Source: Macrostomum hystrix (taxonomy: Eukaryota > Animalia > Platyhelminthes). From it: a stretch of DNA of 64,000 nucleotides. The stretch is taken from assembly GCA_950097015.1 (NCBI GenBank), contig CATNEN010000024.1, positions 5,394,001 to 5,458,000 of the forward strand, given 5' to 3'. Within the stretch, counting starts at the first letter, position 1. Every line of letters begins with the position of its first letter. The translations under genes were made by a program, and so were the position numbers. Shown piece after piece: positions 1-64,000 of the stretch. Below the pieces are notes generated by a model, which saw nothing but the letters and a program-made list of their open reading frames with translations, did no database searches and was not told the DNA's origin.

Positions 1-2166
1 CTCAGAAAAGATGATACCAAATGGTTTATTTCGTCGTTCAATCGACCCAACCTGCGCTACCAGGTCGAACAGAAGAAGGGCAAGGCCAGTATGGACCAAG
101 TGGTGGAGACTATTAACAAATCTTTCCGCAATCAGAGTGGCATTGTTTACTGCTTGTCGCGCAAGGAATGCGAACAGGTGGCCACGACGCTGTGCCGTTC
201 CGGCATCAAGGCCCGGGCCTACCACGCCGGCTTATCCGACACGAAGCGGCGCGACGTCCTTCAAGACTGGCTTCAGGAGTCCACCTGCAAGGTTGTCTGC
301 GCCACCATCGCATTCGGCATGGGCATAGATAAGGCCGATGTGCGCTTTGTCATTCATTATTCCATGCCGAAATCGATCGAAGGCTTCTACCAGGAGGCCG
401 GCCGAGCCGGACGGGATGGCAAGCCGTCCACCTGCCTGCTGCTGTTCTGCTACTCGGACAAGACCAGGCTGCAGCGCCTTATTGAAGGCGAAACTGGCGG
501 CACCTATGAGACTAGGCAGATCCACTACAGCAATCTGAACAGCATGGTGTCCTACTGCTTAAATGTCACGGATTGTCGGCGCGCCCAACTGTTGACCTAC
601 TTTGGCGAATATTTCGACAAGTCCGACTGCGACGCTATGCGTGGCTGCGCCTGCGACAACTGCGACAACAGGGCTGACTTTGAGCTGCGCGACTTCACTA
701 AACAGGCGTCAACTGTGGTTGAACTGGTGCGCAAACTGCTGGAGGATCGCCGGGTGAAACTGGCCCCCGGCCAGCTGGTTCAGTTCTTCCGTCGCCTGCA
801 GAACAACCGGCTGAGCAGTCTGGACCTCACTAGTCACGCCCTGTACGGCAGCCTGAGCCACATTAGCACGACTGACATGGAGCGGCTGGTGCGAAAGCTC
901 ATCTGCGAGCACTACCTGCAGGAGGAGCTTGTGTCTCAAGGAGAGCACATCTTTACCTACGCTGTGCCGGGGCCACGCGGCGCCCTGCTGCAACAGCCTG
1001 GGCACTGCTTCCAGCTGGCTATCAAGGTTAGGAGACTGGCTTTACTGCTGTGTATATGGGGCAGGGTTGAGCTGAAAGTGCATGGCAGAGCGGTCTTTGC
1101 CTCTCGCACCAAGGTCCCTGAGCTGGATTCCTGTGCGAGGCCAAATTCATTTGGGGTGCAGCCGCGTAGAGAAGGCTTGGGGGCTTGTCGTGCAATTTAC
1201 ACCCTTGAGGGCCAACCTCCAAGGCACAATGAGAGTTTACACTGCCTGACGATGAGAAATTCAGGGCAGATGTACACACCTGTGTGAGCGTGTGCCTGCG
1301 TACAGTATCTGTGTGCGTGTGTGCTCAGGAGTCAGCGAAATGGGCAGAATTTCCTCCTCGCAGGCTGTGGGTCGAATGTCACACATTATTTTTATTAAAG
1401 GTGCTGGCATTGAGTAATGTACTCTTGTGCACCGTCCATTAAAATATTTAATCCTAACTATTACAAAAAAATTTAATTCGCCATTCTGTTTCCACCATCC
1501 CAGGTGTCGAACCGCTCCTCCGCGGCCAAGCTTGATGACAAGAAGCCGCTAGACAAGTACGCCGCAGCCAAGGAGAACTGCTTGAACGAGCTGACAGAAC
1601 TAGCCAAGCAGCTGGCCATGGACAAAGGCGTTAAAAACTACACCAACGTATTCCCAACTGAGTGCCTGCGCGAGATAGCGGAGCGGCTGCCAACCACGGT
1701 GGACGAGCTGCTCACCATCACTGGCATGACTCACGCCAAAGTTGAGAACCTTGGCGCGCACAGGTTCCTAGAGCTGACGCAGGACTATCTGCTGCTAACT
1801 GAGACCATGCGAGCAGAGGAGCGCGAAGCCGAAGAGAAGGCTCGCCGTATGGCTCCGCCAGTCCCTGTGGTCTCATCTAGCGGCGTTGGCAGCTTCGCTA
1901 AATCGTCCAGCGGATCCTCCGGAGCCGGCGGCGGCAATCGATCGAAGTACTTTTCTAGTAAGAAATGGCGTCGAGGTCGAGGTACAGCTAAGCAGCGCGG
2001 CAAGGCGGCGTCTTCCGCGGCTTCAACTTCTGGCGCTAGCAGCAGCGGTCAGAAATGGCTTAGCAAGAAGACAAGCGGGGCGGGCAGCGCTAGCGGCGGT
2101 GGCGGCAAGAAGCCGCAGTTTCTCAACCTGAAGCAGGGTCGAGCTTTTGCTGCAAATAGCAAATGA
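1..2166 (+). CDS. BLM: Bloom syndrome RecQ helicase, 3' part (helicase C-lobe, Zn-binding/RQC, HRDC); join(<1..1026,1504..2166)
   Basis: Frame is open from base 1. RecQ motifs FNRPNLRY, SGIVYCLSRKECE, AYHAGL, ATIAFGMGIDKADVR, SMPKSIEGFYQEAGRAGRDG and Zn motif CRRAQLLTYFGE..CDNC. Phase-0 intron AAG|GTTAGG...CAG|GTG. Exon 2 carries an HRDC-like segment (LREIAERLPTTVDELLTITGMT) and a BLM-like basic, S/G-rich tail. Confidence 0.93.
1078..1395 (+). mobile_element. tRNA-derived SINE, family A (copy in last BLM intron)
   Basis: Degenerate A/B-box head (TGGCAGAGCGG, GCTGGATTCC), body shared with five other copies in the window, ATT-rich tail. Confidence 0.85.
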
Positions 2167-3391
2167 GAGTCTTTGTTTAGCTTACAGTTTAGTCACTCTA
2201 ACTGCATCTATTACTTTTTAGTCTAGTTGTATAATTTGCTTTCAAACCAGGAGCCAATTCAAAAAGATTTTGCTATATGCCAATGCATTTTGGATTTTTC
2301 TTATCGAGTTGTCGAGCCGCAACAACTTATAGGAACAGCTGTGTCAGTAGTATACGCGTAGCTGGACTTGCAGTGCGTGTATAGATTCAGATTTCTGCTT
2401 TCTCTGTCCTTTTTTATTTAACAAACAAGCGGCAATTTTCTTACAATCGGCGTAAACTTTGCATCCTGTTAGATAATAAATTGTGTGGCATTTTTGGTCG
2501 ACCCTAATCGTCGTCCTAACATTTTACAAAGCATTTGGGCAGATATAAGCCACATGAGCTGACTACCTGTATGCTTAATTAGCTTTGCATTTTTACGCTC
2601 TCTTTCAATTTGCTTATTTTGCTTCGTTAATTTTTCAATTATTTAGTATGATCCACATTATGGACCTTGCTCGCATGCTTTCGTAAATCGATAATCGATA
2701 AAAATCGAAATCGATAAAGAAAATGTCTAAATAAAAAATGATGATGCGACAGCATTGTACTCTTATATTCGAAATCTTGAAAAACAAAAGCCATGTTAGA
2801 GTAGTAGCGAATAGTTAATTTTTTTCTAAATTCTGATTCCGTTTGTATTTCCCATTATTTAAAATTGTTGCTAATCAAAACTTTTTTTTCTAAATTCTTT
2901 GCACCAGAACGTCTAATCTGCTTGCTTTTCGGTGTATCGGTGCTTTTGGAACAAGGTTTTTTACTCTATTCGTATTGTTCCTTGAAATATATCTCAAATG
3001 GGCGTATTGCCAATCTTAATAAATTGTGTTATTACTTACAATTAACGGGCTGTAATATAACCTTTGTTTCATTTTTATGCATTTCTATGAGTTCAGCTCA
3101 TGGTCAGTTTAGTGAGTGCTTAGTAAATGATATATTAATCTAAAATCTGACTACAGGTTGCTCAGTATAATAATCTTGCTCAGTGGATACTGGATTAAGG
3201 ACTGGATTATTGATATTCCGATATCTTTTTAATTTACTACTTCGCTCATATTGGAGCTTTGTTGCCGTCATGTAGCGATCCGCCAGAAGCTCAATTCTCG
3301 TGCCGAAGGATACGATTTGTGTCATACGCAAGACACCTTAGTTCCCAATGCTGCATAATAATTAAAGTAAGATTTGCAGGCACATCAGTTT

Positions 3392-3693
3392 TGCGACCCG
3401 CAGCCAGCGAGAAGGCAGTTCCTGCCCACTTCGCTCGCTGACTCCTGAGCACACACGCACACAGATACTGTACGCAGGCACACGCTCACTCAGGTGTGTA
3501 CATCTGCGCTGCCTTTCTCATCGAAAGGCACTGTGTATTTCACTGTGCCTTGGAGGTTGGCCCTCAAGGGCGTAAATTACGCGACAAGCCCCGATTCCTA
3601 TCTCCTCGGCTATGCCCCAATTAATTGTGGCCTCGCCGCGGAATCGAGATCACGGTCATTGTTGCGAGAGGCAGACGCGCGTTAACCCCTTCC
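3392..3693 (-). mobile_element. SINE family A, diverged copy
   Basis: Reverse complement of the family A body (GCTGACTCCTGAGCACACACGCACACAGATACTGTACGCAGGCAC) and head. Confidence 0.8.
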
Positions 3694-4259
3694 CAATGCT
3701 TCATGCAGTTTACCCAGGTGTAAAATGTGTACAAGCATCAGCTGGGTGGATATTAGGGTCGCCATTTCCAGTCCGCAGATTAACCAGCCCCTGGAAGCAC
3801 CCTGTAGTAGCCACTATGCCACTGGCTTTACAACTGACCCTAATTCTTTGGCAAAGTATATTCTATTGGATGCTAAGGTCTTTGAGCAAAGCAGACGTGC
3901 TGTAAGTTGCTAGATTTTTTTATAAAAACTAACAATTACTTTGGTCCTAAGCTAAAGCTTTTGCTTGAAGAGTGGAAAACCTTTACTAATAAGATAGGTA
4001 AGTACAGATTTTATGGATTTTTTTGCTTTTATTCTCATTTCGATCAAATCTTAGTAGCCCATAAAAAAATTTAGTCTTTAAGCTTTTACGCACAAGTAAA
4101 GTTAGCCGGATAATTTTGTACCTGACTAATGAGAGCTGGGTTACGTAACGTATTTTGTTTTTTTTGTTGGCCATTTCCATGCATCCACAGGTACTATATT
4201 TACTACTCGTAGATAGGTCATTAAGGCTCATTTTCGCGTCAAGTTTGTTATTATACTTT

Positions 4260-4880
4260 GTGTTCAGTAGCCATGAGTGAAAATTTTCATTATGACTTGC
4301 CAAAAAAGTTAATCCGAGGTGCGACAGACACAACTGTGGGCTGTACAAAATAGAGTAGAGGCAGTTTATGCTGACGGCAGATAGGCAGTCACGCCAAAGC
4401 AGTAACTTGTACGAGACAGGCTTCACACACGATCATATGGAAGGGCTGGCTGCTGATTTAGTCCTGAACGAGGCCATCGAGTACGTTGCTGGCTACGTAC
4501 TGAAAAGGAGCGGCGTGCTGAACTGCGACGGCTGCAGGAGGGAGCTGACAGCAGCAAGTCCGTCTGCATGGCTGGCAGTTGCGTCTGCCACACGCTGTCG
4601 CCTGGGGCTCTGGACGAGCTCTGCAATATGGAGGCTGCCTTTGTTGCACAGTCGCCCAGTTTCATTGTGCAGCCGCGGGTGGCTGAGCGATTCGCTCCTG
4701 TGTTCGCAGCTGCCGCAGTCGTATTTCCGTGCAGATCACACAGTACATGTGCATCGTTAAATATTCAGGAGCTTTGCACACCTACGACTGCATCACTGGT
4801 GCCACTGTAAGATGAGAAGCTTGCGAGCAGCAGTTAGCAGGAGCGGCGCTCTGCGCAAGCTTCGCAAATTACGATGAGCA
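4260..4880 (+). pseudogene. Frameshifted C-terminal relic of a P-element/THAP9-like transposase
   Basis: EAIEYVAGYVLKRSGVLNCDGCRREL resembles YIAGYV..K..C..C. After frameshifts, RSFAHLRLHHWCHCKMRSLRAAVSRSGALRKLRKLR* resembles the P-transposase C-terminal RLHH..K...RKL.KL. No TIRs found. Confidence 0.55.
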
Positions 4881-6967
4881 CAAATGAGTATAAAAGCAGG
4901 GTATATTTGTTTAAGAATGCCTTTTTATGTATTCGTTTATTTCGAACAAAACTAAGTACCTCAGTTAATCCTGTTGAAAGTTTAAATCCTTTCTGTTCTG
5001 CGTCTTAAATCTTGCAATAATATTCTAATTTCGCGTCACATTTAAAGTTTTCATAAAAAATATGAAAAAATTACACGTTAAAATGCTTGATTTCATGCGC
5101 ATATATTTTACAAAATAAAGTAACACTGTCGATCTTATTTAAAGTTGTGAGCATATTGTCGAGTTTTTGTTCACTACAATCGAGGGAACATTTTTATACT
5201 ACGGCCTATGTTTTACAACAATACAAAAATTTCAACGCTAAATAAAAAAATTCATGTGGAGAAAGACAATACGTTAAAATGTTTTTATTTCTACTGAACA
5301 GAAAGTAGTATAAAAAATACAACTAAAATTTAATTGAGTGGCCTATTTAGTAAATATAGTATCTGTGGTTATTTCTAGCCTGGCCATGCGTTTCGCAAGG
5401 ACTAATAAAAACTACTAAAATGTTTTTAGTAGACCTTGGCGTTTCGTCGAAGCTTTATTTATATTTTAGTTCCTAGTTTGAGTAGACTATACGCGCGTGA
5501 TGTTTTGTTTTTGAAGCGGGAATCCTTCTCTCTCACTGGTAACGTCTTTAACGAAATGTCAGCTGCTTTTCTGGCTTTCAGATAATTTAAAGTGCAAAAT
5601 CTTTCTTATTTAAGTCTATGATTCCGCTCTCTAGGCAAATAAATTTTATGTCTAGGCAATATATATCTTAAAGATTCCAGTTTCCGAAGACCAAGCTCAT
5701 GCTCACCCAAATCTAATTAAATTCGATTGTGAAATTCGATTCACACATTGAGATGTTGGAAAACATGCAAGCAAATATTCCCGAGCATTTTTAGCCAATT
5801 TAGGCCAATATTTTCGACAACTTAAGACCTGTTTTAAGCCTGTGTGTTTAGTAGCTATGACCTATACATTTCATAATATATCTAATTTTTAATTGGTTAG
5901 GCCTTTATGACCTATGTTATATTAGGCTAGCCTACATAGCTTGGCTTCGGCTTAGCTAGGCCTAGCTATAGCTATATGCCTAGCCTAGCCTAGACTAGGC
6001 CCCTATGACTGTTTTATTGAATCCCAATTTATGCTGCCCCTATTTTGGTCCCCAAGCATGTGTTCTCTGCCTATGTTTCTATTGCTCTATTCAATTCAAT
6101 CAATTGTCTATATGGCAATGCATAGCTAGCAGCAGCCAAAAACAGTATGACATTTTAATAGCCATTACATAGATGCAGGGGTAACTATTTTTTGGGAATT
6201 GGATATTGTATTGTGTATAGCTAGCATAGCATGTAGCTAGCACAGTTGGTTGGTCATCATAAACCAAACCAAATTTGTTATATAGATAGTATGCCATATA
6301 TTAGACTATAGGGATAGGGCCTAATATGGCATAGAATAAGCCTAGTATAGGCCCTACTGTAAAAATAACTGCTCCTAGTGTATGATTTGTGTTGCAATGT
6401 GTATTTAGCAATAGCTAGCTAGCTAACTTGATCTTTTGTAGGCCCTATATAACATTTTATCTTGTTCATTACTTGATCATTTCAATTTTTGTTTTCTAAG
6501 CAAAAAGTTAGGCCTAAATATATGATTAAGCTAAAGATTTTTAAAGATTAGTATTGCTTGCTCTACTTGATTGTCTGTAGTTTCACTTAAATCATTTTGT
6601 TAGCTAAGCTTACTAAAATATTTTTTATCATCAGAAAAGTCTAGAAAATGCTTAATATAAGATATGTTTGCTCTTGTTTATTGTTTATAAACAATATTGT
6701 TTGTTGTGAAGTGTAATGTTTTACACCTTACAACCTTATACTTTTAGACCTTAGAAGACCTTAAGCTCTTATAAATGTGTTTTTGTTCACATTTTAGGTT
6801 GTAGCTAGCTAGGTCTAACTTAATTAATTTAAGTATTGGTAACTATAGTGTATTGTTGACTAAGTTTGTCTAACTTGTGTATATCTATTAGGCCCTAGTA
6901 ATATGTTTAGAATATATACATAGGCTAGCTAGGACAGGCAAGTGATAGGCTAAACTATTACTATTAA

Positions 6968-7535
6968 CAGTAGGACTACAAAGACTACAAAGCCACTTTG
7001 TTGCCTATTTTAATACCAAGGGGGAATCCCTTTCCTGAAAAAATTATTGGCAGCGCATGAATGCCAACAGCATTGGGTGGTGACTGATTAGTTGACAGAC
7101 TAGATATTAGTGTACTGTGGTTGAGCTACACCTATTTTGGCTTGATCAGTAAAATTGGAAAAATTAATGTCAGGGTGTCCATAGTGGCCTATTTCCACGG
7201 GTTGTAGCCCTGATGGTCCAGCAAACCCATCTAGATAAAGGTAGGTGACCACCAAAGATGGAGATGATGCAGGCACATTTGGATGACACGCTGAGAAATT
7301 ATGAAGGCCTGGCAAGGCTGCACTCAGGCGCAGTTTTAATTTGTGTATAGGGTCGTATGAAAAACACTAGCTCTTATAAAAAAATCAGACCTTTGGCCAG
7401 AAACATTGAATATCTCAACAGTCTGAAGAGCTAGCGACATGCGCAACAATTAGGTGGCCAATTTTCTTGAGTTTTGTGTGTTTGCATTGTTCCAATTATG
7501 TGCATCACAAAAATTGTCTTGATAGTTTTTTGTTC
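6968..7535 (+). mobile_element. Non-autonomous DNA element, CAGTAG-TIR family (diverged copy of 42289..42824)
   Basis: Starts TTAA-CAGTAGGACTAC; ~500 bp is colinear with 42289..42824. Confidence 0.7.
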
Positions 7536-7799
7536 AATTTATATTTACATGGCTATCTAATTGTAAATTAGAATACTTGTTTCATGCCATATTTCTCAGA
7601 AGCAAAACTTAGTGAGTACCTTACTTATTAGTTATAAACTGATTAAGAGCTAAATGCATCAATTTCAGCCAGTCTCAGTGCAGGTATTGCTGTCCCTGTG
7701 ACATCATACACTGTTAGATCATATAATTCGGCAGTTTTGTTGCGCGTGTGCTGCTTTCTTGGATAAAAAGTTTATTACGAATTTCTAAAAGTCATCATC

Positions 7800-8009
7800 A
7801 TGGCAATGCGCACTCATTTGCGTCAACAGCTGCTCAAAGAGCAGTCTGAGCAGCAGCCTTTTGGCCACGCGTTGTCAGCCTTGTCAGCGAGTGCCAGCAT
7901 CGGCGTTGGACCTTCGGGCTCGTCCGCGTCTGCTAGCGAAGAGCAGCAGACTGGTTTAGCCAGCCTGACCTTCAGCCGGTTGGAAAATCCAACGCCTTAT
8001 CATCTAGCT

Positions 8010-8043
<34 letters not shown>

Positions 8044-10356
8044 TTATTTCGACAGTTCCAGTAGCTTCGGTTGCAGCTGCAGCAAGCCCATCTATAGGAT
8101 TTTCTCCTAAAAAGGATGATTCTCCCAACTCAGATCAGCTGCTTAACGATATGGAGGTAGACTTTGACTTTAGCGGCTTCCTGGCTGACGATATTGATGT
8201 GGCCCACCTGTCGTCCACTGCACCGGTGTGTCTGCTACTTCCTATATATGTAGATTTTGTGAAGCACTAAAAATCTCTTCTTATTCTTATGAGTTGTATT
8301 CGATCATAGAACTCTATGGTTTTTTATTGCGGAAGAGGGCTTCAATTTATTCAGGATCACAGTAGAGGGCTTCAAATGATTCAGGATCACAGTAGAGGAC
8401 TTCAAATGATTCAGGATCACAGTAGAGGACTTCAAATGATTCAGGATCACAGTAGAGGGCTTCAAATGATTCAGGTTCATAGTAGAGGGCTTCAAATGAT
8501 TCAGGATCACAGTAGAGGACTTCAAATGATTCAGGATTACAGTAGAGGACTTCAAATGATTCAGGATCACAGTAGAGGGCTTCAAATGATTCAGGATCAC
8601 AGTAGAGGGCTTCAAATGATTCAGGATCACAGTAGAGGGCTTCAAATGATTCAGGATCACAGTAGAGGACTTCAAATGATTCAGGATTACAGTAGAGGAC
8701 TTCAAATGATTCAGGATCACAGTAGAGGACTTCAAATGATTCAGGATCACAGTAGAGGGCTTCAAATGATTCAGGATCACAGTAGAGGACTTCAAATGAT
8801 TCAGGATCACAGTAGAGGACTTCAAATGATTCAGGATCACAGTAGAGGGCTTCAAATGATTCAGGATCACAGTAGAGGACTTCAAATGATTCAGGATCAC
8901 AGTAGAGGACTTCAAATGATTCAGGATCACAGTAGAGGACTTCAAATGATTCAGGATCACAGTAGAGGACTTCAAATGATTCAGGATCACAGTAGAGGGC
9001 TTCAAATGATTCAGGATTACAGTAGAGGGCTTCAAATGATTCAGGATCACAGTTGCTGGGATAATTAGAAGATTATTGCATCAAGCAGGCTTACTCTCTC
9101 CCGCAGAATCAAGTCCACTTTCCGCTCAGCTCCGGTAAGACTTTTGGTGACTTTCGCAGCATTGGAGAAGGCGATGTCGAGGTGGAAGCGAAGCCTTCAA
9201 CATCTGCGCCCGCCAGCACCCACTTGTTCCTGACTGGCAGCTCTCGTCTGTCAGCTCAACAGTTTCAGCAGCCGTCTATTGTAACTCCGGCTTCTCTAGA
9301 ATCGTCTGACTCCCGCGCCGCTTCTGTAGCCTCTTCGTTAACGGCTGCGTCTAGCGGACAGCAGCAGCAGCAGCAGCAGCCGCGCGATCGCTCTAGGAAG
9401 GATTCGCACAATCGCATCGAGCGGAAACGACGGGAGAATATAAATTATCAGATTGGCGAGCTGGGCGAGATCATACCGAGAGGCTATTTTATCGATGGGT
9501 ACGTGTGGCCAGGCATTCTATTTAGGGTATGAAGGCAGAGTAGTGATAAAGCTCTTGAGGGCCAACCCCCAAGGCCCAGTATGTGTGCGTGTGTGGTCAT
9601 GAGTCAACGGGATATGCAGGATTGCCCATGTGCCCGCAACCCTCTTGAAAATATTATTATGCATTATATTTGCTTTACATAGGGACTTAAAGAAGAACAA
9701 AGGCAACATTCTGAGGGCATCGGTGAATTATATTCGCGAGCTGCAAGCTGAACAGGCGAAACTGTCGGATCGGGTGGCGCAGTCCGAGCTGCGGGCGGAG
9801 AAGCTCGAGCAAATGTCCAGAGCGCTGGCTACTCAGATTCAGGTGGGTATCATTTCTGCGGGGTGCAATCTAACTAAAGTACTAATAAGATGGTGAAGCA
9901 CTTAGCTACGCAACTGAGGGTATGTTACTTATGCCGTTTACCCCATGTCTGTATTGACAGGATGTCCGGGCAATTATTTACGAATTCGCCCCAAATGGAT
10001 TCCAGATTCCTTCTATCGCATTCTATCACTGATCTTCAACATGTCCCTTCGTTCCACTCCTCCGCCTTTTGGCACAGAATATGCAGCAGCGGGTGTCAGA
10101 CAATGGACTTCAATACCAGCAGGTCAACAGCATTGAGGAAGGCGTCTTTAACGGCCTGCTGAACTTCCTGGCCAATCCGCCAGCCGCCCAGGTCAAACCT
10201 GAGCCCCTTCATGTTGTGCAGTCCCTCGAGCAGGACGCTGCAGCCCCGGTGGCGGCAGAGGAAGCGGTCGCCGCTGACGATTGTCTGAGGCTTAGTGAAG
10301 TTGATCCGATGTTTGGATTCTCCGATGCCAATAGTCCGCTGTTCTTCGACCAATGA
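7800..10356 (+). CDS. MITF: MiT/TFE family bHLH-Zip transcription factor; join(7800..8225,9107..9498,9683..9842,10078..10356), ~418 aa
   Basis: N-terminal MRTHLRQQLLKEQ and LENPTPYHL (MiT-specific), basic helix RKDSHNRIERKRRENINYQIGELGEIIP, helix 2 KNKGNILRASVNYIRELQ plus leucine zipper. All three GT-AG introns are phase-consistent (0, 2, 0). Confidence 0.9.
8333..9053. repeat. 30-bp minisatellite (TTCAAATGATTCAGGATCACAGTAGAGGRC), ~24 copies, MITF intron 1
   Basis: Directly visible tandem array. Confidence 0.97.
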
Positions 10357-10610
10357 CAGACTCCCAATTCAGTTGCTGGGATGTGTTTGACAGATTCCCA
10401 ATTCAGTTAATGGAATGTGTTTAACAGATCCCCAATTCGGTTACTGGGATGTGTTTGACAGATCCCCAATTCGGTTACTGGGATGTGTTTGACAGATCCC
10501 CAATTCGGTTACTGGGATGTGTTTGACAGATCCCCAATTCGGTTACTGGGATGTGTTTGACAGATCCCCAATTCGGTTACTGGGATGTGTTTGACAGATC
10601 CCCAATTTAG
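10355..10610. repeat. 34-bp tandem repeat (GACAGATCCCCAATTCGGTTACTGGGATGTGTTT), ~7.5 copies, starting at the MITF stop codon
   Basis: Directly visible; the first unit overlaps the TGA. Confidence 0.95.
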
Positions 10611-11574
10611 TTAGCCAGGTTTTAGTTCTTGAGCAATTACTACTGCCGATGTGTTTATTATCACTCTACTGAAAGTAGGATGTTGCGAAAGAAAGTAAAA
10701 ATCACCACTGCCACCCATATACCTATATAGAATGTTTTCTAACTCACCCAAGCCAATCTCGCTTTGCATATTTTTACAATTGTCAAATTATTTTTTCTAT
10801 ACCAATATCAATCTGCTTTATGTTGATTCAGTAATAATTTGTGTTTTTACGTGTGACAAAGTTTCAGATTTTCTTCGTTAAATATCTTTAACACAGCGAA
10901 ATTATTGTTTAATAAATTATATTATTTTTTTGATGGCGTCAACTATCAACTGTAAATTATTTATTTGCTCAAATGTTTTGGGCTCACACATCGGTTGCTA
11001 CACTGAACATATCTGTTTGTCCTGTATTTCTTTCTATGGCGCTGTTACATATTGTAAATAGTTTACCGATTAGAAAATCATTTCTATTGGTTGTTTTACG
11101 CTCGTATTTATCCAGATGAATCGCTGCCTGGCATTAAGCCAGTACTAGATATATGGCTCTAGTTTAGAACAAACAAGTCTTTGTTGATCTGTCTGTTATT
11201 TAAAAGTACATGGTAGATTAGTGTTGTAGATTATTGCTCGTGATCCTCACGCCTGTACAGACCGCTTGCAGTTTATTTTCCCATCGAGGAGTTATTGTAC
11301 AGAGTGTAAATAGGTTATAGACTGCTATTTCATCTCGTTATAAACAAAGAGTTCAGAATGTTTGTCCGTTTTATTTTTTTGCCGCAAATCTTTCCTGTCT
11401 GCTTTCTGTTGGCTTGTATTAAATTTTTTTGTACGTTTTTTGTTGTTTTTATAAGAGGCTTAACAATATACTGAATGAGATTGACAATTTACAATTATGT
11501 GCCGCGTAAATAACATGCGTCTCTGTTGTGTGGGACCTAGACATGCGCTTCTGGTTTATCATGATTCAAGGCTA

Positions 11575-11890
11575 CGTGAGAGGTTGTAGCCTAGTGGTTA
11601 GGGCGTCGGACTCACGACTTGAAGGTCGGGGGTTCGATCCCCGTCTTCACTTAAACAAATTGTGTTCTTTAGCAAGACACTTAACTCTGCATTGCTTCAG
11701 TTCACCCAGCTGTTTAATGGGTACCAGCATCAGCTGGGATAATTGAAGGTGGGTGTGGCGTCCCCCCAGTCCATGGACTGAACAGCTGTACGCAGTCTTC
11801 AGATGCGCCGCGCAATAGCTGCGGCTGTGCTGTCGGCTGCACATCTGACTCGATTAGGGCAGGTGTAATCAATTATTATTAATTATTACG
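11575..11890 (+). mobile_element. tRNA-derived CORE-like SINE, family B
   Basis: A box TAGCCTAGTGG, B box GGTTCGATCCC, then TTTAGCAAGACACTTAACTCTGCATTGCTTCAGTTCACCCAGCTGTTTAATGGG (resembles the CORE domain), and an ATT tail. Second copy at 20444. Confidence 0.8.
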
Positions 11891-12462
11891 CTCGTATGAT
11901 TCAAATTTATCATTGAAATCATTGACATCGTTCATGACTTTAATAACTTCACATTTACCTTCGCGAAGACATCTTCAAAGATACTAAACCCTAATGTCCA
12001 TAAAGAGAAACATTTATTTAAATTTATTAATTCGAACACTTGCTAAAACTTTTTAAAGAACACGAGTATATTCTCGAGATTTAGCAAGGCATCATTATCA
12101 AGTTAATGTGATTTCTAAGCAACTTTTCAGCTTATTCGTTCTAACAGGCCTGTTCTGCACTGCTACAGACACTGCTACATACAATCTGAAAGGAAGTCAT
12201 TCCATTTATTCCGAGCTGGCTCACTGTGAAGCTCTGTGCTCATTGCTCAAACAAACGGAGATTTTACCCACTCCATGCCTTAATTGATGCAGTAATTACT
12301 TCAGGAAGTCTGCTAGCCTGCACCTAGGCATTGCGCAAATCTGATGATCCGCGTTTTTGCCGATCACACTTCTGTTCTGCTTGAAGCTTTCTGCCTTCCT
12401 TTCACGGATAAATATCTTCCGCTTAACAGACGACCCTTTCCTCTATCTCTTGCCTCCTACCG

Positions 12463-13000
12463 TATTCTCTCCTCCTACCCCGCCTTCTCTTCTCTGTCCT
12501 CCTACCCTGTCTTCTCTCCTCTATCTTCCTACCCTGTCTTCTCTCCTCTGTCCTCCTACCCTGTCTTCTCTCCTCTGTCCTCCTACCCTGTCTTCTCTTC
12601 TCTGTCCTCCTACCCTGTCTTCTGTCCTCTATCCTCCTACCCTGTCTTCTCTCCTCTGTCCTCCTACCCTGTCTTCTCTCCTCTGTCCTCCTACCCTGTC
12701 TTCTCTCCTCTGTCCTCCTACCCTGTCTTCTCTCCTCTGTCCTCTTACACTGTCTTCTCTCCTCTATCCTCCTACCCTGTCTTCTCTTCTCTGTCCTCCT
12801 ACCCTGTCTTCTCTCCTCTGTCCTCCTACCCTGTCTTCTGTCCTCTATCCTCCTACCCTGTCTTCTCTCCTCTGTCCTCCTACCCTGTCTTCTCTCCTCT
12901 GTCCTCCTAACCTGTCTTCTCTTCTCTGTCCTCTTACACTGTCTTCTCTCCTCTGTCCTCCTACCCTGTCTTCTCTCCTCTGTCCTCCTACCCTGTCATC
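12463..13000. repeat. 27-bp pyrimidine-rich minisatellite (CTCTCCTCTGTCCTCCTACCCTGTCTT), ~20 copies
   Basis: Directly visible tandem array. Confidence 0.97.
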
Positions 13001-13837
13001 TCTTGTTTTTCCGCCTTCTCTCCTCCCACCCTGTCTTCTTTCGCATTTCCCGGTCGTCTCTCCTCATTTACTATCCTTATTGACGATTTTTAATGCAATC
13101 AACAGAAAAGTACAAGTTTAGCATTTATATGCAAAGCAGTTTGAAAACCTCATTGAGAGCTAGGAATTTTTACTGCAACTGTCTCTCAGTTTGCACTCTT
13201 TTCAATACTGGTAAGAGGATAAGACTGGGATTGGAATGTCATTGTTCTAATCTGTTTTAAGCGAAGCAATCTGAATTTGTTAAAAATTGTTCTATCAAAA
13301 GCACAGGGAAACTCCACTCCGGGTCTGTACAGCATTTAGATTCTCGAATGCCTTTTTATTTTGTGATAAGGGATTCTAGAGTCTCTCGCCTTCTCGCCGC
13401 GCTGCCGCCAAATCAATTTTGACGCACACCCTTACCTCGCAAGTTGAGCTTGCATGCTGCGGACACGAGCCCAGCTGATCCGTGCCTTTGGGCCGATATA
13501 TCCGCTTGACAGTCGCACGCGCACGCTCTAGCAGACACTCGCCACAATGCTCCCTACTGAGCTGGCCCCCTCAATTATTTCAACCTCGGGGGGACAGACA
13601 ATCGCTGTCTTCAAACGGGTACAATTCAGTAGCCGAAGCAGTTTTCTGCGTGTCCCCTCTCCAGCAGGCCAGCGAATCGGCTCGCTTTGTCGGACTAAGG
13701 CAGTTCTGCAAAAAGAATGCGAAAATGGTTTTCCTCTAGTCGTGACGCAAAAGACTCGTATCGCACAGTCAAGCATTGCTTCTAAATGCGGGCTTATTCT
13801 GATCGTCTGTGATCTGGAAACTCAAAATATAGTTGGC

Positions 13838-15313
13838 ATGGCAACAGGTGCAGCTTCATTGCAGCTGGACGACTGTCTGGCCTGCTGCGTTGAAACCTGC
13901 ATCGACAGCCTCCTGCAGGAGACGGAGCAGTCCGAGTCCGTTCAGCACCCGTACTCCTCGGCGATGGAGTGCGAAACCATAACAAGCAGCTCGGATGAGG
14001 ATTGTTCGGATATTGCGGACAGAACTGCCAGCGAAGATGCTGAGAGCAGGCTGGTCAGAATAGGGGCCAATCTCAACTGGCTGATGGAGCAGAAGGTACT
14101 AAATATGGTACTAAATACTACTTGTATGATACTCGCAGTAATAACTTCCAGGAGGGCTGCTGGCAATGGCACATCATTTGGTGACACCAGACCCGCAGCC
14201 AGCGAGGAGGCAATTCTGCCAATTCCGCTGACTCCTGAGCACACAGGCACACAGGTGATGTGTACACCTGCCCTGACTTTCTCATCATCAGGCACTGTAC
14301 ACTCTCACTGTGCCTTGGAGGTTGGTCCTCAAGGGCGTAAATTGCAAGACAAGGTTTCAACCCAAATAAATGTGGCTTCGCCGTGGACTCAGGGACCTTG
14401 GTGCGAGATGCAAGCGGGTCAGACCGCTCTGCCAGACCCCCGCGGTGTCTACTAGCCTAGGCGTAGCTGCTTTGTCTTCAATAGGTTGCACCAGCTTATC
14501 ATAAACACGCTCATCAGCCCTGAAAAGTACACTTGGCCAGTCACTGGCTGCGTGGTGTATCTCTGTTAAAGTGCTGTCTGTTCATGCAGCACATGCAACT
14601 CATTCAACTCTGCTATTTAACTCACAGCGCCTGCTAAGTGCCAGAGGAGCCGACCTGCTGTATCAGCTGCGAGCCTGCAGCCAGCTGGCGGGCCAGATCC
14701 GGGCTATGCACACCGCCGCAGCTGCCGCAGATGAATTCGTGGACACCCCTGGAAACACCAACGCCGACTCGATTGGCGCGTCGCCAAGGACAGACGAGCG
14801 CATCCAGGAGATAAGCGAAGATGCTCAGCTCAAGCCACCACAGCAGGTCATAAAGCAGCGGCCTCATCAGCCGCAGAACCAGCGGCAGTCCCAGCAGCCG
14901 TTGGGCCAGCCGCACCCTCACCGAGTTCGTCAACAACCGCAGCCGGTGAGGCTACATCATCAGCCTCAGCAGCCGCCAGTCAGGTGATGTTGGGCTCAGA
15001 GCTTGCCGACCAAGCGGATTTTATCTTGATTCTATTGAACTTCAATCCTATACAATAAGCTTAGATAGAAAATAGCTAACAAAATATTTTTCTTTCTTTA
15101 GACTGTCTCTGCCTCCTCCCCGGACTGTGGGCGGTCTGTCCTCTCCAGGTGTTGGCTGGCCCAGTCAGCAGCCGCAGCTGCCTACGCCGACAAGGTGCGA
15201 ATGAACAGCTAGACTCGTTCTGCCCACAAACTAACGATTTAGATCGGCAATATAAATATCCAGTGCCGTTATCCCATTTAAATTTACCTCAGGGCCATGA
15301 ACCAGAGGCTTTC

Positions 15314-15367
<54 letters not shown>

Positions 15368-15668
15368 CAGGTGGCACCGCACCGAGTCGACAATCATTGC
15401 AAGCGAAGGCAGTGGTCGCCGGCTAAGCCGCTCGCCGCACCAGGTCGTGGCTGTGAATGGCACCAGCGCCGACTACCTGTGGCGTCGGAGTCACCTGCAG
15501 CCGCCATGCCAATCAGCAACCGCGGCAGATGGGCAGCCTCGGGTGCAGCTGTTTCTGCGGTTCAGCGGCGGCTCCAAGGACTTCGCTCGAGCTCCTTGCC
15601 CGCCAGATGTCAGGCGGTCAACTGGTGTCATCGGGGGTGTCGGCTGCGCGATTCGAACTGTTGTGTAA
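13838..15668 (+). CDS. Uncharacterised Q/P-rich protein; join(13838..14095,14628..14983,15102..15194,15293..15668), ~360 aa
   Basis: Four GC-rich exons joined by GT-AG introns with consistent phases 0, 2, 2. Contains a (CAG)17 tract. An in-frame upstream ATG at 13547 could extend the N-terminus. No family recognised. Confidence 0.7.
14140..14441 (-). mobile_element. SINE family A (intron 1 of the uncharacterised gene)
   Basis: Reverse-complement match to family A, including the 3' GCTGCGGG/CCAGCAGC hairpin and the head. Confidence 0.85.
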
Positions 15669-15852
15669 TTTTTTACCCCGGATGCACTTTCGCTTCATTT
15701 GCGCAAATTAACTTTTTTCTTTCTATTCGCTTCTGCTGTTTTAATGAAAGTTCATCTTCAGTCGTCTTTAGTGGCTCTGTTTATTACGATCCTTTTTTCG
15801 CGTCCTTAAAGTCAGCTACGAGTAAAAACTACGAGCTATCTTTGCTTGTTGA

Positions 15853-16307
15853 GACCCAGTCAGTAATGAATTCGCCCCACCACCCCTGACCCTCAGTCAG
15901 TAATGAATTCGCCACAGCACCCCTGACCCTCAATCAGTAATGAATTCGCCCAGCCACCCCTGACCCTCAGTCAGTAATGAATTTACCCCACCACCCCTGA
16001 CCCTCAGTCAGTAATGAATTCGCCCCACCACCCCTGACCCTCAGTCAGTAATGAATTCGCCCCACCACCCCTGACCCTCAGTCAGCAATGAATTCGCCTC
16101 ACCACCCCTGACCCTCAGTCAGTAATGAATTCGCCCCACCACCCTGACCCTCAGTCAGTAATGAATTCGCCCCACCACCCCTGACCCTCAGTCAGTAATG
16201 AATTCGCCCCACCACCCCTGACCCTCAGTCAGTAATGAATTCGCCCCACCACCCCTGACCCTCAATCAGTAATGAATTCGCCCCACCACCCCTGACCCTC
16301 AGTCAGT
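15853..16307. repeat. 37-bp minisatellite (GACCCTCAGTCAGTAATGAATTCGCCCCACCACCCCT), ~12 copies
   Basis: Directly visible; one EcoRI site per unit in most copies. Confidence 0.97.
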
Positions 16308-17169
16308 CCGAAATTCGCAGCTTCGTAGACAATTTAATGTGTTTTGCTTATTTTTTGCTTTGCTTAATTGTTGTTTTGCCGAACTATACTGCTTAGGGCA
16401 GGCAGTAATGTAACGCAGATTTTAAAACTCTTCTTTTTGAACTCAACTACCTTTATTACCATGAGTAGTATGTTTAAGTACGAACGTGTATTGAGTACCT
16501 TGCATATATGTAGAAAAGCAATTCCACAACCTCATTTGAATTAGGACCTTACTTTTTTTGCCATTGCTAGAGAACTATGAGCAATTAGTCAATGGACAGT
16601 TCCAGAAAAATCTTATTTTTACTCGCGATTAACCTTCAGTGAATTATATTAACACGAGCCGTGTTAAGCAGTATACTGGCGTGATTGAGCGAAATAATAA
16701 TTTATTTCTAAAATATATAACTATAACAATACTATCTAGAACAGTAGTAGACAGTATATGTTGCGATCACAACTTTTTTAAAGCAAATTAAGCGCAGAAT
16801 AATCTAGAAACAAATACAGTGGGTGGCACTTTTCAAAACCTTTTTGTCGGCGATTCTCAAACTGGAAGTGCGGCGAGTGTCTTCAGTGCAATGTCCAGCA
16901 ATTGTCTCGTAATTTATGACCTGTGGAAGTATGCAGGAAGCTAATTATACAAGTATATCCTTAATCTATGAGTAGATCGAAAAGCATAGACATTTTATAT
17001 GTACTTCTCTGGCTTTATTGATGTCTAGCAAGTTCTACGAACCTATTAACTAGAAAAGAGGCTACAGGAAATTTCTAGAATTCTAAAAGCACAGCCTTTT
17101 CTATTTTTTCTATTTCAACAGTTAACTAGGCCACTAACGAGCTTGTCTTTGTTGGCTGAGCAGTTCGGC

Positions 17170-17676
17170 TCACAGATAGCGGCCATAGTACGGCCTGCCG
17201 TAGGTCCCAACGAAGTCGTCCGTCAGTGAGGGGGTTCGCCTCCGCCTACGCCGTTGAGCATCGTCGCCGCTGTCGCTGTACTTACGCATACCCTCGGCGT
17301 AGCCGCGCAGGTAGTCGCCATAAAAATCGGCCTCGCTATAGTAGCTGTCATACCAAGGCCGGTAGCGCCTGTAGTCCCCGTAGTAATAGTTGTAGTAGAA
17401 GCCGTAGGGATAATCCGCATAGGAGTAGCGCGGCCAGCCCAGCCAGTAGCGACTCCGGTAGGTCGGGTAGCCCAGCTGTGGCGGGTCCAGATAGTAGGGC
17501 CAGCGCCTGTACGCACCGTAGTGCTTGGTGCAGCAGTAGGGAAAGCCCGTGAGGCTGCACTTGAAGTTCGACGTTGGCTCTGGGGAGAACAGCTCACTGC
17601 GCGAGTCTAGACGGTCAGCGGAGGCTGCACGCTTCATCCGCAGGCGGTTGTTGTTGCTTCTGTAATTGCTGGTCAT
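17170..17676 (-). CDS. Intronless Tyr/Arg/Gly-rich low-complexity protein, 168 aa
   Basis: ATG-to-TGA ORF in a GC-rich island within AT-rich DNA, with strong C/G-ending codon bias (TAC, GGC, CGC). 31 Tyr in 168 aa. TATA-like TATAAG ~50 bp upstream. Confidence 0.75.
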   Translation of the reverse strand: MTSNYRSNNNRLRMKRAASADRLDSRSELFSPEPTSNFKCSLTGFPYCCTKHYGAYRRWPYYLDPPQLGYPTYRSRYWLGWPRYSYADYPYGFYYNYYYGDYRRYRPWYDSYYSEADFYGDYLRGYAEGMRKYSDSGDDAQRRRRRRTPSLTDDFVGTYGRPYYGRYL

Positions 17677-19826
17677 GTCCGGGCGAGTGAAAATAATTTG
17701 ACTATATTGAACGTTGACTGGCCCTTATAATAAAGCCCTGGTCATTGCGTGCGAGTTGTTCTATGAACTCAGTTGAGCAGCGTCTCTCTCGCCCTCCGCA
17801 CTGGCAGCCAATCGGCATCCGCGGTGAGTTCGCGCATCGAGGAACCGGTTTAATCCGGTTCTCCATCTTTAAACACACTGTCAACTGTTAGCATCGGCTT
17901 GGTTATTGGAAATACTGAACGGCGAGGGGGGAGGCAGGAGGAGAATGGGATAGAGACGCTTCTGAGTCTGAAAGGGTAGAAAGGTAGGATGCTCAAGGGT
18001 AAACAGTGGACTCCTTATCCTGCCCTCACCTGCGCCTGCTGCAGGATTTCCAAACTAACCCCCGCTGTGTGGGCAAACACTACTTGCCCTTCGCCAGAGA
18101 GCACACATTGAGCACTCTGAGCACGCATTGATTATACGTTTCTTGCGAGGCCAACAACAATTAACGCGATTAGAATGCTGCGTTCTCCATGTTGGAAGGC
18201 CGGGTTGAATTCTCAATGAGAAACTGAGCACCGAGTGGCGCGTGGGCTCAAAATTCTAAAAACTAATTAAGGAATTGAGCACGATTAGCCTACACTACTC
18301 ACTCCTTCTAACTCTCACTCTCTCTCAGGTTCACGTCAATTAGCATTTTGGCATTAGCCTCCTGCGATAATGAAGTCCTTGCAGCTGAGTTATTCGTCTG
18401 CAAACAGATAAGAAAACTATTTAAGCCCTATTATTGTTCTCATGCTGGCGATAAAGCTTCATTTGTCTCTGCGATTCAATTAACCTGAGCAGAGCAATAG
18501 CAATGCACAGGTGGGTAGGTATTGTGAGTCGCTTTCACCTTTCACTTTGGCTGCCACGCAATTAGGAAGTTGGCTTAATGGGTTCTTATAAGGCCTGGTC
18601 AACATAACTGCCTGCTTGTGTGTGTGTGTGTGTGTGTGGTTGTAACTCCATTGTATTGGGAGTTAGTCGCAATGATTATCAGAACAGATGCGGTGTTAAC
18701 AAAGATGGTGTTACATTAAGTACATGACTGTCGAGAGCGAAATTAGCCAGCCGACGTTTGCCAGCCAATATTCGAGCTACGAACGTCTGTTAAGCGCGCA
18801 TTTCAGTTTTGTAGCTTGTACTTTACGTGTACTACTTACTGTTGTATTATTGTTCTTAACATTTTTCGGCAGAATACGACTGTTGAATTCCTGCGTTACT
18901 CATTCTACAATTTCCTAGAATTACACTTCAATTATGACGTGAGGAGAGCAGGGATTACTGCACTTTCACTTGTACTTTTATACGAGAATCTTAGTATGGA
19001 ATATCAAGACTGTCACAAATGATTAAACTCGCATTTTTATCACAAACTAGCAGTACAATACAACTAGGTAGTTTGCAAATAAAGGATAGCCAAGATCAAG
19101 CAGTAAAAATAATTAATTCGTCCATAGGAAGCGCAAGTTAAACAGTCTCCTTCATTAAAATTAATCTGGAGAAGAACTCAGCAGGAAGTTTTGTATCATT
19201 GGTCTTGCGGCGCATTTATACTACTGACGCCAGTAGCACAACTTGAACGATTTAGAACATTTGCAGCACCAATCATATACGAGCTGATAGACCGATTGGC
19301 TTCCAAGCCGTCAGCAATATGCGAGAGTTCGGTGCTTCAACTCTGAACACCTAATTGTTACAATTGGTAACTGAACATGACAGGCAAGAATAAAAAACAA
19401 GACAGAAGAACCAACTAACAGCTTTTTGAATCTCATTAACACTACGGAATCTCATGACATTGATTCAACCTAGACTTGTAATAATTGAGAGTACGAAATA
19501 TAGCTCTCTCATGTTCATTTCGCGATTTCGCGATTATAAAACTATCTGATAAAACAAGGTAATTTGACGATAATTTTACGAGCAGCATGAAGTTTTTTAC
19601 TGGAATAAATTTTCAATTAGATTATAGCGCGTACTAATAATTTACTGAAGCATTTGGGTCAGTTTAAAGGAATCAAAAGAGCATGTTCGGAGAGTCCCTA
19701 TATAAACATCGGAAATACGTTAATGTGAAGTTTCTTGGAATTCGCACCAATTCAAACATTTCAATTTCTATGAAGGCAGGCGCAGAATTTTGCAACATGA
19801 AAGAGCACGTGGCCGACTTTAAGAGC

Positions 19827-22800
19827 TCATGTCGACCGGGGCAGCCAAAGCCGCTTGACTTCCTTCGCCTGAGCGGCAATCTTCTCGGGCTCCGAGGCTG
19901 CCAAGCAGGCGGACGCGCAGGCGGCGATACAGCTGACCAGGCTGCGGCCGCAGCAGGCGCCCAGGCAGCTGGGCAGATAGGTCAGGAAGCTCTCAGGATT
20001 GCCAACGGCCCGACGCAGCTGGCCCTGGTAAAAAGTCCTCCAGGCCTGCTCGAGTGCATCGCCGTTTGCTGTGGTGTCCTCGGCGAAGGCGAACAGCGTG
20101 ACAATGCAGGCAGCCAAGGAGGCGGAGTCGGCGGCCTGGCCCTCTGAGGCCAGCAGGTAGGTTGGGTCGGGTATGGCTACTGTGCAAGGGCTGTCGGCTT
20201 CTGTCTCTGAGCCTGGAGGGCCGCTGGCAATCTGCGAGTGATGCATCGTGTGTAATTGATAGACTACACCAGAGCGTCTGAGGTGCTTGGACAGATAGTC
20301 AGGCACTCTCTAGTTTTGAACTCATCAACTAGTGACTTGAGCAAACCAAGCTTTCTCTAGAATACAGAGGGTTAGAGTAGAAGCAGAGAGAATGTTACGA
20401 TTCGTCGGGAAATCGCCAAGTCTAGCCCATATAGATTACTGCAGGTTGCAGCCTTGTGGTTAGAGCGTCGGACTCACGACTTGAATGTCGGGGGTTCGAT
20501 TCCCGACCCCATTGGAACAATTTGTGACCTTTAGCAAGACACTTAAACTCTGAATGGGTACCAGCATTAGCTGGGGTAATTGAGGGTGGGTGTGGCGTCC
20601 CTCAGTCCATGGACTGAACAGCCGTACACAGACTTCAGATGCGCCGCGCAATAGCTGCGGCTGTGCTGTCGGCTGCACATCTGGCCCAATCAGGACAGGT
20701 GTAATCTATTATTATTATTATTACAATTATTATAATTATTTCTTTTATTTTTATTTTTTTGATTTTATTTTTACTTTTATTGAAGAGCCTGATGCCAGCG
20801 CAGACCATTGACTTACCAGCACATTGGCGGGGCTGTAGTCCAGTGGCCGATAGTGGCAGCTCGCTGACTGCACCTTGGCGTAGCACATCAGCAGGCTGTG
20901 CAGCCATACCAGCCTATCGGACTCGGAGATCGAGCTCGGCTGGAGCTCGGCCAGGCTGCGAAAGCCTGCTCCACGGTTGACAACGGATAGCAGAAGCCGG
21001 CCATCGGGACTGCCAGTGTCCGCAGCCACACTGGAGCTGCCGTAGCTGAAGCCCTCTTGACACAACCAGCTGAACTGCACACAATCCGGCAGATTGCTCC
21101 TGGCAGGTTGGAGGAGTTGTAACTCGAGATTGAGCAATGTAAGTTAAGAATTGTCTTATCAACTGAGCATTCGACGTTCATCGAAGTTCACCTGAGTCGG
21201 ATAGCGCTTTGGGCGAATCGCTTGAGACAGTCGGAAGGCAACCGGAGGCTGCGGCAGAGCAGCTCAGTCGGCCAGCCGCCACTAATCCTCGGTCTGAGCT
21301 CGTGGCGACTCCGCTCGCTAAGCTGGGGACAGCCAGGCAGGCTTGTGAGCTGGCAGTGCTGGCTCAACCTTTCACCTGGTTTGTGAATTAAAATTCATTG
21401 TTAATTAGACTGTTTCGTCATTCCACGAGTATTTATCGTGCGAGTACAGGAAATAGCGAACTTCTCACATGGTCCGAGTAAGTGCTTGCTTTATCTGACT
21501 AATATACGATATCAGCTGTTTAAGTATGTGATCAAATCCATAAAAACGGTATTTACTCGTACATTTGTTTACATAGATCCTAGCAATATCTCAAGGCCCG
21601 AACGCCAATACTCACGTTCCCCATTGTCAAAGGAGGCTGTCCAGTCAAGCTCAGTGGCCAGGCCATCGAGATAAAAGTGCAATACTGTCATCTTACGCTT
21701 CAGTGGCTTCAGTCGCTGCAGTTTATCGGCCTGGTGGCCTGTACACTGCTGCAGGTCTCTTAGCTGCGCCTCTAAACGTTTCTCAATATCTTCTTTCTTC
21801 TCTCGCATCCTGGCGCAATAGACGTTTATCACATGTTCAATCAGGGCTGTTAGTTCAACACTGGACAGGAAATAGTCGAGCAATCGGCTCCGCTTGTCAG
21901 GTGTCTTATCATTGAGAATGTTGGCGAACTCAGGACTGGCTAACAAGCATGGTAGGGCCTCGCGCATCCCGTTAGCAATGTGGCTGGCGCACAGCTCGCT
22001 GAACTCGGAGTCGTTAGGCTCGAAGACGCTCGCAATGATGGCCAAGTCGTTTTTGCAATCCTCCAGAGAATCTGACAGTCCGTCCAGAATGTTGGCGGTT
22101 GCCTGGCGCAAAATGAGGCCGACAAAGGCCTGCTTGTAGCCGGACTTCAGTTTAGCACCAAGATGGCTGGCTACGGCATCTTTAAAGTTGCACAGAAGCC
22201 GGACAGCCTGCAGGGCTGCCTGACTGCCATGACTGCGGTCCTTCTTTAGCCTTCTGATGAGTTCCGCCTCGGCTCTGCGCATGGCAAGGTTTTCGTCCAC
22301 TTGAACTTCACTTCTAGCACCATCGCGCACGAACACAGCTTTCAACTGGTTCAGCTCGCTGTTTGGATCGCTCAGGTCCAGCATTGACTCATCGGAAGAA
22401 AGAGAGTGGAGAGATTTGGTGATCCTCTCGTAGCTGTCGTTAATGACGCGCAGTGCACGGGACATCAGCTCCATTGGTGTCTTGGCTAGCTGGGATTTAA
22501 GCGAGGCAGACAGCTTAAACACCAGCAGGTGGACGAAGGCCAGCATCATTTGACTCTTCATTGACGACATCGCTTCGCGCAATTGCTTCCAGCCGTTAGT
22601 GTAGATCAGTGCAGCAATGCGGGCCTCCAGTTCAAGGAAGTTGTCTAGGTAGGGCGCGTGCAACACGGTCTTCTTTAATAGGAAATGCTTCACTGATTTG
22701 GCCGACACACCGAGCAGAGCAATCTCGCTCTCGGTGCTGCCGCTTTGGTCGACGCAGCCGGGATGCATTTTGTGCATCTCATTTCTGACGCTCTTCATTC

Positions 22801-24290
22801 GCTTCAGTGTGTGATCCCTGCAGTATTCCGAGTACTCAAAGCCTTTCGAGCTATTCTTCAGGCACTCGATCACTGCCTCTGGATCGTCTGAATCAATATC
22901 TTCGTCCAAGTCCAGTTCAAGGTCGTTCTGGTCAATGAAAAAATTTTTTATATCGCCGTCGACTCGATTAGCGATGAAAATCTTCTGCAATGCACTGTGC
23001 TGCTCCATTAGGAACTTGATGTTCTCGCTGTCCTAAAATTTGGGAAGAGTTTGCTTACAATGGTGTCTAAGGTTTCGGGGCTCTGTATAAGCGTCCTAAT
23101 GTTCTCATCCATCTCATCTAATGGCCAGCCCAACGCAGGCACGCACTCACACAGGTGTGTACATCTGCCCCGACTTTCTCATTGTCAGATAGTGTACACT
23201 TTCACTGTGCCTTGGAGGTTGGCTCTAAAGCGGACAAAAATTGCATGACAAGCCCCGCCGCGGAATCGAGCTCCGGGACCTTGGTCTGAGAGGCAGACGC
23301 GTTAGACCGCTCTGCACTCACCCCCCAAGCCTCAACAGCGTTTTTAATAGCCAAATTTACGAGTATGACTGGGCCGCAAAACTCCATCACAACTGGTGGA
23401 GGGACACCAATGATTGCCGTCAGTCTGAGCGGCAGTCCCGGTCCCATCTACCCGCCCACGGAAGGTCCTTCTGAACCAGTAAGTCAAGCATTTTCTAGAT
23501 CTTGTTATTAAATTGCAATTTAACCAGCTAAACTGCTACACATTGCTATGAATGCAGTTGAACTCACAGGTATTGGCTGGTATCCAACTGTGCCGTCCAT
23601 CACGTAGATAACCACGGCGGATTCGACACTATTTAAAAAGCAGCGAACTGTCTCATTCATGCGGGCATCCTCGCCCATGCCAGGACTGTCCACTAGGTGC
23701 AGATTGTGCTGCAGCAGCTCGTTTGGCACCGAAATTCTAACCAATGTGCCCTCCTTCTGTTTATGCCTGTCGTCACCTTTCAGGTCGATGTGCTTTCTCA
23801 GTTCTAAGACGTCTTTAAAGGGAGTCTCTTCTAGTAGACTCTCGTCAGTCGAAACGTCAACAACCGACACTGTTTTGGCCTGACCGTAGCTAGCGGACGT
23901 GATTCTGGCAGTGCAGACATATTCGGCTGTGGGGAAAAGTCCGCCGGTCTGGCTTCCATTCGCGCTGTCAGGCCAGTCGCGCAGCAGCTGGTTCAGCAGT
24001 GTTGACTTGCCCGTGTTGCTGCGACCAAACACTATTAAGGATAGTTTGAGCTGGCGCTGGAGAGATCTGCCCACCTCATCCAGGTTGCTGATGTGCCAGT
24101 CATTATCCGTAGCTTCACTCTCAACCTTCAGTTGCTGCATAATTCTCTTGAGCTCGCCAAGGCACTCCATGAGGCGGAGGAAACGCGACTCTCTGTACTG
24201 CAGCGCCTCAACCAGGGTGCGTCTAGACGACTCAAATCGGAGCACGTAGGCCTCGATCTCCGGCTGCTGTTCACTCTGCGACGTCGCCAT
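19827..24290 (-). CDS. Dynamin-like GTPase + helical region + degenerate protein-kinase domain (DSTYK-like architecture); complement(join(19827..20309,20817..21099,21192..21375,21616..23032,23568..24290)), ~1029 aa
   Basis: G1 GRSNTGKS, G2 CTARIT, G3 DSPG, G4 NRVD. Four GT-AG introns with consistent phases 0, 1, 2, 0 give one 3090-nt ORF. The C-terminal exons have kinase-like spacing (LVWLHSLL..LDYSPANVL; PDPTYL..AADSASLAAC). Confidence 0.8.
20444..20745 (+). mobile_element. SINE family B (last intron of the GTPase-pseudokinase gene)
   Basis: Near-colinear with 11575..11890 but with part of the CORE-like segment deleted; ATT tail. Confidence 0.8.
23135..23325 (-). mobile_element. SINE family A, 3'-truncated (intron 1 of the GTPase-pseudokinase gene)
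   Basis: Matches the family A head and 5' body. Confidence 0.75.
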
Positions 24291-26175
24291 TGATCATGTG
24301 TCTTTCAATGGGCTCTCACTTTCAGGAAAAATCGTGTATTCAGTTTGATGTTAATTACTTGTTAAATACTCGTAGAAGCGACGTCATTCTCTTTCTATTG
24401 CCACGGGGGCTAAAAGATCATATTTAGTGCGTGGTCCTTATTGTGCAGCTATAGGAGATGAGAGTGTGTACAAGCTGCCAGCTACGATAAAATGATGAAG
24501 TTAGAAAGGAGAGTAAATTTGTGCACACTCGAGTGCACGGCTGGAGTGTACGCAACCGGGACTCTGTACGATGGCCTTTCAAAGTGTGTGCCTACAAGGT
24601 TCTTAGCTATTCGTCAATTTCTAAACAGCCCGTGTTTCAGCCACTTGCAAATAGCACATCGAAAGAATGTGAAAAGCTGCAATTGTCTGCCAAAGGTAAA
24701 GGCAAAATTTTTTTTAATCGTTTTTTAGGCTTTCAATGCAGCAGGAGGCAAACGTATTCAAAACTGTTTATAACTATAAAAGCTAGTGGAAAAATAAACG
24801 AAGAATATATATACAATAGAATTGATACCCGAAAGACAAATATCTAGTCTTTAGTACATTTTAAATACTTTTAAGTCAATGCAAGAACTGGTAACTACGC
24901 CGAAGCCAAACGAAGACGACATCGAGGTTTGCCAGAAAAAAAAACTCAGTTTTCTTCCTGAGGACATCTTCCTGAGTCTGAAGTATACCACTCGAGGCTT
25001 TCCCACTGCCGTGGAATCGTGGGAGCTTTTGAGTTGGGACTCGTAACGTGAGAAGTTGCGAGAGCAGGCCCTTGGATGTCCCGGATGCAAGTTGACACAA
25101 ACCTTGCATGTGACTCTCGGCCTCAGGCCAGCGTCGTCAGTCCGCGATGACCTGCCCCTCTCATATTTATTGTCAACGCGTTCGCGCAAAAAGGAATTAA
25201 TTATTTTGATTCATAGAAAATGTCTCGATATTTGGTGGCTACACAATAGACCCTGTACCTTCCAGTCAGGCGATAGAACTCGTTTGCATATTGCAAACAA
25301 AATTTAGAATCATGTAATTAATGCGATTCAAAGGGCAGCAAAGAATTCTGCATAAAGAGAAAAATAAATAACAGTCCCAAGAACTGGTAGAGTCGAAGAG
25401 TTTATTTATTTGGCTAGTAATTTAGTAAAAAACTGGCAATTACTCGTAGTTCTTCGATGTTTGAATGCAGTGCCATTATTGCAAGTTTTAAGCAATATGA
25501 ATTAAAAATCTAAAAATATATTACAATTTCTGTATTTTTCTTGTTCAAAAAATCGAAGTAAATAGCTCCGGTGTTGCAAATAAACTATACGAGCGTAGAT
25601 TCCATTCTGCCTGTACTCTGACACCACAGAGGGATTATCAGATAATACAGACTGGATTAGGCAAACCACTTTCCGTGCAGTTTTCAGATGGCGAAGGTCA
25701 AACAGGTCTGAAACCGGAGGATTGAGCCAGGTTGTTAGTGTTTTGTTTTCCTGTGTGCGTGATTGATATTCAATCCCGGATGCCCAGTTCGTTAGTGCAA
25801 ACCAAGCAGCTGCCTCACGAGAAACTTGTAGTCTTGTAGTAAGTTTTTCATGGTTACAGTGCAGAACATTCATTCATATTAAAAAAGAATTACAGCAATT
25901 CAAAATACAGCCAGACAAATGTGGTTTTCTGTGAAGCATCAAGAAAACGATTATGACTTACTTTAGCTTGATGTTGAAATTTTGGTCTCATTAACTAGGC
26001 AGGATGTTCACGAGTACTAGGAGACTTATCGTCTGAATCGACCCAAAAATATTAAAATCTTTATAACGCAAAGAATGACTTTATTCTGGATTGCAGTTCA
26101 TCTGGAGATCCATTGAGTCTCATGCTGTGCTGTCACCTTTAACGTACGAGCTCGTACTTTCCAGAGTTTTCAAGA

Positions 26176-29163
26176 TCAGCACGTGGTGTCCATCGCCAGG
26201 ATCTCTTCGTAGGTCAGCGCCCGACTGAAAATCGCGAAGCAGAGAAACTCCCCCTTGAACATGTTCTTCTCCTCGATAGCGTAGCCAAGTCTGATGGCAC
26301 TCGGAGTGACAACAGAGGGTCTCCTGGCATTAATTCTCACAGCGCGCTCCATACCGGAGACAAAAAGTCGGGCGCCGTCACATCCGTTGATGATAAATGC
26401 CAGCGACACCATCTGGTCGGTGCTGCCGATCGGCATTACGGCGTCTACGGATTGGAAACTGCACGGACCGATGAAGAAAAAGTATACACTGCCTGATTTT
26501 TCGTAAAAAAAGCCAGGTCGGTCATAAGAAGGCCCAGCTGAATTGTTATAGACGCTGAAGAAGGCCCTGTTGTTTCTAGCGGAGGATTGGTACGTGCGCC
26601 GCACCTTGACAAAGAAGGTCGAGTTGCACGGCGGATTGGCAAGGAAACCAGCCAGCCCTAGGAGGTCCACGTAGGAGCTGTGGTTGCCTTGGAAATGTAT
26701 GCCGCCGCTGCCGTTCTGACTGACACCCTCAAACTGAACTCCGGAGATCGTCATTGAGCCGCCGTTGAGAAAGCGTTGATCGAGGCCTAGTAGCAGCGGC
26801 ATGTCTTGGGCATCCGAGATAAGTTTCAGGTAGCTAACGCTGCCGGGTCGGCCTTGCCAGTCGCTGGCCCATGCACTCGAGTTGCCGAGCCAGCAGTTGG
26901 GCGCCACGTGTTGCGCAACTCGACAGGTCGGGTCGGCTGCACATTCAACTTGACAGCTGGCCGAGGCCTTCACGCCAGTCAGCTGACGGGTTTTCGAAGA
27001 GTAGCTTGCACCTGCTGTTGGCGCAGCTGCTGGGACTTGACGGAAGGACACTCTGCCACTGCTGATGCTAGAGACTGTCAGTCTCAACTGGGACAGACTG
27101 CGTTCGAGGAAAGAGTGATACATTCCCTTGTGGTTTACGAACCAAGTTCTATGGTAATGATTAGTCATTTTCTCAATTGGTCTCTGGTGTGACTGTCGAA
27201 GCATCACATTTCTAGAAATGAAGATCAGTATTTAGTATCAAATAAATACAACCCAGTTCATAATTCATCATGGACACCAGTCCAGTTCATTGTTCATCAT
27301 TGACACCAGCCCAGTTAATTACTCATCATTGACACCAGCCAAGTTCAATAATCACCATTGACATCAGCCTAGTTTATTATTCAACACTGATACCAACCCA
27401 GTTCATAATTCATCATTGACACCAGCCCAGTTAATTATTCATCATTGACACCAGCCAAGTTCAATAATCACCATTGACATCAGCCTAGTTTATTATTCAT
27501 CACTGATACCAACCCAGTTCATAACCGCTGCAGTGAGCCCTAATATTCGCTTTCTAGGGCTTAACGAAATTAATAAAATACAAAAGGCATGCAGTATTTG
27601 CTCATCGTGACATTTTTGCGTATTAAACTGGTGAACAAAATGGCTTGATTTTTTGCTGTTTTCTCTGTATGGAAGCATCGACTAAACTACATGAAGATGC
27701 ATTTGTTTGAACTCATCAGAGGCCAGCAGACTTAATATTCTGGTGACACCATCTCACATTTCATGAATATAGGGCTTAAAACCGGCTTTCCACTTAAGAC
27801 GATAAACCTGTCCACTTCGTCCACTTCTTCGGCCATTGTTTGAGGATGGTAAATGTCTGAGACTTGTACAATTTTATCTCTTCAGACTCCTAGAGCAAAC
27901 AGAGAAGAAATAGCGAGCTGGCAGAAAGCGCAAGAGAAATCGATATTACATCTCTTTTTTTCTGCATGCAGTCGTTTAGTTTGACCAGCGTCGAATTTTT
28001 ACGTTTAGACTCCCGAAAGTATATTAGCGGGTCTTTTATCGAATGGAGAAGTGAGGCATTGAGGATCCATCATTGAGGATTTCAAGGACTGCGAAGTCCA
28101 TTTCCCACACTCTAATTTTCCGCTCTATCCGCCGAAAAAAACTTCCAGAATTAAACAATGGCTATCGTTGAGATGTCTCATCGGGGATTTCTGGTTGCAA
28201 AACCACCAATATAGGGATAATTATTCTTCTCATTAAATTTCATCAGTAAGCACCATAAATAATAATAATAATTGCAGGAGGGCTGCGGGCAATGGCACAC
28301 CATTTAGTGACACTAGACCCGCAGCCAGCGAGGAGGGAATTCTGCCCATTTCGCTGACTCCTGAGCACACACGCACACAGATACTGTACGCAGGCATACG
28401 CTCACACACGTGTGTACATCTGCCCTGACTTTCTTATCGTCAGGCAGGGTACACTTCACTGTGCCTTGGAGGTTGGCCCTCAAGGGCGTAAATTGCACGA
28501 CAAGCCCCCAAGCCTTCTCTCCGCGGCTGCGCCCCAAATAAATGTGGCCTCGCCGTGGAATCGAACTTAGGGACCGTGGTGCGAGAGGCAAACGCGATAA
28601 CCGCTCTGCCACCGACCCCCCCAGTAAGCACCATGCATATAGGCTATTATTGCTGATTATATTGCTAATGATTGTAATATTGAACCAATATGGATTCGGC
28701 ATAGAGGTTTATTTAGAGCAATACGGAGCCTTGTCACCAGCATCTTCGACAGGAATAGCTAAATATCACGACGATGCTGATGAGCGGCTTCGAAAATTTG
28801 TAAATCGCAAATGGCGGAATATTTGATCCAAATGATGCATTTTCACAAAAACCAGTCATTCGGTTTGGTATTTAAAATATCTCCTGCTCTTTCCCCACGG
28901 GAAAATTAGCGAGGTCTTTCTACTGTTAAGCCTTCAGATCGTTATCTGAAGCAGGTTAGGAGAGTATGCGTGTTGAATTCCACGTCGAGGTGAGCAGAAG
29001 ACGTGCAAACATTTTGTAAAATGCTACGTGACTTTTCACTGCAAATAGCAAAATAGCTCAAAGCTACGACACAGGAACAGATTCTATCCCAGCGGATGAA
29101 AATAAAATTTGATCAACAGTTCACTCACATGAGCAGGAATGCCACTGAGCCAAGAATGAGCAT
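26176..29163 (-). CDS. Secreted PAN/apple + ConA-like lectin/LamG (pentraxin-like) protein; complement(join(26176..27067,29129..29163)), ~308 aa
   Basis: PAN-like SCQVECAADPTCRVAQHVAPNCWL and LamG3-like C-terminus FKGEFLCFAIFSRALTYEEI. A 35-nt exon (AACAAAATG context, MLILGSVAFLL|GTGAGT) splices in phase 2 to CTAG|CATC, giving the signal peptide MLILGSVAFLLIISSG. Exon 1 is less certain than exon 2. Confidence 0.72.
27250..27525. repeat. ~27-bp tandem repeat (TTCATCATTGACACCAGCCCAGTTAAT) with a ~108-bp higher-order period
   Basis: Directly visible; four unit variants recur in the same order. Confidence 0.85.
27550..27860 (-). pseudogene. Possible decayed piggyBac/PGBD transposase fragment
   Basis: Across stops and frameshifts: EFKQMHLHVV (cf. 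RF.QI..LHF), KIKPF (cf. KIRPL) and CHDEQIL (cf. SIDEQMI), in the expected order. Weak match; no TIR or TTAA ends found. Confidence 0.35.
28257..28621 (-). mobile_element. SINE family A, full length, with 13-bp TSD
   Basis: Head GGGGGGTCGGTGGCAGAGCGG...AGTTCGATTCC, (ATT)n tail. CAGTAAGCACCAT is repeated at 28244..28256 and 28622..28634. Confidence 0.93.
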
Positions 29164-29578
29164 TTTGTTCGACTTGAAGAGTTCAGGATTTTTCTTATGC
29201 ACTGCTTTGAACAATCAGAAAGCTGATGACAACTAGCTTCATGGCCTGTGGTCTTATAGAACGATAATAAATGCCTTGATAGTTCTAACTGGCTCAACCC
29301 TGCTGACCAATCAGTTGTAAGCGGAGGCTGAGCTTCAGCCTAGCTCGATCTTGATGTGAAATCTGCAAGCGTATCCCAACTATACTCATTAAAATGAGAC
29401 CGGTTGCTTATGACAACAGTATATCTTGAACCGAGAGGTGCTGCGAGCTGCCTTCAAAATTCAAGGGCACTTGGTATAGTAGCAATCAGGTTTATGAGTA
29501 AAAACATTTTCTACGAAACATTTTCTCGTATATTTTTATTGGGTTGTTTTACTGTTAAAAATAGTTAACCATGTAGAC

Positions 29579-31560
29579 CATGGGTCGGCAAACTCCGGCC
29601 CGCGGGCCAGATGCGGCCCTCGAAGCTCCCAAATCCGGCCCGTTGCCCCTTCTAACATCTGCAGTGTCCTGTTTCATCTCTCCCGTGTCTAAGCTCTCCC
29701 GTGTCAAATCTCTCTCGTGTCCCATCTTTTCTGTGTCTCATCTCTCCCGTGTCTAATCTCTCTCGTGTCCCATCTTTTCTGTGTCTCATCTCTCCCGTGT
29801 CTAATCGCTCCCGTGTCTAATCTCTCCCGTGTCTAATCTCTCCCGTGTCTCATCTCTCCCGTGTCTAATCTCTCCCGTGTCAAATCTCTCTCGTGTCCCA
29901 TCTTTTCTGTGTCTCATCTCTCCCGTGTCTCATCTCTCCCGTGTCTAATCTCTCCCGTGTCTCATCTCTCCCGTGTCTAATCTCTCCCGTGTCTAATCTC
30001 TCTCGTGTCTAATCTCTCCCGTGTCTAATCTCTCCCGTGTCTCATCTCTCCCGTGTCTAATCTCTCCCGTGTCAAATCTCTCTCGTGTCCCATCTTTTCT
30101 GTGTCTCATCTCTCCCGTGTCTCATCTCTCCCGTGTCTAATCTCTCCCGTGTCTCATCTCTCCCGTGTCTCATCTCTCCCGTGTCTAATCTCTCCCGTGT
30201 CTCATCTCTCCCGTGTCTCATCTCTCTCGTGTCCCATCTTTTCTGTGTCTCATCTCTCCCGTGTCTAATCGCTCCCGTGTCTAATCTCTCCCGTGTCTAA
30301 TCTCTCCCGTGTCTCATCTCTCCCGTGTCTAATCTCTCCCGTGTCAAATCTCTCTCGTGTCCCATCTTTTCTGTGTCTCATCTCTCCCGTGTCTCATCTC
30401 TCCCGTGTCTAATCTCTCCCGTGTCTCATCTCTCCCGTGTCTAATCTCTCCCGTGTCTAATCTCTCTCGTGTCTAATCTCTCCCGTGTCTAATCTCTCCC
30501 GTGTCTCATCTCTCCCGTGTCTAATCTCTCCCGTGTCAAATCTCTCTCGTGTCCCATCTTTTCTGTGTCTCATCTCTCCCGTGTCTCATCTCTCCCGTGT
30601 CTCATCTCTCCCGTGTCTCATCTCTCCCGTGTCTCATCTCTCCCGTGTCTCATCTCTCCCGTGTCTAATCTCTCCCGTGTCTCATCTCTCCCGTGTCTAA
30701 TCTCTCCCGTGTCTCATCTCCCCCGTGTCTAATCTCTCTCGTGTCTAATCTCTCCCGTGTCTCATCTCCCCCGTGTCTAATCTCTCCCGTGTCTAATCTC
30801 TCCCCTGTCTTATCTCTCCCGTGTCTCATCTCTCTCTTGTCCCATCTTTCCTGTGTCTCATCTCTCCCGTGTCTAATCTCTCCCGTGTCTCATCTCTCTC
30901 TTGTCCCATCTTTTCTGTGTCTCATCTCTCCCGTGTCTCATCTCTCTCTTGTCCCATCTTTCCTGTGTCTCATCTCTCCCGTGTCTAATCTCTCCCGTGT
31001 CTAATCTCTCCCCTGTCTTATCTCTCCCGTGTCTCATCTCTCCCGTGTCTCATCTCTCCCGTGTCTAATCTCTCCCGTGTCTCATCTCTCCTGTGTCTAA
31101 TCTCTCCCGTGTCTCATCTCCCCCGTGTCTAATCTCTCCCGTGTCTAATCTCTCCCGTGTCTCATCTCTCTCGTGTCCCATCTTTTCTGTGTCTCATCTC
31201 TCCCGTGTCTCATCTCTCCCGTGTCTAATCTCTCCCGTGTCTAATCTCTCCCGTGTCTAATCTCTCCCGTGTCTAATCTCTCCCGTGTCTCATCTCCCCC
31301 GTGTCTAATCTCTCCCGTGTCTAATCTCTCCCCCGTCTTATCTCTCCCGTGTCTCCTCTCTCTTTTGTCCCATCTTTCCTGTGTCTCATCTCTCCCGTGT
31401 CTAATCTCTCCCGTGTCTAATCTCTCCCGTGTCTCATCTCTCCCGTGTCTAATCTCTCCCGTGTCTCATCTCTCCCGTGTCTCATCTCTCCCGTGTCTCA
31501 TCTCTGTCGTCTTTTAGGTTCTCTCTTTGGCCCGCCAGCAAATAAGTTTGCCCACCCCTG
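29579..31560. mobile_element. Non-autonomous hAT (Charlie/Buster-type) element with an internal satellite
   Basis: TIRs CATGGGTCGGCAAAC and GTTTGCCCACCCCTG, subterminal GGCCCG motifs, perfect 8-bp TSD ATGTAGAC (29571..29578 and 31561..31568) with central TA. Confidence 0.92.
29662..31510. repeat. 16-bp satellite (CTCATCTCTCCCGTGT/CTAATCTCTCCCGTGT), >100 copies, inside the hAT element
   Basis: Directly visible; the variant CCCATCTTTTCTGTGT recurs periodically. Confidence 0.97.
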
Positions 31561-33269
31561 ATGTAGACTAAGTGGGTAAGGTTATCAAGACTTGGACTTC
31601 AAATTTAAGACTGCATCATCAGGTAATCGAGGCTGCACCGTCTTTTGGACTGTTAACTTAAGCTTGTCATTTATTGCTAATATAGATCAGGTACCTGTAT
31701 AGCACACTGTTCGATAATTGTTTTCCTTATACTTAGATAGAACAATATCCATGGCAGCTAATTATCGCATGCAAACCGGTCGGATAAGAGGCCTTACTGC
31801 TGCAGTAGTTAGTTAGCCAAGACTGGCTGACTTCACAACTCATTTGATTTTCCCTGTACTGCTTCCTTTGTTTTCGTTTTTTCAATCGTTTACTCAAGCA
31901 CATCTCAATATAGCACTTGTAACAAAAATTCGATACTCAAATTATCAAGCCACATCAGGTGGTACAACTTAGCTCAGCTGTCATGCTGAAGCTGATAGGT
32001 TTTCTGCCTCTTAAGTCGTGTGGGGTTACAATACATCGTCTCTCACAGAATTAAGCCACTAGAAACAGCTATTGAATCCAATGGCTTCTTTGTGCATTGT
32101 CGATGCAGAATTTCCTTGCATGGCGTCTTTAAAAGAACTGCATTGTAATAAAAAATTTGCCATTCGAATTGTTCGCTCATGGACGCCCATGCCCTAATTG
32201 TTTGCTCATATATTCGAATGCTGAAAACCATTACTAAATTGTGCACAATAAAATCGAGGACCACTAGGATCTAAGACCAGGACCGCTACTTCTATCCTCC
32301 TTAAAATGGTCCTAAAATTAAATAGAAATAGAGGAAAGTATAATTTAGTTGTTGATTTAATGGTTCACCAGATTTTATAGGAGACTTTACAAAGTAAAAT
32401 AAGATTTAAATACTATTTTTAATACCACGGTCGAGAATTTTTTATCTAGCTGTGCAAAAACAGGTTTTGTTTAAAAAGGTTCTATATTGTGGTTCCATTT
32501 ACATCCATTATGTTCAGGTGTAATTCGATCTGCATGTGCAGCATGAAGACAAGGCCAAGGCCGAGGCGAGGCCAACCCGCTGGCGATATGAGATATGACG
32601 TTCTTAATCCGCCGCGCGCACGGGAGAACTTCTGCTCGTCCAGACCTACCTGAACGACCTCGAGGCATGGGCTTGACCGCCATTTAGGCTGTCGTCTGCC
32701 CGTTGAACCTGTTTTGCGAACGTCTGTGCTAGGGCGTCTTCATCCTAGCGTAATACTACTATCCAGACTATATACAGCATCACATTTGAAATAGACGGTC
32801 GTGGGATTTGATTGGTCAATTGTGTGCTATATGTTTCTATTTTAACATTTTTTTCGCTCCAAGGCGTTAAAAGTCAGCACATCACATTCGCCAACGAAAT
32901 TAAAAAAAGAGAAATTGTTAGCGAAATGTATATGGGATGTTTCAAAAATGTCCTTAATCTTAACCTGTGGTAAAACCTAGCCTAGGCCTTGGTAGACCTA
33001 CAGATCGACAAATGCTTTGTCAATCTAAAGAAGGAGAAAACTTCCAGTTTTATTTACGGAACCCACATATCATAACAAATATCTAGCTAGCACAAATAAA
33101 ACTATTCGCGTTTTGATTTTAAAAAGGCTCACGTAGTCGAAATCGTAATGTCGATAGGCATGTTTATACATTTTCGAAGGCACGGATTTAAAAGATAGTT
33201 TAGAGGATTTTTTTATCTTGAAATATTCCTATGTTACTGGTGATTTAAAAGATGATAAAAGAATTACAC

Positions 33270-33733
33270 CCGTGTTGACAGTCGAGATAGGGTCTAAGAA
33301 ACGGTAATCGAACATGCGCGACGGTTGCCTTCTAGGCAAATCAGAACATGTTATTTGTTCCGAGAACATGTTCTTTTTAATTTATAAGGCTTCGTAATGT
33401 AAAAAATATATATGTAGCTTCGTGCTAAATGCGCCCTTGAGAGAAAACTATATTGCTGGCTAATATGTACGTTAAGTGCTGGTGAACTAGGATATTACTA
33501 TACATAGGCCTAGTATGGTTTAACTCTGTCTTGTTTGTTGACCTCATGCCAAGGAAGGCATAGTTTTTTCTTCATTATTTTTTCTTCACCTAGCAGTATT
33601 TAAATAATTTAATATACATTAAGTAGCATTATTAATTTAAAAGAACATGTTCTCGAAACAAAGAACATGTTCGGAGTTGCCTGTTAGGCGACCGTTGTGC
33701 ATGTTCGATGTAGCCTAATAGTTGTCAACACGG
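33270..33733. mobile_element. MITE-like foldback element with ~100-bp imperfect inverted repeats
   Basis: 33270..33385 is the imperfect reverse complement of 33635..33733 (CCGTGTTGAC...GAACATG...AGAACATGTTCTTTT). No clear TSD. Confidence 0.75.
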
Positions 33734-35353
33734 CAGAATATTCTCATTAGCTCAATAATCTGATTTTCTTTTTATGCATAGGCCCCCCTATATTCTCCTT
33801 CTTCAATGCTTCGACATAAGTAACTTAATTTTCACAAATTGTGTAGGCCTACATAATAATTATAAGATATATGATTTGAAGGATATAGCTGTAATATATT
33901 TTACTGTCTAAATAAAAGAAAACGATTATTATTAAGAATAAATAAGATGCAATTTCAGATTTTTTTTCTTTTGCAGGTTTTTCTCTAGTTTCTTTATAGA
34001 AATCACCATTGACTTTTGTTTTGTGTTAGTTAAACCATTTTTTATTAAAGTTGACTTATTTGCTTTTCAGTAATACCAATTTTTTTTTTAGCTCTATACC
34101 TATTTCTTAATAATTGGATGGGATGGAGGGCATCACTATGGGGCCTAGTTTCGTTTTTTAAATGAATTTGTAATTTTAAATTAACAGTTAATGAAGATTT
34201 ACTATTTTTAACAAAAAACTGACAAACATTGTCAAAACAAGTCATACAAAAACTCATAGAAGCATTCAGTAGGCCTAATTTATTACACTCATCAAAGCTG
34301 ATTAAAGTAGGGAATAATCTGTAATCCAGTAGTGAAAATGACAAAATGTGTTATCAGAGTACTGATGTTGCCACAGAAATTCTGCAGGCAATAAAAATAT
34401 CAATAATCTGCTCCTGTTCCCTGAAAAACATTCTTTGCATACCCAAACTCTTACTGACCCTCAACCATAGACAAATATTAAATTAAACCATGTCAGCCCA
34501 AAAAATCGTCTTTTTTTGGGCTGAGAATCATTAATGAGAATCATTAAAAAATCATTGCTAGAATTGTGTGATCTTGTAACAATCGTAAATCTTTATTAAC
34601 AGTTTATTTAAAATAAAAAAATAATTTAACTAACACTAACAAAACTACAGTTATGCCAAAAGAAAAATAGCTTGTTTCTTCATTTCTTCATAGTTTTTAT
34701 GAAATAAACTGAAATATTTTGTTATATTAAAGTTATCTAAGAACAACTGGGCCTATTAATAAATTAACTTTGAACTAGGCATATTTTAGTATATTATATT
34801 TGAGTAGGCCTAGCTATTATTATTATTAGAATGCCTATTATGTTTTAGATTTGAATTAAATTTTATTGTGCTACCTGGGTGCTAGTAAATTCCTCAACTT
34901 TTTATTTGCCAATTGTTTTTGCTGTTGGCCACTTTGTCAACTGGTAAATCTGTCTACTATAATTATTTGTACCAATAATTTCTATACATATATTTCCATA
35001 TATATCATTAATATAGTTAAGGTCTGAACAATAGTGGAATAATTTAGTTAACATGCATGAGTCTGCCACTTTCTGTATCTGTGTCAGAGAAGGAGAATAA
35101 AATAATATTACTAATAAGAACTTGGTTGTCCAAAAATCAACTTTGACAATAGGCTCTATAGGCTATATTGTAGGTTTGAATGGTCTATAATAAGCCACAA
35201 CAAGACAATTATGCCACATTGACATTGGGTGTGATCTCTACCCCAATTCCAATTGGCTGCTTGTGAAATATGTAGGGTTCCTTATGGGAAATATAAAATA
35301 TGATGAAGAAAGTGATCAACTCTAAAAACACTTAAAGAGTATCATTCTCCCAT

Positions 35354-35610
35354 AAATGAGAATATCTGAAAAAGTACTTGACTAATTTGTGTGTCTGAGG
35401 TGTCCTTGTGTAGCAGGGACATGCGTAAAGATGTGTGTAAAATTTGATGTCACATGGATCAAGTATACGGTCACAGCACTCATTTGTTTAATGTCAATGG
35501 TATGACGAAAGCCACAAAGAAACAGAGAAAGCACACTTTAAATGAGAATATCTGAAAAAGTACTTGACTAATTTGTGTGTCTGAGGTGTCCTTGTGTAGC
35601 AGGGACATGC
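35354..35610. repeat. 71-bp exact direct repeat with a 186-bp period
   Basis: AAATGAGAATATCTGAAAAAG...GCAGGGACATGC at 35354..35424 and 35540..35610. Confidence 0.9.
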
Positions 35611-36899
35611 ATCAAGCAGTTGTAGCAGTATCTGGTGAAATAATTGACCCATGCCTTTAGTTAAGGCAGAAATAGGATTATAAGACGCATCTGAAAAAGC
35701 CGTCAGAGCACACTTTAAAAGTTTCTTCAGTAGCAAATCATTGATGAAACTATTCGTCCGGCACATTTAGCTCGGCGTCAGAGACAGACATACACTTTAG
35801 GTTCGAGAGTTCGTGTTTTTGTTTTAATTTTCACTTAAAGTGAAAAATGTCTGTCGGAAAATGTCTGTTGGGGAACCCATACATTGATACAAAGCAACTT
35901 AAAGTAAAGTAAACTTAAAGGTCAACTGCACACCTTAGTGCATAATTAATGAGATTCAAGCCACAGGGGTACTGTACAAACAGTTAATTAATTGTCTTTC
36001 CTTCTTTCCATCAGGTACTCTTTTCCCAACCAAATAGCCTACATATACAAAAAGCATACTATAATAGTATTTCACCCTGTATTGTTAAATGTACTGGATC
36101 TTTGGACTATCATGCAGCTAAGTCAGTTAAGCCAAGTATTGTAGGTCTGTATTGTTCTACTTGCAATAGCTACTAATGGACATGTTTGATATTAGGAAAA
36201 ATGTCTTAGGTATAATTTATATTGTTCATATCTTTGATTCATTTCATCTCTAGTGGTTAAACCTTTTTACAGTTTCTGGTAAATATTAAACCCAATGAAC
36301 AATATTTCACTTTGTAGCTCTATAAATAGCTCTATGATTTGTTTCAAAAAAGTTTTCTTATTGTTCATATGTTGGACATAAGTAGCTAAAAAATACTTTC
36401 ATTTCTTTCAATTAAAAAAAAATAGCAAAAAGTATATGGTCAGAAGTGCATTCTAGTTTGCATTATCTAGAGCTAGGAAGACAAATTTCTGTGAAAACTA
36501 GTATCCTTAGTTTTTTGGCTTTCTGAAATTGTTAAGTACTGTAATTCATAATATTTAATCAAGCCTTCTTTTAAAAAATATATATATAATTGAACATTCC
36601 TATTTTGTTTGATTATTTCTTGTTTAGTTGATGTTAATTTGCACTGATAAAGTGGGCAAAGTCGTTAAATATGCTACTTTGAGTATTTTTATATATAATG
36701 AAAAGAACGGCTCGTTTTTACAGAATGTTAATTCTTTTTGGCAAACAGATGTATAATATTAGATTATATGGATTATAAGAGCCTGTGGGTTAGACTCTAA
36801 ATTATTTATTACAAGATAGCTTAATGAACAATCTTTTTAACAAATTGTTAAAATAAGTTTACATTTCTTCACTTTCAGAAAAAAAGACTAAATAATATA

Positions 36900-38825
36900 A
36901 TGCTTTCTCAGGCTCAAAAAACGCAACCGCCATCATCACAGCAGCAACAGCAGCCGCCTCACTCGTCGCAGCAACAGCAGCAGCAGCAGCTTCAGCCTGT
37001 GCTCTCTCGTTACCAGCTATCTGAGCAAGTGGACCTTGTAGATGCTTATAACCTGAAGCAAGTAGACTTGACCAGGGCCAAACAGCCGCTTTGGCTAGTG
37101 AAGGTGCCAAAATATCTGGACGAATTGTGGCGAAAGGCTCGCGACAAGCAGGAAGTCGGCTATTTAGTTACAACTGAAGGTGGAGGCGACAGCGGCAGCG
37201 GAAAGGGTGTCAACTTGAGACCTTCGGAGGCCGCGTTGTCTATGGCCGATCGGCCAGAATTGATTCCTCGCGAGCACTCATTTATTATTGATCCATCTGG
37301 CGGTGGCCGTAATCAACAGACTCTGCTGGTGCTGCAGGTCTGTCCTCTTCTAGGGACCGAAGGTTATTAGGCTTAGCGATGTATTTAATAATAGATAATA
37401 TTTGGTGGGAGAAGGACCTTATTAAACAGTAGAACTACCAATGGGGAAAACCAACTTTTTTCGCGCATCCTTTGAAACAAGAAACAAGTCGCCAGCTCTT
37501 CGGGCCGTCGAGATATTCAAGGGTTCTGATCAGATTTTTCCCATAAGCGCTAGTGTATTTCATTCGCACTGCGAAATCGGCCTTTAAAATTTATCTAGAT
37601 AGACTGCTGGACCTTCAAAGGCTACAACAGGTGGAACTATGCCACTATGGACATCCTGACTCAAATGTTTTCATTTCAGATTTCAATGATAAAGCATAAA
37701 TATTAGGCGCAGCTCAACCACATGACATTCTGGGGAAGGAATTCTTCCCTGCTACTAAAACGGGCAGCAAAATGGCTTGGTAGTCCTACTGTTAATTCCC
37801 TTGTACACCATCCGCAGCAGGAGGAGTTCACCCGGAGAAGGACCCTATTTAATCCCTTGTACACCATCCGCTGCAGGAGGAGTTCACCCGCCGGTCCGGT
37901 CAGCCGGACGGTCAGTTGGAGTCGCGAGCCTCTCTCTACGGCACCGTGCGTCGTCGAGTCGAATGTCGACCGCAGAATCCGGCTGATCATATGCGCCTGA
38001 AGCGGCATCAGATGGAGCAGAGTCGCAGCGGCAAGTTTCAGGCTTCCCAGCTGGATAAGCAGGTACAATTTGATAGAAATAGCAACGACACCTTAACCCC
38101 AGTTGTTCTTGAGGTGGATTACTAGCCGCAGCTATAGCCGGGGCCAGCCATCTAAATCTCCTTTCCAACTAATTCTGGCGCCAGTCTTGTTTAGTGCTCA
38201 GAAGCTTTAATCACTCGGCTAAAACCTACAAATCACTGCAAAGTTGGACTTATTACTTAATGGTCGGGGGTTCGAATCCCGACTCCACTTGCAAGACACT
38301 TGACTCTGCATTGCTTCAGTCAACCTACCTGCCTGTCATTTATTTATCGTGCGGTAAATGTGCCGTACCTGTGCGGTCTAGAATCATAGTGTTTAACTTA
38401 CCTGTCGGAGTAACCAAGTTGCCCTTAATAATTCGCCAATTCTCAAGGTACAGCCGCGCAAGCCGATGGTGTCCCACGCCGGCATCGATGCGATGAAGCA
38501 GAAGCGCAAAGATGAGGGCAAGAAGCTGCGCGACTCGCGCGATGCTGTTCAGGCAAAGCTATTCGTCGCCTTCGAGAAGCATCAGTACTACAGTGTACGA
38601 GATCTGGTTAACATCACGAAGCAGCCCCTGCCGTTTCTCAAGGACATTCTTAAAGAGATCGCAGTGCACAATAACCAGGGCCCCCACAAAAACATGTGGG
38701 AACTCAAGCCTGAGTACAGACACTACAAGCGACAGCAGTCTGCTGATGACGGCGAAGGCGGTGCCGGCGCTTCCAACTCGATGGAGGACACGTCCGGTGA
38801 TGCCGACGATTTGCAAGTTGTGTGA
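36900..38825 (+). CDS. GTF2F2: General transcription factor IIF subunit 2 (RAP30); join(36900..37337,37877..38062,38448..38825), ~333 aa
   Basis: DLTRAKQPLWLVKVPKYLDELW, IPREH, RVECRP..HMRLKR, and winged helix LFVAFEKHQYYSVRDLVNITKQP..LKDILKEI..HKNMWELKPEYRHY. Both introns phase 0. Confidence 0.95.
37427..37680 (-). mobile_element. Truncated inverted copy of the CAGTAG-TIR element (GTF2F2 intron 1)
   Basis: Starts CAGTAGAACTACCAATGGGG. GGCTACAACAGGTGGAACTATGCCACTATGGACATCCTGAC is the reverse complement of the internal segment in the other two copies. Confidence 0.6.
38240..38340 (+). mobile_element. SINE family B fragment (GTF2F2 intron 2)
   Basis: GGGGTTCGAATCCC B box followed by GCAAGACACTTGACTCTGCATTGCTTCAGT. 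Confidence 0.65.
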
Positions 38826-38909
38826 AAACTTTATATGCTAAGTACAACTGCTTCAGTGCATTTTTCTCAGTTTCCGCTTCTGTCTGTTAGCGCTGGTTGC
38901 CCTTTTAGT

Positions 38910-39190
38910 GGGTCGCCGGTGTCCCCCTTGCTCTCCCTGTCCCTCAGATAATCCCCTTATGCCCCCTTGCTCTCCCTGTCCCTCAGATGATCCCCTTATG
39001 CCCCCTTGCTCTCCCTGTCCCTCAGATAATCCCCTTATGCCCCCTTGCTCTCCCTGTCCCTCAGATAATCCCCTTATGTCCCCTTGCTCTCCCTGTCCCT
39101 CAGTTAATCCCCGGTGTCCCCTTTGCTCTCCCTGTCCCTCAGTTAATCCCCGGTGTCCCCCTTGCTCTCCCTGTCCCTCACTGGGTCGCC
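38910..39190. repeat. 39-bp C-rich minisatellite, ~7 copies, GTF2F2 3' UTR
   Basis: Unit CCCCCTTGCTCTCCCTGTCCCTCAGATAATCCCCTTATG. Confidence 0.95.
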
Positions 39191-39394
39191 GATGTACCTT
39201 CGTTCTTTATGTTTATCAGTGAAAAGCGTTGCGCTAGCTTATTATTCAGATAAAGCTATGTGAAAGAATAAGATTTACATTGCAAGCGTTGAAATGTTTT
39301 ATTCCTACATGAATTAAATTCATGTGGTGTTGTTTTTTTATTTTTAACCGTCTGACTTGAATTTAAAATTTTACGATTACACAACCTCGCTTTA

Positions 39395-39400
39395 AATAAA
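39395..39400 (+). terminator. Probable polyadenylation signal of GTF2F2
   Basis: AATAAA followed by a GT/T-rich tract (GTGTTCATTGTTGTTG). Confidence 0.6.
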
Positions 39401-39601
39401 AACAGTGTTCATTGTTGTTGCATTGTTGCATTGTTCTTTTTCTTTTCTTTTCTATGCCACGAGAAATCTGCAGAAGGAAACGAGGAGGCAGGAACGAAGA
39501 GAAGTTTTACAAATAGCTAACTGCCGAATTTTTTTTCCAGCTTTAGCCGACGGTTCGGACTTGCGCTTTGAAAATAACAGAAGCCCAGCACTTGATTGAG
39601 T

Positions 39602-42600
39602 ATGCTTCGCCCTGAAGTCAAGCGTTCGGGCCTGTCGTCAGCATCAGCAGCCGGACAACTAGCGGCTGCTCCAGTAGCGCCGAACGGTGCAGCCTCCACA
39701 GCCAGTGCCGACAGCGACACCGCCGACATTCAGAGTATGTCGGCCCGGCTGCAGCAGATTCGGCACTATCTGCGCCAGGCGGCCGCTCTCAGGCGCTCAG
39801 TTGGCGGCCGGCAGGGCCGTAATCTGGACAGCCTCATGCAGCAGCTGGCCGAGCAGGAGAGCCAGTGCGCCGCCGCCCTGGAGGCCTGCCTGAGACTCGA
39901 CGCCGGCGTCGATTTAGCCGTCGAAAGGCAGTCGGATGGCGAGCGAGGCAGCGAAGACGAAGAGCAAGATGACGATCAGAACGGAGTCAATGGCGCTGTT
40001 GACGACGACGAAGATGAGGATGAGAAGGAGCAGGCCGCTGTGGCTGCAACCGAGCGGCCAACCATCGAGTCCAAGCTTGGCCGGCATCCGGACACGGCCG
40101 ACACTTCGCAGTGCGGCGACGGAGATGTCGATCGCGACAGCGGAGAGGAGCTGGAGGCTCTGCGCAATCAGCGAGATCTTCTGCGCCGCATGTTGCAGGT
40201 GAGTCTTATTTGAGTATTGGCGTTTGCTGGATTCTGAATCGAACATTTCCTACCCCAGCTGATGCTAACACCCATTTTACAGCTAGAGTGGGCTGTGATT
40301 CGAACTCCCGGCCTACCGGTCAGAAGTCCGAAACCACTAGGCTACAAGCTCCCCGGATAGCATTGTAGTTAAAAATAGGAGACAGAAAACTCCACTTCCA
40401 CTGTCTGATCAGTTGACTAACTTTCCTGCTCACTAGCCACAGTCGTATCTACAGCAGCAGCAGCAGCATCGCCAGTTGCCGGCTCTCCCTTCTCAGAGTG
40501 AGCAAAGCGCAGCGGAGGCTGTCCTGTTAGCCAGGCGCCTAGCTGAGCTGGAGTCCCGCCGAGTCCGCCTTGACCGGACGCTGGAAGAGCTAGCCGCTCT
40601 GCGGGCCGAGGCATCAACTACTAGCACGGAGGTGCAGGCGGCGGCCGAGTCGGCCAGCGCCGGCCACACCGCTGGCGAAGCCGCCCAGCTGCTTGGCGCC
40701 ATGGAGACCATGCAGGCCAGGCTGGACCGGCTGCGCACGGTGCGCGATCGCCTCGCCGGAGTTCGTCAACTAGCTGACGATTATCGACGATCTGCGTTGT
40801 TGGCCAACGATTCAGCGACCGTTGAAAGTGATGTCGACGTAGCCCAAAGAGAGTTGCACCAGCTGGTTCGCGAACGTCAGCGCTTAGTCGATCTGCAGAC
40901 AGAACTAGAGCGGCTGCACTCGGCCGCTGGTCGCGATGCCGCAGCGCTGGCCAACGACACCTTCGATGAGGACGACGATCCGAATTTAGAGGCCGGCGGC
41001 GGGCAGGAGGAAGAGGAAGAAGAAGAGGCTGCCGGAAACGATGCCGGAAACGATTCAGATAGCGATGGCGACGGCGACGATTCGGCGACATTCCCGGCTG
41101 GTCTGGAAGCGCGGGAGCGACAGCGTCGGGCGCAGATCCCGACCGCCGCTGCGACTCCGGGGGTTGAAGCTGGACTCGGCAGTGGCGCTCAAGTTGCAGT
41201 TTGCCTTCAGCAGTGCTGCGCCTTGCTGACCGCTCAGCAGCAGCAGCTGCATCGGCTCACTGAGCAGGTGAACAATCTGCAGCTGAGACAGCAGCAGCCA
41301 GTGTATCAGAATCAGAGCTATCCGGGCTACTGGTGGGGATTCTGGGGCCAGCATCATCCTTATCAACAGCTGCCTCAGCAGCAGGGCAAGTGCGGCTTTT
41401 GCTGCTCCTGTTCTGGTCAGCGGCTGACAGTGTCTGCCAATCAAGCTACTGTTGGTTCGCAGACCGACCTGACAAGTGCTGCCGCCGCCGAATCCGCCGA
41501 GTCTGCGTTAGCGCCGGCCATGTCCCAGTCGGAGGCGGAAAATTCCGATGCTCCCCAGCAGGGCTTCGATCGACTGCGCGAGAGCATCTACTCTGAAGTG
41601 GCCGCCGTCATCTCACAGAATGAGTCGCGCCCGCACTTCTTAGTTGAGCTGTTCCGCGAGTTGCAGCTGCTGTCCACGGATAGTCTTCGCCAGCGGGCTC
41701 TGCAGCAGCTGCAGCGGCTGGTCAACGGCTATCTGGCATCCAGGCCGCCTTGGCTGCGCGACAGCGACGATGGTAGCGATGTCGATGGCAACCGTGTCGA
41801 CAAGAAATCCGCAGCTGCAGTTGTGGATGTTGAACAGACACCATCGGAGAGTTACGCCACAACCTCGGCAACAGGGGAGGCTGCCGGAGATGCCGGTGCT
41901 GGTCGCCGTCGATCCAGCGGCAGTGTGTCACCGTTTGCTCGCGATTCATTAGGCGATACAGCCATTAACTTAGATCGGGCTATGAGCCAGATTCGTCTGC
42001 AGCAACAGCAGCAGCAACATCGCCAGCATCTATTATCGTCGTCTTCTTCCGGCGGACGAGCCGCCGTTGCCGCCGGCGCCTCAGCCAGCGGGCGAATCGA
42101 CGCCGAGCGACTGGACCGTCAGGTGAAGTCGGTGGTGCGGCATCTTATCCCGGCGCTGCGGACCCACGCCCAGGAGGTGGCCACGCCGCAGCTGCTGGCC
42201 TGGGTGGCCGATTTGGCTCTGCAACGCGTCCAACTGTTTCTGGTGAGTGGTTTAAGTTTTATTGAGAATTTAATTGCAGCCCCTTTAACAGTAGGACTAC
42301 CAAGCCATTTTGTACCAAGGAGAGGGGGGGTTTTTTAGGTTGGAGACTGATTGGTTGACACACTAGGCGATGGTGTACTGTGGTTGAGCTGTGCCTAATA
42401 TTTAGGCTTGATCAGTGAAATTGGAGAAATTCGCGTCAGGGTGTCCATGGTGGCCTATTTGCACCTGTTGTAGCCCTTGACGGTCCAGAAAATCCGTCTA
42501 TATTAAGGTAGGTGACCACCGAAGACGAAGGTGATGCAGGCGCATTCGGGTGACATGCTGAAAAATTTTGAAGTCCTGGCAAGGCCGCACCGAGGCGCAG

Positions 42601-43702
42601 TGCTAATTCGTGCATAGGGGTTTGTGAGACACACTAGCGCTTACAGGAAAATCTGGCCATTGAATATCTCGACGTTCTGAAGAACCCGCGAGCTGATTCT
42701 TGTTTCTAAAGATGCGCAACAAAAAGTTGGCCCGTGTTCTTGGGTTTCGTGTGCTTGCGTTGCTCCGCTCGGGTGCAGCACAAATAATTGTCTAGGGGAG
42801 AAATCCCCCTTGGCAGTTCTACTGTAAAGTTAGTATAAAATGTTAATTAAAGTTAAAAAATGTCTACTAACCGTATGTTACCAAGGATCCTACTGCCGGC
42901 GATGACGTCAGCGATGCCGTGAGCAGCGCCGCTTCATCCACCTCTGGCCGCGACGCGGCCTTATCTCAAGACAGCGAATTCGACAGGTTCTTTGCCCGCC
43001 AGCTGGCCGGCCTCCTCACCGACTCGCTGGCCAGATTTTGCGGTCATCGCCTTGTCGACTGCACCGAGGATATGCTGGTGGATCTCAGCGAGTTGCTTTT
43101 CAACGAGTTGGCCTTCTTTCGACTAGTCAACAATTTGGATGTCAATGGCGACGATGATGAAGGCAATGACGCGGTCGGCGATAGACAAAATAAGGCCGCC
43201 GACCGATTCGCTGCCGTTGATGATACAGACAGCGTGGCCACGGAAGAAGCGTCTGGCGTCGAGAAAGGCGAAGGCAAGGGCGAAGAAAATGATGGCGACA
43301 GCGAGGAAGATAAGGGCGATGGTGAAGATGCTAATGGCGACGGCGAGGAAGATGAGGGCGATGGCGAGGATGCTAATGGCGACGGCGAGGAAGATGAGGG
43401 CGATGGCGAAGGCTCTGATGCTGGAACAGCGTCTGCCCAGCCAGTGGACGATTATTCCGACGATTTCGAAGAGGCAGCTAACAGTAGCGACGCAGAAAAG
43501 TTGCCTAAAGTTGACCAGATGCCCGACGGACAACAGCGAGACGGCGAAGGCGAGGGCGAGACTAAACAAGTAAAAAAAGTTTAGCCCTTGTTATTTATTT
43601 CGTTTTTTTTTCACAATTGACATCTTAATAAAAAATGACTAACGTAAATTGATTTTTCAGGTTTCCATGACAACGGTTGATAAGCCGAACGGAGATGCCT
43701 AG
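39602..43702 (+). CDS. PCM1: Pericentriolar material 1 (centriolar satellite scaffold); join(39602..40198,40437..42242,42886..43569,43661..43702), ~1040 aa
   Basis: ARLQQIRHYLRQA, LRNQRDLLRRMLQ, and PCM1 C-terminal blocks FDRLRESIYSEVAAVISQNESRPHFLVELFRELQLL and FFARQLAGLLTDSLARF..DLSELLFNELAFFRL. All introns phase 0. Confidence 0.9.
40270..40345 (-). mobile_element. tRNA-like SINE head fragment (PCM1 intron 1)
   Basis: Reverse strand reads TGTAGCCTAGTGG...GAGTTCGAATC, with the same A box as family B. Confidence 0.55.
42289..42824. mobile_element. 536-bp non-autonomous DNA element, 16-bp TIR, TAA flanks (PCM1 intron)
   Basis: CAGTAGGACTACCAAG...CTTGGCAGTTCTACTG (14/16 match), with TAA on both sides. 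Two further copies in the window. Confidence 0.8.
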
Positions 43703-44382
43703 GCAAATGATGCGAATGTAATGTTTTAGTTTTTAATTTATAATGTGCTTCTTGATTGTTTTTATAAATAAGCAAATTAATTTGACTGCTGCTAATAATT
43801 TCAGACAGATCTACCGATTATTTCTATTACGAGTACTTTTTTTATTTTTATGCCCAAAATTCACAAATTTGACACTTTTATATGCTGCAGCTCTTTTGTT
43901 GCTGCACTTTAAACAATTCCGTCCATCATATTCAAGTTTTTACTATTTAATTCGATAGACTAGACTTGGTCAGATTAAATTGAGTTCCATTCGAAACCCA
44001 CGTTAGTTAGTTAGTTTATTAAACAATTAAATGTTGCGGTCTGCTAGTCGGCCGGAAATTGTGTTTAAAATGGTCAAAAAATTATTGACTTATAGAAAGA
44101 CTTTGCTGTAAGTTTTTAGCTGTATCTATGCAGCTGCGACTGTGGTTATTTTGTAATAATTATCCCTACGCAAATATATTTTTACTACATTCCTAACTTT
44201 TATATTCCACTTTTTATGCCCCTCTTTCTTTCTTCGATGGCTCATTCACATATGCCTTATATTCATGTGCCTACACAGTAAGTGGCTAGTTTATGCACTT
44301 TTTCTAGAAGGATCTAGCGTGACATTGTGAGCTTTTTTGCATCATGTACGTGCTTTGATAACAAGGTCAAATAATCATCGGC

Positions 44383-44755
44383 GTTCCCCAACCCCACCCA
44401 TCTCAGTGTACATCCCAGGTCCCCAACCCCACCCATCTCAGTGTACATCCCAGGTCCCCAACCCCACCCATCTCAGTGTACATCCCAGGTCCCCAACCCC
44501 ACCCATTTCAGTGTACATCCCAGGTCCCCAACCCACACTTATTTCTTATCTCAGTGTACATCCGAGGTCCCCAACCCAACCCATTTCAGTGTACATCCCA
44601 GGTCCCCAACCCCACCCATCTCAGTTTACATCCCAGCCCCAACCCACACTTATCTCTTATCTCAGTGTACATTTGAGGTCCCCAACCCAACCCATTTCAG
44701 TGTACATCCCAGGTCCCCAACCCACACTCATCTCTTATCTCAGTGAACATCCGAG
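44383..44755. repeat. 35-bp C-rich minisatellite (CCCCAACCCCACCCATCTCAGTGTACATCCCAGGT), ~10 copies
   Basis: Directly visible. Confidence 0.93.
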
Positions 44756-45104
44756 TTCACAAGCATGGTTTTAAGCACACGGAAGTCTGTTGCAGTGTAG
44801 ATATCATATTTCACGTAGGGTGTTAGCATTAGGTCTTTATTCCTCTATCACTAAATGCCTCTATCTACCGATTTTTACAAAACTCTGCTGCCTTCTTTTC
44901 TATAATTTCTTCTTTTTTAGCCTGTCAAGTTTGATGTACGGATTGTAACTGTGAAGGAAGTTTAGAGCGAACAAACTTGTCATGCGCTTCGTGTCATTTT
45001 CCTTTTGTTCCCGCTTTTTGTTAACGCATTGTGCACGCCTTTATGGGTATCTCATGGAGATGCAGTGATTTTACTTATTCATTTGAAAATTTTACTGTAA
45101 TCAG

Positions 45105-48100
45105 GTATGCTCTCCTACCACTTCATATCCTCAGACGTAGTCTGTCAGCCTTCCATATCCTCAGGTATGGTCTGTCACCCTTCCATATCCTCAGATATGG
45201 TCTGTCAGCCTTCCATATCCTCAGGTATATAGACTGTTACCCTTCCATATCCTCAGGTATGGTCTGTCACCCTTCCATATCCTCAGATATGGTCTGTCAG
45301 CCTTCCATATCCTCAGGTATATAGACTGTTACCCTTCCATATCCTCAGGTATAGTCTGTTACCCTTCCATATCCTCAGGTATAGTCTGTTACCCTTCCAT
45401 ATCCTCAGGTATAGTCTGTTACCCTTCCATATCCTCAGGTATATAGTCTGTTACCCTTCCATATCCTCAGGTATAGTCTGTTACCCTTCCATATCCTCAG
45501 GTATAGTCTGTCACCCTTCCATATCCTCAGGTATAGTCTGTCACCCTTCCATATCCTCAGGTATGGTCTGTCACCCTTCCATATCCTCAGGTATGGTCTG
45601 TTACCCTTCCATATCCTCAGGTATATAGTCTGTTACCCTTCCATATCCTCAGGTATAGTCTGTTACCCTTCCATATCCTCAGGTATAGTCTGTCACCCTT
45701 CCATATCCTCAGGTATGGTCTGTCACCCTTCCATATCCTCAGGTATAGTCTGTTACCCTTCCATATCCTCAGGTATATAGTCTGTTACCCTTCCATATCC
45801 TCAGGTATATAGTCTGTTACCCTTCCATATCCTCAGGTATAGTCTGTTACCCTTCCATATCCTCAGGTATAGTCTGTCACCCTTCCATATCCTCAGGTAT
45901 AGTCTGTCACCCTTCCATATCCTCAGGTATGGTCTGTCACCCTTCCATATCCTCAGGTATGGTCTGTTACCCTTCCATATCCTCAGGTATATAGTCTGTT
46001 ACCCTTCCATATCCTCAGGTATAGTCTGTTACCCTTCCATATCCTCAGGTATAGTCTGTCACCCTTCCATATCCTCAGGTATGGTCTGTCACCCTTCCAT
46101 ATCCTCAGGTATGGTCTGTTACCCTTCCATATCCTCAGGTATATAGTCTGTTACCCTTCCATATCCTCAGGTATAGTCTGTTACCCTTCCATATCCTCAG
46201 GTATAGTCTGTTACCCTTCCATATCCTCAGGTATATAGTCTGTTACCCTTCCATATCCTCAGGTATAGTCTGTTACCCTTCCATATCCTCAGGTATAGTC
46301 TGTCACCCTTCCATATCCTCAGGTATAGTCTGTCACCCTTCCATATCCTCAGGTATGGTCTGTCACCCTTCCATATCCTCAGGTATGGTCTGTTACCCTT
46401 CCATATCCTCAGGTATATAGTCTGTTACCCTTCCATATCCTCAGGTATAGTCTGTTACCCTTCCATATCCTCAGGTATAGTCTGTTACCCTTCCATATCC
46501 TCAGGTATAGTCTGTTACCCTTCCATATCCTCAGGTATGGTCTGTTACCCTTCCATATCCTCAGGTATATAGTCTGTTACCCTTCCATATCCTCAGGTAT
46601 AGTCTGTTACCCTTCCATATCCTCAGGTATAGTCTCTTACCCTTCCATATCCTCAGGTATAGTCTGTTACCCTTCCATATCCTCAGGTATGGTCTGTTAC
46701 CCTTCCATATCCTCAGGTATATAGTCTGTTACCCTTCCATATCCTCAGGTATAGTCTGTTACCCTTCCATATCCTCAGGTATAGTCTGTCACCCTTCCAT
46801 ATCCTCAGGTATAGTCTGTCACCCTTCCATATCCTCAGGTATGGTCTGTCACCCTTCCATATCCTCAGGTATGGTCTGTTACCCTTCCATATCCTCAGGT
46901 ATATAGTCTGTTACCCTTCCATATCCTCAGGTATAGTCTGTTACCCTTCCATATCATCAGGTATAGTCTGTTACCCTTCCATATCCTCAGGTATAGTCTG
47001 TTACCCTTCCATATCCTCAGGTATGGTCTGTTACCCTTCCATATCCTCAGGTATATAGTCTGTTACCCTTCCATATCCTCAGGTATAGTCTGTTACCCTT
47101 CCATATCCTCAGGTATAGTCTCTTACCCTTCCATATCCTCAGGTATAGTCTGTTACCCTTCCATATCCTCAGGTATGGTCTGTTACCCTTCCATATCCTC
47201 AGGTATATAGTCTGTTACCCTTCCATATCCTCAGGTATAGTCTGTTACCCTTCCATATCCTCAGGTATAGTCTGTTACCCTTCCATATCCTCAGGTATAG
47301 TCTGTCACCCTTCCATATCCTCAGGTATAGTCTGTCACCCTTCCATATCCTCAGGTATGGTCTGTCACCCTTCCATATCCTCAGGTATGGTCTGTTACCC
47401 TTCCATATCCTCAGGTATATAGTCTGTTACCCTTCCATATCCTCAGGTATAGTCTGTTACCCTTCCATATCATCAGGTATAGTCTGTTACCCTTCCATAT
47501 CCTCAGGTATAGTCTGTTACCCTTCCATATCCTCAGGTATGGTCTGTTACCCTTCCATATCCTCAGGTATATAGTCTGTTACCCTTCCATATCCTCAGGT
47601 ATAGTCTGTTACCCTTCCATATCCTCAGGTATAGTCTCTTACCCTTCCATATCCTCAGGTATAGTCTGTTACCCTTCCATATCCTCAGGTATGGTCTGTT
47701 ACCCTTCCATATCCTCAGGTATATAGTCTGTTACCCTTCCATATCCTCAGGTATAGTCTGTTACCCTTCCATATCCTCAGGTATAGTCTGTTACCCTTCC
47801 ATATCCTCAGGTATGGTCTGTTACCCTTCCATATCCTCAGGTATATAGTCTGTTACCCTTCCATATCCTCAGGTATAGTCTGTTACCCTTCCATATCCTC
47901 AGGTATAGTCTGTTACCCTTCCATATCCTCAGGTATAGTCTGTTACCCTTCCATATCCTCAGGTATGGTCTGTTACCCTTCCATATCCTCAGGTATATAG
48001 TCTGTTACCCTTCCATATCCTCAGGTATAGTCTGTTACCCTTCCATATCCTCAGGTATAGTCTCTTACCCTTCCATATCCTCAGGTATAGTCTGTTACCC

Positions 48101-48575
48101 TTCCATCTCCTCAGGTATAGTCTGTTACCCTTCCATATCCCCAGGTATATAGTCTGTTACCCTTCCATATCCTCAGGTATATAGTCTGTTACCCTTCCAT
48201 ATCCTCAGGTATAGTCTGTTACCCTTCCATATCCTCAGGTATAGTCTGTCACCCTTCCATATCCTCAGGTATAGTCTGTTACCCTTCCATATCCTCAGGT
48301 ATAGTCTGTTACCCTTCCGTATCCTCAGGTATAGTCTCTTACCCTTCCATATCCTCAGGTATAGTCTGTTACCCTTCCATATCCTCAGGTATAGTCTCTT
48401 ACCCTTCCATATCCTCAGGTATAGTCTGTTACCCTTCCATATCCTCAGGTATAGTCTGTTACCCTTCCATATCCTCAGGTATAGTCTGTCACCCTTCCAT
48501 ATCCCCAGGTATATAGTCTGTTACCCTTCCATATCCTCAGGTATATAGTCTGTTACTCTTCCATATCCTCAAGTA
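45105..48575. repeat. 30/32-bp satellite (ACCCTTCCATATCCTCAGGTATAGTCTGTT), ~110-115 copies, with higher-order structure
   Basis: Directly visible 3.5-kb array. Confidence 0.98.
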
Positions 48576-48626
48576 TAACTCACCTGACCTGACCTCACGT
48601 CACCTGAACTGCATTCATTGTTCCAG

Positions 48627-51221
48627 CCGGCTCGCGGCAAGAGAGCTATCGATGACAGCCGTAGCGGCAGCGGCGATTGCGACGCCAAACGCCGTAAGCC
48701 AACAAGAACATTGTCGATTTCGCATGTTCCTACCCCGTACGGCGACAAGACATTGTTCTCCGGCTTGCTATTCGCTCTCTCTAAGCACGAGCCAGGTCGC
48801 GCCGCCCTTGCCGACTGCATTCGCCGAAACGGTGGCCAAGTTTTAAATAGAATTCAAGCAGTATCGGCTGACTATTTTGTACAGAGTTACAACTGCGAAT
48901 TCGATGACGCATTCGGTGAGGAAAGTGTCGGCGCCCACTCTGGCAACACCGTGCCAGCCTGCTACGTCACGGACTGCGCCGCTAGGGGCTCTCTGCTTGA
49001 TGTGCGAATGCATGCGCTTGGCTGGTCTGATGCCCGCGCTGGCGGGGATCAGAGGTGAGATCCACCTATACTGACAGTTCTTTTATGGTAAAGCAGAGAA
49101 GCGAAAAGCGACCAAGCTCTTACATCAAAGGTACCGAGTTCGAATCCTCAGTTGAACGGCAGCATTCTTTAGTCTAAATTTGCTCCTTACAAAGTAAAGC
49201 ACCAAGGCGCGATTGAAATCCTTGCTATAGTCAGAGATTCGCTGATATTAGACCGATATGGCAAAAGCCGTGGTCGTTTCGGGGTGTCTAATGGCAAAAA
49301 CCACGAAAATGGACACAATTTTTCTCCTCACAAAATTTCATCATGCAATCATATTAGCTATTTTTGGTGATAATATAAAAAAATTTAGTCTTTAGTCTTT
49401 CACGAATCTCATGCTTGCGAAATCTCGGCCTTGTACTAGCAGGACTTGAGCAGGCTCAGTTAAAAGCAGACAATATCCGTTGAAAGGCAGCTTAATCACT
49501 GGGTCTCGTCATTTCTACTGCCAGTTTATGAAGCAACAATACTCCTGATTATTGCTGGAGCATGAGAGTTTGAGAAGTTAATAAAAAGACAGGAACATTC
49601 TGTTAGCTGTAAATTATACTGTTATATCCTCTTGTTTCCTATTAAAAGAGTGAGAATGTATGAGAATGAGAATAAAATGTCTAGTCCTTGACATCGTTGC
49701 AGCAACTTTTCAGTTCTATTGGTCCTCAGGTTGACACAAGCCACATTTTTATTTTAGTTCGCGTGGTTAATTGTGCTTTGGTGTAAAAGCAAATCAGTAA
49801 ATTCTTTAACTGGCTTTCCTTACAACAAAAATTGGTCCCACCAGTGCCAGTCCTGACTTCGCAGACGACTCAGGTCTGGCCAGCACCTTGGCCTGCCTGC
49901 TGCCGGCTTGGCCGAGTCCCCTGCCCCAACTGCTAGAATCGCAGTGCCAGCCGCAGTGCTACGCCGAATTTCTCGCCTACCCGGATCGTTTAAGGCGAGG
50001 CGAATCGCCTCCTAATCTACGCCTGGTTCGCATTCGCCGATCTTGTATTAAAATTAAGGACAAGCCTAACTCAACTATTGATAAACGAGTTGAAGAAGAT
50101 TTGTGTGAGTTTCTGGAAGCCTCCACCGGCTGCGCCGTGACTTCAACTGAGTCGACCAATGAGCTAACTTGGCGCCCAGTTGGGTCGTCTCAGGGTCGCC
50201 TGCGCATCGGCCGCTACGACTATGATATTGGCCTGCGTAGGCGTGCTGGCCAGTATCAGCTGGAGGTTAGTGGTGCCACTTTAGAGTAATTCTAAAAACA
50301 CAGGATATATATGCACATCTTCAACAGTAGAAAGACCGGGGGGCATTTCAAATACCCTCTTTTATTTTTTTCTGTATCTTTATCGCCAAGAAAATCCGGA
50401 ACACGAACTAAAATTTTCCGCTCTATCCGATGAAACAACTTCCAGAATCACAAAACATCAACATCGTCGAGATATTCAACGATTCTCGTCGGGGTATCTG
50501 GTGGCAAAAACCACAAAATAGGCAAAAAATAATTCGTCACAAAATTTTATCTTTCACCGAAATCGGTCATTCGGTTTGGGAGCAATCAGGCAGTGGGTAT
50601 TTGAAATACACCACTGGTCTTTCTTACCCAGGGGGATATAGCGTGGTCTATCGTGGTCGCGATAGCCCTCCTAACCTGCAAGTTTGTTATGCCACCCTGC
50701 AGGCCATGGATCTCATAGCGGCCCTGACAGATTCTGTGCACAATCCGGCTACGGAATCAGCCACTCTTGCTCTCCTCACCGATTGTCACCTGTACGAGCG
50801 GGGCGTCGCTGAGCCAATCTACGGTAGAGGCACCGGCGATCGTTGCTGCGTAGTTTCTACCATAGAGAGCGGCGGCAGCGGGCGCCAGGTGTCCACGCAT
50901 CATCTGTTAGGCACATCGCTGCACGAACTATTGCACTGCTTCGGCTTGGATCACTGTCCCTATGCTAATTGTGTGCTGAATGCCTACTGCGATGACAGCG
51001 TGAAGTCGGGCAGTGCCGAAGCCAATCTGCCTTCGCTGTTAATCTGTCCAATAGATCTGCGAAAGCTATTCTCGGTAGTATGTTGCGCGCATTCAATATC
51101 AGACTCAAATAGCTTAGCTGGCTATTTTCAAAGACTGGCTAACCTACTGAAACGACTGGGATTACCGGACAATGCGCGACTGGCTGACAAAATGCGTCAA
51201 CGGACTGCCGCTCTGATCTAG
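48627..51221 (+). CDS. BRCT-domain + archaemetzincin (M54) zinc metalloprotease; join(<48627..49054,49845..50265,50703..51221); no in-frame ATG at the 5' acceptor
   Basis: BRCT-like LFSGLLF..LADCIRRNGGQV..CYVTDCAARGSLLD; AMZ N-motif WPSPLPQLLESQCQPQCYAEF; QLE|AMDLIAAL restored across the intron; zinc motif HELLHCFGLDHC-x4-C and ICPIDLRKL. Introns are GT-AG, phases 2 and 0. Confidence 0.8.
50329..50624. mobile_element. ~296-bp MITE in intron 2 of the BRCT-protease gene; related internal sequence at ~28105..28250 and ~49255..49345
   Basis: Imperfect ~30-bp TIRs AGAAAGACC..CATTTCAAATACCC / GGGTATTTGAAATAC..GGTCTTTCT. The internal AATTTTCCGCTCTATCCG..AACTTCCAGAAT segment recurs at ~28110. Confidence 0.7.
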
Positions 51222-51339
51222 TAGCTTTACTAGATTTCATAGAAAATGATTCAGTTTTTTATCAGCAGAAACTTATTTTTGAAATGTTTATCAAGTGCCT
51301 CTTTTTATGTTCTATTATTATGACTGACAGAATGTTTTT

Positions 51340-51350
51340 AATAAAATAAA
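51340..51350 (+). terminator. Probable polyadenylation signal of the BRCT-protease gene
   Basis: Overlapping AATAAA hexamers ~120 bp after the stop codon, followed by T-rich sequence. Confidence 0.6.
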
Positions 51351-51572
51351 ATAAAATATTATTTTTTTATACAAAAGTAACGGCTTTTTATAGTTTTATT
51401 ATTTATTCTTTGGTTAAGACTTAGTAGAGAAATACCTAAGAACAAAGTATTAATATGATACTAAGTGCCATATTAGTACATGCTTTATTGCTACATTTAA
51501 CCTAATTCATGCTCATAGTTCCAGTGTTAATCTACTGCTGCTTGCATAGTGCTTAAGCTAAAGGTCTAGTCC

Positions 51573-54500
51573 ATGCTGTCCCTGTCAGCTATGAATAGCA
51601 ATCAGCCCGTAGCCGCGCCGTCGCCCGCCTACTCGGCGACTAGTAGTGCAGCTGCAGCTCTGGCTATTCAGCATCCTCAATCGCCGGCCTCCGTTGGCGG
51701 CGCCTCCTCTGTGACGTCCTCCGACGCCTGTCTGTCCATTGTGCACTCGCTGATGTGTCACAGGCAGGGCGGCGAGTCCGAGGGCTTCAGCAAGAAGGCC
51801 ATCGAGTCGCTGGTGAAGAAACTGAAGGACAAGCGCGACGAATTGGACGCGTTGATTCAGGCTGTGACCAGCAACGGCAACCAGCCGACCAAGTGCGTCA
51901 CCATACCTAGGACTCTGGATGGCAGGCTGCAGGTCAGCTTTCAGTCCTTGCTTATCATTCTCATCTATCATTACTGCTTTGTTTACTCCTTGGAAACAGC
52001 TTGTCCGAACATCCTAGTCTTCGGACTGGTTTTTAGCACCTGGCAGCTCAGCCTGTTTAGCAGCTGACATGCCAGTCTGTTTATCACCTGACATCCCAGT
52101 CTGTTTAGCACCTGACATCCGAATCTGTTTAGCACCTGACATCCCAATCTGTTTAGCACCTGACATCCCAATCTGTTTAACACCTGACATCCCAGTTTGT
52201 TTAGCACCTGACAACCCAATCTGTTTAGCACCTGACAACCCAATCTGTTTAGCACCTGGCATCCCAGTCTGTTTAGCACCTGACATCCCAATCTGTTTAG
52301 CACCTGACATCCCAGTCTGTTTAACACCTGACATCCCAGTCTGTTTAGCACCTGACATCCCAGTCTGTTTAGCACCTGACATCCCAGTCTGTTTAGCACC
52401 TGGCAGCTCAGTCTGTTTATCACCTGACATCCCAGTCTGTTTAACACCTGACATCCCAGTCTGTTTAGCACTTGACATCCCAATCTGTTTAACACCTGAC
52501 ATCCCAGTCTGTTTAGCACCTGACATCCCAGTCTGTTTAGCACCTGACATCCCAATCTGTTTAGCACCTGACATCCGAATCTGTTTAGCACCTGACATCC
52601 GAATCTGTTTAGCACCTGACATCCCAATCTGTTTAGCACCTGACATCCCAGTCTGTTTAGCACCTGACATCCCAGTCTGTTTAGCACCTGACATCCGAAT
52701 CTGTTTAGCACCTGACATCCCAATCTGTTTAGCACCTGACATCCCAGTCTGTTTAACACCTGACATCCCAGTCTGTTTAGCACCTGACAACCCAATCTGT
52801 TTAGCACCTGGCATCCCAGTCTGTTTAGCACCTGACATCCCAGTCTGTTTAGCACCTGACATCCCAGTCTGTTTAACACCTGACATCCCAGTCTGTTTAG
52901 CACTTGACATCCCAATCTGTTTAACACCTGACATCCCAGTCTGTTTAGCACCTGACATCCCAGTCTGTTTAGCACCTGACATCCCAATCTGTTTAGCACC
53001 TGACATCCCAATCTGTTTAGCACCTGACATCCCAATCTGTTAACACCTTGAAAAAAGACCGTCTTTTTATTACCTGAAATCCGTCTTACTAAACCGCAAA
53101 CAGGTGGCCGGCCGCAAAGGCTTTCCGCACGTGGTCTACGCCAAAATCTGGCGCTGGCCAGATCTGCACAAGAACGAGTTGAAGCACACCCGCCAGTGCC
53201 AGTACGCCTTCGAGTTGAAGCAGGACGCAGTGTGCGTCAATCCCTACCACTACGAGCGGGTGGTCAGCCCCGGGCTGGAGTTCTCTTCGCTCAGCTTGGG
53301 CGATGACGACGACGCGGCCTCTCAGTCTGGCTTCGCTTCGCCTATGCTCCAGCAGCAGCAGCAGCAGCATCACATTCAGCAGCAGCCCCCGGCCCAGCCG
53401 CTTCCTCACCAGCTGCATCAACAGCAGCAGCAGCAGCAGCAGCAGTCAATGCTACAACAGCCTCAGCATCACATGCATCATCATCACGGCAACAATCAGC
53501 AGCATCACGGCAGCTGGGTTGCTCAGCCAATGCCGCCGCCCCAGCTTCATCAGCATCATCCGCATCAGCAACAGCAAGCACAGCAGCAGCATCCTCAGCT
53601 GCCACCGCTGTCAGTGGCCACTCCCTGGGCCGGGACAGGCGCCCTTGACCGCGGCAGCGTCTCCTGCCAGCAGCCGCTGACCCGGCAGCCGCACCCGGTC
53701 CACTGGTGCACCATCACTTATTATGAGCAGGCTGAGCAGGTTGGGGAAATGTTTAAAGTGCCCTACCAGCAGGCCAAGGTAATCATTGACGGCTACACCG
53801 ACCCGTCGTCCAGCCACCGCTTCTGCCTCGGCCAGCTGAGCAACGTGCACCGGAGCGAAGTGTCCGAGCGGGCTCGGCTGCACATCGGCAAAGGCGTCAA
53901 GCTCACGATGCGCGACGAAGGCAACGTCTGGCTGGAGGTCCTGTCCGACTATTCCGTCTTTGTTGGCACCTTCTACCTGGACAGAGAGGCCGGCCGTCCG
54001 CCTGGCGATGTTGTGCACAAGATCTATCCTGGCACCCACATCAAGGTGAGACTGCATTGTGCGAACCCTTCTCTTACCAGCGAATGGTGTACTTGCTCAC
54101 TGTCTGCTGATCACCATTCACCATTCACGCCACTTTCTATTCACTTGCCAGTCACTCTCACCGCACCATTCACTCGCCAGTCACTCTCACCGCATTCATC
54201 ACTCGCCAGTCACTCTCACCGCACTATTCACTCGCCAGTCACTCTCACCGCACTATTCACTCGCCAGTCACTCCCACCGCACTATTCACTCGCCAGTCAC
54301 TCCCACCGCACTATTCACTCGCCAGTCACTCTCACCGCACTATTCACTCGCCAGTCACTCCTACCGCACTATTCACTCGCCAGTCACTCTCACCGCACTA
54401 TTCACTCGCCAGTCACTCCCACCGCACTATTCACTCGCCAGTCACTCCCACCGCATTCATCACTCACCAGTCACTCTCACCGCACTATTCACTCGCCAGT

Positions 54501-56652
54501 CACTCTCACCGCACTATTCACTCGCCAGTCACTCCCACCGCACTATTCACTCGCCAGTCACTCTCACCGCACTATTCACTCGCCAGTCACTCCCACCGCA
54601 CTATTCACTCGCCAGTCACTCTCACCGCACTATTCACTCGCCAGTCACTCCCACCGCACTATTCACTCGCCAGTCACTCTCACCGCACTATTCACTCGCC
54701 AGTCACTCTCACCGCACTATTCACTCGCCAGTCACTCTCACCGCACTATTCACTCGCCAGTCACTCTCACCGCACTATTCACTCGCCAGTCACTCTCACC
54801 GCACTATTCACTCGCCAGTCACTCTCACCGCACTATTCACTCGCCAGTCACTCTCACCGCACCATTCACTCGCCAGTCACTCACCGCACTATTCACTCGC
54901 CAGTCACTCTCACCGCATTCATCACTCACCAGTCACTCTCACCGCACTATTCACTCGCCAGTCACTCCCACCGCATTCATCACTCGCCAGTCACTCTCAC
55001 CGCACTATTCACTCGCCAGTCACTCTCACCGCACTATTCACTCGCCAGTCACTCTCACCGCACTATTCACTCGCCAGTCACTCTCACCGCACCATTCACT
55101 CGCCAGTCACTCACCGCACTATTCACTCGCCAGTCACTCTCACCGCACTAATCACTCGCCAGTCACTCTCAACGCACTAATCACTCGCCAGTCACTCTCA
55201 ACGCACTAATCACTCGCCAGTCACTCTCGATCATACTTGCTAGTCACTCATTCTGGCACTCATTACTAAAGTCTTAGTCTGCTCCTGTTTTCTCCGGAAT
55301 TTCTATTCCTCTGGTCTGTTCGATGTGAATGCTGGTTTAGTCACAATAGTTTCTATTCAAAGTAAGTTTTCCGAACTAGGTCTAGGCTGGCAATTCAAAG
55401 TTTGCCTTAATAGTTAAGAAAACAACAGAAACATTTACCTATGAAGAAATCCAACTCTCTGGTCTCATCAGAACAGTCCCATTGTCTCTCTCCGGTGTGT
55501 GGCTATAGAGGAAAGCCCCTTTGGTTCCTTTGTCACGCCTTCCGGATGTGCGGTCCCTTCCTGTGTAGAACTGGTGGTGATAGACAATGTGCCTCAGCCT
55601 CTGGGCGAAAATATTTACCGGCTGGTGACAACTTTGCCTTCAGAGCGTGGCTTTGACATTGATGTCTATCCCAGCTTCATCAACCTTTAAATATACTAGC
55701 TATCTGAATTCGCTTTCCAGTTCATATTTCTAGCTATAAATAAAAGTGCTCGTTAACGTGAATTATTTTGCGAATTAGTTTTTATCGTTCTCAGTCCTAA
55801 CACTTCTAAGTCGATGCTATTTTCTAAAGCTTAAAATTCCTAAGAGAGCTTGTAGTAACCCTGTATTTTTGAGCTTACGATTTTTTTACTGAGAGTTCCT
55901 CAGAGACTATTTGCATCTTTGAGCAAGGCTTTGTGTCTTTTCTCCACAGTCTACGGACTGAACAGCTGTACACAGCCTTTAGAAGCGCCAAGTGTCTAAG
56001 TGTCATTTCCATCTATTTTCTATCCGGTTCCAGATGCTATCTTAAAAAGTTCCTAATGCTAGTACTTGTGCCATAGACTAAATATGTTTACTTAACTGCA
56101 CGTCACTTGCAGTGACAGTTCAGGTAACGCTCTGTACTTTAATAGACAAAGTAGAACTTGAGTTTGCTAAGGAAATAATGCGATTCTTTCACCCAGGTGT
56201 TCGACATTCTGCAGTGCCATCGGGACATGCGCGCCCAGGCTATTCAGGCGCAGCACACGGCCACCGCCACCGCCGCCGTTGTGGCCGGAGGTCCCGCCCC
56301 GGCGGCCGCCATCCCGTCGGCTAATCCCATCGCCCTGCAGGCCGGCGCAGGCATCGGTGTCGACGAGCTTCGCCGCCTCTGTGTTCTTAGAATGAGCTTC
56401 GTCAAGGGCTGGGGCCCGGACTATCCGCGCAAGACCATCAAGGAGACGCCCTGCTGGGTTGAGGTCCAGCTTCACAGGCCTCTGCAACTGCTGGACGAGG
56501 TGCTGCAGAGCTTGCCGCTCAACGATTTGAAGCCGACTCGGCACTTCCTGCAGCAGGGTGGCGCCGGCGCCGCGTCCGCCAGTCCCAAACTGCCCAGCCA
56601 GCAGCAGCAGCCGCCTCCACCGCCTCAACCTGGCCTGCACCAGCAGCACTGA
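51573..56652 (+). CDS. SMAD4: SMAD4 (Co-Smad/Medea); join(51573..51932,53104..54045,56197..56652), ~585 aa
   Basis: MH1 [46 protein letters not shown]|[10 protein letters not shown]; MH2 [50 protein letters not shown]. No C-terminal SSxS. Both introns phase 0. Confidence 0.97.
52025..53042. repeat. 24-bp minisatellite (CCCAGTCTGTTTAGCACCTGACAT), ~42 copies, SMAD4 intron 1
   Basis: Directly visible. Confidence 0.97.
54140..55240. repeat. 29-bp minisatellite (ACTCGCCAGTCACTCTCACCGCACTATTC), ~38 copies, SMAD4 intron 2
   Basis: Directly visible. Confidence 0.97.
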
Positions 56653-57624
56653 ATCAATGGTGTGTTTAAGGACTCCATCATGCATAGAATGGTATGGCAC
56701 TTTACTATGAAAATCTGCACAATCTGTACACCCAGCAGTAACATGGTCCCACAGTCCGTGGACACTCTGAGCAGTTGAGCAAAATTCAATGGCTGCCCCA
56801 TGTGGCCCAATTATGTATGAGCTTAGGCATCATTTGGTTTTCTATGTTATAGTTAAGAGCATATTATAGCTAAATCACTGAGTCGGGTCCTTCCACATGA
56901 GTAGTGATAGCTTAAACAATAGAGCATGTGCTGGCACTGCATAGTATGTAGCCTTCTTCTTTGAGAGAAATAGCTTTACTTCATTGCTGTCTGCTGTTGA
57001 TTCTTCTTCTCTTTGAATTCTTTAAGATTTCTGTTTCCAGAGTTGAAAACTTGAGTTGCCGCTTGTTATAATCGTGTGCTGTACCATTTTACCAAGCCTA
57101 TATTCGTTGTTATTGAAAAAGTGTAGCATTTTTACTGCTTTAAAATTTGTAATGTTAATTAGTTTTTTCTCTTTTACTACACGCTTTACAATTTTGCAGG
57201 GGCTATGCTTGTTAAAACCTGTACACACTCGATGACACACGCATCCACTGGCTGACTGTCCCTCGCTCCTGACCAGTTTTATTGTTTTATATTTTGCTAT
57301 ATTGCTAGCAAGTACATTGCTGCACACATTTTTGTACAGAGCGCTTAGCCTGTTTCTTAGAATTTTATGCGATCTTGTTATTAGCTAAACTTTAGATAAT
57401 CTTTTTTATTTTGTTTTTTTCACGACATCCGCATTGAATGAGTTTCTCATTCTCTCTATTCTTATCCCTTTATGAACTCATGCTGCTCGTTTATCTAACA
57501 CAATATCCTTGTCCGTATCCCCACCTAGGAAACAATTATGAGCAGTCGGACTTTCTCAGGACTTCAGTGTCTGCTTTTCTGGGCTTCTGTTCTCACTTTT
57601 AACCTGCCTTTTATGATCACATCG

Positions 57625-58470
57625 CTACTGCCTCCCCTGTCTACTGCCTTCCCGGTCTCCGAGTCTACTGCCTCCCTGTCTCCGTATCTAGTGCCTCCCC
57701 TGTCTCCGTGTCTACTGCCTCCCTGTCTCCGTGTCTACTGCCTCCCTGTCTCCGTGTCTACTGCCTCCCCAGTCTACTGCCTCCCCTGTCTACTGCCTCC
57801 CCTGTCTCCGTGTCTACTGCCTCCCTGTCTCCGTGTCTACTGCCTCCCCAGTCTACTGCCTCCCCTGTCTACTGCCTCCCCAGTCTACTGCCTCCCCGTC
57901 TCCCTGTCTACTGCCTCCCCTGTCTCCCTGTCTACTGCCTCCCCTGTCTCCCTGTCTACTGCCTCCCCTGTCTCCGTGCCTACTGCCTCCCCAGTCTACT
58001 GCCTCCCCTGTCTCCCTGTCTACTGCCTCCACAGTCTACTGCCTCCCCAGTCTACTGCCTCCCTGTCTTCCAGTCTTCTGCCTCCCTGTCTTCCTGTCTA
58101 CTGCTTCCCCTGTCACCCTGTCTACTCCCTCCCCTGTCTATTGCCTTCCCGGTCTCCGAGTCTACTGCCTCCCTGTCTCCGAGTATACTGCCTCCCGGTC
58201 TCTGAGTCTACTGCCTCCCTGTCTCCGTGTCTACTGCCTCCCTGTCTCCGTGTCTACTGCCTCCCTGTCTCCGTGTCTACTGCCTCCCCAGTCTACTGCC
58301 TCCCCTGTCTACTGCCTCCCCTGTCTACTGCCTCCCCTGTCTCCCTGTCTACTGCCTCCCCGTCTCCCTGTCTACTGCCTCCCCTGTCTCCCTGTCTATT
58401 GCCTCCCTGTCTCCGTGCCTACTGCCTCCCCAGTCTACTGCCTCCTTGTCTCCGTGTCCACTGCCTCCCC
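57625..58470. repeat. ~24-bp C/T-rich minisatellite (GTCTACTGCCTCCCCTGTCTCCGT family), heterogeneous
   Basis: Directly visible; same family as 59899..60772. Confidence 0.93.
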
Positions 58471-58510
58471 TATCCCCCTGTGTCCTTCCCTTCTCTCGCA
58501 GCTCCCACTT

Positions 58511-58873
58511 ATAATAATAATAATAATTGCTAGAGGGCTGCGGGCAGTGGCACATAATTTAGTGACACTAGACCCGCAGCCAGCGAGGGGGCAATTCTGC
58601 CCATTTCGCTGACTCCTGAGCACACACGCACACAGATACTGTACGCAGGCACACGCTCAGGTGTGTACATCTGCCCTGACTTTCTCATCGTCAGGCAGTG
58701 TAGATTTCATTGTGCCTTGGAGGTTGGCCCACAACGGCGTAAATTGCACGACAAGCCCCCAAGCATTCTCTCCGCGGCTGCGCCCCAAATAAATGTGGCC
58801 TCGCCGTGGAATCGAACTTAGGGACCCTGGTGCGAGAGGCAAACGCGATAACCGCTCTGCCACCGACCCCCCA
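58511..58873 (-). mobile_element. SINE family A, full length, with 14-bp TSD (1 mismatch)
   Basis: (ATT)n tail and tRNA-like head. CGCAGCTCCCACTT at 58497..58510 and CGCAGCTCCCCCTT at 58874..58887. Confidence 0.92.
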
Positions 58874-59167
58874 CGCAGCTCCCCCTTTCTCCGAAGCCTT
58901 CCTAAATTCTATTGCGAGTGTATCCTCCTAAATTTGTCATTGAATGTTGTACCAGTTTAAGCTGCTAAACCCCCTCCTGTGCCTATTTGTAATCAATTAG
59001 CAAGTGTAAATACTGGCTGTTTCCTCCTCTGTCTGACATCCTCGCAATGGTCTAGTTCAAAGCGCTGCAATGCTCTGCTCCGACTGCATAGCCTTGTATT
59101 ATCTCTCCCCCCTCCATCTGCATGCTGTGCGAGGGTAAGTTTGACTTGCGAAATGTCTGCCTTTTGT

Positions 59168-59793
59168 TTCTACACACACTATTTATCTGTTCTATTGATG
59201 CGCTCTTATCAACTTCTTTTCTATTTGCTTTAAGCCAAAACGTGTTTCAATGGTTTCTAGTGTCCATTGGTTCTGTTTAAATACAGTTAAGACTTCCTAT
59301 GGCGACTGTCTGCGACTACAACCGCTAATTATGCGGCCCAGGTGTGAGTCGGGGGCCAAGTTAACTGTCACTAGTTAGCTTAACGGTATGGTTAAACTAT
59401 CTGCCATTGCGACTTCCGGCTATGAAATTCATTTCTACGAGCATAAAGTTATGATCAGCTTTTCCTGATCATAGTAGTAATTCTACACACACTATTTATC
59501 TGTTCTATTGATGCGCTCTTATCAACTTCTTTTCTATTTGCTTTAAGCCAAAACGTGTTTCAATGGTTTCTAGTGTCCATTGGTTCTGTTTAAATACAGT
59601 TAAGACTTCCTATGGCGACTGTCTGCGACTACAACCGCTAATTATGCGGCCCAGGTGTGAGTCGGGGGCCAAGTTAACTGTCACTAGTTAGCTTAACGGT
59701 ATGGTTAAACTATCTGCCATTGCGACTTCCGGCTATGAAATTCATTTCTACGAGCATAAAGTTATGATCAGCTTTTCCTGATCATAGTAGTAA
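59168..59793. repeat. Apparently exact 313-bp tandem duplication
   Basis: 59168..59480 is repeated at 59481..59793 with no difference found by eye. Confidence 0.93.
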
Positions 59794-59898
59794 TAGAATT
59801 AGTAGTGTTGAAAACTCCATCTGTTTCTAATTTAAAGAAATTATTTCTTTAATTCTTTCCAATAAATTAACGATATTACAATGTAAAAAAAGAAAAAC

Positions 59899-60772
59899 GT
59901 GTCTACTACCTCCCCTACCTCACTGTCTACTGCTTCCGCTGTCTCCGTCTACTGCCTCCCCTTTCTCCATATCTACTGCCTCCCCTGCCTCCGTGTCTAC
60001 TGCCTCCCCTGTATCCGTGTCTACTGCCTCCCCTGTACCCGTGTCTACTGCCTCCCCTGTACCCGTGTCTACTGCCTCCCCTGTACCCGTGTCTACTGCC
60101 TCCCCTGTATCCGTATCTACTGCCTCCCCTGTACCCGTGTCTACTGCCTCCCCTGTATCCGTGTCTACTGTCTCCCCTGTACCCGTTCTACTGCCTCCCC
60201 TGTATCCGTATCTAGTGCCTCCCCTGTATCCGTGTCTACTGCCTCCCCTGTATCCGTATCTACTGTCTCCCCTGTACCCGTTCTACTGCCTCACTTGTAT
60301 CCGTATCTAGTGCCTCCCCTGTATCCGTGTCTACTGCCTCCCCTGTATCCGTGTCTACTGTCTCCCCTGTACCCGTTCTACTGCCTCCCCTGTATCCGTT
60401 CTACTGCCTCCCCTGTATCCGTGTCTACTGCCTCCCCTGTCTCCATATCTAGTGCCTCCCCTGTCTCCGTATCTAGTGCCTCCCCTGTCTCCGTGTCTAC
60501 TGCCTCCCCTGTCTCCGTATCTAGTGCCTCCCCTGTCTCCGTGTCTACTGCCTCCCCTGTCTCCGTGTCTACTGCCTCCCCTGTCTCCGTATCTAGTGCC
60601 TCCCCTGTCTCCGTATCTACTGCCTCCCCTGTCTCCGTGTCTACTGCCTCCCCTGTCTCCGTATCTAGTGCCTCCCCTGTCTCCGTGTCTACTGCCTCCC
60701 CTGTCTCCGTGTCTACTGCCTCCCCTGTCTCCGTATCTAGTGCCTCCCCTGTCTCCGTGTCTACTGCCTCCA
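59899..60772. repeat. 24-bp minisatellite (GTCTACTGCCTCCCCTGTMTCCGT), ~36 copies
   Basis: Directly visible. Confidence 0.95.
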
Positions 60773-61177
60773 AGTTGGCTAGTGCTAGGCAGTAAAATGA
60801 ATCGTGTTCATAGGTTTTTTTCCGAAGTTGAGACATTTTTGGTAATTATAAAGGTTATTTACGCTCGTAGTGTATTTTTAGCTGTGCCACCATTCGTTTT
60901 ACGAGCTCCACTCTCGTACTTTTCAAGAAAGCGTGTTAACCTATGCTATAGAATTAAAAAAACAAGTGATAGTTAGATCCAAAAGTATAGGAAATTATCT
61001 GGAAATCTGGTAAAGAATATGCGATATCTCTTTTAAAGGGTGACTCTCGTGTATGTACTTATAGGTGCTTGCGATTGAGTAGAAGAATATCCTTCCGTAG
61101 TTATGTTAAATCAGTTTTTGGTTCAACTTCCGCCTGCTTCAATATAGGCGCGGCCACCCACTGTCCACTCGAGCAAG

Positions 61178-63601
61178 TTACCAGCATTCCCTCACATCCA
61201 TTTGCTCGCTCGGAGGCTTGGCTTCGGCTGTGCTCTTCGGCAGCTTGATCGCTGATCGTCGGCGTCTGAAAGCCAGAGCTGCCAGTCGCATTCGGGTGAA
61301 CTTCAGCAGCAGATAGCCTGACTGCAGCAGCTCGATGACGCTAACGGCGCTCCAGCCCAGGTAGAGTCCAACCAGGCCTCCGAGGTTGCCCATGAGGCTC
61401 ATCAGGTTGTACTTGTAGCTCTCCTCGGATGCTTGCACTTTATCGGAAGCCTGACGCACCTCCAGCTTGACAAAGTTCGAGCCGATGATTCCAGAAAGCT
61501 TTGATAGAAGGCTCAGCTGTGTGATGTTGATGTCTGTGCCATTGTTGCTAATCAAGTTGTTCAGATCCACAATGTACTGGAGTCCAGCAATCCTCATTCC
61601 AGTTTGCATTTGCACTGACCGCAGCCTCACAGGAAGCATGTTGCTGACCATTGCCTGAATATTCGTCTCCAGAGGCCACTTTGTGCCAGACACCTTCACA
61701 TCATAGTAGCGCTTCTGGCACGGCTCGTAGCAGTGACTGGTCGACACGTTGACGTAATTTGTCCCTTTAAAGCACGAACTAGTGTTCTGGAATTCCGGCG
61801 TGCTTGTATTCATGCAGTTGGGCAGTCTGAATCGCTGCTCATCCATGGGCAAGGCGGGGTCGCGACAGTTGCACCTTTGCTGCAGAAAGTCCATGCGAGC
61901 TCGCAAGATGCAGTCCGTCTTGATGGCGTCATACTCTTGCCATTCGGATTTGTACTCTGCTGTTGCACTGCTGATGTTTATCGCATTGCTGACCTGTTTC
62001 ACTATATTGTAACGAACTTTCAGGCCTTCTTTTGTGCAGGGGTTCGACTCCTTGCTAATGGCAGAGTCGGTATGCTCAGTGTAGGTGAGCAAGCTGCTTT
62101 GTCCGCTGCTCACCATCACCTTGAAATCTTCGTGCAGGTAGTGCTCTGAAATTAAACAAAGAATGGACATTTTAAAAAAGGCAGAAATGCCTCGTAAACG
62201 CTGAGGAAGACAACTACGAGTATATACTCTTGCGCAATCGAGTGTTTGCTAATATTCCTTAGTCTGTGGTCAATTTCAGAAGCAGAGAGGAACACTCGCA
62301 CTAATTATGTCACCTTTGGGCTTCACATAGAGAGCCACTCCCGACGACCTGTCGAATTGAAGTTTTCCAGTGACGCTGACTGCAGACAGTGGAAACCCTT
62401 GATCGAATCTGCCATTCAGATCGCTGGAACCGATGAGGCTCTCACTGAACAGCACGAAGGTGGCGCTGGTCTCGCTGGGGTCAGGAAGAAATCTGTAGCA
62501 GTTCAGGTACAATTCGCTGTCGACTTGTTCAAAGTGAGCCTGGTTGTTGCAGTCTGTACCGTTTGACAGCTCGCAGCTGAAAAGCAGCGTCTCTGACCAG
62601 ATGCCGAATGCACGCTTCAAGAAATGTCGTCCCAGGGTGTGCATCATGGCCCAAACCATATCTTGTGTCACAGACCCTAAGCTTGCAATAGCTCCACTCA
62701 CGGTTGGATTAATGCTTGTGTTGGTTAGATTTGCACCTGAATTCACACTTGCAATAGCTCCACTCACGGTTGGATTAATGCTTGTGTTGGTTAGATTTGC
62801 ACCTGAATTCACACTTGCAATAGCTCCACTCACGGTTGGATTAATGCTTGTGTTGGTTAGATTTGCACCTGAAGTCACACTTGCGATAGCTCCACTCACG
62901 GTTGGATTAATGCTTGTATTGGTTAGATTTGCACCTGAAGTCACACTTGCAATAGCTCCACTCACGGTCGGATTAATGCTTGTGTTGGTTAGATTTGCAC
63001 CTGAAGTCACACTTGCGATAGCTCCACTCACGGTTGGATTAATGCTTGTGTTGGTTAGATTTGCACCTGAAGTCACACTTGCGATAGCTCCACTCACGGT
63101 TGGATTAATGCTTGTGTTGGTTAGATTTGCACCTGAAGTCACACTTGCGATAGCTCCACTCACTGTTGGATTAATGCTTGTGTTGGTTAGATTTGCACCT
63201 GAATTCACTGCGGTTAAAGACCTACTTTTGGGGATGTTAAGTGTTGCGAATGCGGCCTTTATATCGTTAAGCAAGCTACCCATTACAGAAGCAATGGAGT
63301 CATAACTGTGATCCATGGAGGTATAGCTAAGGGGCACGTTACTGCAAAACACCAGGTCGGGAAACTTTGCCGTCTGGTCGTTTCTACCGCTCAGCATGGT
63401 CTGGCCTTCCATGTATTCCTGCAAAGTGAGATACACCTGCACACCCGTGAAGCAAGTCAGGCCGAGGCACAGCAGGAGGCCGAAAATCTGCAGCGTCGGC
63501 GGCTTGTCCGCCATCGGCAGGTGCTCCATCAGGCCGGCTGGCGGCACCGACTCGGATGTCGACGAGGAACCAGATTGAGATTTTTCAGAGCCTTTTTCCA
63601 T
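61178..63601 (-). CDS. DEG/ENaC/ASIC-family channel subunit; two exons (63601..~62300-62315 and 62148..61178)
   Basis: TM1 (IFGLLLCLGLTCFTGVQVYLTLQEY), FPDLVFCSNVP, NCYRF, Cys-rich thumb (CNCRDP..C..CYEPC), and TM2 SLMGNLGGLVGLYLGWSAVSVIELL with GxS filter. Acceptor TTTCAG|AG is phase 1; the exact donor is ambiguous among three phase-1 GTs. Confidence 0.9.
62681..63208 (-). repeat. In-frame coding repeat, 8 x 66 bp (V[T/N]SGANLTNTSINPTVSGAIAS), in the channel ectodomain
   Basis: Directly visible; exactly 528 bp, with the ORF open on both sides. Confidence 0.95.
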
Positions 63602-64000
63602 TGCATCGGTTAGTTTGGGGGTTTCTAGAGAAAGAACGAAATCTATAGACCCATATTTTTTAAATCTCACATTATATGTATACTATTGCTAGTATTTGTG
63701 TGATTGGCTATCTGTATTTGCCATCCAGTTTAGCCATTCCGTTGAGGACAAAGCAGCTAGCTTGTATCCTTGGAGAACGATATCGGGCTTGCCTTCAAAT
63801 TAAATCAAATTGCAAGCAAACTGCGCGTCACATTTTTATGGAATTTTTAGGCAGAAAGCCTTCGTCATCTACGGCTCGTAGCAAAAATGGTAACTGAATA
63901 CGATTTTTATTCCACTTGCAATCAGCTTGATTGCTGTGAGATGACTGCTGCGATGTTGCTCTCATTCACCTCTATTTGGTATTTCCAGAGCACAATTACA

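What the first reader, a model, noticed from the sequence alone, without database searches (positions are those of the whole stretch)
19827..24290. Dynamin-like GTPase with intact G motifs fused to a pseudokinase
Seen: a five-exon, ~1029-aa ORF that the six-frame track splits into unrelated-looking pieces. G1-G4 are all present (GRSNTGKS, T, DSPG, NRVD), followed by a long helical region. The kinase-like C-terminus keeps D-x4-N (DYSPAN) but has no Gly-rich loop, has Arg at the apparent VAIK lysine position (ELLCR), and lacks HR and DFG. Established: DSTYK has a large N-terminal region plus an active kinase; dynamin-superfamily GTPases (Mx, GBP, bacterial DLPs) remodel membranes and act in defence. 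Inference: a GTPase-active, kinase-dead protein, possibly a membrane-remodelling or immune effector.
Basis: partly seen in the sequence, partly recalled or inferred. Interest (0 to 1): 0.75.

Follow-up and report, generated by a model that had tools for sequence, protein, structure and literature searches.

The report
Flatworm dynamin-like GTPase with dead-kinase tail
This is a real five-exon flatworm gene that joins a seemingly working mitofusin/BDLP-type dynamin-like GTPase to a C-terminal domain that is probably, though not provably, a burnt-out protein kinase; the architecture is undescribed in the papers I could search, but it recurs in this genome.

Summary
A minus-strand gene at 24290..19830 has five exons with canonical GT-AG sites and an in-frame CDS of 1003 codons.

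- **GTPase:** exon 1 is a Dynamin_N GTPase (E 1.8e-13). G1 GRSNTGKS, G3 DSPG and G4 NRVD are conserved in all complete relatives. By sequence and fold it is closest to BDLP and mitofusins.
- **Gene model:** Macrostomum lignano protein models (987 and 1021 aa) and an own-genome paralogue on contig C30 carry the same N-to-C order. They support all four junctions.
- **Kinase reading, only partly supported:**
  - No Pfam or PDB sequence hit.
  - Two AlphaFold runs were low-confidence, and fold searches of them found no kinase.
  - A profile-profile comparison aligns beta5 to the catalytic loop with real kinases (P 0.013, 0 of 100 shuffles).
  - Language-model neighbours are kinase-like.
  - DLP genes with bona fide kinases lie 22-54 kb upstream.
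- **Not tested:** homology to DSTYK, and any immune or membrane role.
- **Distribution:** the helical stalk found only Macrostomum proteins among 1.84 billion representatives.

The scan has already noted this architecture elsewhere in this genome (s1-310556, s1-327251, s1-351195).

The parts
23568..24290 (-). Exon 1 (241 aa): N-terminal helix plus most of the GTPase domain (G1-G3). The ATG at 24290 is preceded by an in-frame TGA two codons upstream.
   Evidence: Pfam Dynamin_N E 1.8e-13, residues 86-233. Donor GTGAGT. 59% identical to P0004.
24003..24026 (-). G1 / P-loop, GRSNTGKS
   Evidence: Invariant in the window gene, P0004, P0003 and the C30 paralogue.
23904..23936 (-). Switch-1 region FPTAEYVCTAR, holding the candidate G2 threonine
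   Evidence: The pattern LFPTA..C.AR is conserved in all family members. Which Thr is G2 is inference.
23679..23690 (-). G3, DSPG
   Evidence: VDSPGMGE is invariant in the family.
21616..23032 (-). Exon 2 (472 aa plus 1 base): end of the GTPase (G4, G5-like GVSAKS), then the long helical stalk
   Evidence: Acceptor ttttag, donor GTGAGT. An exhaustive phmmer search found only two Macrostomum clusters. The AF2 model of paralogue P0003 is all-helical across 279-780.
22958..22969 (-). G4, NRVD
   Evidence: ANR[VI]D is conserved in P0004, P0003 and the C30 paralogue.
21192..21375 (-). Exon 3 (60 whole codons plus two split codons): candidate kinase N-lobe start, with ELLCR at 21265..21251 (Arg where the VAIK Lys is expected)
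   Evidence: 62% identical to P0004. The assignment to beta1-beta3/alphaC is inference, and hhalign was not significant here.
20817..21099 (-). Exon 4 (94 aa): candidate beta4-beta5, hinge, alphaD-alphaE and degenerate catalytic loop HYRPLDYSPANVL (20855..20817)
   Evidence: hhalign against 13 kinases of this genome: 58 columns, score 24.4, P 0.013, 0 of 100 column shuffles. Against the kinase exon of the neighbouring DLP-kinase gene: score 19.9, P 0.032, 0 of 100.
19827..20231 (-). Exon 5 (134 aa plus stop): short activation-segment remnant, PDPTYLLASEG (APE-like), helical C-lobe-like region, Cys-rich ...ACLAASEPEK tail
   Evidence: 56% identical to P0004. No significant kinase similarity on its own.
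20232..20309 (-). Open-frame extension upstream of exon 5. Alternative acceptors at 20285 or 20309 would add 18 or 26 aa (HLRRSGVVYQLHTMHHSQ...).
Evidence: The orthologue's spacing favours 20231. Unresolved without RNA data.

Best explanation
This is a single, intact, lineage-restricted flatworm (Macrostomum) gene of about 1003 aa.

- The N-terminal ~270 residues form a BDLP/mitofusin-class dynamin-like GTPase with complete G1-G4 motifs, so it most likely binds and hydrolyses GTP and dimerises through its G domain (inferred).
- About 450 residues of helical bundle follow, corresponding to the neck and trunk of BDLP-type proteins (partly shown).
- The last ~270 residues are most likely a strongly decayed protein-kinase-like domain. 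It keeps the beta5/hinge/alphaE/catalytic-loop core, including D-x4-N. It has lost the Gly-rich loop, the VAIK Lys, HRD and DFG, and it has a shortened activation segment.
- That domain therefore cannot phosphorylate. It probably serves as a docking, regulatory or dimerisation module, possibly for the active-kinase relatives encoded nearby (inferred).
- The gene belongs to a family of dynamin-like GTPase plus (pseudo)kinase genes that is expanded in this genome.
For: Gene model:
- Canonical splice sites and an in-frame 3009-nt CDS.
- Colinear M. lignano proteins P0004 (987 aa) and P0003 (1021 aa) span all junctions.
- The own-genome paralogue on C30 shares three of the four intron positions and phases.
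- Identity to the orthologue is even across exons (59, 53, 62, 49, 56%), so the tail is as constrained as the GTPase.

GTPase:
- Dynamin_N E 1.8e-13.
- The family profile's best PDB hit is BDLP 2j68, E 2e-9.
- Foldseek of the P0003 model is topped by BDLP (E 1e-9), MFN1/2, Fzo1 and IniA.
- The G motifs are invariant in the family.

Kinase-like tail:
- hhalign against 13 kinases of this genome gives 58 colinear columns, P 0.013, 0 of 100 shuffles.
- hhalign against the neighbouring DLP-kinase's kinase exon gives P 0.032, 0 of 100.
- HMMER's best, non-significant alignment falls on the same alphaE/catalytic-loop site.
- ESM-Atlas feature neighbours of the C-termini of both P0003 (0.92, 191 shared features) and P0004 (0.92-0.93) are kinase-like clusters.
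- Genes on the same contig 22-54 kb upstream, and one on C1, pair a homologous GTPase (E 6e-11 in a small database) with bona fide kinase exons.
Against: - No Pfam kinase hit even at E 10.
- No PDB sequence hit for the tail.
- HMMER scores against a kinase HMM are negative.
- hhalign probability is only 1-3%, and the parts before beta5 and after the catalytic loop are not significant.
- Both AF2 models are low-confidence in the tail (pLDDT 26-45 and mean 43.9). Foldseek and VIA on the tail model found no kinase.
- The spacing from the catalytic-loop Asn to the APE-like motif is about 12-15 residues shorter than in ordinary kinases.
- Stalk similarity to the neighbouring DLP-kinase family is not significant (P 0.059, 1 of 40 shuffles). 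Common descent of the whole architecture is therefore not shown.
- GTP hydrolysis, membrane binding and expression are untested.
- No hydrophobic paddle or transmembrane segment was found.
Confidence: 0.65

Rival explanations
1. The gene and its GTPase are as described, but the C-terminal ~270 residues are a lineage-specific domain unrelated to kinases. On this view the HRD/D-x4-N-like and APE-like strings are chance resemblances.
For: - No Pfam or PDB sequence hit.
- AF2 gives no confident fold, and fold searches give no kinase.
- Only about 58 of ~270 columns show profile similarity, with an hhalign probability of 3%.
- ESM feature scores of 0.9 or more occur for 4-10 in 100 shuffled proteins, according to the tool's own note.
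Against: - The one significant local alignment lands on the alphaE/catalytic-loop core, at the right distance from both domain ends, and no shuffle reaches its score.
- Two 35%-identical paralogues each retrieve kinase-like clusters independently.
- GTPase-homologous genes in the same genome carry true kinases in the same position.
Confidence: 0.25
2. The five-exon model is wrong. The GTPase-stalk exons and the C-terminal exons would then belong to two adjacent genes, or the tail exons would be untranslated or decaying sequence.
For: - No RNA evidence was available for this genome.
- The exon-5 acceptor is ambiguous among 20231, 20285 and 20309.
- One database model of the orthologue (P0001) differs from another (P0004) in internal segments.
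Against: - All junctions are canonical and in phase.
- P0004 and P0003 join the same parts in M. lignano.
- The paralogue on C30 has the same order and shares three intron positions.
- The tail exons have long open frames and are 49-62% identical to the orthologue, like the GTPase.
- Exons 3-5 offer no obvious independent start.
Confidence: 0.05
3. The tail is kinase-derived but not inert. It would bind a nucleotide or carry out an atypical transfer using the retained Asp and Asn, as some 'pseudokinases' do.
For: - The Asp of D-Y-x-P is invariant in all four family members. The Asn is kept in the window gene and its orthologue.
- An Arg stands near the expected Lys position.
Against: - There is no Gly-rich loop, no DFG metal-binding Asp and no alphaC Glu.
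- The paralogue has Cys in place of the Asn.
- No test of binding is possible with these tools.
Confidence: 0.1

Closest known systems
Bacterial dynamin-like protein BDLP (Nostoc punctiforme, PDB 2j68/2j69) and mitofusins/Fzo1
   Same: - Dynamin_N GTPase with GxxxxGKS, DxPG and NRxD motifs.
- An N-terminal helix before the G domain, and long helical bundles after it.
- Best sequence-profile match in the PDB (E 2e-9) and best Foldseek matches.
   Different: - No transmembrane segment or clear hydrophobic paddle.
- An extra ~270-residue C-terminal kinase-like domain.
- Stalk sequence found only in Macrostomum.
- The structural match rests on a low-confidence model (TM 0.2-0.45).
Dynamin-like GTPase + protein kinase genes of the same genome (C24:5339845-5372111, C1:16674740-16684636)
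   Same: - Same order: DLP GTPase, helical region, then a kinase-type domain.
- The GTPase is detectably homologous (E 6e-11 in a small database).
- Some copies there are also pseudokinases, e.g. 'HGNLRPSNVFV' against 'DYRPSNVL' here.
   Different: - Their kinase exons hit kinase HMMs and PDB kinases strongly. Ours do not.
- Their P-loop is GQTKSGKS, and an intron separates G1 from G2.
- Stalk similarity is not significant.
DSTYK (dusty protein kinase, 'RIPK5' in many databases)
   Same: Large non-kinase N-terminal region followed by a C-terminal kinase-type domain. PMC9573974 treats DSTYK as a kinase distinct from RIPK1-7.
   Different: - DSTYK's kinase is active, and here the domain is dead.
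- Homology of either half to DSTYK was not tested, because no tool gave me a DSTYK sequence.
- The searches for DSTYK with 'dynamin', 'pseudoGTPase', 'GTPase domain' or 'GTPase' brought up no paper about such an N-terminus; only one of the returned papers was read.
MLKL-type and other pseudokinase effectors
   Same: A degraded kinase domain attached to a non-kinase effector module. On this analogy the pseudokinase would act as a switch or docking surface.
   Different: The effector module here is a GTPase, not a four-helix bundle. No sequence relation was tested, so this is only an analogy.

Membership tests
Dynamin superfamily (BDLP/mitofusin class) | Dynamin_N-type G domain above the curated threshold | tested here: met
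   PF00350 E 1.8e-13, 51.3 bits against a cut-off of 27. The same holds for P0001, P0002 and P0003.
Dynamin superfamily (BDLP/mitofusin class) | Intact G1 (GxxxxGKS/T), G3 (DxxG) and G4 (N/TKxD or NRxD) motifs | tested here: met
   GRSNTGKS, DSPG and NRVD at the coordinates given. They are conserved across the family.
Dynamin superfamily (BDLP/mitofusin class) | Helical neck/trunk bundles after the G domain | tested here: inconclusive
   The AF2 model of paralogue P0003 is all-helical from 279 to 780, and Foldseek aligns 769 columns to BDLP at E 1e-9. However, the model has pLDDT mostly below 60 and TM 0.23-0.33.
Dynamin superfamily (BDLP/mitofusin class) | Membrane-binding paddle or transmembrane segment | tested here: not met
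   The highest 19-residue Kyte-Doolittle mean is 1.44 in the stalk and 1.61 in the Cys-rich tail, so there is no clear transmembrane segment. An amphipathic paddle cannot be excluded.
Dynamin superfamily (BDLP/mitofusin class) | GTP hydrolysis stimulated by G-domain dimerisation | not testable with these tools
   Needs a biochemical assay.
Protein kinase-like superfamily (as a pseudokinase) | Significant match to a kinase profile (Pkinase / PK_Tyr_Ser-Thr) | tested here: not met
   No Pfam hit at E up to 10. HMMER with filters off, against a 13-kinase HMM, gives -2 to -3 bits.
Protein kinase-like superfamily (as a pseudokinase) | Profile-profile similarity over the conserved core (beta5 to catalytic loop) | tested here: met
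   hhalign gives 58 columns, score 24.4, P 0.013, 0 of 100 shuffles, and P 0.032, 0 of 100 against the neighbouring DLP-kinase exon. This is weak: the probability is 1-3% and the flanks are not significant.
Protein kinase-like superfamily (as a pseudokinase) | Bilobal kinase fold | tested here: inconclusive
   AF2 pLDDT is 26-45 in the full-length model and averages 43.9 for the tail alone. Foldseek and VIA found no kinase. The order of predicted secondary-structure elements is compatible with a C-lobe.
Protein kinase-like superfamily (as a pseudokinase) | Catalytic residues: Gly-rich loop, VAIK Lys, HRD, DFG | tested here: not met
   All four are absent. Arg stands in ELLCR, 'YRPLD' replaces HRD, and there is no DFG. 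Only D-x4-N is kept. This pattern fits a pseudokinase and rules out an active kinase.
DSTYK family | Sequence homology of the N-terminal region and kinase domain to DSTYK | not testable with these tools
I did not verify that.
DSTYK family | Active dual-specificity kinase domain | tested here: not met
   The catalytic motifs are missing.

The most novel reading that the evidence does not exclude
The window gene, its paralogue and the neighbouring DLP-kinase genes could be flatworm relatives of DSTYK that still carry the ancestral, working dynamin-like GTPase. DSTYK's unexplained N-terminal half would then be a decayed BDLP/mitofusin-type GTPase. Kinase-active and kinase-dead family members would pair up, through G-domain or (pseudo)kinase dimers, as a GTP-gated signalling or membrane-tethering machine.
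Probability: 0.25. Interest if true: 0.8.

Novelty: new variant of a known kind. Interest (0 to 1): 0.55.

Why it matters
- **New domain pairing.** Dynamin-like proteins and pseudokinases are each well studied. A protein that couples an apparently competent BDLP/mitofusin-type GTPase to a kinase-derived domain did not turn up in the papers I could search.
- **A natural series.** The genome offers active-kinase, dead-kinase and (per earlier notes) dead-GTPase versions. This could show how a GTPase switch and a kinase scaffold are wired together.
- **Possible light on DSTYK.** If the link to DSTYK holds, it would give the first functional idea for the large N-terminal region of that disease-linked 'dark' kinase.
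- **Experimental route.** Macrostomum lignano is a tractable model with RNAi and transgenesis (my own knowledge). The orthologues P0004 and P0003 can therefore be tested directly.

Tried and rejected
- **Word-indexed homologue searches.** Exon 2 alone found nothing. The P0003 tail found only its own cluster, and full-length P0003 found only Macrostomum proteins.
- **Exhaustive phmmer with exon 2.** Only two Macrostomum clusters matched. The stalk therefore gives no bridge to other families.
- **PDB sequence searches** with exons 4 and 5 and with the family profile gave no kinase.
- **AlphaFold2.** Full-length P0003 with an 11-row alignment reached mean pLDDT 50.6. The single-exon tail of the C30 paralogue with 6 rows reached mean pLDDT 43.9. 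Both are too poor in the tail.
- **Fold searches on the tail model.** Foldseek and VIA-wide returned only helix-hairpin noise.
- **hhalign.** Global mode failed. The N-lobe and post-catalytic parts were not significant against kinases. The last exons were not significant against the neighbouring family's last exon, nor was the stalk against the neighbours' stalk.
- **The look-up of encoding contigs for P0004.** The protein is not on record, so the M. lignano intron could not be used to choose the exon-5 acceptor.
- **tRNA and Rfam scans of the introns** found nothing.
- **Literature searches** for DSTYK with dynamin, GTPase or AlphaFold brought up no paper about a GTPase-like N-terminus in DSTYK, judged from titles, abstracts and one paper read.
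- **Rejected readings.** The contig is not bacterial or human: it has spliceosomal introns, and all protein relatives are M. lignano.
- **Left out on instruction.** The joined spliced protein of the window gene was never built, searched or folded. Exons were used one by one, and database proteins stood in for the full length.
Full report
**What is there**

The region 19827-24290 carries one gene on the minus strand of a eukaryotic contig with spliceosomal introns.

Reading the three minus-strand frames gives five coding pieces. They join through canonical sites:
- E1 24290..23568, donor GTGAGT.
- E2 23032..21616, acceptor ttttag, donor GTGAGT.
- E3 21375..21192.
- E4 21099..20817, donor GTAAGT.
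- E5 20231..19830, then TGA.

The phases fit and the CDS is 3009 nt, or 1003 codons. An in-frame TGA lies two codons upstream of the ATG at 24290.

A third candidate lies at 20285. I prefer 20231 because it reproduces the 21-residue spacing between 'NVL' and 'DPT' seen in the M. lignano orthologue. Only RNA data can decide.

Every search used single exons by reference, or full-length database proteins.

**Whose gene it is**

An exhaustive phmmer search of 1.84 billion representative proteins with exon 2 found only two clusters, both from Macrostomum lignano.
- P0004 (A0A1I8G8J1, 987 aa, found) is the orthologue type. Its identity to the window exons is 59, 53, 62, 49 and 56%.
- P0003 (PAA84057.1, 1021 aa) is a paralogue type at about 35-40% identity.
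- P0001 is a shorter model of the same locus as P0004 and lacks the G4 segment.

The window's own genome (220 Mb, 42 contigs) has one paralogue, on contig C30. I read its exons.
- It shares the intron after 'GYxPxP' (phase 0).
- It shares the intron after the stalk (phase 1).
- It shares the intron before '..VxxSW' (phase 2).
- It lacks the fourth intron.

Two independent protein models and a paralogue with conserved intron positions make a single transcript very likely, although I have no RNA evidence. The tail exons are as conserved as the GTPase, so the tail is under constraint.

The contig is not human. All relatives are flatworm proteins, and earlier notes on this window also name Macrostomum.

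**The GTPase**

- Exon 1 matches Pfam Dynamin_N at E 1.8e-13, above the curated cut-off.
- GRSNTGKS, the switch-1 stretch LFPTA..C.AR, VDSPGMGE, ANR[VI]D and GVSAKS are conserved in all complete family members.
- A profile of the family finds BDLP (2j68) as its best solved relative, E 2e-9.
- An AlphaFold2 model of P0003 is moderately confident in the G domain (pLDDT 70-86). It is all-helical from 279 to 780.
- Foldseek ranks BDLP first (E 1e-9, 769 aligned columns), followed by mitofusin 1/2, Fzo1, IniA and other bacterial DLPs.

The protein is therefore a BDLP/mitofusin-class dynamin-like protein with nothing missing from its nucleotide-binding motifs. That it hydrolyses GTP is inference. 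I found no transmembrane segment or strongly hydrophobic paddle, so membrane binding is open.

**The tail**

Across the family, P-x-D-Y-x-P is invariant. The Asn is kept only in the window gene and its orthologue, and the paralogues have Cys.

Direct tests of a kinase relationship mostly failed:
- No Pfam hit even at E 10.
- No PDB sequence hit.
- Negative HMMER scores against an HMM of 13 kinases taken from this genome.
- Low-confidence AlphaFold2 models, both in the full-length context and for the single-exon tail of the C30 paralogue.
- Uninformative fold searches.

Three lines do point to a kinase origin.

First, hhalign of the family's C-terminal alignment against the 13-kinase alignment gives one local alignment of 58 columns. 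It runs from beta5 through the hinge and alphaE to the catalytic loop, with a two-residue insertion before the Asp. The score is 24.4 and P is 0.013. None of 100 column-shuffled queries reached that score (null mean 12.9, maximum 21.9). The same site is picked against the kinase exon of a neighbouring gene (score 19.9, P 0.032, 0 of 100) and by HMMER. The segments before and after it are not significant.

Second, language-model feature neighbours of the C-termini of both P0003 and P0004 are kinase-like clusters (0.92 with 191 shared features, and 0.92-0.93). These are leads, not proof.

Genes on the same contig 22-54 kb upstream of the window, and another on contig C1, combine a GTPase homologous to ours with helical exons. 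The GTPase match is E 6e-11 in a small database. Those genes also carry kinase exons that hit kinase HMMs and PDB kinases strongly, with motifs such as HRDVKLANLLV and SDFG. One of these neighbours is itself a pseudokinase with 'HGNLRPSNVFV', close to 'DYRPSNVL' in our family.

Stalk similarity between the two families is not significant, so common descent of the whole architecture is plausible but not shown.

I put the kinase-derived reading at about 0.7.

**How it probably works**

- Shown: an intact DLP G domain, a long helical region, and a conserved C-terminal domain without kinase catalytic residues.
- Inferred: GTP-dependent G-domain dimerisation and conformational change, as in BDLP and mitofusins.
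- Inferred: the dead kinase domain acts as a docking or regulatory surface, possibly pairing with the active-kinase relatives.
- No evidence: a membrane-remodelling or immune role.

**Comparison and novelty**

The closest solved relatives are BDLP and the mitofusins. The closest architecture is the DLP-kinase genes of this same genome.

The DSTYK comparison could not be tested, because no tool gave me a DSTYK sequence. The DSTYK searches brought up no paper about a GTPase-like N-terminus, judged from titles, abstracts and the one paper I read.

A search for dynamin-like proteins fused to pseudokinases found no description of such a protein.

The M. lignano homologues are in UniProt and NCBI only as 'Dynamin_N domain-containing' or hypothetical proteins.

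The scan has already flagged the same architecture on other DNA of this genome (s1-310556, s1-327251, s1-351195). This window adds another member rather than a first sighting.

I class it as a new variant of a known kind, of moderate interest.

Noticed in passing
G000:C24:5339845-5372111 (22-54 kb before the window start; loci L044-L047): A cluster of four genes. Each has a dynamin-like GTPase (P-loop GQTKSGKS), helical exons and a kinase-type domain. The inner copies have bona fide kinase motifs (HRDIKLANVLV, SDFG). An outer copy is degenerate (HGNLRPSNVFV). Earlier notes s1-351195 and s1-351237 already cover it.
   Followed up: partly
G000:C1:16674740-16684636 (loci L048-L050): Another dynamin-like GTPase plus active kinase gene of the neighbour type. 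One open frame that also holds kinase sequence begins with a long Pro/Thr/Gln-rich repeat (PKPTL/NPPPQT...).
   Followed up: partly
window 20400-20700 (intron 4); also 11628-11646 and 38266-38284: A repeat with a tRNA-like T-arm string (GGGGGTTCGATTCCCGACC; 3 copies in the window at 3 or fewer mismatches, against 0.01 expected). ARAGORN and Rfam call no tRNA, so this is probably a tRNA-derived SINE.
   Followed up: partly
window 23150-23330 (intron 1); window 28313-28702; L045 and L047: Translations of intron 1 resemble open frames elsewhere in the window and in the neighbouring cluster. Examples are '...RSRSSIPRRG...' and '...QPPRHSESVHYLTMRKSGQMYT...'. This suggests a dispersed repeat family. 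I did not characterise it.
   Followed up: no
L017:3530-4438 (intron of the C30 paralogue): A tandem repeat of about 900 bp with a 39-bp unit. In one frame it reads WLSHRQESEDLVE about 23 times. It lies inside an intron.
   Followed up: no
G000:C30:342790-342903 (L016): A short match (45% over 38 aa) to the end of exon 1, about 3 kb upstream of the C30 paralogue. It may be a duplicated exon remnant.
   Followed up: no
window 12344-13121: Overlapping open frames made of a tandem repeat (SSYPVFSPL / PPTLSSLLC units), in a stretch with strongly negative GC and AT skew.
   Followed up: no
P0001 versus P0004 (M. lignano database proteins): UniProt A0A1I8HDE4 (904 aa) is 95% identical to A0A1I8G8J1 (987 aa). 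It lacks the G4 segment, part of the stalk and part of the N-lobe-like region. It is most likely an incomplete gene model or an isoform.
   Followed up: partly

What the first reader, a model, noticed from the sequence alone, without database searches (positions are those of the whole stretch)
48600..48660. ORF that begins at a splice acceptor with no start codon: candidate spliced-leader-donated AUG
Seen: branch-like CTGAC motifs and TTGTTCCAG| at 48626 are followed in phase 0 by CCG GCT CGC (PARGKRAIDD...). The first in-frame ATG lies ~380 nt later, at the end of the BRCT domain, and I found no phase-0 coding exon upstream. Established: flatworm spliced leaders end in AUG, which can serve as the initiator Met. 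Inference: SL addition yields M-PARGKR..., making BRCT translation dependent on trans-splicing. This depends on the flatworm assignment.
Basis: partly seen in the sequence, partly recalled or inferred. Interest (0 to 1): 0.75.

Follow-up and report, generated by a model that had tools for sequence, protein, structure and literature searches.

The report
Start codon borrowed from spliced leader
In this Macrostomum flatworm, a gene encoding a BRCT domain fused to an archaemetzincin-like protease has no start codon of its own before the BRCT domain and most likely takes it from the AUG that ends the trans-spliced leader, which is a known flatworm habit rather than a new mechanism.

Summary
TTGTTCCAG| ends at 48626, and an ORF opens in phase 0 at 48627. 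The first in-frame ATG is at 49008, just after the BRCT_2 match at residues 42-127.

Spliced RNA contigs from two studies show one three-exon mRNA: 48627-49054, 49845-50265 and 50703-51221 (stop). It has 455 codons, open from its first base. Two of these contigs stop matching the genome exactly at the acceptor and carry 21-22 further letters. No contig covers 48580-48625. The tool did not print those letters, so their identity as spliced leader (SL) is inferred.

Supporting evidence:
- The organism is a Macrostomum; the best hit is M. lignano at 62% identity.
- The published Macrostomum SL is identical in three species and ends in ATG.
- The acceptor fits the published trans-acceptor motif [T/C]TNCAG.
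- No upstream ATG exon with a good donor lies within 5 kb.
- Four out-of-frame ATGs precede 49008.
- The BRCT frame is under purifying selection (pN 0.23, pS 0.58).
- Two of three M. lignano copies have the same ATG-less, phase-0 design.

The mechanism has been known since Cheng et al. 2006, and this scan has already found it at other genes in this genome. Confidence is about 0.8 and interest is low.

The parts
45101..48577 (+). Minisatellite of 30-nt units, about 114 copies, with a 152-nt higher-order period. It fills most of the putative outron directly upstream of the acceptor. Every unit carries a weak donor-like CAG|GTATAG, and some variant units carry ATG|GTCTGT.
   Evidence: Tandem Repeats Finder; sequence; donor enumeration.
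48584..48593 (+). Two overlapping-in-series branch-point-like CTGAC motifs, with the A 39 and 34 nt upstream of the AG.
   Evidence: Read from the sequence; the function is inferred.
48612..48626 (+). 3' splice acceptor TCATTGTTCCAG|. Its last six letters, TTCCAG, fit the M. lignano SL trans-acceptor motif [T/C]TNCAG.
   Evidence: Motif from PMC8629364. RNA contigs begin to match the genome at 48626.
48627..49054 (+). Exon 1 (428 nt). The ORF is open from its first base in phase 0. The exon ends in phase 2 at AG|gtgag.
   Evidence: Spliced contigs X4 record 16, X5 record 22 and X2 record 8.
48627..48749 (+). ATG-less N-terminal extension, residues 1-41. It is basic and resembles a nuclear localisation signal (GKR...AKRRKP), and it is poorly conserved in sequence.
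   Evidence: The nuclear localisation reading is inference.
48750..49007 (+). BRCT domain, residues 42-127.
   Evidence: Pfam BRCT_2 E 4e-07, above the gathering score. pN 0.23 against pS 0.58 versus M. lignano.
49008..49010 (+). First in-frame ATG (residue 128), lying after the BRCT domain. It is preceded by four out-of-frame ATGs at 48652, 48724, 48904 and 49000.
49055..49844 (+). Intron 1 (GT..AG). Contigs from other individuals lack 266 nt of it (49132-49397).
   Evidence: Joints table.
49845..50265 (+). Exon 2 (421 nt). No Pfam match.
50266..50702 (+). Intron 2 (GT..AG). It holds a dispersed repeat at about 50381-50517 that is very abundant in RNA contigs.
   Evidence: depth table and loose ends.
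50703..51221 (+). Exon 3 coding part, ending at stop 51219-51221. It is an archaemetzincin-like metalloprotease region with the motif HELLHCFGLDHC. The mRNA continues to at least 51259-51317.
   Evidence: Pfam Peptidase_M54 E 0.0024, below the cut-off. PDB 2x7m archaemetzincin E 0.0023 with the M. lignano orthologue.

Best explanation
The pre-mRNA of this gene is trans-spliced at the acceptor TTCCAG|48627 to the Macrostomum spliced leader (...CTCAATTTATTGCATG). The leader's last three letters, AUG, then sit directly in phase with CCG GCT CGC. This gives a 456-residue protein M-PARGKRAIDD..., made of a basic nuclear-localisation-like stretch, a BRCT domain and an archaemetzincin-like metalloprotease.

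Without the leader, the first AUGs on the mRNA are four out-of-frame ones. The first in-frame AUG (residue 128) would skip the BRCT domain entirely.

Shown: the exon boundary, the three-exon mRNA, the open phase-0 frame, the lack of an own ATG, selection on the BRCT frame, and a foreign 21-22 letter 5' piece on the mRNA. Inferred: that this piece is the SL, and that ribosomes start at its AUG.
For: (1): X4 record 16 (1429 nt) joins 48626-49052, 49843-50263 and 50701-51259 across GT..AG introns and has 22 more letters 5' of 48626. X2 record 8, from another study, matches 48626-48812 with no differences and has 21 more letters 5' of 48626. Depth in bin 48580-48679 equals the contig depth times the fraction of the bin from 48626 onward (15.6 = 0.54 x 28.9), so nothing covers 48580-48625.

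(2) Both contigs match G48626 but not A48625. That is what a leader ending in ...ATG would give.

(3) A retained length of 22-23 leader letters is below the 30 that a k=31 assembly keeps of a unique or two-isoform cis exon. It is about what is expected when one leader is joined to thousands of different exons, since the graph branches until 7-9 exon letters make the word unique. This is my inference.

(4) The SL is identical in three Macrostomum species and ends in ATG. About 20-30% of genes are trans-spliced.

(5) TTCCAG fits the trans-acceptor motif [T/C]TNCAG.

(6): the 455 codons are open from the first exon base. In-frame Met occurs only at residues 128, 285 and 447. Four out-of-frame ATGs come first.

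(7): in the BRCT codons pN is 0.23 against pS 0.58 versus M. lignano.

(8): there are no phase-0 ATG exons with a GTRAG or GTAHG donor in 43585-48626.

(9): M. lignano copies g4 and g3 are annotated as 'partial'. They begin at the aligned junction, in phase 0, with no own ATG. That annotation cut transcripts at SL signals.

(10) SL-AUG initiation is established in flatworms by Cheng et al. 2006, as cited in PMC9851317 and PMC12582326.
Against: They were therefore never compared with the SL. All data are contigs, not reads, so neither the share of trans-spliced molecules nor the true 5' end is known.

A very short cis first exon would also give a short, fixed-length foreign piece. Variant minisatellite units offer ATG|GTCTGT, an exon end that would mimic the leader.

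In the M. lignano assembly the two letters before the junction read TG, not AG. M. lignano copy g2 has its own in-frame ATG. There is no ribosome or peptide evidence.
Confidence: 0.8

Rival explanations
1. A short cis-spliced 5' exon supplies the ATG or just a 5' UTR, and the 21-22 foreign letters are that exon. It would lie upstream of the minisatellite, or inside it at a variant unit ending ...GGTATG|GTCTGT.
For: The letters were not seen. One search lists 28 phase-0 ATG..|GT candidates whose exon ends in [not A]G, most of them ATG|GTCTGT in variant minisatellite units. An earlier follow-up in this genome reports one claimed SL case that turned out to have a tiny upstream ATG exon (s1-316733; unchecked).
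Against: None of the candidates has a GTRAG or GTAHG donor. A cis exon should leave 30 or more letters on a k=31 contig of depth 29, not 22. Two runs of very different depth (28.9 and 5.3) stop at 22 and 21 letters. No contig covers any genomic sequence just upstream. The M. lignano annotation starts the transcript at the same junction.
Confidence: 0.1
2. The mRNA is trans-spliced or not, but translation starts elsewhere. It would start either at the first in-frame AUG (residue 128), giving the protease part alone, or at a near-cognate codon in the N-terminal stretch.
For: An in-frame ATG exists at 49008. The N-terminal 41 residues are barely conserved (pN 0.50, pS saturated). M. lignano copy g2 starts at its own ATG only 12 codons before the BRCT domain.
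Against: The BRCT codons are under purifying selection in the protein frame, so they are translated. Four out-of-frame ATGs with 40-80 codon ORFs lie before 49008. If the SL is present, its AUG is the first AUG on the mRNA and is in frame.
Confidence: 0.06
3. Exon 1 is an internal exon of a longer transcript from the upstream PCM1 gene (read-through or fusion), so the ATG is PCM1's.
For: PCM1 is on the same strand about 4.8 kb upstream. That is about 1 kb after tandem repeats are subtracted.
Against: PCM1's frame ends in a stop at 43582-43584. A contig entering a unique PCM1 exon would keep at least 30 letters and probably run on. M. lignano annotates separate genes.
Confidence: 0.02

Closest known systems
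[quoted passage not shown]
   Same: The leader ends in AUG. The acceptor is directly followed in phase 0 by an ORF with no ATG of its own before a conserved domain. Trans-splicing therefore creates the start codon.
   Different: The known cases are in Schistosoma and Echinococcus, whereas this is a free-living Macrostomum. For that genus the papers I read state only the possibility (PMC10468722 supplement). No translation data exist for this gene.
SL trans-splicing in Macrostomum lignano, M. cliftonense and M. hystrix (PMC8629364, PMC5730564, PMC10468722)
   Same: Same genus-wide leader, same acceptor motif [T/C]TNCAG, and a repeat-rich outron or intergenic region.
   Different: Those papers give genome-wide counts and do not discuss this gene. 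'Mlig026686' is found in no paper or held supplement.
M. lignano orthologues Mlig026686.g4/.g3/.g2 (PAA78596.1, PAA56316.1, PAA64602.1; UniRef A0A1I8HLM7, A0A1I8G8J8)
   Same: BRCT plus archaemetzincin-like architecture, three coding exons with the same phase at the end of exon 1, and the same neighbours (PCM1 upstream, SMAD4 downstream). Copies g4 and g3 are ATG-less and in phase 0 at the aligned junction.
   Different: About 60% amino-acid identity. Copy g2 lacks 7 nt, has its own ATG (MPAKRRGQ...), and puts the leader AUG out of frame. The assembly shows CTG or ATG instead of CAG before the junction.

Membership tests
SL-donated initiator AUG (flatworm slORF) | The organism makes an SL RNA whose leader ends in AUG | tested here: met
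   The organism is placed in Macrostomum. The published leader of three Macrostomum species is identical and ends in ATG. There is no SL gene in this window. Earlier scan notes report SL RNA genes elsewhere in this genome (unchecked by me).
SL-donated initiator AUG (flatworm slORF) | The leader is joined to the mRNA exactly at the acceptor in front of the ORF | tested here: inconclusive
   Two contigs from two studies leave the genome at 48626 with 21-22 foreign 5' letters, and nothing covers 48580-48625. The letters themselves were not shown, so identity with the SL is inferred.
SL-donated initiator AUG (flatworm slORF) | The leader AUG is in frame with the ORF, with no stop between | tested here: met
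   455 codons are open from the first exon base in phase 0.
SL-donated initiator AUG (flatworm slORF) | The recipient lacks an own in-frame ATG upstream of conserved protein sequence | tested here: met
   The first in-frame ATG is residue 128, after the BRCT domain. BRCT pN/pS is about 0.4 uncorrected, and about 0.25 after Jukes-Cantor correction. No good cis ATG exon lies upstream.
SL-donated initiator AUG (flatworm slORF) | Ribosomes initiate at the leader AUG | not testable with these tools
   This needs ribosome profiling, N-terminal proteomics or a reporter.
BRCT domain | Match to the family profile above the curated cut-off | tested here: met
   PF16589 BRCT_2, 30.7 bits against a cut-off of 27.3, residues 42-127. 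The M. lignano orthologue scores 27.5 bits.
Archaemetzincin (peptidase M54) | Match to the family profile above the curated cut-off, plus an HExxHxxGxxH zinc site | tested here: inconclusive
   PF07998 scores 18.3 bits, below the 24.4 cut-off, and only around the zinc site. PDB 2x7m archaemetzincin matches at E 0.0023. HELLHCFGLDH is present. No fold was predicted.

The most novel reading that the evidence does not exclude
The source of the start codon is evolutionarily labile in this gene. In the window species and in M. lignano copies g4 and g3, the BRCT-bearing (probably nuclear) form exists only after trans-splicing. In copy g2 a 7-nt difference brings a genomic ATG into frame and throws the leader AUG out of frame. 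Trans-splicing would then be a gate for making a lineage-restricted BRCT-archaemetzincin fusion protease. The fraction of trans-spliced against otherwise processed mRNA could set the ratio of the full-length form to the BRCT-less form starting at Met128.
Probability: 0.25. Interest if true: 0.4.

Novelty: new member of a known kind. Interest (0 to 1): 0.2.

Why it matters
The practical value is for annotation. Gene models in Macrostomum, as in other flatworms, come out as '5'-partial' or get truncated to an internal Met when the leader's ATG is trimmed. Here that would delete the whole BRCT domain from the predicted protein.

Biologically it adds one well-documented example in a free-living flatworm to a mechanism known mainly from parasites. 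It does not open a new question. This scan has already reported several such cases in the same genome.

Tried and rejected
(1) Reading the foreign letters.

(2) Finding transcript-derived proteins that carry leader-encoded residues. Two word searches found only the M. lignano cluster: with the exon-3 ORF and with the M. lignano orthologue. Its seven members are all NCBI or UniRef. Exact look-ups of the UniRef models found no contig.

(3) SL gene or SL-like exon in the window. There was no match to the 35-nt leader at up to 3 mismatches, none to its last 15 nt at up to 2 mismatches, and no Rfam hit in 43500-51600.

(4) Published trans-splicing status of the M. lignano orthologue. The gene id occurs in no paper or held supplement.

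(5) Joined protein. Exons were searched one by one by reference. The joined reading frame was only counted for stops and Met positions inside a local script, without printing it.

(6) Not done. I did not run the large representative protein search, structure prediction or a metagenome pattern scan. They bear on the fusion protein rather than on the start codon, or had a negligible chance of a hit.

Rejected readings: the bacterial-style TTG start at 48618 listed is irrelevant in a eukaryote. PCM1 read-through is treated under the rival explanations.

Full report
**Observation.** The window reads ...CTGACCTGACctcacgtcacctgaactgcattcattgttccag|CCGGCTCGCGGCAAGAGAGCTATCGATGAC... The AG ends at 48626 and the first exon base is 48627. 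Two CTGAC motifs place a candidate branch A 39 and 34 nt before the AG. Phase 0 from 48627 reads PARGKRAIDDSRSGSGDCDAKRRKPTRT... and stays open to a GT donor at 49055. In the same frame upstream there are stops within 14 codons and no ATG. Pfam BRCT_2 matches residues 42-127 (E 4e-07, 30.7 bits, cut-off 27.3). The first in-frame ATG is at 49008, residue 128, which is 381 nt after the acceptor.

**Surroundings.**
- Immediately upstream, at 45101-48577, lies a 3.5-kb minisatellite of 30-nt units.
- Further upstream on the same strand are a PCM1 gene (PCM1_C, E 1.6e-38 and 1.7e-22) ending at about 43584, and a TFIIF-beta gene.
- Downstream is a SMAD gene (MH1).

**Organism.** A word search with the exon-3 ORF gave one hit, M. 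lignano PAA78596.1 (456 aa, 62% identity, BRCT_2, 'partial'). Its locus has the same neighbours, PCM1 upstream and an MH1/MH2 SMAD downstream. The window therefore comes from a Macrostomum other than M. lignano. Earlier scan notes name M. hystrix; I did not check this.

**RNA evidence.** Runs X4 and X5 (one study) and X1 and X2 (another study) were laid on 48580-51560.
- X4 record 16 (1429 nt) and X5 record 22 (1396 nt) are spliced. They cover 48626/48638-49052, 49843-50263 and 50701-51259, with GT..AG at both gaps after the stated +2 shift.
- The gene is therefore one three-exon mRNA: 48627-49054, 49845-50265 and 50703-51221 (stop). The BRCT exon and the archaemetzincin-like region belong to the same message.
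- A local count shows 455 codons with no internal stop and in-frame Met only at residues 128, 285 and 447.
- X4 record 16 has 22 letters beyond the piece that ends at 48626. X2 record 8 matches 48626-48812 without a difference and has 21 letters before 48626.
- The depth in the first bin is exactly the contig depth times the fraction of the bin from 48626 (or 48638) onward, in X4, X5 and X2. No contig covers 48580-48625, although intron 1 does have low-depth contigs.
- So the mature RNA carries a short non-local 5' piece joined exactly at the predicted acceptor.
- The loose-ends table was truncated to entries from an intron-2 repeat. I never saw the letters.

**Is the foreign piece the spliced leader?** This is inference from several lines of evidence.
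- The leader of M. lignano is CGGTCTCTTACTGCGAAGACTCAATTTATTGCATG (PMC8629364). [quoted passage not shown]
- About 20% of genes in those two species, and up to 30% in M. lignano, are trans-spliced.
- Both contigs match G48626 but not A48625, as expected for ...ATG|CCG.
- The top motif at M. lignano trans-acceptors is [T/C]TNCAG at the junction. The window has TTCCAG.
- Length argument (mine). In a k=31 assembly, a unique cis exon, or one shared by two isoforms, leaves at least 30 letters on the contig. A leader joined to thousands of exons branches until the exon prefix is unique, at about 7-9 letters for several thousand acceptors. That leaves 22-24 leader letters.
- The observed 23 and 22 letters (counting the matched G), in runs of depth 28.9 and 5.3, fit that model.
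- Between 43585 and 48626 there are 46 phase-0 ATG...|GT candidates. None has a GTRAG or GTAHG donor. The only leader mimics are variant minisatellite units ending ATG|GTCTGT.

**Must the region before Met128 be translated?** Yes.
- Against the M. lignano orthologue, the 83 aligned BRCT codons give pN 0.23 and pS 0.58. Jukes-Cantor corrected values are 0.28 and 1.12. That is purifying selection on this frame.
- The N-terminal 41 codons are saturated and poorly alignable, but they are basic in both species.
- On the mature mRNA, four out-of-frame ATGs precede 49008, at 48652, 48724, 48904 and 49000. Each opens a 40-80 codon ORF.
- A scanning ribosome on a leaderless mRNA would be diverted by these ATGs. 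With the leader, the first AUG is the leader's, and it is in frame.

**Comparison with M. lignano.**
- The three genomic copies align to the window so that the window's CCAG| corresponds to GCTG| (g4, g3) or GATG| (g2), followed by AAAAGCCGCCGC.
- In g4 and g3 the annotated 'partial' CDS begins at (g4) or within three bases of (g3) that junction, in phase 0. It is open and has no ATG until the Met inside the first BRCT strand (FSGMSF).
- This is the same design as in the window.
- g2 lacks 7 nt and has its own ATG (MPAKRRGQTATTHVFSG, also UniRef A0A1I8HLM7). Phase 0 from the junction is then out of frame.
- The Mlig_3_7 annotation cut transcripts at mapped SL signals. The assembly was polished with RNA-seq reads as well as DNA reads (PMC5730564).
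- UniRef models from another assembly read Q-F-L-Q|K across the junction, that is CA(A/G) where Mlig_3_7 has CTG or ATG.
- I therefore suspect that the true sequence is TTTTTGCAG|, and that leader-bearing RNA reads (...GCATG) pulled the last letters towards the leader during polishing. This is a hypothesis only.

**Mechanism and its rivals.** The best explanation, at about 0.8, is SL trans-splicing at 48627 with the leader's AUG as initiator. It gives a 456-residue protein with a basic stretch, a BRCT domain and an archaemetzincin-like region. The rivals are:
- a tiny cis 5' exon (about 0.1);
- initiation at Met128 or at a near-cognate codon (about 0.06);
- PCM1 read-through (about 0.02).

**Known or new?**
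- The flatworm SL's 3'-terminal AUG as initiator Met was shown by Cheng et al. 2006. [quoted passage not shown]
- PMC12582326 restates the feature for all reported flatworm leaders.
- Earlier follow-ups of this scan report the same thing for TOP3A, cardiolipin synthase, CHMP6, an M3A peptidase and others in this same genome (unchecked by me).
- This is therefore a new example of a known kind.

**Limits.** Contigs only; the loose letters were not seen; there is no translation evidence. Exons were searched separately, and the joined frame was only counted locally.

Noticed in passing
window 48627-51221: Spliced RNA contigs show that the BRCT exon and the archaemetzincin-like region (HELLHCFGLDHC) are one mRNA and one ORF. 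The only relatives found by two word searches are the M. lignano copies. The protease match is weak: Pfam M54 is below its cut-off and PDB 2x7m matches at E 0.0023. This bears on the separate note s1-351196.
   Followed up: partly
window 45101-48577; L001 5410-5911: The region just upstream of the acceptor is filled by a tandem array in both species, but the units are unrelated: 30 nt x 114 here, and a roughly 16-nt GTTTAGGCCATAGACA array in M. lignano. After subtracting tandem repeats, the distance from PCM1 to this gene is about 1 kb. That is at the published repeat-adjusted operon threshold for M. lignano (PMC8629364).
   Followed up: partly
L001 5998-6000, L002 2997-2999, L003 2995-2997: The three letters before the M. 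lignano junction read CTG, ATG and CTG in Mlig_3_7, but CA(A/G) in UniRef models from another assembly. The upstream TCAATTTTTG also resembles the leader's TCAATTTATTG. This is possibly an artefact of polishing that assembly with leader-bearing RNA-seq reads.
   Followed up: partly
L002 about 3095 versus L001 6069-6078: A 7-nt indel among M. lignano copies switches the BRCT frame between 'own ATG' (g2) and 'phase 0 from the junction, no ATG' (g4, g3).
   Followed up: partly
window 50381-50517 (intron 2) and 49283-49340 (intron 1): A short dispersed repeat (...GGTGGCAAAAACCAC...CACAAAATTT...) reaches summed contig depths of about 2400 in RNA-derived runs, with dozens of different flanks. It is probably an abundant transcribed MITE/SINE-like element. 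There is no Rfam match.
   Followed up: partly
window 49132-49397: Contigs from two studies (X5, X1) skip 266 nt of intron 1 with TA..TC ends. This is not a splice and looks like an insertion/deletion polymorphism. An 11-nt inverted repeat (AGTCTAAATTT / AAATTTAGTCT) and a 10-nt direct repeat (TCTTTAGTCT) lie near its ends.
   Followed up: partly
window 49035-49256: A low-depth contig (X4 record 17) runs through the exon 1 donor into intron 1, so unspliced precursor is present. No contig covers the outron side of the acceptor at 48580-48625.
   Followed up: no

Follow-up and report, generated by a model that had tools for sequence, protein, structure and literature searches.

A BRCT domain and an archaemetzincin-type (M54) zinc protease are encoded by one real, expressed three-exon gene in the flatworm Macrostomum hystrix. 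The gene lies within a stretch of 64,000 nucleotides of contig CATNEN010000024.1 (hereafter the window), and its predicted product of about 456 residues comprises a basic tail, one BRCT domain, a linker with an E..PQ motif, the M54 metzincin domain and two C-terminal helices. In M. lignano, its syntenic orthologue is BOX15_Mlig026686g4, whose protein is referred to below as P0001.

The three-exon gene and its transcripts

The exons at 48627-49054, 49845-50265 and 50703-51221 join in frame with phases 2/1/0 to give 455 codons and a stop codon, and AG and GT flank the exons at every boundary. The features of the locus, numbered from the first letter of the window, are as follows:

48625..48626, plus strand: AG acceptor at which, judging by the spliced contigs, the mature mRNA begins (putative trans-splice site)
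48627..49054, plus strand: exon 1, with the basic N-terminal tail and the BRCT domain; from frame, Pfam and contigs; 56% identical to P0001
48687-48701, plus strand: KRRKP basic cluster (NLS-like), located in the exon 1 translation
48750..49007, plus strand: BRCT domain, from Pfam BRCT_2, the AlphaFold model and Foldseek
49055..49844, plus strand: intron 1, GT..AG; joint 49052/49843 (cut at +2) in runs X4, X5 and X6
49845..50265, plus strand: exon 2, with the conserved linker and the N-terminal half of the metzincin domain; from frame and contigs; 64% identical to P0001
49936..49956, plus strand: ESQCQPQ, the local form of the family linker motif E..E..PQ, from conserved columns of alignment A2
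50266..50702, plus strand: intron 2, GT..AG; joint 50263/50701 (cut at +2) in runs X4, X5 and X6
50331..50625, no strand assigned: MITE-like high-copy repeat within intron 2, with inverted arms at 50340-50360 and 50592-50612
50703..51221, plus strand: exon 3, with the C-terminal half of the metzincin domain, the C-terminal helices and the stop codon; 62-64% identical to P0001
50922-50957, plus strand: HELLHCFGLDHC, the zinc-binding and catalytic motif followed by the first Cys; from motif location and alignment A2
50970-50981, plus strand: CVLN, the second Cys and the Met-turn position (Leu); from homologue alignments
51045-51056, plus strand: CPID, the third Cys, with Asp replacing the fourth
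51222..51260, plus strand: short 3' UTR to the transcript end; spliced contigs from three runs stop at 51259/51260

An earlier note on this DNA had proposed junctions at 49054/49845 and 50265/50703 and the joining of the BRCT exon to the protease exons by splicing, and both proposals are borne out by transcript contigs, about 1430 nt in length, that a single study yielded in three runs (X4, X5 and X6). Each of these contigs covers all three exons; the skipped segments measure exactly 790 nt and 437 nt, and their GT..AG ends coincide with the proposed positions. Additionally, a 266-nt insertion inside intron 1 is missing from other contigs, in which 49131 is joined to 49398 (runs X5, X6 and X1). 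The contamination of the open reading frame track by MITE sequence, against which the same note had warned, is likewise real: a misleading 263-aa frame at 50430..51221 begins in the MITE-like repeat of intron 2, from which it takes its ATG, and reads on into exon 3, and word depth within this repeat is in the thousands at 50380-50580.

The M. lignano copy shares the three-exon structure and the PCM1-C and SMAD neighbours, and P0001 is 56-64% identical to the M. hystrix protein, depending on the exon. Frame and motifs have been kept in both Macrostomum species, whose proteins differ at about 40% of positions. Synonymous sites are saturated between the two species, at this level of about 60% protein identity.

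No in-frame ATG is present upstream of the BRCT domain, and exon 1 opens directly at a splice acceptor. The match of the spliced contigs to the genome sets in at 48626, on the G of the AG, and is preceded at the 5' end by 22 letters that are not in the window; these would correspond to a spliced leader, which fits the trans-splicing expected for Macrostomum. The spliced leaders of M. lignano, M. cliftonense and M. hystrix terminate in ATG (PMC8629364; PMC10468722). Given a leader with such an end, an ATG joined at the acceptor 48626/48627 is in frame with 48627, and the start codon would be the AUG at the end of the leader. A search of the window for the M. lignano leader yielded no match and hence no SL RNA gene therein. 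For the M. lignano copy, addition of a leader at the nearest AG would break the frame, and the coding sequence is directly adjoined by an odd stretch that resembles a leader. As the gene has no genomic ATG, gene finders truncate it or label it 'partial', which offers a lesson in how genes are annotated.

The missing in-frame ATG, the repeats that fill both introns and the occurrence of the family otherwise in protists are what might be expected of an artefactual fusion, i.e., of two adjacent genes, or one gene and one pseudogene, joined by eye, or of a sequence from a contaminating protist. Such an origin is nevertheless extremely improbable in the face of single contigs of about 1430 nt that run through all three exons in each of three runs, the same three-exon gene flanked in M. 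lignano by PCM1-like and SMAD genes, the canonical intron ends and a 5' end like that of a flatworm trans-spliced mRNA.

The BRCT and metzincin domains

The exons of the M. hystrix gene were queried separately, with the orthologue P0001 serving as a proxy in whole-protein analyses. Over residues 42-127, exon 1 matches Pfam BRCT_2 (PF16589) with a score of 30.7 bits, the cutoff being 27.3, and its own AlphaFold model, with a core pLDDT above 90, recovers BRCT structures only, all 50 of its top 50 Foldseek matches in the PDB being BRCT domains with a probability of 1.00. The N-terminus is thereby upheld as a BRCT fold; the label 'RAP1-type' given to it in the earlier note, however, proves too specific, as the BRCT domains of TopBP1, XRCC1, PARP4 and REV1 match equally well or better. 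A profile of the BRCT region of the family finds Dpb11, Mdb1, PARP4, TopBP1, Rap1 and REV1 at E values of 1e-8 to 1e-6, and the Rev1 BRCT matches the P0001 model with a Z of 9.8. The NLS-like KRRKP that had been pointed out ahead of this domain is present as a putative NLS, and several other family members have a basic stretch in front of their BRCT domain, such as PKKGK in P0003, PKRKRAKKK in P0036 and RARKRARL in P0022.

In the phosphate pocket of the M. hystrix BRCT domain, the alignment shows that the serine at the end of strand 1 is kept (ALS). The pocket position aligned with the lysine of the Mdb1 'THKF' is an arginine or lysine in 15 of 18 family members; by alignment only, it is Lys in M. 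lignano and Ala in M. hystrix, such that the latter lacks the Lys/Arg at the start of helix 2 by which phosphopeptide-binding BRCT domains are recognized. Further, an invariant cysteine is found in helix 3 of the BRCT domain in all family members.

The linker that follows bears the E..E..PQ motif, in which the E and Q are invariant or nearly so across the family. In the protease domain, HELLHCFGLDH (50922-50954) is intact, as had been read at the outset, and satisfies HEXXHXXGXXH, with Glu358 as the catalytic Glu. The H, E, H, D, H and C of the longer motif block show no variation in alignment A2 and are retained in M. hystrix, as are all 16 of the family-invariant residues of that alignment. 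The M54 signature includes C-x4-C-x-M-x17-C-x-x-C, in which the four cysteines form a structural zinc site (PMC3427221). Three of these are present in the M. hystrix protein (C368, C373 and C398) and the fourth is an Asp, with a spacer of 22 residues before the last Cys as against 17 in the signature. The CPID at the end of the cluster is thus where it was reported, but it is not unusual: CPxD, typically CP[VIL]D, is common among 132 homologues and is therefore a frequent eukaryotic variant, as opposed to a defect of this gene alone. The Met-turn leucine of CVLN (Leu375), on the other hand, is confirmed as a Macrostomum-specific feature among the 15 BRCT-bearing A2 proteins, with CVL in M. hystrix and M. 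lignano and Met in the other 14 of the 15.

Exon 3 alone scores 18.3 bits against Pfam Peptidase_M54 (PF07998) and full-length P0001 scores 16.4, both below the cutoff of 24.4; relatives linked to P0001 at E values of 1e-9 to 1e-21 score above it (P0002 31.9, P0004 25.9, P0005 24.5 and P0013 24.5 bits). Exon 3 also matches the archaemetzincin structure 2x7m (E=1e-3), and the family profile matches AmzA structures (E=2.5e-6). The whole-protein model of P0001 (pLDDT 82, pTM 0.87) has four AmzA entries as its best structural matches, with Z of 14.0-15.1 and rmsd of 2.4-4.5 (2.4-2.9 for the best three), spanning nearly the whole of the archaeal chains; AmzA stands about 4 units above the next metzincins, the adamalysins being at Z 10.7. 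By way of this model, exon 2 aligns with the N-terminal sheet of AmzA. These matches point to an AmzA-type metzincin fold, as modelled on the orthologue P0001 rather than on the spliced M. hystrix protein.

On the strength of the P0001 model, then, the archaeal AmzA proteins (3lmc, 4axq/3zvs, 2x7m; MEROPS M54, PF07998) would share their metzincin fold with the Macrostomum protein, and the HExxHxxGxxHC-x4-C motif block is common to both. Whereas AmzA is a single-domain protein of about 160-195 residues, the Macrostomum protein adds the BRCT domain, the conserved linker and the two C-terminal helices, and the M. hystrix version departs from AmzA in the Met-turn residue, fourth cysteine position and last spacer described above.

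Macrostomum alone has changed three residues that are otherwise nearly invariant (M to L at the Met-turn, A316 to G, R419 to Y), and this raises the question of whether the domain is a pseudo-protease whose catalysis is lost or weakened and which serves as a scaffold or cofactor, with Macrostomum drifting from catalysis. Non-catalytic M54 members, such as CarG of Myxococcus, do exist (PMC3427221), and the very long stem branch of the Macrostomum pair in the M54 tree (1.59 changes per site) could be taken in the same direction. We regard this as improbable, given that both species retain the catalytic Glu, the three zinc-binding His, the family-invariant Asp of GLDH and all but one of the four Cys, with frame and motifs persisting across their divergence. 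Moreover, when the Met-turn Met of other metzincins is exchanged, the main effect is a loss of stability rather than abolition of activity.

Range of the BRCT-archaemetzincins

As judged from their sequences, the BRCT-archaemetzincins are an old eukaryotic subfamily with representatives in several protist supergroups. At least 17 sequence clusters combine BRCT with M54, and the carriers include Acrasis, Thecamonas, Manchomonas, Mastigamoeba, MAST-4 stramenopiles and one foraminiferan (Bolivina), with Macrostomum as the only animal genus among named animal proteins. This range derives from an exhaustive protein search combined with name look-ups (n=30); a scan of an index of 5.8 billion proteins with the A2 profile returned two A2 members only, low-complexity words having swamped the candidates. 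In the M54 tree, every BRCT-bearing member falls into one clade with a support of 98%.

The protist proteins (Acrasis kona KAL0479352, Thecamonas trahens XP_013754807 and those of Manchomonas, Mastigamoeba, MAST-4 and Bolivina) are collinear with the Macrostomum protein over the full length at 21-34% identity, sharing the BRCT domain, the E..PQ linker, the M54 domain, the C-terminal helices and the 16 invariant residues. Unlike M. hystrix, they have a Met in the Met-turn and, in most cases, the R/K of the BRCT pocket. Additionally, P0003 from SRR26493809, which is the closest, and the metagenome-derived members are single uninterrupted frames, in contrast to the three exons of the Macrostomum gene.

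The statement in the earlier note that this architecture was known from no described protein holds for the literature searched: searches combining 'archaemetzincin' with 'BRCT' or 'Peptidase_M54' with 'BRCT', or using the M. lignano locus tag, found no paper, one combining BRCT domain, metalloprotease and DNA-protein crosslink returned general reviews only, and no experimental study of any BRCT-M54 protein was found among the results. It does not hold in the sense of a one-off, however, as such proteins already reside in databases under automatic names, e.g., 'archaemetzincin' in Acrasis kona and 'BRCT domain-containing protein' in Thecamonas.

Functional considerations and significance

We lean, at somewhat better than even odds, towards an active zinc peptidase in the nucleus, with the BRCT domain as a targeting or partner-binding module and a start AUG supplied by the leader. 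The BRCT domain would bring the protease to a partner associated with chromatin or DNA metabolism, for which a phosphoprotein, poly(ADP-ribose), DNA or another BRCT domain are candidate contacts. Packing of the BRCT domain against the protease is suggested by the high-confidence, single-body model, and on this account the domain may also gate the active site. As regards activity, the archaemetzincin AMZ-tk is an active protease (PMC4681839), whereas several archaeal AmzA proteins are inactive in vitro and the reported aminopeptidase activity of AMZ1/2 has been called unconfirmed (PMC3427221).

Vertebrate AMZ1 and AMZ2 are likewise eukaryotic M54 proteins of similar size, and animal M54 clusters are the nearest to the Macrostomum protein by language-model features. 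The top ESM-Atlas shape match is a chordate 'Archaemetzincin-2' cluster (TM 0.59, 319 residues, within 50-454 of the P0001 model). The AMZ clusters carry an annotation for PF07998 alone, with no BRCT, the comparison with AMZ1/2 being one of cluster annotation and shape. The span of that match, 50-454, raised the idea of a hidden BRCT domain in vertebrate AMZ2, for which the BRCT-only model, having no match to the cluster, gave no support.

This proximity of the animal AMZ clusters, in features and in shape, is one of several observations that would suit a housekeeping peptidase, e.g., one with aminopeptidase-like processing as reported for AMZ1/2, in which the BRCT domain is a structural or regulatory element or serves docking unrelated to DNA damage, as in Pescadillo (ribosome biogenesis) and the exomer component Chs5. 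Both pre-60S Pescadillo and Chs5 are among the structural matches of the BRCT domain, the P0001 model forms one compact body (pTM 0.87), the helix 3 cysteine is invariant and the basic pocket residue is missing from M. hystrix. We nevertheless consider a housekeeping role possible but doubtful: by sequence, the BRCT profile matches proteins of DNA replication and repair best, the NLS-like basic tail before the BRCT domain recurs in several members, and the AMZ1/2 activity is itself weakly established (PMC3427221).

Within the favoured reading of an active nuclear peptidase, a role in DNA damage or at telomeres is plausible on the basis of the known associations of the two domains only. A bolder version, which we put forward as speculative and on balance unlikely, would see the BRCT-archaemetzincins as ancient nuclear metzincins, possibly as old as the LECA, in which the BRCT domain delivers the protease to damaged or replicating chromatin, e.g., to clear away proteins that are trapped or crosslinked, alongside SPRTN and Wss1, with loss in most animals and retention in macrostomids. 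The likeness to SPRTN, Wss1 and GCNA is one of concept only, namely the pairing of a zinc protease with a module typical of chromatin or DNA-repair proteins, and constitutes an analogy as opposed to membership. SPRTN and Wss1 have zincin domains of the SprT/WLM type, in contrast to the metzincin M54 domain of the Macrostomum protein, and Pfam searches with the M. hystrix exons and P0001 gave no SprT or WLM match. Further, the targeting modules of SPRTN, Wss1 and GCNA, i.e., PIP, UBZ, SHP and SIM, are absent from the Macrostomum protein.

Although archaemetzincin structures have been solved, we know of no established biological role for these proteins in archaea or, in the form of AMZ1/2, in humans. 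That the BRCT fusion has been retained in five or more eukaryotic supergroups, and in a single animal genus, gives a hint of the site at which an archaemetzincin may act and of its partner there. Macrostomid flatworms are highly regenerative, and M. lignano is in use as an experimental model in work on regeneration and stem cells, a status that makes the role of the BRCT-M54 proteins open to experiment. If the enzyme acts on chromatin, a metzincin would join the short list of nuclear repair proteases.

Gene model, transcript and start codon

Spliced contigs define three exons, of which the coordinates, strand and bordering dinucleotides are as follows:

48627-49054, + strand, exon 1 (AG before, GT after)
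49845-50265, + strand, exon 2 (AG before, GT after)
50703-51221, + strand, exon 3 (AG before)

Joined in frame, these yield 455 codons and a stop. Contigs from four public runs were compared with 48580-51560, and the transcript support comes from a single study (X4, X5 and X6, runs of unrecorded kind). Each of these three supplies one contig of ~1430 nt that covers all three exons, with gaps of exactly 790 nt and 437 nt and GT..AG ends at 49054/49845 and 50265/50703; as both introns are missing from these contigs, RNA is the only possible source. Both joins proposed in the earlier note are thus exact, and its warning that the ORF list misleads was justified, in that a 263-aa ORF begins at an ATG in a MITE-like element of intron 2 and continues into exon 3. 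An artefactual origin of the fusion is excluded by the single contigs spanning exons 1-3. The contigs end at 51259/51260, giving a 3' UTR of ~38 nt.

At the 5' end, the contig match to the window starts at 48626 (the G of the acceptor AG), after 22 letters that are foreign to the window. In M. lignano the spliced leader has 35 nt and the 3' end TTGCATG (PMC8629364); those of M. cliftonense and M. hystrix show high conservation relative to it and "likely contain the final ATG" (PMC10468722). Since placing an ATG at 48626|48627 gives M-P-A-R-G-K-R in the gene's own frame, the simplest reading is that the start codon is donated by the spliced leader, the 22 letters presumably being that leader. 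In the M. lignano copy (L002, NIVC01000677.1), a leader ATG joined at the nearest AG (8004-8005) is out of frame, and its product P0001 (BOX15_Mlig026686g4; 456 aa, annotated "partial") is likewise without a start Met. Additionally, at L002 7987-8006 a genomic TCAATTTTTGCTG abuts the annotated partial CDS and looks like the leader's 3' end (TCAATTTATTGCATG), with its CTG in frame with the first annotated codon; an assembly indel, a chance match or another cause may lie behind this.

Repeats are found around and inside the gene:

45101-48577, minisatellite of 30 bp, ~114 copies, 94% matches, ending 49 nt upstream of the candidate trans-splice acceptor
50331-50625, MITE-like element in intron 2, with 21-nt inverted arms at 50340-50360 and 50592-50612
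52032-53048, minisatellite of 24 bp, 42 copies, overlapping the downstream SMAD4-like ORF at its 3' end
54137-55228, minisatellite of 29 bp, 38 copies

Word depth of the MITE-like element in transcriptome contigs reaches thousands, so its family is very abundant and transcribed or co-transcribed. In intron 1, X5, X6 and X1 contigs join 49131 to 49398, omitting 266 nt (49132-49397) with TA..TC ends; this piece contains a 30-nt copy (49279-49308) of the intron-2 repeat (50489-50518) and looks like a MITE-type insertion in this haplotype that is missing from others.

The archaemetzincin domain

All motifs named in the earlier note were located in the window:

48687-48701, + strand, KRRKP
50922-50957, + strand, HELLHCFGLDHC
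50970-50981, + strand, CVLN
51045-51056, + strand, CPID

Against Pfam M54 (cutoff 24.4 bits), exon 3 alone and full-length P0001 score below threshold at 18.3 and 16.4 bits respectively, and the archaeal archaemetzincin structure 2x7m is matched at E=1e-3. An exhaustive phmmer search with P0001 against 1.84 billion representatives recovered 132 matches, several of them above the Pfam cutoff and nearly all with HExxHxxGxxHC-x4-C-x-M followed by CP[VIL][CD]; a profile from 15 full-length BRCT-bearing members matches the archaeal AmzA structures at E=2.5e-6. Further, the AlphaFold model of P0001 (102 homologues; pLDDT 82, pTM 0.87) finds four AmzA entries as its best structural matches (Foldseek probability 1.0), with VIA Z scores of 14.0-15.1 over 157-174 aligned residues, as against 10.7 for adamalysins, and an rmsd of 2.4-4.5 (best three 2.4-2.9).

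The window protein retains 16/16 invariant family residues, including the catalytic Glu, three His, the Asp of GLDH and three Cys. A pseudo-protease is unlikely because the catalytic and zinc-binding residues are all kept in two Macrostomum species differing at ~40% of positions. Two deviations flagged previously, Leu at the Met-turn and CPID, are both present; CPxD instead of CPxC is, however, common in the family, and it is the Met-turn Leu, together with Gly for Ala316 and Tyr for Arg419, that is specific to the two Macrostomum species within the family alignment. Archaemetzincins are of known structure and obscure function: archaeal AmzA showed no activity towards many substrates and, for vertebrate AMZ1/2, the aminopeptidase activity "has to be confirmed" (PMC3427221), while archaeal AMZ-tk shows zinc-dependent casein degradation and self-cleavage (PMC4681839).

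Conservation and spread of the fusion

P0001, the sole close relative among the 5.8 billion proteins of the index searched, is collinear with window exons 1, 2 and 3 at 56, 64 and 64% identity. The gene for P0001 is likewise laid out in three exons, with PCM1_C and SMAD (MH1/MH2) genes on its two sides. The window (36900-56652) and L002 share the gene order PCM1-like, BRCT-protease, SMAD4-like, with all three genes on one strand, so the window derives from a Macrostomum-like flatworm distinct from M. lignano. In the ORF list the SMAD4-like ORF has its ATG at 51573 on the same strand as the protease gene, ~300 nt beyond the transcript end at 51260; the ~4.9 kb upstream of the protease gene are mostly minisatellite.

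With a family-built BRCT model, an N-terminal BRCT is detected in at least 17 representative clusters, namely Acrasis kona (Heterolobosea; annotated "archaemetzincin"), the apusomonads Thecamonas trahens and Manchomonas, Mastigamoeba (Amoebozoa), MAST-4 stramenopiles, Bolivina (Foraminifera) and, for the remainder, metagenome-derived clusters. These proteins are collinear end to end and have a conserved E..E..PQ linker motif in common. In the M54-domain tree every BRCT-bearing member falls in one clade (98% support), distinct from both a third group and a clade of fungal type; a long stem leads to the Macrostomum pair, whose placement within the BRCT-bearing clade this tree does not settle. 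Among named proteins the architecture was not found in other animals; several members are from unnamed samples, and of these P0003 (source run SRR26493809) is the closest. The gene is real and expressed, with a BRCT and archaemetzincin architecture kept in a second flatworm and many protists.

In the ESM Atlas no large cluster carries both domains, and those nearest to the protein are animal M54 clusters. One chordate cluster, "Archaemetzincin-2", can be aligned with residues 50-454 of the P0001 model (319 aligned, TM 0.59); as this exceeds the M54 core, the similarity to vertebrate AMZ proteins may extend into the linker and some of the N-terminal region. A search of the ESM Atlas with the BRCT model alone did not bring up this chordate cluster. 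As the earlier note supposed, the architecture is absent from the literature searched, in which no paper paired either "archaemetzincin" or "Peptidase_M54" with "BRCT".

The BRCT domain and predicted function

Exon 1 scores 30.7 bits against Pfam BRCT_2 (cutoff 27.3), and its AlphaFold model, built on 18 aligned BRCT regions of the family, has a core pLDDT above 90; its best 50 Foldseek PDB matches are all BRCT domains, including TopBP1 BRCT4/5, XRCC1 BRCT2, PARP4, REV1, RAP1 and Pescadillo. The BRCT assignment therefore stands. The label "RAP1-type" is too narrow, because the family profile matches Dpb11, Mdb1, PARP4, TopBP1, Rad4, Crb2 and REV1 as well as Rap1 (E 1e-8 to 1e-6). An invariant Cys in BRCT helix 3 (P0001 Cys118; DCAARG in window exon 1), found in 15/15 full-length members and 18/18 BRCT regions, is unusual for a BRCT domain; an interface with the protease or a metal ligand are candidate roles.

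The architecture is supported, and the function of the protein is predicted from its domains. It would be an active zinc peptidase, placed in the nucleus by its basic tail and BRCT domain, with the latter bringing the protease to a chromatin partner. The DNA-damage or telomere role suggested from sequence would be one version of this, attractive because the best BRCT-profile matches are replication and repair proteins. The conserved R/K of the family (in DD-x-R-L) aligns with the phosphate-pocket Lys of Mdb1; this position is R or K in 15/18 members of the alignment, Lys in M. lignano and Ala in the window. The missing pocket residue in the window species, together with the compact model, leaves room for a BRCT domain that is structural or regulatory instead. 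The gene belongs, as a divergent member, to a BRCT-archaemetzincin subfamily that is uncharacterised and has drawn little notice, and it provides a lead that can be tested for a protease family with no known role.

Follow-up and report, generated by a model that had tools for sequence, protein, structure and literature searches.

The finger-encoding part of a DEG/ENaC channel gene in Macrostomum hystrix contains eight near-identical tandem units of 66 bp, and the account judged best, with a probability of about 0.5, is that they form a recently expanded, tolerated and translated length variant of a hypervariable finger loop. The gene lies on the minus strand of the window, as the whole 64,000-nucleotide stretch that was analysed is called here, and the array occupies positions 62682 to 63208 on the same strand, which the first-pass annotation does not state. 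Odds that are likewise roughly even attach to the array being kept in the present-day mRNA and translated at all, with any adaptive use counted in.

The gene reads as two exons, both of which match the Pfam ASC profile (PF00858). Exon 1 (62314 to 63601, minus strand) is an open reading frame that runs from an ATG at 63601-63599 to the donor AAAG|GTGACA, and it encodes a short N-terminus, the first transmembrane helix (TM1), the post-TM1 motif, the array-bearing finger and the NCYRF block. Exon 2 (61178 to 62145, minus strand), which has matches in the PDB as well as in Pfam, encodes the Cys-rich thumb and palm, the pre-TM2 segment, TM2 and the C-terminus, and ends with a stop codon at 61178-61180. 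The two are separated by a GT..AG intron of 168 nt (62146 to 62313, minus strand) in phase 1, whose acceptor reads TTTAATTTCAG|AG; the frame is kept across the junction, where G+AG gives a Glu codon. Both exons are open throughout, and the gene has 751 codons when the array is counted. Since the closest paralogue, P1, has its intron 1 at the same position and in the same phase, the gene model is supported.

Searches and folding were done exon by exon rather than on a joined two-exon protein. Exon 2 scores 77.5 bits against Pfam ASC (profile positions 296-453) and finds FaNaC 7yvb (E 5.8e-6) together with ASIC1 chains in the PDB. The score of exon 1, 24.0 bits (profile positions 22-183), is barely above the cut-off of 23.6, because the array splits the match. 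On its own it has no match in the PDB; a profile built from four exon-1 sequences retrieves FaNaC 7yvb (E 6.5e-6) and human alpha-ENaC 6wth_A (E 3e-4). TM1 (63407 to 63499, minus strand) is predicted by AlphaFold2 as a helix spanning exon-1 residues 36-66, with pLDDT up to 97. The post-TM1 motif FPDLVFC (63344 to 63364, minus strand) corresponds to the family consensus FPxVTxCN, and NCYRF (62489 to 62503, minus strand) to NCYTF. In an alignment with 29 distant DEG/ENaC proteins, P82, C87, C344, C352 and C369 fall in nearly invariant columns. The pre-TM2 and TM2 segment GGLVGLYLGWSAVSVIELL (61322 to 61384, minus strand) aligns residue by residue to FaNaC 7yvb, GGLVGLYLGWS lying opposite GGTLGLWMGIS; at the selectivity-filter position (61349-61357, minus strand) the gene thus has G-W-S, with an unusual middle Trp, where FaNaC has G-I-S. 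By its profile matches, TM1, motifs, cysteines and the G-x-S in TM2, the gene is, as judged from sequence, a member of the DEG/ENaC family. This bears out the first-pass annotation, which had called it a DEG/ENaC channel: the ASC profile is found on both exons, and the PDB chains retrieved belong to FaNaC, ENaC and ASIC.

The N-terminus is only about 35 residues long. It contains the nearly invariant Gly of the HG gating motif (G24), but in the alignment with the 29 relatives the His is missing and an Ala precedes G24. P1 has a gap at this position and many of the distant homologues in the alignment also lack the His. No upstream exon with an HG motif was seen within 1.2 kb.

The M. hystrix genome contains at least 71 DEG/ENaC-like matches. 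P1 (contig 38, about 13.02 Mb, locus L031) is 45% identical to the array-bearing gene in exon 1 and scores 35.7 and 41.9 bits against Pfam ASC; a second paralogue, P2 (contig 38, about 10.67 Mb, locus L032), is about 30% identical. The finger of P1 is one continuous open reading frame with 35 residues where the array-bearing gene has 37 + 176 + 11, and all 176 array residues are a gap against P1 and against the 29 distant proteins. Neither P1 nor P2 has an intron at the array position, both being read through, so that an intron there would be a new gain. P2 does have an intron about 33 residues upstream of this position, and the presence of introns varies among the three paralogues. Within the ASC-matching sequence of 37 DEG/ENaC coding ORFs, only short runs of 3- to 12-bp units were found.

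Relatives in databases are remote. Word-index protein searches with the exon-1 ORF and with exon 2 gave no match at E <= 0.001, although repeat words may have overwhelmed the exon-1 query and full-length relatives may be hidden by length limits. A full HMMER search of 1.84 billion representatives with exon 2 has its best match at E 2.6e-9 and 27% identity, and also finds a Macrostomum lignano protein (PAA48052) at 25% identity; no orthologue was among these representatives, nor any transcript-derived protein for the array-bearing gene, P1 or P2. The lack of closer relatives indicates that the gene belongs to a lineage-specific subfamily.

Tandem Repeats Finder (TRF) describes the array as 8.0 copies with a period of 66, 97% matches, 0% indels and a score of 984. 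It occupies the exon frame as 8 x 22 residues, and this frame is shared with FPDLVFC upstream and NCYRF downstream, in agreement with the earlier description of eight near-identical in-frame units between these motifs. Each unit translates as V-(T/N)-SGANLTNTSINPTVSGAIAS and contains an NLT and an NTS sequon, while its NPT is blocked by Pro. The 16 N-X-S/T sequons previously claimed for the insert were counted again in the translated units; they fall within 176 residues, compared with seven sequons in the other 574 residues of the protein. The array is devoid of charged residues, aromatic residues and Cys, and consists of 35% Ser plus Thr, 15% Asn and 4.5% Pro. A composition of no charged residue and at least 11 Ser, Thr or Asn per 22 codons, a combination defined post hoc, occurs in 0.7% of the open 22-codon stretches across the window. 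Searched alone, the array has no match above threshold in Pfam and nothing above threshold in the ESM Atlas, where its recognition value is low (755).

A search of the 220-Mb genome finds eight copies of the unit's 50-nt core, every one at this locus, which rules out a dispersed element or introner as the nature of the array. The locus itself is present once in the assembly, which was built with PacBio reads from an inbred line and purged of haplotigs (PMC10468722); a single allele is therefore represented. Long reads easily span an array of 528 bp. In the window as a whole, TRF reports 44 rows. The repetition of the array is far beyond chance. The openness of its frame is not: a period of 66 bp keeps the frame automatically, and 39% of random 66-nt stretches within the 64-kb window are open in a given frame. 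An antisense ORF across the array (62544-63305) was rejected as a gene, as it has no homology-supported flanks; the antisense frame is open through the array because its third positions coincide with those of the sense frame.

The array site is, from sequence alignment, an insertion hot spot of the DEG/ENaC finger. The alignment with the 29 relatives varies most in length between the FPxVTxCN and GH...C blocks, and it is there that the array lies. At its profile position FaNaC has an insert of 18 residues and alpha-ENaC one of about 95 residues, and a homologue from Symsagittifera (XP_063721483.1) has LDLa and CUB domains at this site. In an AlphaFold2 prediction of the exon-1 product (31 aligned sequences, mean pLDDT 70.5), the array occupies residues 133-308, with helices at 94-121 before it and at 314-340 behind it, which places it between finger helices. 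The location in the finger that had been proposed from the sequence thus agrees both with the alpha-ENaC insert at the same profile position and with the predicted finger helices on either side. If translated, the insert would be extracellular and exposed to the N-glycosylation machinery, and it would reach out from the finger, by which gating is tuned in ENaC, ASIC and FaNaC.

Finger inserts are already known in DEG/ENaC channels. The insert of the vertebrate ENaC alpha and gamma subunits (the GRIP domain, with its inhibitory tract) likewise follows the first finger helix, is extracellular and glycosylated, and tunes gating; the roughly 95 residues of alpha-ENaC lie at the profile position of the array. 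However, the ENaC insert is a conserved beta structure of unique sequence with protease sites and an established function, whereas the array is a tandem repeat. The Symsagittifera protein shares host family and insertion region, and indicates that the site tolerates large additions; in contrast to its Cys-rich known domains, the array is young, cysteine-free and of low complexity, with no Pfam match above threshold. A tandem-repeat, sequon-rich insert in a DEG/ENaC finger was not found in a full-text literature search. Such an insert would thus be new, provided that it is translated.

Within the array, AlphaFold2 predicts three strands per unit with a 22-residue period (pLDDT 70-87), the input for this region being in effect one sequence of perfect repeats. 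Foldseek matches this part to pentapeptide-repeat proteins, designed solenoids and a family 3 pectate lyase, with E values of about 1e-3 and low TM-scores. AlphaFold2 tends to over-predict solenoids on perfect repeats, and because perfect repeats are prone to such predictions a beta-solenoid is a possibility only. The description of the insert as mucin-like fits only loosely, with 35% Ser plus Thr, a Pro content of no more than 4.5% and a predicted regular beta-solenoid in place of disorder.

The array likely arose inside coding sequence. This is suggested by the frame, by flanking indels in multiples of three, by a synonymous bias among the units and by the absence of an intron from the paralogues at this position. 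The array flanks read as incomplete, decayed units with indels of 3 nt and 9 nt. The units vary in five columns, four of which are synonymous third positions and one an N/T replacement (binomial P about 0.02 for 4/5, and 0.006 to 0.009 for 5/6, with a sixth column at the junction included). The antisense frame gives the same third-position count but lacks coding flanks, and mutation may account for part of the bias towards third positions, as CpG sequences contain two of the five variable sites. Scored for codon usage, the unit falls at the 11th percentile of coding stretches and within the top 23% of open non-coding frames, which does not discriminate between the two.

The continuous frame in itself is weak evidence of coding, given that it is kept automatically, that 39% of random stretches are open, and that in another paralogue, locus L017, an intronic 15-bp array reads open into an ASC exon. 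The array resembles such non-coding minisatellites with a multiple-of-3 unit in that it lies in the same genome, with its very high minisatellite density, and reads open into an exon. It differs from them in its long and compositionally complex unit, unique in the genome, in its synonymous-biased variation, and in the homology-supported coding sequence that lies in the same frame within 17 nt on one side and 4 nt on the other.

The most serious alternative, though a doubtful one, is that the array leaves the mRNA as an in-frame intron or exitron, so that the gene encodes an ordinary channel of 568 residues. A candidate intron (62677 to 63225, minus strand) contains the whole array. Its donor, AAAA|GTAGGT (GT at 63225-63224), and its acceptor, CTTAG|GG (AG at 62678-62677), are both in phase 1, its length of 549 nt is 3 x 183, and the junction codon would be AGG. 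The 568-residue product would be collinear with P1, with 39 residues between the conserved blocks compared with 35 in P1. Such splice sites have parallels in the family: paralogue L011 is inferred to use GTAGGT as a donor, L011, L015 and L022 all have inferred acceptors in TAG, and the intron gaps seen in these loci range from 78 to 870 nt. The variation in introns among the array-bearing gene and its paralogues P1 and P2, including the P2 intron about 33 residues upstream, also speaks for such an intron, as does the presence in every unit of a GTGAGT that is unusual for an exon in this family. An exonic repeat might have been intronised after its expansion. Splice variants with one of the phase-1 internal TTCAG| acceptors would keep some units in the mRNA.

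Introns are documented to arise when exon sequence that contains AGGT is duplicated in tandem (PMC3265369, PMC4974935). Each array unit contains CAG|GT, and splicing from copy to copy would excise whole units in frame; however, the GTGCAA donor lacks both +4A and +5G, and there are eight copies rather than two. The first-pass annotation had regarded this CAG|GTGCAA as a weak donor, and it is indeed weaker than every donor inferred in the paralogues, while CAGGTG is not avoided in family exons (36 observed, 15 expected). Efficient unit-by-unit splicing at CAG|GTGCAA is therefore unlikely.

Removal of the array as a single intron would require a new gain, neither P1 nor P2 having an intron there, and by a rough estimate only about 4% of unrelated introns would keep the frame and be free of stops. 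The preference of between-unit variation for synonymous sites likewise argues against it. The acceptor has a poor pyrimidine tract, with an AAG 5 nt upstream, and the donor would have to compete with eight stronger internal donors whose use would lead to frameshifts.

These internal donors, ACC|GTGAGT, are carried one per unit. In the 37 DEG/ENaC ORFs (41.5 kb), GTRAGT is depleted, with 3 observed compared with 8.7 expected from codon shuffles (p 0.02), and at least one of the three, that of P1, is a real donor that is read through. As coding ORFs avoid this hexamer, eight perfect copies in 528 nt are abnormal for an exon in this genome. Splicing from GTGAGT to the TTCAG| of a later unit would remove 31+66k nt and shift the frame, and the other two frames of the unit both contain stops.

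Such frameshifting splicing is the basis for a further, improbable alternative, in which the expansion is a slightly harmful recent accident that leads to mis-splicing, or sits in a barely expressed gene, the copy being in decay. Besides the 31+66k-nt introns and the avoidance of GTRAGT in exons, it is in line with the redundancy suggested by the at least 71 family matches, with the missing His of the HG motif, with the inbreeding of the sequenced line (PMC10468722), and with the absence of any transcript-derived protein of this gene, P1 or P2 among the 1.84 billion representatives; the protein libraries, however, may simply not include M. hystrix data. A decaying copy is at odds with 751 fully open codons in which all family motifs and cysteines are in place, and with an intron whose position and phase are conserved with P1.

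In the preferred reading, that of a tolerated and translated length variant, a 66-bp piece of finger-loop coding sequence would have been tandemly duplicated in a lineage-specific DEG/ENaC paralogue of M. hystrix to give a young minisatellite confined to this locus. Recent slippage expansion is the simplest account of the array, given the 97% identity of its units, its absence from the nearest paralogues and the 44 TRF rows in the window, and a hypervariable loop may well tolerate it in a genome with very high minisatellite production. At least the main mRNA would keep the array. Its translation would add 8 x 22 uncharged residues rich in Ser, Thr and Asn, with 16 N-glycosylation sequons, to each subunit, from whose outer top the insert would project as a glycan-covered stalk that may be flexible or, if the structural model holds, a beta-solenoid rod. 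Any effect on gating would act via the finger, as with other finger inserts.

A more demanding version of translation gives the array an adaptive role, as a glycan-rich antenna or tether that links the finger to mucus, matrix or flow and whose copy number can be tuned; this version is very unlikely. The extracellular position and the 16 sequons are consistent with it, as are the control of gating by the finger in the DEG/ENaC family and the synonymous bias, which hints at constraint on the peptide. N-glycans of ENaC are needed for its shear responses, and added sequons can enhance these (PMC6955349, PMC7958617). The suggestion that N-glycans on ENaC act as tethers was thus correctly sourced, but the asparagines implicated in shear sensing are in the palm and knuckle and not in the finger (PMC6955349). 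In addition, the 97% identity marks the array as very young, the closest paralogues lack it, its Pro content is low for a mucin domain, and the high minisatellite rate of the genome accounts for it without selection. A translated and N-glycosylated finger rod or stalk that works as a copy-number-tunable mechanosensory tether to gating is given little credence, and any tether or mechanosensing role is speculation.

If translated, the array would make this gene a DEG/ENaC subunit with a repeat-encoded, heavily N-glycosylated extension on a gating-relevant finger, and hence a natural test case for extracellular glycans that tether DEG/ENaC channels to their surroundings. If spliced out, it would be a very young exonic tandem duplication turned intron, which bears on the origins of introns. 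For now, the array is a curiosity in a minisatellite-rich genome with more than 70 DEG/ENaC genes.

In-frame minisatellites that encode Ser/Thr-rich, glycosylated extracellular spacers occur in the macroglycopeptide of platelet GPIb-alpha, in MUC1 and in the yeast FLO adhesins. Those repeats are rich in Pro, carry mainly O-linked glycans and have documented polymorphism. As read from the genome, the M. hystrix array would likewise be an in-frame, Ser/Thr-rich extracellular repeat whose length could vary between alleles; it differs in its Pro content of 4.5%, in its N-linked sequons and in having an ion channel as host.

The channel gene, a DEG/ENaC gene with a single intron (window 61178-63601), differs in exon-intron structure from its two close paralogues on contig 38 of the same genome: the closest paralogue, P1, contains two introns (L031:4395-7011), while the second, P2, contains at least four (L032:2601-7897). 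Intron positions common to P1 and P2 are missing from the channel gene. These differences in intron number and position point to a recent loss or gain of introns inside one small subfamily. At the 5' end of the channel gene, 23 nt separate the start codon from the end of a pyrimidine-rich, acceptor-like site upstream of it (TTCTTTCTCTAG; window 63625-63641, minus strand). This site is a plausible spliced-leader acceptor. The 1.2 kb examined upstream showed no further coding exon.

Two hexamers were counted on the sense strand of 37 coding DEG/ENaC open reading frames from M. hystrix loci L007-L048, with codon shuffles providing the expectation. GTRAGT is depleted about three-fold (3 observed versus 8.7 expected); CAGGTG is enriched (36 observed versus 15 expected). 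The pattern suggests strong selection against donor-like hexamers within exons in this genome, whose introns are short.

A different DEG/ENaC gene has in one intron a 15-bp minisatellite of 29 copies (L017:1107-1544; contig 38, approximately 5.588 Mb) that is open and in the same frame as the exon downstream encoding the ASC domain (Pfam PF00858). This minisatellite is a ready-made case of reading-frame illusion within the M. hystrix genome.

In the finger loop just before the array of eight in-frame 66-bp units, the channel gene encodes the motif IPKSRS (window 63209-63235, minus strand), and P1 encodes GPRKGS at the matching place (L031, around position 4700). Both motifs are basic, and ENaC subunits have protease sites in the same finger loop, a shared location that may be a coincidence. 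Finger-region insertions also occur elsewhere in the family: a DEG/ENaC protein of the acoel Symsagittifera roscoffensis (XP_063721483.1) has an insert consisting of an LDL-receptor class A domain and a CUB domain, which precedes position 128 of the ASC profile.

Tandem Repeats Finder reported 44 rows for the whole window, and many of the units are C/T-rich and have CTGTCTC-like motifs in common. The sequence immediately 3' of the channel gene holds a tandem duplication of a 313-bp segment, with 100% identity, and next to it a 24-bp array of approximately 37 copies (this region covers window 59168-59794 and 59898-60771). A 42-bp repeat (window 43279-43411), one frame of which gives an acidic peptide rich in Gly, Asp and Glu, has a coding-like codon score of 0.25 and is possibly a genuine coding repeat of another gene.
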